64,000 nucleotides of DNA from Macrostomum lignano. Its lineage: Eukaryota. Each line of letters opens with the position of its first letter. Positions within the stretch are counted from its first letter, which is position 1. Below the pieces are notes generated by a model. It saw only the letters and a list, made by a program, of their open reading frames with translations, made no database searches and was not told the origin of the DNA. The position numbers and the translations under genes are program-made. Positions 1-64,000 of the stretch are shown here, piece after piece. Location of the stretch: NCBI GenBank assembly GCA_002269645.1, contig NIVC01001513.1, forward strand, positions 11,091 to 75,090, written 5' to 3'.

Positions 1-527
1 GTCGGGGCGTCAGTTGAGTCAGTTGATCAGTTGAGTCGGTGGGTCAGCTGAGTCGGGGCGTCAGTTGAGTCAGTTGATCAGTTCAGTCGGTGGGTCAGCT
101 GAGTCGGGGCGTCAGTTGAGTCAGTTGATCAGTTGAGTCGGTGGGTCAGCTGAGTCGGGGCGTCAGTTGAGTCAGTTGATCAGTTGAGTCGGTGGGTCAG
201 CTGAGTCGGGGCGTCAGTTGAGTCAGTGGGTCAGTAGAGTCAGTAGGTCAGTTGAGTCGGTGGGTCAGCTGAGTCGGGGCGTCAGTTGAGTCAGTTGAGT
301 CAGTTGATCAGTTGAGTCAGTGGGTCAGCTGAGTCGGGGCGTCAGTTGAGTCAGTTGATCAGTTGAGTCAGTGGGTCAGTTGAGTCGGTGGGTCAGCTGA
401 GTCGGGGCGTCAGTTGAGTCACTGGGTCAGTAGGTCAGTTGAGTCGGTGGGTCAGCTGAGTCGGTGGGTCAGCTGAGTCGGTGGGTCAGCTGAGTCTGTG
501 GGTCAGTTGAGTTGGTGGGTCAGCTGA
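1..527. repeat. Degenerate GTCAGTTGA/GGGTCAGCTGAGTC minisatellite
   Basis: Visible tandem units. Confidence 0.9.
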
Positions 528-1243
528 GTACAGGTAAGGCAGTGACTGTTGCTTTGTCTGTCAATAATCTATTAGTTTATACGTTTTTTGTAGTTGTGCA
601 CATAGCATCCATGTTTAGCTCACAGGTCTAAAAGTCAACCAGGCAGATTTCCATATTGTCCATATTGTCAGCCGATCGGCTTATTAATAACCTGTGGATT
701 TTTATTGAATTGCATCATACATTTCAGTGTTATTGTATTTTCTGTACAGCACCTTCTACAGATTAATAAATGTGTAAACCTAGCATTCTTGTCCGAGAAT
801 AAAATTTAATGTTTTTGTTCTTTTAAAATTAAATTTCTTTTTCTGTTGTGCCCTACAAGCAAATTTGTTTGCACTGTTGATATTAATATTCTATTTGCAC
901 GCTGACAAATATTCATCTTCTAGTCAATTTTTTGGCCCTTTTGCTTAACTTTTATGTAAAATTTAGAAACAAATAAACTAGTTTAAATACATTGAATGTA
1001 ACTTAAAAGATTCACACAATTTTTGTGTTGTATTTGTTATAAGCATTACAGTTTGCATTTAAAATACTCTCGGCTTTTTAATCTGTGATAGAGAAACAAA
1101 AATATATATTAAGTACTAGTAATGTTCGTGAAGTCAGTACAGTTTTACGCAGGAGTGACAAAACAGCAGTTGAGGAAAGTTAAGTAACTTAAATAGCTAC
1201 GCTCGTTTATTATGAATCCAGTAGGTTAGAGCTTCCGATCCCA

Positions 1244-2160
1244 CTCATCCCAATGTACACGCTTGCCCCAGACCAACCCCTCTCATCCCAATGTACACGC
1301 TTGCCCCAGACCAACCCCTCTCATCCCAATGTACACGCTTGCCCCAGACCAACCCCTCTCATCCCAATGTACACGCTTGCCCCAGACCAACCCCTCTCAT
1401 CCCAATGTACACGCTTGCCCCAGACCAACCCCTCTCATCCCAATGTACACGATTGCCTCAGACCAACCCCTCTCATCCCAATGTACACGCTTGCCCCAGA
1501 CCAACCCCTCTCATCCCAATGTACACGATTGCCTCAGACCAACCCTTCTCACCCTAATTTTGTACACGTTTCCCCCAGACCAACCCCTCTCACACCAATG
1601 TACACGATTGCCTCAGACCAACCCTTCTCACCCCAATTTTGTATACGCTTGCCCCAGACCAACCCCTCTCATCCCAATGTACACGATTGCCTCAGACCAA
1701 CCCTTTTCACCCCTATTTTGTACGCGCTTGCCCCAGACCAACCCCTCTCACACCAATGTACACGCTTGCCCCAGACCAACCCTTCCCACCCCAATGTACA
1801 CGATTGCCTCAGACCAACCCCTCTCATCCCAATGTACACGCTTGCCCCAGACCAACCCCTCTCATCCCAATGTACACGATTGCCTCAGACCAACCCTTCT
1901 CACCCTAATTTTGTACACGCTTGCCCCAGACCAACCCCTCTCACACCAATGTACACGATTGCCTCAGACCAACCCTTCTGACCCCAATTTTGTATACGCT
2001 TGCCCCAGACCAACCCCTCTCATCCCAATGTACACGATTGCCTCAGACCAACCCTTTTCACCCCTATTTTGTACGCGCTTGCCCCAGACCAACCCCTCTC
2101 ACACCAATGTACACGCTTGCCCCAGACCAACCCTTCCCACCCCAATGTACACGCTTGCCC
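1244..2160. repeat. 38-bp minisatellite AATGTACACGCTTGCCCCAGACCAACCCCTCTCATCCC
   Basis: Visible tandem units; produces spurious ORFs. Confidence 0.95.
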
Positions 2161-2827
2161 AAGACCACTTAGCTTGAAATTCGATCTCCAATAGACTGAG
2201 AAAACATTAGGTTAAGGTCTTGAACAGAAGAATAGGCTCTTGCTATATAGGATAGTTAATTAGCTACTTACTAATTATTGAGAAGAATAAGAAAACACGC
2301 AATTAAAGAAGATACTTGTTACTGTTTTTTACGTACAGTATACATGCTATTATGTGTTGAACGCCAGTGCCGATTAGGTTAGGGCAGAATTAATTTGGGT
2401 TTACGTGAACGATGACCATAGTTCTAATGGCAATAAAATAAAATTTAGATACTGATCCGTATGCTTAGAGGTCAGTGGGAGATAGAAGACATTATTATTA
2501 ATCAGAGCAGCAAGTTTCTTGGTTAAGCATCTCAATTCAAAACAGAACAAAACGAAAGGATTCAACTATCAATAATAACTTTTTTAATATGCTTAAACTA
2601 GCTTACTAAAAGTAGGCTTGCGCGGCATTTTAAAATCTTTATCTTGTCAGTGTAAAAACAAAAAATAAACAGAGGCGAAAAGTACATTCGCAGAAACCAA
2701 CTGATGTGCAACTAGTACGGGCTAACTGAACTTTGAAGACCATTATCGTGTTGATGGGAAGTGGGCGGGGTTTCACTATGAATGCGCTGTACAAGACAAA
2801 CAATGGATGATGCGAATTGTTTTGGCT

Positions 2828-33187
<30,360 letters not shown>

Positions 33188-33244
33188 TGATGGGAGCGGC
33201 CGGGTCAGTAGGGTGGCAACTGCCGACGGATGGGTGAGGTGTGA

Positions 33245-33905
33245 GGTCTGAGAGTGTGGGATTTGAGAGTGTGGTATTTGAGAGTGTGGGATTTGAGAGT
33301 GTGGGATTTGAGAGTGTGGGATTTGAGAGTGTGGGATTTGAGAGTGTGGGATTTGAGAGTGTGGGATTTGAGAGTGTGGGATTTGAGAGTGTGGGATTTG
33401 AGAGTGTGGGATTTGAGAGTGTGGGATTTGAGAGTGTGGGATTTGAGAGTGTGGGATTTGAGAGTGTGGGATTTGAGAGTGTGGGATTTGAGAGTGTGGG
33501 ATTTGAGAGTGTGGGATTTGAGAGTGTGGGATTTGAGAGTGTGGGATTTGAGGGTGTGGGATTTGAGAGTGTGGGATTTGAGAGTGTGGGATTTGAGAGT
33601 GTGGGATTTGAGAGTGTGGGATTTGAGAGTGTGGGATTTGAGAGTGTGGGATTTGAGAGTGTGGGATTTGAGAGTGTGGGATTTGAGAGTGTGGGATTTG
33701 AGAGTGTGGGATTTGAGAGTGTGGGATTTGAGAGTGTGGGATTTGAGAGTGTGGGATTTGAGAGTGTGGGATTTGAGAGTGTCGGATTCGAGAGTGAGGG
33801 ATTTGAGAGTGTCGGATTCGAGAGTGAGGGATTTGAGAGTGTGGAATTTGAGAGTTTGGGATTTGAGAGTGTGGGATTTGAGAATGTGGGATTTGAGTGT
33901 GGGAT
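33245..33905. repeat. 15-bp minisatellite GAGAGTGTGGGATTT
   Basis: About 44 units immediately upstream of the sif ATG. Confidence 0.96.
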
Positions 33906-34389
33906 TTATAAACATGAAAATTAAATTCTCTTGAATATAAGTGGACGAAAATCTCAGTTCGCTTGCTATGGTTTAAGAATGTTTTGTTAAATCTTGGCTT
34001 CCTGCAGCGGGCTCTGCGTGCACTTTTTAAAAGACAGTCCTTCGCCACTCAAGCATTTTGCAGTTTCCGACCGTCCTCTCTCTTTCTCTCCTCATGTTAG
34101 GCGATGAATGCCACTCTGAATGGGAACTTTTGCCGCCAGTTCTCCCTATCGTTTGTCGTTCCGCTCTCCTATGCAGCTGATCTCTCCCTTCCCGCCCTCC
34201 CGCTTCAGAGATCGATACACTTTTTTGCCTTGTGGGCGGGCCGCCGCGGTGCCTGCTGGCTGATATGGCAGTTTTTTCTGTGTCAGTCAGCCAAGCACGT
34301 TTTTTTTCAAACTGTTGCATGGATTTTGGCTGGCCAATTCGACACAGCAATCGTTTCTTGATTTTATACCGAAGTTTATTCCAGGCGGC

Positions 34390-35640
<1,251 letters not shown>

Positions 35641-36064
35641 AGACAGCAGTTGATGCAGTGTGCGTGAGCGAGATGGGAGCCTACAGTAGGGGTCAAGCTC
35701 TGCAGGAGGAGCAGGCAGCGAAGAAGTTTCGGATGGAGGCGCCGAGCAAGCGAGGACGAATCTGGGCGCAGGGGAACGGGGCTAATCAATATTAATTTAG
35801 CCTGATAGACTGAGGAAACGAAATGAGTGAGGCCGAGGAGCCGGGAGCGGGGTTGCGAGACTGGCTGCTGATCAACGCTCCCCGAACAACTCCAAATTTT
35901 CCCACCGCTGAGGCGGCGGGCAACCAACAAGTATTTCTCTGTCTGGCAGCGGTGGGAAAGATTCTGGAAGCTGAGTGCTTGATAAGAGGAACACGAAAAA
36001 ATCAAAGCCGAGAAATGAAGGCGGCTTCTACTGATGTGGAATTTCAATGTTTTTGGGGATCTTC

Positions 36065-36840
36065 AGGGTATGGGATTTTCAGGGTGTGGGATTTGCAGGT
36101 ATGGGATTCGCAGGGCATGGGATTCGCAGGGTATGTGATTCGCAGGGCATGGGATTCGCAGGGTATGAGATTCTCAGGTATGGGATTCGCAGGGCATGGG
36201 ATTCGCAGGGTATGGGATTCGCAGGGCATGGGATTCGCAGGGTATGGGATTCGCAGGGCATGGGATTCGCAGGGTATGGGATTCTCAGGGATGGGATTCG
36301 CAGGGTATGTGATTCGCAGGGTATGTGATTCGCAGGGTATGTGATTCGCAGGGTATGGGATTCGCAGGGTATGGGATTCGCAGGGTATGGGATTCTCAGG
36401 TATGGGATTCTCAGGTATGGGATTCTCAGGTATGGGATTCGTAGGGTATGGGATTCGCAGGGTATGGGATTCTCAGGTATGTGATTCGCAGGGTATAGGA
36501 TTCGCAGGGTATGAGATTCTCAGGTATGGGATTCGCAGGGTATGGGATTCGCAGGGTATGAGATTCTCAGGTATGGGATTTGCAGGGTATGTGATTCGCA
36601 GGGTATGGGATTCTCAGGTATGGGATTCAGGGTATGGGATTCGCAGGGTATGGGATTCGCAGGGTATGGGATTTGCAGGGTATGGGATTCGCAGGGTATG
36701 AGATTCTCAGGTATGGGATTCTCAGGTATGGGATTCGCAGGGTATGGGATTCGCAGGGTATGGGATTCTCAGGTATGGGATTTGCAGGGTATGGGATTCG
36801 CAGGGTATGGGATTCTCAGGTATGGGATTCGCAGGGTGTG
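36065..36840. repeat. 15-16-bp minisatellite GGGATTCGCAGGGTAT
   Basis: Direct observation. Confidence 0.95.
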
Positions 36841-37494
36841 AGATTAAGTCGCGCATTCTAGAACGTTGAGTCGTTTACAGGAAATCTCCGGCCACTTGGT
36901 GGATTAGAACATCTACGGCAGAGCAGGTCCATTCAAAGCGAGCTTCACGGATGCCGCTATTTCTCCTTACCGATTAATCGCTCCTTCTGTCTCAAAACAC
37001 GCCGGATTTGAGCCGAGAATGACAGAGCGGGAGAGAAATGGAAGAGCGGAGACGGGATAAAAATAAGGAAAGAGCTCAGGATTAAGTTGGTCGCGAAGAA
37101 GTTCTGAGACATCAGACTCACTCGGCCCATAATTTTTAGGGTGGAGCGAAGAGTAAGGCCGGGATGGAGGGTCTGTAGCGCCTGAGGATTAAAAGTTAAA
37201 AGCACGATAGGCGTATTGCGGCATTGGGAATTTCTCAGCTGGAGACGAGATCCAACTCTGCTTCCCATTTTTGCAGAAGTCTTCCTGTAACTTCACTAGC
37301 TGGGCTGTTTGGCCGAGCCCGGGGAGAGGGAGGGAGCGGATCGATACGAGGGGCGATGGGGAACGACAAAGTGCTTATCTCCCAGGCAGCAACGGTGGTG
37401 GCGGGATGCGGGCCTGAGAGCTCAGTGATCCACACATTTTTGCGGTCCCCAACTGCTGTTCGACTGCTGCGGACTGAAACTGGAACTTTTTGGC

Positions 37495-38870
37495 TACTCT
37501 CCTCCCCTCTCTCCTTTCACTCTTCACCTCTCTCCTCTGGTTTCTCGCCTCTTTCATATCTCCTCTCTCCTCTCTCCTCTCACCTCTCTCCTCTTTCCTC
37601 TCTCCTCTCTCCTCTCTCCTCTTTCCTCTCTCCTCTCTCCTCTGTCCTCTCTCCTCTCTCCTCTCTCCTCTCTCCTGTCTCCTGTCTCCTCTCTCCTCTT
37701 TCCTCTCTCCTCTCTCCTCTTTCCTCTCTCCTCTCTCCTCTCTCCTCTCTCCTCTCTCCTCTCTCCTCTCTCCTGTCTCCTGTCTCCTCTTTCCTCTCTC
37801 CTCTCTCCTCTCTCCTCTCTCCTCTCTCCTCTCTCCTGTCTCATCTTTCCTCTCTCCTCTCTCCTCTCTCCTCTCTCCTCTCTCCTCTCTCATGTCTCCT
37901 CTCTTTTCTCTCCTCTCTCCTCTCCTCTCTTTTCTCTCCTCTCTCCTCTCCTCTCTCCTCTCTCCTCTCTCCTCTCTCCTCTCTCCTCTCTCCTCTGTTC
38001 TTTCTCTCTTAATTTCTGTCTCAATCACCTTTTATCTCCCATCTCACCTTTCCGTTCGTTCCTCTCCCGTCTCTCATCTCTCCACTTTCCTCTATCATTT
38101 CTGCTCTCACACTAATTTTCTCTCTTATTCCTCTCAATCACTGACGCCGGCATCTTTTCCTGACTCATCATTTAAACGTCTATTAAATATTTTAACTCGC
38201 AGCCCCAATGCCTTTGCCGCATTTTTGTGGCTCGACCGTTGCTGTCTGCGTAGGAACAGGTGTAACCTGCCATTACTTTTTACAGCCAGCTTTCTGCTTT
38301 TATCTTGGTGAATCCCGACTTCTTTACATCCTAGAACTTACTTTGTGCAATAAACATTTCCCGTGTGCTGAAACAACAGCCTTCCTTTGGGTGCGTACAC
38401 AGTGAAGATGGGAAAACTGAAGTCAGTCTCTCCCTCTCCCACTCTCCCTCACTCTCCCACACTCTCCCCCACTCTCTACCACTCTCGCCCACTCTCCCCC
38501 CTCTCTCCCACTCTCCCCCACTATCCACCACTCTCCCCCCTCTCTCCCACTCTCCCCCACTATCCACCACTCTCCCCACTCTCTCCCACTCTCCTCCACT
38601 CTCTCCCACTCTCCCCACTCTCCCCACTCTCCCCCACTCTCTCTCACTGTCCCCCACTCTCCCCCACTCTCTCCCACTCTCCCCCACTATCCACCACTCT
38701 CCCCACTCTCTCCCACTCTCCTCCACTCTCTCCCACTCTCCCCCACTCTCCCCACTCTCCCCCACTCTCTCTCACTGTCCCCCACTCTCCCCCACTCTCT
38801 CCCACTCTCCCCCACTATCCACCACTCTCCCCACTCTCTCCCACTCTCCCCAATTACTCCCACTCTCTCC
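37495..38870. repeat. Two pyrimidine-rich arrays (37495-38010 TCTCCTC; 38430-38870 CCCACTCT)
   Basis: Direct observation. Confidence 0.9.
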
Positions 38871-39144
38871 GAATCTCTACTCTTTTGCTTATCGAAGGGG
38901 GCCAAATCACACCAGATTTTCCGGCAAAAAATGTATCATTTGGGATCCCTTGCAAGCAGCGAAATTTCCCGTATTGCCAACAATTTGTTTTTTGTGATGC
39001 TGGCCCGAGCAGCTAGTTTTGGATGGGGGTCAAATTCCAATAAATAAATATTTGAGGCTCGTTAGTAGCAGGTGTTTCCTGTCTCTGCTTTGAAAACTCG
39101 GGTCTAAACAGGGAGCTCTGAGAGTTAACTTGCAAAACCAAAAG

Positions 39145-39455
39145 ACTGACTGACTGACTGACTGACTGACTGACTGACTGACTGACTGACTGACTGACTG
39201 ACTGACTGACTGACTGACTGACTGACTGACTGACTGACTGACTGACTGACTGACTGACTGACTGACTGACTGACTGACTGACTGACTGACTGACTGACTG
39301 ACTGACTGACTGACTGACTGACTGACTGACTGACTGACTGACTGACTGACTGACTGACTGACTGACTGACTGACTGACTGACTGACTGACTGACTGACTG
39401 ACTGACTGACTGACTGACTGACTGACTGACTGACTGAGTGACTTACTTACTTACT
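39145..39455. repeat. (ACTG)n microsatellite
   Basis: Direct observation. Confidence 0.97.
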
Positions 39456-40134
39456 TACTTACCGCTTCGTCAGCAGACGTGCCCAGTCCCTCACTCCGGT
39501 AGCTGATTGAAAAGTCGAGTTTGAGATTCAGTTGGCCAGCCGCGAGATTTAGTGTGCAGCCGTCATCTTTGTATAGCGGATTCGGGGAATTTCTTTAAAG
39601 CCTGCCTGCCCTGCCCGCCACTGTGACTGGTCTGTTTTCCCTCGACTGCAGTTGCTGGGGGCTGGAGTTATCGAGGAGGCGGCTGTGGTTGGGGGGGGGG
39701 GGAAGCGGAGAGAGGAGGTCACGGAGTAGGCAGAAGGGGTGCCCGGGCAGTATAAGAAATGGAGGGAGACAGAAAATCGACATGAAGGCTTCGCCGTCGC
39801 CAATTGGCTGGACAAAAATCGCCAGAAATGAAACAGGGGGGGGGGGGAGGCCAGTGCGCACGTGGGGGAGTGAGGATCTGGAAGAAGAGGCAAGAGCCTT
39901 ACTGCCCGCCCGGCCGCTCTCCCCCGCCGACACGCAGCAAACAGCTGTGCCAGACTTTTGCTACCATATGATTCTTAATAGGCCCTATAATTTGTATTCT
40001 TTCCTTCCAGACTAATACAATTATTGAGCTATGCAGATATCAGTACTTTAATTATAAGTTTAAAGTACATCGTATAAAGCTAGAGGGATGGTACATAAAA
40101 GTTTGAGATAAAGGTGAGAGAGAAGTTAATTAAG

Positions 40135-40314
40135 AGAGAGAGGGGAAGAGAGGATGAGAGAGGGTGTGAGAGGGTGAGAGAGGATGAGAGAGGGTGAGAG
40201 AGGGTAAGAGAGGGTGAGAGAGGGTGAGAGAGGGTGAGAGAGGGTGAGAGAGGGTGAGAGAGGGTGAGAGAGGGTGAGAGAGGGTGAGAGATGGAGAGAG
40301 AGAGAGAGAGAGAG

Positions 40315-40350
<36 letters not shown>
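40135..40350. repeat. (GAGAGAGGGT)n and (GA)n
   Basis: Direct observation. Confidence 0.9.
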
Positions 40351-40353
<3 letters not shown>

Positions 40354-40887
40354 GGCGCCTCCAATCTCGGGCACTGACACGGTAGAAAGTCAGAAAGGAC
40401 TGAAAAAAGTCAATTTAAATTGAGTAGCCGATATTTCGAAATTAAATTTCTTCGTCAGGGCTGTAAGCGAGTGAAGTTTATTTGGCGCGAATTGCCATCA
40501 ATATATAAAGGCGATATCGCCAGGGAGAGACGATCGATAAATTGATGTGCTCAAGCACTTAAAACAGTACGCATGGTCAGTACATAAAAACGAGTCCGAG
40601 ACTATGAGAAAAGCGGGGGGTGGCTAAAACTGTACAATTGGGCCAAGACGACCTTTGAGTGTAGAATAAAAATTGTAAAAATAAATGGCAAAATAAATAG
40701 ACAAGGTAAATAAAAATTATTATTAAATGCTCAGAGCAAAAAATGCAGGTGCACCGTACACAGTGTCAGAAAAATGAATAAAAAGCAGAGAATAAATAAT
40801 CTGAATAAATCAAAATAAAGTCAATGAAAAAATCACAGAGGGGAAAAATAGCAGTAAAAGAGCCTCTGTACAGGCGTCAAAAGGGGC

Positions 40888-41298
40888 CTAGTTGGCAGGA
40901 TCGAGCCGACTATGAGAGAGCAGAGTCCGGAGGCTTCTCCCCTTGGTGTAGGCGGGCAGCACCGGGGTCTCGCAGTGGCGTATCACCCTGTCCTTCACTT
41001 TGGCAGCCAGGGCGTCGGAGGTCGCACAGTGGGGCAGGATCAGCGGGATGGCCGGTTTGTGCAGTATGCCGGCAAGTTCGTTGGCGCCGTGTGGAACATG
41101 AGTCCTCAGGACCTCGATAAACTTGGCCTCCTGGCGCTGACGCCGCTCGTCAGCTCTGGGTCCTGTGCCATCGCGTGTCCAGATGCCGGTGAAGGCGAAG
41201 TCCGTCAGACTGTGGCCACCGCTGGTGAAGTGGCGCGCTACCGGAGTGTCACGGGTGTGCCGGATGTCACCGATGTGCGCCAGCATGCGACCACGGAT
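40888..41298 (-). mobile_element. Penelope-like element fragment (C-terminal half of GIY-YIG endonuclease plus linker-like segment)
   Basis: R..AHIGDIR...PVARHF...H...R...EAKFIEVLRTHVPHGAN matches the PLE GIY-YIG C-terminus. Cut off upstream by a 10-bp repeat array. Confidence 0.7.
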
Positions 41299-41925
41299 GA
41301 GAGAGGGTGAGAGAGGGTAAGAGAGGGTGAGAGAGGGTGAGAGAGGGTGAGAGAGGGTGAGAGAGGGTGAGAGAGGGTGAGAGAGGGTGAGAGAGGGTGA
41401 GAGAGGGTAAGAGAGGGTGAGAGAGGGTGAGAGAGGGTGAGAGAGGGTGAGAGAGGGTGAGAGAGGGTGAGAGAGGGTGAGAGAGGGTGAGAGAGGGTGA
41501 GAGAGGGTGAGAGAGGGTGAGAGAGGGTGAGAGAGGGTGAGAGAGGGTGAGAGAGGGTAAGAGAGGGTTAGAGAGGGTTAGAGAGGGTGAGAGAGGGGGA
41601 GAGAGGGTGAGAGAGGGTGAGAGAGGGTGAGAGAGGGTGAGAGAGGGTGAGAGAGGGTGAAAGAGGGTGAGAGAGGGTGAGAGAGGGTAAGAGAGGGTGA
41701 GAGAGGGTGAGAGAGGGTAAGAGAGGGTGAGAGAGGGTGAGAGAGGGTAAGAGAGGGTGAGAGAGGGTGAGAGAGGGTGAGAGAGGGTGAGAGAGGGTGA
41801 GAGAGGGTGAAAGAGGGTGAAAGAGGGTGAGAGAGGGTGAGAGAGGGTGAAAGAGGGTGAGAGAGGGTGAAAGAGGGTGAAAGAGGGTGAAAGAGGGTGA
41901 GAGAGGTTGAGAGAGGGTGAGTGAT
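41298..41925. repeat. 10-bp minisatellite GAGAGAGGGT
   Basis: Direct observation. Confidence 0.96.
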
Positions 41926-42579
41926 GAGTGAGGGTAAGAAGCCCAGCTCCATCAGCACCTCTTATTTGATACGTGCGCAGGAAACGTCCGCTGTAGCCCT
42001 GGTGTCGCACCAGATTTTCTGGTGCAAGCTTCATCGAAGTCAGCCATCCGAGAGCGACGTCAAGGCGTATCTGAGAAGCTGGGACTTCACCACCCCCTCG
42101 GAAAGTAGACTTGGGATGGAATGAGCTGCGATTGATGAGGGCTCGGACTGTCGGTGGGCTTGAAGAAAGTTATAAGTGGCACAGCAGAGAAAAATGTCCT
42201 TGGGGCGGCCGTAGCCCCAGCACCCACAGTTCACGGCATTCCCGAAGTCCATTCCCAGGTCAGGTGACTCCCAGTCTACGGCGCGGTGGAATGCAAAACT
42301 GGGCCGCACATTCGATGCCCTCGGTTGTCTCCCCCCGCAAAATCAAGTTTTCCCAAACCGCATCGGTTTTCACCGGGATCTCCTGTAGCAGGGAACTGGC
42401 AGTCCATTGATCAGCCAGTGCCAGCGCTAGCCAAACTGCTGTGTGCCGGATGTACTAATACAGGGTGCGCTGACTGACTGGTTGGCTGGATAAAAGATGC
42501 GATTTTTTGGGGAGATCCCGATGTAAAATTGACTTCTGCCAGCTGTTCTGAGGGGGAGAAATGTTGGTGAGGCTGGTTA

Positions 42580-43550
42580 AGCCGGTGGCGCCAAGGGAGA
42601 CTGAATGGCGCCAAGGGAGACTGTATGGCGCCAAGGGAGACTGTATGGCGCCAAGGGAGACTGTATGGCGCAAAGGGAGACTGTATGGCGCCAAGGGAGG
42701 CCATGTGGCGCCAAGGGAGACTGTATGGCGCCAAGGGAGACTGTATGGCGCCAAGGGAGACTGTATGGCGCCAAGGGAGACTGTATGGCGCAAAGGGAGA
42801 CTGTATGGCGCCAAGGGAGACTGTATGGCGCAAAGGGAGACTGTATGGCGCCAAGGGAGGCTAAGAGTGGGTTCAAGATACCTATGACTTACCTGAGTGC
42901 AAGTCACTCTGGAGAATATCGCTGGGCAGCGACAGAACTGAGCGTTAATTGACTGCAGAGTTGATTTAGCGGCCGCGAAGAACCCGAAAAATATTCCCGG
43001 AAATTGAAACTAAATGAACTTTTCCCTGGCTGGAGTAAGGGACTTCTTTGACTTAAAACAATCGAGGTTTACTTCCGCACGAGCTATCGGGTTCCAGATT
43101 CGTGTTTCGTAATGGAATTTTTAGACGCCCCTGATCACTGTCTTGGTGCAGTTGGAATAGCCTTATTGGCATTGGCTGAGGCGACTAAAAGCTTAAGTTC
43201 AGGGAAATGGCAGGCGAGCTTTTGCATTTTGGCGTTCCAAAGTTTGCATTTCCTCGGGGGTTTGCAAGCAAAATAGGGATTTCTAGATTCTGCTCAATCA
43301 CTGCGCTGACCAGACCACTCAGTTCAGGGGGTCTGAAAAGTTTCTTCTAGAAATTATAAAAATAGAGTGACTGAAAGGCTGCTCAAATGCAGCTAACTGG
43401 TCCGCAGTCTTCTCGGGTATGGCGCCATACAGTCTCCCTTGGCGCCATACAGTCTCCCTTGGCGCCATACAGCCTCCTTTGGCGCCATACAGTCTCCCTT
43501 GGCGCCACCCGGTCCCCCTTGGCGCCACCCGTCTCCCTTGGCACCAAACA
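42580..43550. mobile_element. Putative foldback-like non-autonomous element with inverted arrays of a 20-bp unit
   Basis: (GGCGCCAAGGGAGACTGTAT)n at 42586-42860 and its reverse complement at 43420-43545 around about 560 bp with no recognisable coding sequence. Confidence 0.5.
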
Positions 43551-43569
43551 GACTAGATATCTACAGTCC

Positions 43570-44042
<473 letters not shown>

Positions 44043-45221
44043 CAAAACGTACATAAGTGTTCTCAGAATTGATCTGAGAGTGGGACAGCGGAGCCAAATC
44101 ACTTGAATCGGGTGAACGAGTGGCTGCGTGTGTGCCGTGGCCGCGCATGCGCCTGCTTGAAATGTGATTGAAAGCCAGCCAAAGCCAAGTCTCTCTCTCT
44201 CTCCTCGGCTCCAACTGTCGGCCGGTCATTAGAATCGATTTAGCAAGAGTAGAGGAGGGCATGGCGAGGTTTGAGTTCTCAAATCCTCAGTTGGGGGGGG
44301 GCGCGTCTCAAGGATCTGGGGAATTCTCTCGCCAGGCCTTCCAAGTGCAGTGGGTTTGGAAACGAGGAAGGTAAAGGTGCAATCGCACTAGGAACTAAAT
44401 ATTCACCTCTGCAGTGATAATGATCACCAATAGTATTAAACAGCTGGCGATTGGAAAGCCAGGGCTCCTGTACACCATGCGTTGCGGTCAAAGGCAACGG
44501 CCTTCTTATTTACCTCCTCGCTAGTCAAGGACTCGTCTTATTACAAGTAAAATTTAGATCACAAAAAAGATATAACAGCTTTTATTCTGTTAGTAGTACT
44601 GTTAGTAGGCTAGTAGCGATTCTATGATATTTTTATTTACCTATTCTTAAAAAATAATGAATCAGCATGTACTATTGCAAAGTTGCGCGCACTAATTCAA
44701 AAAGTACAAAGCAATCAGTAATGCAAGTCAATTTAGTATTGACGTACCACAGGCAGAGACTCAAGCTTAAACATTTGGCTGACGGCAGCTGCAGCTCATT
44801 ATTATGCATGAAATGTTACAAGAACAGTCAGCATCCAGGCTTGCATTGCCTGCATACTTTGTTGCAGGCGTGCCACAGGAAAGCAAAGAAGGAGACCTGT
44901 TTAATTTAGAAGAATTCTGGCTTGCTTGGCTTAAACTCAAACTCAAACTCAGTACAGCTGTTAAGCACCCGCAAACGATGCAATAAATTACCGCCTCAGG
45001 TGGACTTAAGCGGGGGAGCGCTCTCTTTTTCTCTATTTCAGTTTGTTTCTCGAAGTTTCCATGGAAACTTGAGGCAGCCCCAAGACAATAGACTTTCCTA
45101 CTAAAGCAGAGTTTGACTGCATCGGGTCTGCGCCACTTCCCCAGTTTGTTGAGATTCTCAAGCTCACAGCCTCTCACTCAGTGCTGCCTTCTCAGTCCTA
45201 CTTACTGGACGGCCTTCCAAA

Positions 45222-46506
45222 ATGTCCTTATCGAGCATTGCCGTCATCGTGGCCATCTGGAGCTCTCGAGCTGCCGGTGAGACCTTCGTCTTCGACAAGA
45301 GGCCGGACCTGTGCTTCGCGGAGGCGGCCCCGGCTGCTGGCGACCAGCGCAAAGTGCTCGGAGTTGTTGACTCTCGAGTGTGCGCGGTTGAGTGCGCGGT
45401 CAACACCAGCGTGTGCTCCGTGTACCAATACCTGCCTGGCAACAAATCCTGCGTCCTTGGCAACAGCTGCGACCTGCTGCTGAAGTGGCAGAGCACTGGC
45501 GGGCCAGCGTGCGACACGCAGACGCTTCGAGATCGGGCAGCGTGCGGGACCACAGCATCATCTACTGTCTCGACTACAGCTACAACCCAAACAACAACCA
45601 CTGCACAAACCGCATTTCATGGTAAATTGAGCATGAGATCTTCCGATCTAAATGCCGGGTCATGGGTGCCATTAGCGAACACTGTATCAGATTATAGCAA
45701 TACAACACATGGAACTTCTTCCAGCTCCTCCGTCGGACTCGAGCAACCAAACTGGATCGGTGCAGACTTTCACTCCGCCGACCGACGGCTGCTATCGAAT
45801 CTCGGCTTGGGGCGCCAGAGGCGGCAAGTCATCCGCTAACGCGAACGGCGGCAGAGGCGCATTCAAGAGCGCCAATTTCATGCTGACCACGTCGCAAACT
45901 CTCACGCTTGTTGTTGGCAAGCCGGGAAACAGCGGCAGCAGCGGCGGAGGAGGCGGAGGAGGCGGCAGCTTTGTGTACACAACCGGCGACAACACGCTGC
46001 TGCTGGCGGCCGGTGGCGGAGGAGGCGGCGGCGCCGAGTCGTCCTCGTCGGTCGGCAGAAACGGAACAAGCAGCACCGGAGGCTCTTGCGGCACATCAGA
46101 CGAACAAGGCGGTGACGGAGACAGCAACGATAACTCTGGCGCGGGCGGAGCTGGCTGGAGCTCAGACGGAGCAGCTCGAGCCACTGGCAATGGCGGAGGC
46201 CACGGTGGAAGAGGCATCGGCGGCAGCTGGGCCGGCGGCAACGCGGGAACGGGCAGCAACGGCTTCGGCGGCTACGGCGGAGGCGGCGGAGGCGGCAACA
46301 ACGATGGTGACAAGGGAGGCGGCGGTGGAGGCGGCGGCTTCTCTGGCGGTTGTGGAGGATCCGGCGACAGCGATGACGGCTACGGAGGCAGCGGCGGCAG
46401 CTACGCGAGCTCATCCGGCAAGCAGGCCGCGGGAACGACAGGCGGCAACGGTGAAGTCTTCGGCAAGGTGAGCATCGCTCAGGTGGACGGCTCTCTGTGC
46501 CATTAA
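45222..46506 (+). CDS. Secreted PAN/apple + Thr stalk + ALK/LTK-type glycine-rich domain protein, copy 1 (exons 45222-45621, 45725-46506; 393 aa)
   Basis: The two overlapping ORFs in the track are joined by a 103-nt phase-1 GT-AG intron (45622-45724). Hydrophobic signal peptide, CAVEC...CSVYQY...C PAN pattern, then QTFTPPTDGCYRISAWGARGG...LVVGKPG...GGGGSFV...LLAAGGGGG. Confidence 0.88.
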
Positions 46507-47189
46507 CATGAGCACTCAGTCATTAGTTTGCTACTGTTTATAAATACAGGAAAATAAGGGGCTTGTGAATTGGATCAACTATTTGAAGGAGCGTCATTTG
46601 AATTAACGTTGGGTTGGAAGATGTTGAGTGACAAACCAGCAACTTTGCAATCGTACAATTAAGACTTCTTACTTTCTGAATATATTTTTGATTAAATATT
46701 TTTTCTTCACAAAGCCAATTCATTACGCGTATCGATTGACTTTCTCTTTTGTACTGCTCAGTTCTGAATTATGATTTATGCAGCCATGACCATATTAGCC
46801 GTAATCCACTGACCCATGGTAACAAGCTTGAGTGCTTTGTCACAAAAATAAAAAATTTGTTCTGGTACAATTTGATTTTTTCCGAATGTCTTCATAAAAA
46901 AGTTTCACTACTTACAGTAGGGTGACGTGTATTAGCAACTGCAAACTGGTTTTGTTGAACTTAAATAAATGGGCGAGTCATTCTGATGCAGTGGTTTCTC
47001 TTTAAATTCTCTAGCAAAAGGCAGCGTTCACCTATTCGAGTATATTTTATAAAGCAGTCTTTCTCTAATAAACTGAAATACGTTAATGCGAGCTATTTAC
47101 TCTCTATAGCAACGTTATGGCTCTGTGACTTCTTCACGCTTAAGTCAGGCTTTGGAAGGATCTAAAAGCTGTGCGATCAGTGCTAGGCA

Positions 47190-48165
47190 CATTGGAAGGG
47201 TACAGTGGAAGGTTACAGTTGGTTCGCAGAGTTGAAGGGCACAGTGGAAGGGTACAGTGGAATGTCACAGTGGAAGGGCACAGTGTGGAAGGCTACAGTG
47301 GAAGGGCACAGTGGAAGGGCACAGTGGAAGGGCACAGTGGAAGGGCACAGTGGAAGGGCACAGTGTGGAAGGGTACAGTGGAAGGGCACAGTGGAAGGGT
47401 ACAGTGGAAGGGTACAGTGGAAGGGCACAGTGTGGAAGGGTACAGTGGAAGGGCACAGTGTGGAAGGGTACAGTGGAAGGGCACAGTGGAAGGGTACAGT
47501 GGAAGGGTACAGTGGAAGGGTACAGTGGAAGGGTACAGTGGAAGGGTACAGTAGAAGGGTACAGTAGAAGGGTACAGTGGGTTCGCAGAGTTGAAGGGTA
47601 CAGTGGAAGGGTACAGTGGAAGGGTACAGTGGAAGGGTACAGTGGAAGGGTACAGTGGAAGGGTACAGTGGAAGGGTACAGTGGAAGGGTACAGTGGAAG
47701 GGTACAGTGGAAGGGTACAGTAGAAGGGTACAGTGGGTTCGCAGAGTTGAACGACACAGTGGAAGGGTACAGTGGAAGGGTACAGTGGAAGGGCACAGTG
47801 TGGAAGGGTACAGTGGAAAGGCACAGTGGAAGGGTACAGTGGAAGGGTACAGTGGAAGGGTACAGTAGAAGGGTACAGTGGGTTCGCAGAGTTGAACGAC
47901 ACAGTGGAAGGGTACAGTTGAAGGGCACAGTGGGTTCGCAGAGTTGAACGACACAGTGGAAGGGTACAGTGGAAGGGTACAGTGGAAGGGCACAGTGTGG
48001 AAGGGTACAGTGGAAGGGCACAGTGGAAGGGTACAGTGGAAGGGTATAGTGGAAGGGTACAGTAGAAGGGTACAGTGGGTTCGCAGAGTTGAACGACACA
48101 GTGGAAGGGTACAGTTGAAGGGCACAGTGGGTTCGCAGAGTTGAAGGGCAGAGTTGAAGGGCACA
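47190..48165. repeat. 13-bp minisatellite CAGTGGAAGGGTA with variant blocks
   Basis: Direct observation; lies in the spacer of the inverted duplication. Confidence 0.95.
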
Positions 48166-49328
48166 TTGAGTAATTCATCTCCACTTGAGAGCCGCGCGTG
48201 TCTCCGCTGCAAATATCCCGGCAATTTCATGAACCTGCTGTACGAATCACTGAACGACTTGCTTCCAGGCTTACCTGACGCCTTCTTCTTCTTGGCCGAG
48301 CTGCTCCATTGCGGCTAGCAGAGATTGTAGCCGACTTGGCTCTCCCTCGTCCCGCAGACTTTGTTGGATCGCCTGCTGTCTTGGCTGGCTCCTTGCTCAT
48401 TGCGTCCGGTTAGAGTCGCTGCAACGCCACTGTTATGGCTGAGACGGATCACTGGCTTATTGGTTCATGGCTGATAAACGCCAAAATGTGTTATCAAGCT
48501 CAACTTTAATTTTTTCTACGAGTGCTAGCATTTCATATGCGCATCGCATCTTTCAGCTACAAGCCGATGAAAATAAATGGTAGCAGTCCGTGCTGGCGAT
48601 TCAAGTCTGTGATCGAGCCAGAGCAAACATTATGTGGGAAAAAGCGCCCATCAGCTGGGATGTTCTACAAGTGTTTTAGTTAAGGTTTCTAAGCGAAACT
48701 CCCATGCCAGCAGTATCATAGTTTGAGGGATTGGGGGCCAGTGGCAGCTGATTGACTACAGAACTCGAATGATCTTTCCTTTAGAAAAAACCTTAAAGAA
48801 TAATCACTGCATCAGACTGACTCGCCCGTTTATTCCAGTTCAACAAAACCAGTTCAGAAATACGTGTCACCCTACTGTAAGTAGCAAAACTCGGATAGCT
48901 TTTTACATGAAAACGTTCAGAGAAAGGATCAAGTCTTTCAAGAAAAAAAGTTTAATTTTTCAGACAAAGCACTCAAGCTTGTTAACATGGGTCAGTGGAT
49001 TACGGCAAATATGGTCATGCCTGCATAAATCATAATTCACAACTGAACAGCACAAAACCAGCAGAGAAAGTCAAACAAAGCTTGGCTCGCTTTGTGAATA
49101 AACGAATTTTATATTCAATATTTAATTAGAAAGATCACCCTAGGTTGCAAGCAAAATATAATATAAATATTTAATCATAAATATTCAATCATATCATTTT
49201 GGATTAAATCATAAATATAATCAAAAATTGATAAAAAATGACGTTCCTTCAAATAGTTGATCCAATTCACAAGCCCCTTATTTTCCTGTATTTATAAACA
49301 GTAGCAAACTAATGACTGAGTGCTCATG

Positions 49329-50273
49329 TTAATGGCACAGAGAGCCGTCCACCTGAGCGATGCTCACCTTGCCGAAGACTTCACCGTTGCCGCCTGTCGT
49401 TCCCGCGGCCTGCTTGCCGGATGAGCTCGCGTAGCTGCCGCCGCTGCCTCCGTAGCCGTCATCGCTGTCGCCGGATCCTCCACAACCGCCAGAGAAGCCG
49501 CCGCCTCCACCGCCGCCTCCCTTGTCACCATCGTTGTTGCCGCCTCCTCCGCCTCCGCCAAAGCCGCCGAAGCCGTTGCTGCCCGTTCCCGCGTTGCCGC
49601 CGGCCCAGCTGCCGCCGATGCCTCTTCCACCGTGGCCTCCGCCATTGCCAGTGGCTCGAGCTGCTCCGTCTGAGCTCCAGCCAGCTCCGCCCGCGCCAGA
49701 GTTATCGTTGCTGTCTCCGTCACCGCCTTGTCCGTCGGATGTGCCGCAAGAGCCTCCGGTGCTGCTTGTTCCGTCCTTACCGACCGACGAGGAAGACTCG
49801 GCGCCGCCGCCTCCTCCGCCACCGGCCGCCAGCAGCAGCGTGTTGGGGCCGGTTGTGTACACAAAGCTGCCGCCTCCTCCGCCTCCGCCTCCTCCGCCGC
49901 TGCTGCCGCTGTTTCCCGGCTTGCCAACAACAAGCGTGAGAGTTTGCGACGTGGTCAGCATGAAATTGGCGCTCTTGAATGCGCCTCTGCCGCCGTTCGC
50001 GTTAGCGGATGACTTGCCGCATCTGGCGCCCCAAGCCGAGATTCGATAGCAGCCGTCGGTCGGCGGAGTGAAAGTCTGCACCGATCCAGTTTGGTTGCTC
50101 GAGTCCGACGGAGGAGCTGGAGGGAGTTCCGTATGTTGTATTGCTATAGTCTGATACAGTGCTCGCTAATGGCACCCATGACCCGGCATTTAGATCGGAA
50201 GATCTCATGCTCAATTTACCATGAAATGCGGTTTGTGCAGTGGTTGCTGTTTGGGTTGTAGTTGTAGCTGTCG
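49329..50273 (-). pseudogene. Copy 2 of the same gene, inverted; intact exon 2 (49329-50116), intron 50117-50219, only about 54 nt of exon 1
   Basis: Reverse complement of copy 1 exon 2, intron and 3' flank. Homology stops near 50273, so the signal peptide and PAN domain are absent. GARGG is changed to GARCG. Confidence 0.8.
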
Positions 50274-50514
50274 ACTGAATCCTTCGGGAACTTATGTCAA
50301 TAAAACTCTCTTATTTGAAGTAAATTCTTATAGAATGAACCACGTTAATGCGCAGACTCTCTATAGCTTTCAGCGATCACAAAAGTTGTAGCTGTGTGAC
50401 TTCATCATGCAATGGGTCGGTATGTGACAGTGTCAGGCTTTTGGGCTCCTCGCAACTGCCGGAATGCAGATTCCAGAAGTTCGCCATCTGCACATGGGAA
50501 TGCACGGTTGAGAA

Positions 50515-51595
50515 GGATCTCGAGCATGCAGTCTCCCATCTGTCAGATCTCGAGCATGCAGTCTCCTATCTGTCGGATCTCGAGCATGCAGTCTCCCATC
50601 TGTCGGATCTCGAGCATGTGAGCATGCAGTCTCCTATCTGTCGGATCTCGAGCATGCAGTCTCCCATCTGTCGGATCTCGAGCATGCAGTCTCCCATCTG
50701 TCAGATCTCGAGCATGTGAGCATGCAGTCTCCTATCTGTCGGATCTCGAGCATGCAGTCTCCCATCTGTCAGATCTCGAGCATGCAGTCTCCTATCTGTC
50801 GGATCTCGAGCATGCAGTCTCCTATCTGTCGGATCTCGAGCATGTGAGCATGCAGTCTCCCATCTGTCGGATCTCGAGCATGCAGTCTCCTATCTGTCGG
50901 ATCTCGAGCATGTGAGCATGCAGTCTCCTATCTGTCGGATCTCGAGCATGCAGTCTCCTATCTGTCGGATCTCGAGCATGTGAGCATGCAGTCTCCTATC
51001 TGTCGGATCTCGAGCATGCAGTCTCCCATCTGTCGGATCTCGAGCATGCAGTCTCCCATCTGTCAGATCTCGAGCATGTGAGCATGCAGTCTCCTATCTG
51101 TCGGATCTCGAGCATGCAGTCTCCCATCTGTCAGATCTCGAGCATGCAGTCTCCTATCTGTCGGATCTCGAGCATGTGAGCATGCAGTCTCCTATCTGTC
51201 GGATCTCGAGCATGTGAGCATGCAGTCTCCCATCTGTCGGATCTCGAGCATGTGAGCATGCAGTCTCCTATCTGTCGGATCTCGAGCATGCAGTCTCCTA
51301 TCTGTCGGATCTCGAGCATGTGAGCATGCAGTCTCCTATCTGTCGGATCTCGAGCATGTGAGCATGCAGTCTCCCATCTGTCGGATCTCGAGCATGCAGT
51401 CTCCCATCTGTCGGATCTCGAACATGTGAGCATGCAGTCTCCCATCTGTCGGATCTCGAACATGTGAGCATGTAGTCTCCCATCTGTCGGATCTCGAACA
51501 TGTGAGCATGCAGTCTCCCATCTGTCGGATCTCGAACATGTGAGCATGCAGTCTCCCATCTGTCGGATCTCGAGCATGCAGTCTTCCATCTGTCG
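50515..51595. repeat. 30/38-bp minisatellite GGATCTCGAGCATG(TGAGCATG)CAGTCTCCYATCTGTC
   Basis: Direct observation. Confidence 0.95.
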
Positions 51596-52875
51596 GTCTG
51601 AGAGCCCAAGCGCAACATATGCGGCACGAGACCGAAGAGGTAGCAACATCAAGGCCGCCTGTCTGCCACCGTCAGCACCGTATATGCACTATAGAGCAGT
51701 TTCTGCGTTAGAGTCAAAGAAAGCGCTACCCTGTTAAATAGTTAAAGACATGTAAAGTCATGTTGAAGACATCTACATGTAAATGCAGCTCAGTTCAAAG
51801 CTACTTCGGCGCTGCCATCACAGGAGCCCAATATTTGCGTAATCACACGACTCGTTCACAAGCTGCTGTATCTTTGTACATCCTATGTGTGATTTCATGG
51901 CAGCGTGAACGAGCTATTGAGTCACATCACTGACGTAACAAGCAACAACAAAAGTGAAGAATATTACAGAGGCGAGGGAGATATTTTTAAGTGGTGTCCA
52001 ATCGAAATTCTCTGTGCCAGTATCATCAGTGCTATTGGCAGCTCATTGACTACCAAAATGGTCTCTGACAAGGTCAATTCACTAATAATTTTGTTTTTCT
52101 GGCTTTTAGAGGGCTTTTATATAACTTCCCGACGGATTCAGTCGATTCTTTGCCTGAAATCTCTCTTGCCTTAAATGCTTTGTCGCCCGTAGTGCCTTCA
52201 GTATGGTTCTGTCAGCAAGCCTAAAACTAGAAAGAAAATATGCACCACCCCCCAACACTGATGGCGCGCCAGGCATACCATGGGTCTCATTTAACATCAG
52301 CTTAAAATGGAAGAGCTGAAATATCGACCGCTAATGGATAGCCTTCCCTCAAAAGAGAAGTTCTTTGGGTAACGACGCTAAGTGCCTTCACGAATAGAGA
52401 TTACTATAGAAAGTTTGCCAAGTCGTTTGTTGCAGAGCACCCATCCATTCTTAAGACTCGTCTCTCAGTAGACCGTGATAAGCCCCCCATTGGTAGAAAT
52501 TTTTGTGGCACAGACTTTAACAAAAACTGAGTCTTTTTGCGTTTTCTAACATTTACAGCTTTTATCTCCCCATCAGGAGTTATCCCCTCCCATTATCGCC
52601 TCCCATTTCAAGCTACGCTCGTACGCTACTGTGGCCTCTCGTTTCCCACTCTCGCTCCCCTCCTCTCTCACTCTCTCACATTTTCTCTCTGTCAGTTTGT
52701 TTCTCAAAGTTTCCATGGAAACATTAGGCAGGCCCCAAGACAATAGACTTTCCTACTAAAGCAGAGTTTGACTGCATCGGGTCTGCGCTACTTCCCCAGT
52801 TTTTGAGATTCTCAAGCTCACAGCCTCTCACTCAGTGCTGCCTTCTCATTCCTACTTACTGGACGGCCTTCCAAA

Positions 52876-54454
52876 ATGTCCTTATCGAGCATTGCCGTCA
52901 TCGTGGCCATCTGGAGCTCTCGAGCTGCCGGTGAGACCTTCGTCTTCGACAAGAGGCCGGACCTGTGCTTCGCGGAGGCGGCCCCGGCTGCTGGCGACCA
53001 GCGCAAAGTGCTCGGAGTTGTTGACTCTCGAGTGTGCGCGGTTGAGTGCGCGGTCAACACCAGTTTGTGCTCCGTCTACCAATACCTGCCTGGCAACAAA
53101 TCCTGCGTCCTTGGCAACAGCTGCGACCTGCTGCTGAAGTGGCAGAGCACCGGCGGGCCGGCGTGCGACACGCAGACGCTTCGAGATCGGGCAGCGTGCG
53201 CGTCCACGAGCGACACTGCAGCCACAACTGCAGCCTCGACTGGAGCAGTTGCTACTACAACTACAACTACAACACCAACTACAACTACAACTACAACATC
53301 AACTACAACTACAACACCAACTACAACTACAACACCAACTACAACTACAACACCAACTACAACTACAACACCAACTACAACTACAACATCAACTACAACT
53401 ACAACACCAACTACAACTACAACACCAACTACAACTACTACTACAACTACAACACCAACTACAACTACAACACCAACTACAACTACAACACCAACTACAA
53501 CTACAACTACGACTACAACTACAACCCAAACAACAACCACTGCACAAACCGCATTTCATGGTAAGTTGAGCATGAGATCTTCCGATCTAAATGCCGGGTC
53601 ATGGGTGCCATTAGCGAGCACTGTATCAGACTATAGCAATACAACATACGGAACTCCCTCCAGCTCCTCCGTCGGACTCGAGCAACCAAACTGGATCGGT
53701 GCAGACTTTCACTCCGCCGACCGACGGCTGCTATCGAATCTCGGCTTGGGGCGCCAGAGGCGGCAAGTCATCCGCTAACGCGAACGGCGGCAGAGGCGCA
53801 TTCAAGAGCGCCAATTTCATGCTGACCACGTCGCAAGCTCTCACGCTTGTTGTTGGCAAGCCGGGAAACAGCGGCAGCAGCGGCGGAGGAGGCGGAGGAG
53901 GCGGAGGAGGCGGCAGCTTTGTGTACACAACCGGCCCCAACACGCTGCTGCTGGCGGCCGGTGGCGGAGGAGGCGGCGGCGCCGAGTCTTCCTCGTCGGT
54001 CGGTAAGGACGGAACAAGCAGCACCGGAGGCTCTTGCGACACATCCGACGGACAAGGCGGTGACGGAGACAGCAACGATAACTCTGGCGCGGGCGGAGCT
54101 GGCTGGAGCTCAGACGGAGCAGCTCGAGCCACTGGCAATGGCGGAGGCCACGGTGGAAGAGGCATCGGCGGCAGCTGGGCCGGCGGCAACGCGGGAACCG
54201 GCAGCAACGGCTTCGGCGGCTTTGGCGGAGGCGGAGGAGGCGGCAACAACGATGGTGACAATGGAGGCGGCGGCGGAGGAGGCGGCTTCTCTGGCGGTTG
54301 TGGAGGATCCGGCGACAGCGATGACGGCTACGGAGGCAGCGGCGGCAGCTACGCGAGCTCATCCGGCAAGCAGGCCGCGGGAACGACAGGCGGCAACGGT
54401 GAAGTCTTCGGCAAGGTGAGCATCGCTCAGGTGGACGGCTCTCTGTGCAGTTAA
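52876..54454 (+). CDS. Copy 3 (exons 52876-53560, 53664-54454; 491 aa, longest Thr stalk)
   Basis: Same structure as copy 1; GTAAGT donor at 53561, CCTCCAG acceptor ending 53663, intron 103 nt. Confidence 0.88.
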
Positions 54455-54639
54455 CATGAGCGCGCACTGATACTCGTCATTTTTTATTGTTACAAACACT
54501 GGAAAACAATCAGCTTGCATACTTGCGCGACGGCTCTGCGCAAGAGGTGCACGGTGATGGGCGGCACTTCTCGAAAAAGTTCCCCTGCCCTATCCCGCGA
54601 CCAAAGCGTGGTTAGTTACATCAGCCTAATTAAATATCT

Positions 54640-54885
54640 TACTACACTACACCTGTCCACGGCTGTTCAGTGCAAGGACTGGGGGGTCGCCACACACAGC
54701 CTCAATTACCCCAGCTAATGCTGGCACCCATTTTACAGCTGGGTGAACTGAAGCAATGCAGAGTTAAGTGTCTTGCTCAAAGACACGAATTGTTCCGAGT
54801 GGGTCAGGAATCGAACCCCCGACCTTTTAGTTGTGAGTCCAACGCTCCAACCTATAACCTAAGGCTACAACCCAACCTACCTGTC
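54640..54885 (-). mobile_element. tRNA-derived SINE with CORE-like domain (ends approximate)
   Basis: On the minus strand a tRNA-like head with B-box GGTTCGATTCC (54807-54817) is followed by TTGAGCAAGACACTTAAC...CAGCTGTAAAATGGG, resembling the MIR/CORE consensus. Confidence 0.65.
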
Positions 54886-54982
54886 CTTTATTACGTACAG
54901 CACATTAGCGCTTATCCATTGAGAATTCCAAAGTAGTCATGGTCCAAAAATTGAGTATTGCGTATTAAATAAAATTCTGACA

Positions 54983-57296
54983 ACAACAAACAACAAAATA
55001 CGCTGTCAGGATGGCAAAAGTCAGCATCACAGGGCGCGCTTCATGGCTTGGGCGCGAACAAAGGCCGCACCACAGGCAGTGTCCGGGGCGCCGGCGTCAG
55101 CCAGCAGACAGTCGACATAACGCCGAGTTCGCGCTTGTCCTCGCCGGTAGGGTGCCTGCAGCGTGAGCAGCAGCACCTCCTGCACCGGCTGTGGGCAGTA
55201 CGACTCGGCGCGGATGAGATGGCCTGCGAGCTGGAGTCGCCGACGGCGCAGTAGATCGCTTGGACGTGGCAGGCCAGCGCGGCGATAGAGTGCCGCGTTG
55301 GTGACTCGCTCGACGCCGATGTTGAAGGCGACGCGCAGCAGGCCAGCGTGCGCCGCATCAACTTGCTGTTCGAGTGAGTCCGTCAGCGTCCAGGTCTCGG
55401 CGTTGTACAGCAGGACGGTCTCGATTACCGCCTGGAACAGCGCCGCCCTCTGGCGGTCTGGTAGGGCCTCGGACTGCAGGACTGCCCTCACAGAACGAAA
55501 GGCAGCCCAGGCAAGCCCGCGGCGGCGTCGCAGGTCCTCGCGAGCGTCTGGAACCAGACCGCCGAGGTAGACGAACTGCTGACATCGCGGGAGTTCGGTC
55601 GCCTGCCCGTCAGTGCCTCGGCAGAATATTACAGTCTCGATGTCGTCCGGCACGCAGAGCACAACGGTCTTCTGCGTGTTGACCACCAGGCCGACGCTCG
55701 CCGCAACGGCAACTAGCGTGTCCAGCTGCCGTTGGGTGCCCTCGACGGTCGAGGACCGCAAGGCGAGGTCGTCGGCGTAGCCAAGCACGCTGAGCCGTTT
55801 CTCCGGTTGACGTCGACCCACGCGTCGCCGCAGCAGAAAACCGTCGTCGTCGGTAGGAAGAGCAATCCGCAGCACCCAGTCAAGCACCAGGACGAACAGG
55901 AACGGCGCCAGCGTATCTCCCTGAAGCACTCCGGAGGATGTCTCAAAGGAGTCCGATAGGCCATCCGGTGTTGTCATAGCAGCTGTCGTATCACGGTACA
56001 TTGCCATGATGGCGAAGATCAGCTGCTTAGGCACGTTGTACGCGCGGAGCACCATTGGAAGCACGGCTCTGACAACCGAGTCGAATGCCTTCTTGAAATC
56101 AATAAAGATTAGAATCAGGATCGACTGGCGAATCCGCGCCTCCTCGATGACTCGGCGAAGAGCCAGGATCTGCGCCACTGTGCCGCGATGGGCCGGAACC
56201 CGTTCTGCTCTGGGCGCAGGTACGGATCCAGCACGGGCTGCAACCGCGAAAGCAGCATCCGGTTGAACAGCTTCGCTGCACAGGACTGAAGGCAGATGCC
56301 TCGATGGTCTTCAAGCCTAGTGGTGCCCGGCTTCTTTGGAACAGCGACGATGTGCGCCGATGTGTGCCGTGGTCCATTCGTTGGGCGCCGCCTCACCGAA
56401 GAGCACGCGGTTCATCACTCTGGCGACCTCAGCGGCCACACAGGGGATGCGCAGCGCCTCGATGGGCACCTCGTCCGGACCCAGCGCTTTCCCGCCCGGT
56501 GACTGCTGGGCGAGCTTGACAACGTCGGCTGCGTTGACTGGGGCTACGCTGAAACTCTTCTCTGCCGGCAACGGCGTCTCCGGCGGCAGCGTCAGACTGT
56601 CTGGCAGCGGGGTGGCGGCGCGTTAACGATGGCGGCGAAGAACTCGCGCAGCTCGTTCCTGCGCTCGTCCGGAGTGTCACCAGCCAGGTTCAGCGGATTC
56701 GCCGCTTTCGCCCTGTCAGAGCGTTGATGGCGGACCAGGCCACGCGCCTCTGGCATCGGGCCCAGCGGCAGAGACAGCCAGAATGGCGTCATCGACAGCC
56801 GCTTGTTGGCGCTGCAGGTAGACAGCCGCCAGAGCTGCCTCTGCCTCGCGGGTTGGTCGCCTGCTCAAGCGGAGCCTCTCCAGATCTTTCCTCGCTGCCT
56901 GAATCGCAGGGTCGTCCTGCCAGACCGGCTGCCCACGTTGAGCCGGTTGCATCATCGGGACTACTTGCTCCGCGGTGGTTCTGACTGCAGCGCACACTTC
57001 CGCATACTCGGCACTTCCACGCTTGTCGCCCAGCGCGGTGTTAAAGGCGCTAGCAAAGCGACGCTGCGTATCGGTGGCTCTGAGCGCGCGGTAGTAGCAC
57101 CGCGGTGGCCGCTTCGGCGGACGGTAGAGCGGATCGCAAAGGTTGAGGTCGCAGATGAGGAGCCGGTGATCGGACCGCAGAGCCAGCGGCGTGATGGTGC
57201 GGCAGTTGACGGCGCGACGACGCTCACGGAAACGCACGAGCACGTGGTCGAGCTGTGCTTGTCTCCGGGTTGCGTACCTGCCACGCGCAGGAACGC
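54983..57296 (-). mobile_element. 5'-truncated, frameshifted RTE-type non-LTR retrotransposon (end of APE endonuclease plus reverse transcriptase)
   Basis: LDHVLV...SDHRLL (APE end); FIDFKKAFDSV, GVLQGDTLAPFLF, GYADDLAL, YLG (RT); VLLYNAETWTLT. (TTG)n-like 3' tail; direct repeat AATTCTGACA at 54973-54982 and 57297-57306. Confidence 0.9.
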
Positions 57297-57954
57297 AATT
57301 CTGACAGCTTGCTTTATATAGCTTCATCTTACCACTTCTAGTAGGCTAGTTGTAAAAATCCTCCAAGAAATGTACAAAGGCGACAAAAAAAGTAGAATCC
57401 GTGAATAGTAACCACGTGCGATGGCCGCATAAACGAGCTCTTAACATGGAGCTGGAAGTATTAAAATCACTTCTCCATAGTTGATAAGGAGCACTGATTA
57501 AAAAATTCGCTATTTAACGCAATAATTCTTTGAAATACGTGCGATGGTCAAAATGTGCGCTTGTACCCCAAACTCGGTACTTTAGCGGCATCGATCAACT
57601 TATCCTCATGAGTAGAGATTTCTAAAGAGAACCATTTTTCCACGTCGTTTTTGCGGAGGACCCAACCCATTCCCACGACTGGTCTTTATTTTCTCCCCTC
57701 TCGCTCTACGTCCCCACCTTTCCCCGCTCTCCCTCCCCTCCTTTCTCGCTCTCTCACATGTTTCCCTCTGTCAGTTTGTTTCTCAAAGTTTCAATGGAAA
57801 CATTAGCAGGCCCCAAGACAATAGACTTTCCTACTAAAGCAGAGTTTGACTGCATCGGGTCTGCGCTACTTCCCCAGTTTGTTGAGATTCTCAAGCTCAC
57901 AGCCTCTCACTCAGTGCTGCCTTCTCATTCCTACTTACTGGACGGCCTTCCAAA

Positions 57955-59407
57955 ATGTCTTTATCGAGCATTGCCGTCATCGTGGCCATCTGGAGCTCTC
58001 GAGCTGCCGGTGAGACCTTCGTCTTCGACAAGAGGCCGGACCTGTGCTTCGCGGAGGCGGACCCGGCTGCTGGCCACCAGCGCAAAGTGCTCGGAGTTGT
58101 TGACTCTCGAGTGTGCGCGGTTGAGTGCGCGGTCAACACCAGCATGTGCTCCGTCTACCAATACCTGCCTGGCAACAAATCCTGCGTCCTTGGCAACAGC
58201 TGCGACCTGCTGCTGAAGTGGCAGAGCACTGGCGGGCCAGCGTGCGACACGCAGACGCTTCGAGATCGGGCAGCGTGCGCGTCCACGAGCGACACTGCAG
58301 CCACAACTGCAGCCTCGACTGGAGCAGTTGCTACTACAACTACAACACCAACTACAACTACAACTACAACTACTACTACAACTACAACACCAACTACAAC
58401 TACAACTACAACTACAACACCAACTACAACTACAATACCAACTACAACTACAACACCAACTACAACTACAACCCAAACAACAACCACTGCACAAACCGCA
58501 TTTCATGGTAAGTTGAGCATGAGATCTTCCGATCTAAATGCCGGGTCATGGGTGCCATTAGCGAACACTGTATCAGATTATAGCAATACAACACATGGAA
58601 CTTCTTCCAGCTCCTCCGTCGGACTCGAGCAACCAAACTGGATCGGTGCAGACTTTCACTCCGCCGACCGACGGCTGCTATCAAATCTCGGCTTGGGGCG
58701 CCAGAGGCGGCAAGTCATCCGCTAACGCGAACGGCGGCAGAGGCGCATTCAAGAGCGCCAATTTCATGCTGACCACGTCGCAAACTCTCACGCTTGTTGT
58801 TGGCAAGCCGGGAAACAGCGGCAGCAGCGGTGGAGGAGGCGGAGGAGGAGGCAGCTTTGTGTACACAACCGGCCCCAACACGCTGCTGCTGGCGGCCGGT
58901 GGCGGAGGAGGCGGCGGCGCCGAGTCTTCCTCGTCGATCGGTAAGGACGGAACAAGCAGCACCGGAGGCTCTTGCGGCACATCCGACGGACAAGGCGGTG
59001 ACGGAGACAGCAACGATAACTCTGGCGCGGGCGGAGCTGGCTGGAGCTCAGATGGAACAGCTCAAGCCACTGGCAATGGCGGAGGCCACGGTGGAAGAGG
59101 CATCGGCGGCAGCTGGGCCGGCGGCAACGCGGGAACGGGCAGCAACGGCTTCGGCGGCTACGGCGGAGGTGGCGGAGGCGGCAACAACGATGGAGTCCCT
59201 CCTGACGGCCGCGGTGGAGGCGGCGGTGGAGGAGGCGGCTTCTCTGGCGGTTGCGGAGGATCCGGCGACAGCGATGACGGCTACGGAGGCGGCGGTGGCA
59301 GCTACGCGAGCTCATCCGGCAAGCAGGCCACGGGAGCGACAGGCGGCAACGGTGAAGTCTTCGGCAAGGTGAACATCGCTCAGGTGGTCGCCTCTCTGTG
59401 CAGTTAA
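57955..59407 (+). CDS. Copy 4 (exons 57955-58507, 58611-59407; 449 aa)
   Basis: Same structure as copy 1; GTAAGT donor at 58508, acceptor ending 58610, intron 103 nt; VPPDGR insertion in the Gly-rich region. Confidence 0.88.
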
Positions 59408-59824
59408 CATGAGCAGTCAGTCTTTTCTCATCGACATTATGCAGGCCAGATTATACTTACTGTACTTACTTTTTAAAGCTATTTAAACTTATTTAAACAT
59501 GCTTACTTTCTCTATCGCAGCTACAGTAGTGCAGTTTCTATTGAAGATTCCTTTAGATTGCATATTAATGCATACATGTACTGTAGCTATGAAGTAGTAT
59601 GCTCAGTAAAAATTTTTCTGTTCCTAATTGAACAAATATTGCCTCGTACAAGGAACTCCCGAATTTTTAAAGTTTTTTATCTCTGTCGTATTTATTTGTA
59701 ATTAATTTTCTTCGCTTTTAAGCCTTAAATCTATACAACATATACAATAAGTTTAGATTGAAATAATAAAACAACTCTATTTGACACAGCTCCTTAAGTT
59801 ACGTCATTTCTGGCTATTTAGTTA

Positions 59825-60150
59825 TTGTGAACTTTGTGCATTGTGAAGTTTGGATATTGTGGGTCTTGGATATTTGTGAAGTTTGGTGGTTGTGAAGTTT
59901 GGATATTGTGAGTCTTGGATATTTGTGAAGTTTGGGGATTGTGAAGTTTGGATATTGTGGGTCTTGGATATTTGTGAAGTTTGGGGATTGTGAAGTTTGG
60001 ATATTGTGGTCTTGGATATTTGTGAAGTTTGGGGTTGTGAAGTTTGGATATTGTGAGTCTTGGATATTTGTGAAGTTTGGGGATTGTGAAGCTCGGATAT
60101 TGTGAAGTTTGGGGATTGTGAAGCTCGGATATTGTGAAGTTTGGGGATTG
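59825..60150. repeat. TGTGAAGTTTGGATAT-based compound minisatellite
   Basis: Direct observation. Confidence 0.9.
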
Positions 60151-60607
60151 TAGCTGCGCACTGCCCCACCTGGAAGACAAGCAAGATGAACTTCTTCCAC
60201 CCTAGTCAGATCCTCATGCGCACTGCGAATTCACAGTCTCAATCGGTCGCACACGAAGCGCAGAAACTCTTAACTTCTCGATCGTTACATGTAGCTCTTT
60301 TAAATTGTCTGTCTAGTTGCCAAGGCCGTCTCTCTTGTTGGTCTTTGCATTGTCACCTTCGCCGTCCCAGACACTGCATGGAAGTCTTCCTTGCCTTGCG
60401 CCTCTGCACTTCATTTACTCATATAGAAGTGTACTACTAGTGTGTATGCATCTGCTGACGTGTGCTCCTAACACGTGATGAATTGCTTCCCATGGCCTTG
60501 CCGCAGCCTCCGCAAGGCCACTTTACCTACTCTTCTCTCTTAGTCTTTGCTGGTTCGATAGTTTCTTTTTGCAGTTGATCGCCCTGGTTCTGCCAGCCTA
60601 GCTTGGC

Positions 60608-62513
60608 CACAGCTATCCTGAAGACCAGTTAAGTGACAAAAAAATTGCCCAAAAGACGGGTTGTGTTTTCAAAAACAATGCACCACTAGAAGTTTTTATA
60701 TAAATTTTCAAAATGATTTTGCGAGATATTTTTATTTTATTGCATGTTTTTACTTTTACAATGATTTCTGTGCTGAAATTATAGTATCTGTGGTCTGGTA
60801 GTTGAGGGTTACTTGTATAATGTATTGCATACGTATAATTTTTGATCAAACATATCAATACATAAATTAGTAAACTTCATTAAATGAAAAATGGTGAATA
60901 ATATTAGACTGGGAAGGATGCAGCAACAGAGATGAGACACGTTGTATACTGCAAGGACCCGGAGGGACTCATTGATAGCCTTCTGTACCACTGCTGCATT
61001 GAAGAAGAAAACTTTGAAGTTAAAATTGGCATAGATGGAGGAGGCAACTTCTTGAAGGTCTGTCTCACTATTGTGCAAATTGGAGCAGAGCAACAACCTA
61101 AAACAAAAACAAGCTATTCTGTTGCCGCATGCAGTTCTCGTTTCTGTGATAGTGGAGTGAAAAAAACTGCTGATCCTTGCAATTGTCGAAGATGTTCGAG
61201 AGTCCTACTTCAACATCAAGGCTGTCCTGGACCTTCTGAGACTGCAACAGGTACGCTTCAGTCTTGCTGTTGACATGAAGATGGCTAACACACTACTTGG
61301 CCTCCAGTGTGCCAGCAGCAGTCACCCCTGTCCATGGTGCGAGTTGAACTGCAAAGAATTCTGTAGCATGCATCATGAAGTTCCCTTGCGGTCATTTGGC
61401 AGCATAAGACAGAATGCTAATAGCTACCAAGAGCTGGTGCAGCAGACAAGTAGCACAAGGCACTCGGCTGCCAGGTTCAAGAATTGTGTTAGAATGCCGC
61501 TGCTTGATTTTCCAGACAAGACTTTGGTGATCAACGTTGTGCCTCCAATGGAGTTGCACTTGATGCTAGGTATTGTCAATCGGCTGTTCAAGGAGCTTGA
61601 TTCTCAATTACAGTCAATCTCCAACTGTACAATACGAGCACAGGACTTTGCTAATCGTTTAAACATCTGGCAGGCACCATATCAAGGTGGGCAGTTTACT
61701 GGCAACCACTGCAGCAAGCTGCTAAACAGTGTCGACTCACTTGAGCAAATGCTGCAAGACTGCGGTGCCATAGCAGCCATGCCTATTGTACAAGCCCTTC
61801 GCACCTTTCGTGAAGTCTGTAGGACTTGTTTTGGACTGGTGCTTCTAGACGGCTACGATGCAGCAATAAAGGCATTTGCTGCGGCCTACAAGGATGTTGG
61901 CATTCCTGTCAGCCCTAAAGTCCATGCTGTCTTTGAGCATGTTGCTCTATTTCTTCGCAACCAGCCGCAAATGCCTGGATCAGCTCTGCATGGCCTTGGA
62001 TTCTGGTCGGAGCAGGCAAGTGAGGCTGTGCATGCGGACTTCAGTCGCCTCTGGGACAGCAGCTACAAAGTGGCGAAACGAGTGCACAGTACAGCAAGCA
62101 GCTGCTGAAATGCACAATTGTGTACAACTCACGGCACCAGTAAACAAGTTGCTTTTAGTTGATAACTATTTTTAAAGGTAAAGGTGATTTTCTATCAAAA
62201 TGTTATTGAAAGTCTAATATTATTCACCATTTTTCATTTAATGAAGTTTACTAATTTATGTATTGATATGTTTGATCAAAAATTATACGTATGCTATACA
62301 TTATACAAGTAACCCTTAACTACCAGACCACAGATGCTATAATTTCAGCACAGAAATCATTGTAAAAGTAAAAACATGCAATAAAATAAAAATATCTCGC
62401 AAAATCATTTTGAAAATTTATATAGAAAACTTCTAGTGGTGCATTGTTTTTGAAACACAACCCGTTTTTTGGGCAATTTTTTTGTCACTTAACTGGTCTT
62501 CAAGATAGCTGTG
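60608..62513 (+). mobile_element. Chapaev/Transib(RAG1)-type DDE DNA transposon with 303-bp TIRs and 4-bp TSD TGGC
   Basis: TIRs at 60608-60910 and 62211-62513, both starting CACAGCTATC. TGGC at 60604-60607 and 62514-62517. Transposase motifs inside. Confidence 0.88.
60932..62143 (+). pseudogene. Transposase catalytic core of that element, with two frameshifts (A7 run at 61160-61166 and near 62075)
   Basis: KIGIDGGG (D1), LAVDMKM (D2), HPCPWC, PMELHLMLG, PKVHAVFEH, GLGFWSEQASEAVH (E); final frame ends YSKQLLKCTIVYNSRHQ*. Confidence 0.8.
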
Positions 62514-63429
62514 TGGCCCTTTCGTTCCATTGTTGCTTTGCATTGAGTGGCAGTGGCGGTTGGTTGCTCCCAATTCCTCTTGGCCAGGTTGTCTCGGGTT
62601 CCTCCCTACTTCCTATTCCACTTGCTCACAGGGCTGAGCAGGGGCCACGACCTCTTAGAGTCGCTTAGTTAGGGATGATTCTTACACGCTACCTGTGTCC
62701 TTTCATAGGTACCACAGCAACTGGAATCCGCAGATGAAACTGCTGCAATGCTTAGTAGCAGTAAGTCCCTAGTATCTGTGGTAGGTATGAGTACCCTGAG
62801 TAGCCTTTCCTCCACTTGTGGTCTTTTGAGCACAGTCAACAGGACCCTGGTGTCTATTGCCTAATTTACACGTCGCTTGTATATGCCACACAACCTGTGA
62901 CATGCAATCTTATGAAGCAAATATTTAAAATTAATAAAAAACTCAAGCTTAAAATTCATACTTGCAGGTTAATTAACAGGTAATTAACCGGTAATCCTTA
63001 CATTGTATCTCAACAAGTGAACTGGCTAACAAGAAGCAAAAAAATGCCAGAGAGGACTACACTATAATAAGAAAAAATTAGAAAACACTAATGCCTAAAT
63101 TGCAATCGTGAACCAAATTAGAAGCTAATCATTGGCACGAAGAAGAGTGTATAGAGTATTTTCAGCAACAGTATTTTACTAATAGTAGTCAGTCTTGCAG
63201 TTTAACAGATATATTAAACACTTGGTTACAAAAACAGGTAAGTAGGGAAAGGCAAAGTCATAGAGAACTGTACACAGCAGACAGCAAAGTTTAGTAGAAG
63301 GAAAACAGTTCCAAGAAAACAATATAGCCGAATGATGATGTGATGTTCCACATCCTTACATTCCTTACATTCAGGAGCTGTGACAGCACTTCAATAAATC
63401 CCCATTCCAATCAACTCCCTCACTTCCCC

Positions 63430-64000
63430 ACTCTACCCAACCACTACCAGTCCATCCCGACTCTACTCAACCCTCTACCATTCCACCCCTCTACCATTCC
63501 ACCCACTCTACCATTCCCCCCACTCTACCATTCCCCCACTCTACCATTCCACCTCACTCTTACCAATCCACCCCACTCTACCATTCCACCCCCACTCTAC
63601 CATTCCCCCACCTCTACCATTCCACCCCCACTCTACCATTCACCCCCACTCTACCATTCCCCCCACTCTACCATTCCACCTCACTCTACCAATCACCCCC
63701 ACTCTACCATTCCACCCCCACTCTACCATTCCCCCACTCTACCATTCCACCCTCTACCATTCCACCCCCTCTACCATTCCCCCCACTCTACCATTCCACC
63801 TCACTCTACCATTCCACCCCACTCTACCATTCACCCCCTCTACCTTCCACCCCCACTCTACCATTCCACCCCACTCTACAATCCACCCCACTCTATCATT
63901 CCACCCCACTCTACCATTCCATACACCTACCATTCCACCCCATTCTACCATTTCACCACCCCCGGCCCCGATCTACCAACCACTCTGCCATTTCACCCAC
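63430..64000. repeat. Approx. 18-bp CCATTCCACCCCACTCTA minisatellite running off the window end
   Basis: Direct observation. Confidence 0.9.

What the first reader, a model, noticed from the sequence alone, without database searches (positions are those of the whole stretch)
45222..59407. Tandem family of secreted proteins: PAN/apple domain, mucin stalk, and a free-standing ALK/LTK-type glycine-rich domain
Seen: after splicing, each full copy has a signal peptide, a Cys-rich PAN-like domain, a Thr stalk and a roughly 260-aa domain with no transmembrane segment. That domain follows, in order, the motif series of the ALK/LTK ectodomain: QTFTPPTDGCYRISAWGARGG (ALK [21 protein letters not shown]), ANFMLTTSQTLTLVVGKPG (GIFNLEKDDMLYILVGQQG), GGGGSFV...LLLAAGGGG (GGGGATYV...LIIAAGGGG), [37 protein letters not shown]...C (GEVNIKHYLNC). 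Established: in ALK/LTK this TNF-like/polyglycine-II module (Pfam ALK_LTK_GRD/Gly_rich) is the cytokine-binding unit, and related domains occur in bacteria and phage; PAN domains bind proteins or glycans. Inference: a possibly undescribed amplified family of soluble two-headed binders. Candidate roles are ALK-ligand decoys, mucus/adhesive or immune-recognition proteins, or PGII-bundle structural proteins. This is the best candidate for a novel system in the window.
Basis: partly seen in the sequence, partly recalled or inferred. Interest (0 to 1): 0.8.

Follow-up and report, generated by a model that had tools for sequence, protein, structure and literature searches.

The report
Flatworm secreted PAN–mucin–glycine-rich-domain gene cluster
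A small cluster of recently duplicated flatworm genes encodes secreted proteins that join a PAN-like domain and a sugar-coated threonine stalk to the same glycine-rich fold that the human ALK/LTK receptors use to bind their ligands; this fold is widespread but has never been studied outside those receptors, so the locus is a real but fairly ordinary new member of that family.

Summary
Window 45,0–59,4 kb carries three intact two-exon genes (393, 491 and 449 aa) plus one inverted, 5'-truncated copy. The copies are 94–99% identical, and each has a conserved 103-nt GT..AG intron.

Each intact protein has four parts:
- an N-terminal hydrophobic leader;
- an 8-Cys PAN-like domain (marginal support);
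- a Thr-rich stalk of variable length, encoded by a minisatellite;
- a C-terminal ~260-aa glycine-rich domain, followed directly by a stop conserved in all four copies (no TM segment, EGF or kinase).

The glycine-rich domain is a true PF12810 ALK_LTK_GRD member. Pfam scores 37 bits against a cut-off of 24.5. phmmer to LTK 7nx0 gives E=5e-11. The top 21 Foldseek PDB hits of the AlphaFold model are all ALK/LTK TG domains.

It is not a new kind of thing. A profile search finds about 22,750 protein clusters with this domain in bacteria, phages, giant viruses, fungi and animals. Reef-coral proteins already annotated in NCBI have PAN_1 + GRD. The flatworm domain scores higher against these non-kinase forms than against ALK/LTK, so a role as an ALK-ligand decoy is unlikely.

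Most likely these are secreted, O-glycosylated, two-headed binding glycoproteins (lectin/agglutinin or mucus/matrix cross-linker). That function is inferred, not shown. Verdict: new member of a known, uncharacterised family; moderate to low interest.

The parts
45021..45221 (+). copy 1: conserved 5' flank (promoter/5'UTR candidate)
   Evidence: 91-94% identical to the equivalent ~200 bp upstream of c3 and c4; homology stops further upstream
45222..45621 (+). copy 1 exon 1: leader peptide, PAN-like 8-Cys domain, short (22 aa) S/T stalk
   Evidence: ORF and splice model; PAN_1 22.0 bits vs cut-off 21.4; hydrophobic leader
45622..45724 (+). copy 1 intron, 103 nt, GTAAA...CCAG, phase 1
45725..46506 (+). 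copy 1 exon 2: ALK_LTK_GRD (TNF-like + glycine-rich) domain, stop codon included
49329..50116 (-). copy 2 exon 2: intact GRD reading frame with G->C in the WGARGG motif
50117..50219 (-). copy 2 intron (103 nt, 99% identical to the c3 intron)
50220..50267 (-). copy 2 remnant of exon 1 (end of the Thr stalk only); homology ends here, no ATG, leader or PAN: truncated copy
52642..52875 (+). copy 3: conserved 5' flank
52876..53560 (+). copy 3 exon 1: leader, PAN-like domain, 117-aa Thr/Pro stalk
53254..53537 (+). 18-nt minisatellite (ACTACAACACCAACTACA, ~16 copies) encoding the TTTTTP stalk of copy 3
   Evidence: Tandem Repeats Finder
53561..53663 (+). copy 3 intron, 103 nt, GTAAGT...CCAG
53664..54454 (+). 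copy 3 exon 2: GRD, stop included
57719..57954 (+). copy 4: conserved 5' flank
57955..58507 (+). copy 4 exon 1: leader, PAN-like domain, 73-aa Thr stalk (minisatellite 58333-58472)
58508..58610 (+). copy 4 intron, 103 nt (99% identical to the c1 intron)
58611..59407 (+). copy 4 exon 2: GRD with a 5-residue insertion (column alignment; the stretch reads VPPDGR), stop included

Best explanation
This is a young, gene-converting cluster in the genome of a Macrostomum-like free-living flatworm. It holds three intact two-exon genes and one inverted 5'-truncated copy. Each intact gene encodes a secreted protein with four parts: a cleavable leader, a PAN/apple-like disulphide-rich domain, a Thr/Pro-rich mucin-type stalk and a C-terminal PF12810 domain. 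The stalk length is set by an unstable 18-nt minisatellite (22, 117 and 73 aa). The C-terminal domain is the TNF-like beta-sandwich plus glycine-rich subdomain known from the ALK/LTK ectodomain. Shown here: the gene structure, the copy number, the domain identity of the GRD, and the absence of TM, EGF and kinase parts. Inferred: the proteins are exported and the stalk is heavily O-glycosylated and extended. The two terminal modules would then act as two separate binding heads, with the PAN domain binding glycan or protein and the GRD serving as a rigid binding platform. The GRD plays that part in ALK/LTK (shown there); its pairings and annotations in bacterial, phage and coral proteins suggest a similar part. 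The most likely role is an extracellular bridging or agglutinating glycoprotein of mucus, gland secretion or innate recognition. It is probably not a component or decoy of ALK signalling.
For: Gene models, and splice sites conserved in all four copies. Purifying selection on coding parts (pN/pS 0.08-0.57), with mosaic identity between copies (introns pair c1 with c4 and c2 with c3, while the GRD exons group differently), which indicates gene conversion. GRD identity: Pfam ALK_LTK_GRD 37.1 and 35.6 bits against a cut-off of 24.5 on the non-low-complexity N-terminal part. phmmer to LTK 7nx0 gives E=4.8e-11, and its first stretch (i-Evalue 1.1e-5) has bias of only 0.4. The AlphaFold model has pLDDT of about 58-97 (10-residue block means, most >=70) across the GRD. 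The top 21 Foldseek PDB hits are all LTK/ALK TG domains, E 1e-10 to 5e-5, TM about 0.4-0.56 normalised by target; the next hit has E=0.33. About 57 columns are invariant across flatworm, coral and fungal GRDs. Secretion and no anchor: the only hydrophobic segment is N-terminal, and the stop is conserved. GRD as a general extracellular module: it is joined to EGF, C-type lectin, HYR, PKD/Ig-like and T9SS sorting domains, and it matches phage proteins whose database names are virion-structural or tail-collar proteins. PAN + GRD recurs in corals with both domains above Pfam cut-offs. Host attribution: the interspersed RT ORF is 72-92% identical to Macrostomum lignano RTs.
Against: No transcript, protein or expression evidence was available, so splicing, secretion, O-glycosylation and any binding activity are inferred. 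The leader lacks a charged n-region, and no SignalP-type predictor was run. PAN support is marginal: 22.0 bits against a cut-off of 21.4; FXI apple domain E=0.53; hhalign to coral PAN E=0.089; model pLDDT 54; Foldseek hits to the HGF N-domain and plasminogen PAN at E of about 1. The TM-score to ALK/LTK is moderate (about 0.4-0.56, rmsd 6-8 A), and the honeycomb packing of PGII helices could not be inspected. No ligand is known for any non-kinase GRD, so 'binding head' rests on analogy. pN/pS of 0.3-0.57 in the GRD is rather high and could reflect relaxed constraint.
Confidence: 0.6

Rival explanations
1. Soluble ALK-ligand decoy or modulator: the free GRD captures the flatworm's ALK ligand and tunes ALK signalling.
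For: The GRD is homologous to the ligand-binding TG domain of ALK/LTK. Soluble ectodomain decoys are common for other receptors (general knowledge).
Against: The domain scores higher against non-kinase GRDs of fungi, flatworm and corals (60-95 bits) than against LTK/ALK (46 and about 29 bits); the two sets come from different searches. The EGF-like module that follows the TG domain in ALK/LTK is absent. The family has about 22,750 clusters, many of them in organisms without ALK such as bacteria, phages and fungi. From memory only, and not tested here: the acidic ALK residues that contact ALKAL arginines do not appear to be conserved in the C-terminal strand.
Confidence: 0.05
2. Structural or material protein: the glycine-rich part forms polyglycine-II bundles that build a fibre, adhesive, eggshell or cuticle-like material rather than binding a specific ligand.
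For: 34-35% Gly in the GRD. An even number of Cys, including one two residues from the C-terminus, could cross-link chains. Tandem amplification is typical of highly expressed secretory-product genes (general knowledge). [quoted passage not shown]
Against: The domain is a compact globular fold with conserved non-glycine motifs and beta-strands, not a repetitive fibre. Those automatic names are composition-driven. The PAN domain and mucin stalk fit a soluble glycoprotein better.
Confidence: 0.15
3. Decaying or non-functional duplicates: the array is a set of recent segmental duplicates, some or all of them not expressed.
For: Copy 2 is truncated and inverted and has lost a near-invariant Gly. 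The region is full of minisatellites and holds a degraded non-LTR retrotransposon. No matching protein exists in any database searched.
Against: Three copies keep complete frames of 393-491 codons, their start and stop codons and both splice sites, with pN/pS below 1 in every comparison.
Confidence: 0.1
4. Contaminant, or a recent horizontal transfer from bacteria or phage.
For: Many family members are bacterial or viral.
Against: The genes have a spliceosomal intron, a eukaryote-type leader and a metazoan-type PAN-like domain. They are embedded among host repeats and a Macrostomum-type RT. The closest named relatives are eukaryotic.
Confidence: 0.02

Closest known systems
TG (TNF-like + glycine-rich) supradomain of the receptor tyrosine kinases ALK and LTK (PDB 7nx0, 7nx1, 7nwz, 7n00, 7lrz; Pfam PF12810 ALK_LTK_GRD)
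   Same: Same Pfam family and same order of motifs. Sequence similarity is significant (E=4.8e-11 to LTK). The predicted fold retrieves only these structures at E<1e-4. Both are extracellular.
   Different: No EGF-like module, transmembrane helix or kinase. Identity is only 21-28% over the structural alignment, and TM is about 0.4-0.56. The N-terminal partners are a PAN-like domain and a mucin stalk instead of MAM/LDLa/heparin-binding regions. Ligand unknown.
Scleractinian coral PAN_1-(EGF)-GRD proteins (P0047 Porites harrisoni ABFA07_017308; P0118 Pocillopora verrucosa 'putative lysozyme-like protein'; P0037; GRD-only P0078 Acropora millepora)
   Same: N-terminal PAN domain and C-terminal GRD that ends the protein; P0118 and P0037 also begin with a hydrophobic leader. 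GRDs are 35-39% identical, with about 57 invariant columns.
   Different: The corals have no Thr-rich mucin stalk; they have a Cys-containing linker or calcium-binding EGF domains instead. They carry an extra ~20-residue insert in the TNF-like part. The PAN domains are barely alignable (hhalign E=0.089). The function of the coral proteins is also unknown.
Macrostomum lignano UniProt A0A1I8I3R0 (P0003, auto-named 'receptor protein-tyrosine kinase')
   Same: Same (or sister) animal lineage; GRD 44% identical over the aligned part; Cys-containing N-terminal region.
   Different: Fragmentary model. Its N-terminal region is not recognised as PAN. No Thr stalk. It is a distant paralogue, not the same gene.
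Bacterial secreted GRD proteins (Bacteroidota T9SS substrates with HYR/PKD/Ig-like domains; Bacillus cereus 'glycine-rich protein' P0055), fungal ones (Kwoniella P0001; Drechmeria coniospora, PMC4859500)
   Same: Free-standing or modular extracellular PF12810 domains. Kwoniella P0001 is the best-scoring hit of all (95 bits, 41% identity).
   Different: Different partner domains and secretion signals, often many GRDs per protein (up to 11). The one paper found that mentions them states 'no hint of a function'.
Phage and giant-virus glycine-rich virion and tail-fibre proteins (BFVD hits; PGII-bundle adhesins such as Salmonella phage S16 gp38, PMC13243192)
   Same: Predicted fold similarity at E down to 5e-13. 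Glycine-helix bundles are used as rigid supports at receptor-binding tips (PMC13243192).
   Different: Viral structural context. S16 gp38 itself was not among the PDB hits, so that resemblance is one of principle, not demonstrated homology.

Membership tests
Pfam PF12810 ALK_LTK_GRD (TG supradomain) | Match to the family HMM above the curated gathering score | tested here: met
   Residues 1-75 and 7-125 of the mature exon-2 product score 37.1 and 35.6 bits (cut-off 24.5; E 4.5e-9 and 1.3e-8). The whole domain returns nothing. I attribute this to HMMER's composition filter, because the homologues do carry PF12810.
Pfam PF12810 ALK_LTK_GRD (TG supradomain) | Significant sequence similarity to solved ALK/LTK TG domains, outside glycine runs | tested here: met
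   LTK 7nx0 E=4.8e-11. Stretch 7-76 has i-Evalue 1.1e-5 with bias 0.4. ALK entries score E of about 1e-5.
Pfam PF12810 ALK_LTK_GRD (TG supradomain) | TNF-like beta-sandwich plus glycine-rich subdomain fold | tested here: met
   AlphaFold2 model, GRD block-mean pLDDT about 58-97. Foldseek PDB ranks 1-21 are all LTK/ALK, E 1e-10 to 5e-5, probability 1.00, TM (target) 0.38-0.56; rank 22 has E=0.33.
Pfam PF12810 ALK_LTK_GRD (TG supradomain) | Hexagonally packed polyglycine-II helices | tested here: inconclusive
   Model coordinates could not be inspected. DSSP shows the glycine-rich part as neither helix nor strand, which is compatible with this feature but does not prove it. At least six Gly runs are conserved in register with homologues.
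ALK/LTK receptor tyrosine kinases | Transmembrane helix and cytoplasmic tyrosine-kinase domain | tested here: not met
   The stop codon lies about 10 residues after the last GRD strand in all four copies. There is no hydrophobic segment after the leader, and homology between copies ends within 7-100 bp after the stop.
ALK/LTK receptor tyrosine kinases | Membrane-proximal EGF-like domain after the TG domain | tested here: not met
   The protein ends at ...GKVSIAQVDGSLCH/S.
ALK/LTK receptor tyrosine kinases | Binding of ALKAL/Jeb/HEN-1-type ligands | not testable with these tools
   Needs binding assays. Only indirect evidence is available: bit scores favour non-kinase GRDs.
PAN/apple domain (Pfam PF00024 PAN_1) | HMM match above the gathering score | tested here: met
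   22.0 bits against a cut-off of 21.4, E=1.5e-4, residues 42-79, which covers only the core. This passes by a very small margin.
PAN/apple domain (Pfam PF00024 PAN_1) | Beta-sheet / central helix fold with conserved core disulphides | tested here: inconclusive
   Isolated-domain model has pLDDT 54, with strand-helix-strand-strand order. The best Foldseek hits are PAN modules (HGF N-domain; plasminogen at probability 0.80, rmsd 1.5 A over 42 columns), but E is about 1. FXI apple 4 gives E=0.53. The core C-x3-C...C...C aligns with coral PAN.
Mucin-type PTS (Pro/Thr/Ser) domain | Long tandem-repeat stretch dominated by Thr/Ser/Pro | tested here: met
   Stalks of 117 aa (89% S+T+P), 73 aa (81%) and 22 aa (68%), encoded by 18-nt and 6-nt minisatellites.
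Mucin-type PTS (Pro/Thr/Ser) domain | Dense O-glycosylation | not testable with these tools
   Needs glycoproteomics or lectin blots.
Secreted PAN + GRD proteins as annotated in corals | N-terminal PAN and C-terminal GRD in one polypeptide without a TM segment | tested here: met
   Whether this reflects common descent or independent domain shuffling was not resolved.

The most novel reading that the evidence does not exclude
These PAN-mucin-GRD genes are a lineage-specific, fast-evolving family of flatworm secretory recognition or adhesion proteins. The GRD head would bind a defined microbial, mating-partner or matrix ligand, and the stalk-length polymorphism would tune its reach. Because Macrostomum is open to RNAi and in situ work, the family would give the first experimental handle on what the very large non-kinase GRD superfamily does. 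It could also show what the ALK/LTK ligand-binding module did before it was recruited to a kinase.
Probability: 0.15. Interest if true: 0.6.

Novelty: new member of a known kind. Interest (0 to 1): 0.3.

Why it matters
The ALK/LTK ligand-binding fold was described structurally only in 2021 (release dates of the PDB entries) and is usually discussed as a peculiarity of those two receptors. The searches here show that it is a large and promiscuous extracellular module: about 22,750 clusters at 50% identity, combined with EGF, C-type lectin, PAN, HYR and T9SS domains, and present in phage virion proteins. Its function outside ALK/LTK is essentially unstudied; the single paper found that cites PF12810 says 'no hint of a function'. 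A compact, tandemly amplified, secreted version in a laboratory-tractable flatworm lineage could be a convenient entry point. The locus itself adds a new member and a new stalk variant. It does not add a new principle.

Tried and rejected
(1) Pfam scan of the whole GRD gave nothing; splitting off the N-terminal part recovered PF12810.

(2) I tried to locate the window's own proteins or close orthologues. The full-protein search found nothing above 47% identity. An exact look-up of eight ORF products found none in the collection.

(3) The genomic context of coral P0047 showed a single called gene and no tandem array within +/-10 kb among the called genes. I did not translate the flanks further.

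(4) Literature searches for free-standing GRD proteins, PF12810/Gly_rich, and Macrostomum glycine-rich or PAN secreted proteins gave only the Drechmeria remark, a PPII-bundle methods paper and an abbreviation list. The 2021 ALK structure paper PMC8639797 is not held.

(5) The PAN-domain structure prediction gave a low-confidence model. Its input alignment A4 mis-aligned the C-terminal third against GRD sequence, so the model is weak evidence.

(6) Pfam on neighbouring ORFs recognised only the RT.

(7) Rejected readings: recent bacterial HGT or contamination (intron, host repeats), and receptor kinase (conserved stop, no TM).

Full report
**1. What is in the sequence**

The window is eukaryotic and unusually rich in mini- and microsatellites: 59 tandem-repeat rows scored at least 200. 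tblastn with the two domains finds four copies of the glycine-rich exon and three of the Cys-rich exon, all between 45.2 and 59.4 kb, and none elsewhere.

DNA comparison shows that the repeated unit is tight. It runs from about 200-235 bp upstream of the ATG to a few bases past the stop, or about 100 bp past the stop for c1 and c2. The DNA between the copies is unrelated. It consists of:
- minisatellites at 47189-48130 and 50522-51596;
- a degraded non-LTR retrotransposon between c3 and c4, with an RVT_1 reading frame at 55027-56178 on the minus strand.

**2. Gene models**

In every copy the first reading frame ends at ...GCATTTCATG|GTAAG/A. The second frame is entered after YYCCAG|CTCCTCCG, exactly 103 nt later and in phase 1. 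Splicing gives uninterrupted frames:

| Copy | Exon 1 | Exon 2 | Protein |
|---|---|---|---|
| c1 | 45222-45621 | 45725-46506 | 393 aa |
| c3 | 52876-53560 | 53664-54454 | 491 aa |
| c4 | 57955-58507 | 58611-59407 | 449 aa |

Copy c2 lies on the minus strand. It keeps exon 2 (50116-49329), the intron, and only about 48 nt of exon 1. Upstream of that the homology stops, and the frame has stop codons and no ATG. Its product would also carry Cys in place of a Gly that at least 90% of 79 aligned family members keep. I regard c2 as a truncated fragment.

Coding identity between copies is 96-99%, with pN/pS of 0.08-0.49 for the PAN part and 0.31-0.57 for the GRD. This is consistent with functional but fast-evolving genes. 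The introns pair c1 with c4 and c2 with c3 (99% identical), and the 3' flank pairs c1 with c2, while the GRD exons group differently. This mosaic is the signature of gene conversion. No transcript evidence was available, so the splice is inferred.

**3. The protein**

Residues 1-19 (MSLSSIAVIVAIWSSRAAG) form the only hydrophobic segment, with a Kyte-Doolittle 19-residue maximum of 1.44. This is leader-like rather than TM-like. The rest of the protein is built as follows:
- About 90 residues with eight Cys.
- A stalk of 22, 117 or 73 residues that is 68-89% Ser/Thr/Pro. It is encoded by an 18-nt (TTTTTP-type) or 6-nt minisatellite.
- A C-terminal domain of 260-265 residues, 34-35% Gly, with four Cys. 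It ends about 10 residues after its last beta-strand.

**4. The glycine-rich domain is a genuine ALK/LTK-type TG domain**

- phmmer against all PDB sequences puts LTK first (7nx0, E=4.8e-11) and ALK next (about 1e-5). The first aligned stretch (residues 7-76; QTFTPPTDGCYRISAWGARGG... against VQLWRVPGPGQYLISAYGAAGG...) has almost no composition bias.
- Pfam reports nothing for the whole domain. It does report ALK_LTK_GRD at 37.1 and 35.6 bits (cut-off 24.5) for the N-terminal 75 and 119 residues. The negative result is therefore a low-complexity filter artefact.
- An AlphaFold2 model built on 79 aligned homologues has block-mean pLDDT of about 58-97 (most at least 70) over the GRD.
- Foldseek against the PDB returns LTK and ALK TG-domain entries, including the invertebrate ALK GRD 7lir, as ranks 1-21 (E 1e-10 to 5e-5; TM 0.38-0.56 on the target). 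Nothing else falls below E=0.3.
- I could not inspect coordinates, so the packing of the polyglycine-II helices remains unverified.

**5. The PAN-like domain**

PAN_1 passes its gathering score only just (22.0 against 21.4 bits). Three other weak results point the same way:
- factor XI apple 4 is the second-ranked PDB sequence hit (E=0.53), and the only one of the four weak hits with a related fold;
- hhalign to coral PAN domains aligns the C-x3-C...C...C core (E=0.089);
- a low-confidence isolated-domain model (pLDDT 54) has strand-helix-strand-strand order, and its best Foldseek hits are the PAN modules of HGF and plasminogen (E about 1).

'PAN-like' is reasonable but not secure.

**6. How widespread the module is**

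A profile of the alignment, searched against 1.84 billion representative proteins, finds 22,750 representatives at E<=1e-3, 7,248 at E<=1e-10 and 1,259 at E<=1e-30. Many are giant proteins with up to 11 matched stretches.

Partner domains in a sample are EGF, C-type lectin, HYR, PKD/Ig-like and the T9SS sorting domain. BFVD gives 40 viral matches at E<=1e-3, including proteins named virion structural or tail-collar proteins of cyanophages, and giant-virus 'glycine-rich domain' proteins.

Named eukaryotic relatives include Kwoniella (best hit, 95 bits), Macrostomum lignano A0A1I8I3R0, and several corals. Two coral proteins (P0047, P0118) carry PAN_1 and ALK_LTK_GRD, both above cut-off. The 'PAN + free GRD' architecture therefore already exists in public annotations.

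In the literature held here, only one paper cites PF12810. It concerns three Drechmeria proteins and says 'no hint of a function can be garnered'.

**7. Source organism**

The RT reading frame between c3 and c4 has its best named matches in Macrostomum lignano (72-92% identity). The nearest animal GRD is also from M. lignano. No identical or near-identical protein is on record. The window is therefore from M. lignano sequence that is not represented in these protein sets, or from a close relative. This attribution is an inference.

**8. Mechanism**

Shown: the architecture, and the membership of the GRD in PF12810. Inferred: everything about function.

In every context where the module can be placed, it is extracellular, and its partners or annotations suggest recognition:
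- cytokine capture in ALK/LTK (PDB titles);
- pairing with HYR, PKD/Ig-like and T9SS sorting domains in bacterial surface proteins;
- phage proteins named virion-structural or tail-collar proteins;
- lectin-, EGF- and PAN-linked proteins in cnidarians.

Only the first of these is an established function; the others are indirect. A PAN module at one end, a rigid glycine-lattice module at the other, and an extended O-glycosylated spacer of variable length between them suggest a secreted bivalent bridging glycoprotein. It could be a lectin or agglutinin, or a mucus or matrix cross-linker.

I put about 0.85 on 'secreted, non-kinase PF12810 glycoprotein family' and about 0.4 on the bridging/agglutinin mechanism specifically. 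The composite confidence is 0.6.

The ALK-decoy idea is disfavoured for three reasons. The domain scores higher against non-kinase GRDs than against ALK/LTK, although those scores come from different searches. It lacks the EGF module. The family also thrives in organisms without ALK.

**9. Verdict**

The domain call is right. The claim of novelty is overstated. This is a new member, with a mucin-stalk variation and a tandem, gene-converting arrangement, of a very large, already catalogued and functionally unexplored family. Interest is 0.3.

Noticed in passing
window 54900-57330, minus strand: Degraded non-LTR retrotransposon between copies 3 and 4. It has an RVT_1 reading frame at 55027-56178 (63 bits) and a further 203-aa ORF at 56716-57327 in another frame with no Pfam match. 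The best named relatives are Macrostomum lignano RTs (72-92% identity), which is the basis for the host attribution.
   Followed up: partly
whole window, e.g. 6161-7815, 18647-19588, 23627-24478, 24973-26089, 30313-31954, 34390-35632: Extreme density of mini- and microsatellites, with 59 Tandem Repeats Finder rows scoring at least 200 and periods of 4-351 nt. They generate many long spurious ORFs on both strands. The Thr stalks of the genes are themselves part of this repeat instability.
   Followed up: partly
window 2828-3889, 8997-9533, 13864-14307, 22600-24537, 32831-34048, all minus strand: A series of long poly-Gln/Pro-rich ORFs on the minus strand, possibly exons of one or more host genes. 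The last one ends in a segment that looked EVH1/WH1-like to me by eye. Pfam found nothing in the 2828-3889 ORF or in the EVH1-like segment of 32831-34048; the other three were not scanned.
   Followed up: partly
window 40888-41286, minus strand: A 132-aa ORF (…VARHFTSGGHSLTDFAFTGIW…) that resembles, from memory, the GIY-YIG-type nuclease motif found in some retroelements. There was no Pfam hit at E<=0.01.
   Followed up: partly
window 46507-46610 and 49225-49328: Only c1 and c2 share about 100 bp of 3' flank, including ATAAAT/AAATAA polyadenylation-like motifs. c3 and c4 diverge within about 15 bp of the stop. The copies therefore have different 3' UTRs, which points to patchwork conversion or recombination rather than simple tandem duplication.
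   Followed up: partly
protein set (e.g. P0247, P0250, P0266, P0326): Giant proteins of 3,000-5,000 aa, of unknown origin, with 8-11 matched GRD stretches each. These multi-GRD arrays appear never to have been described.
   Followed up: no
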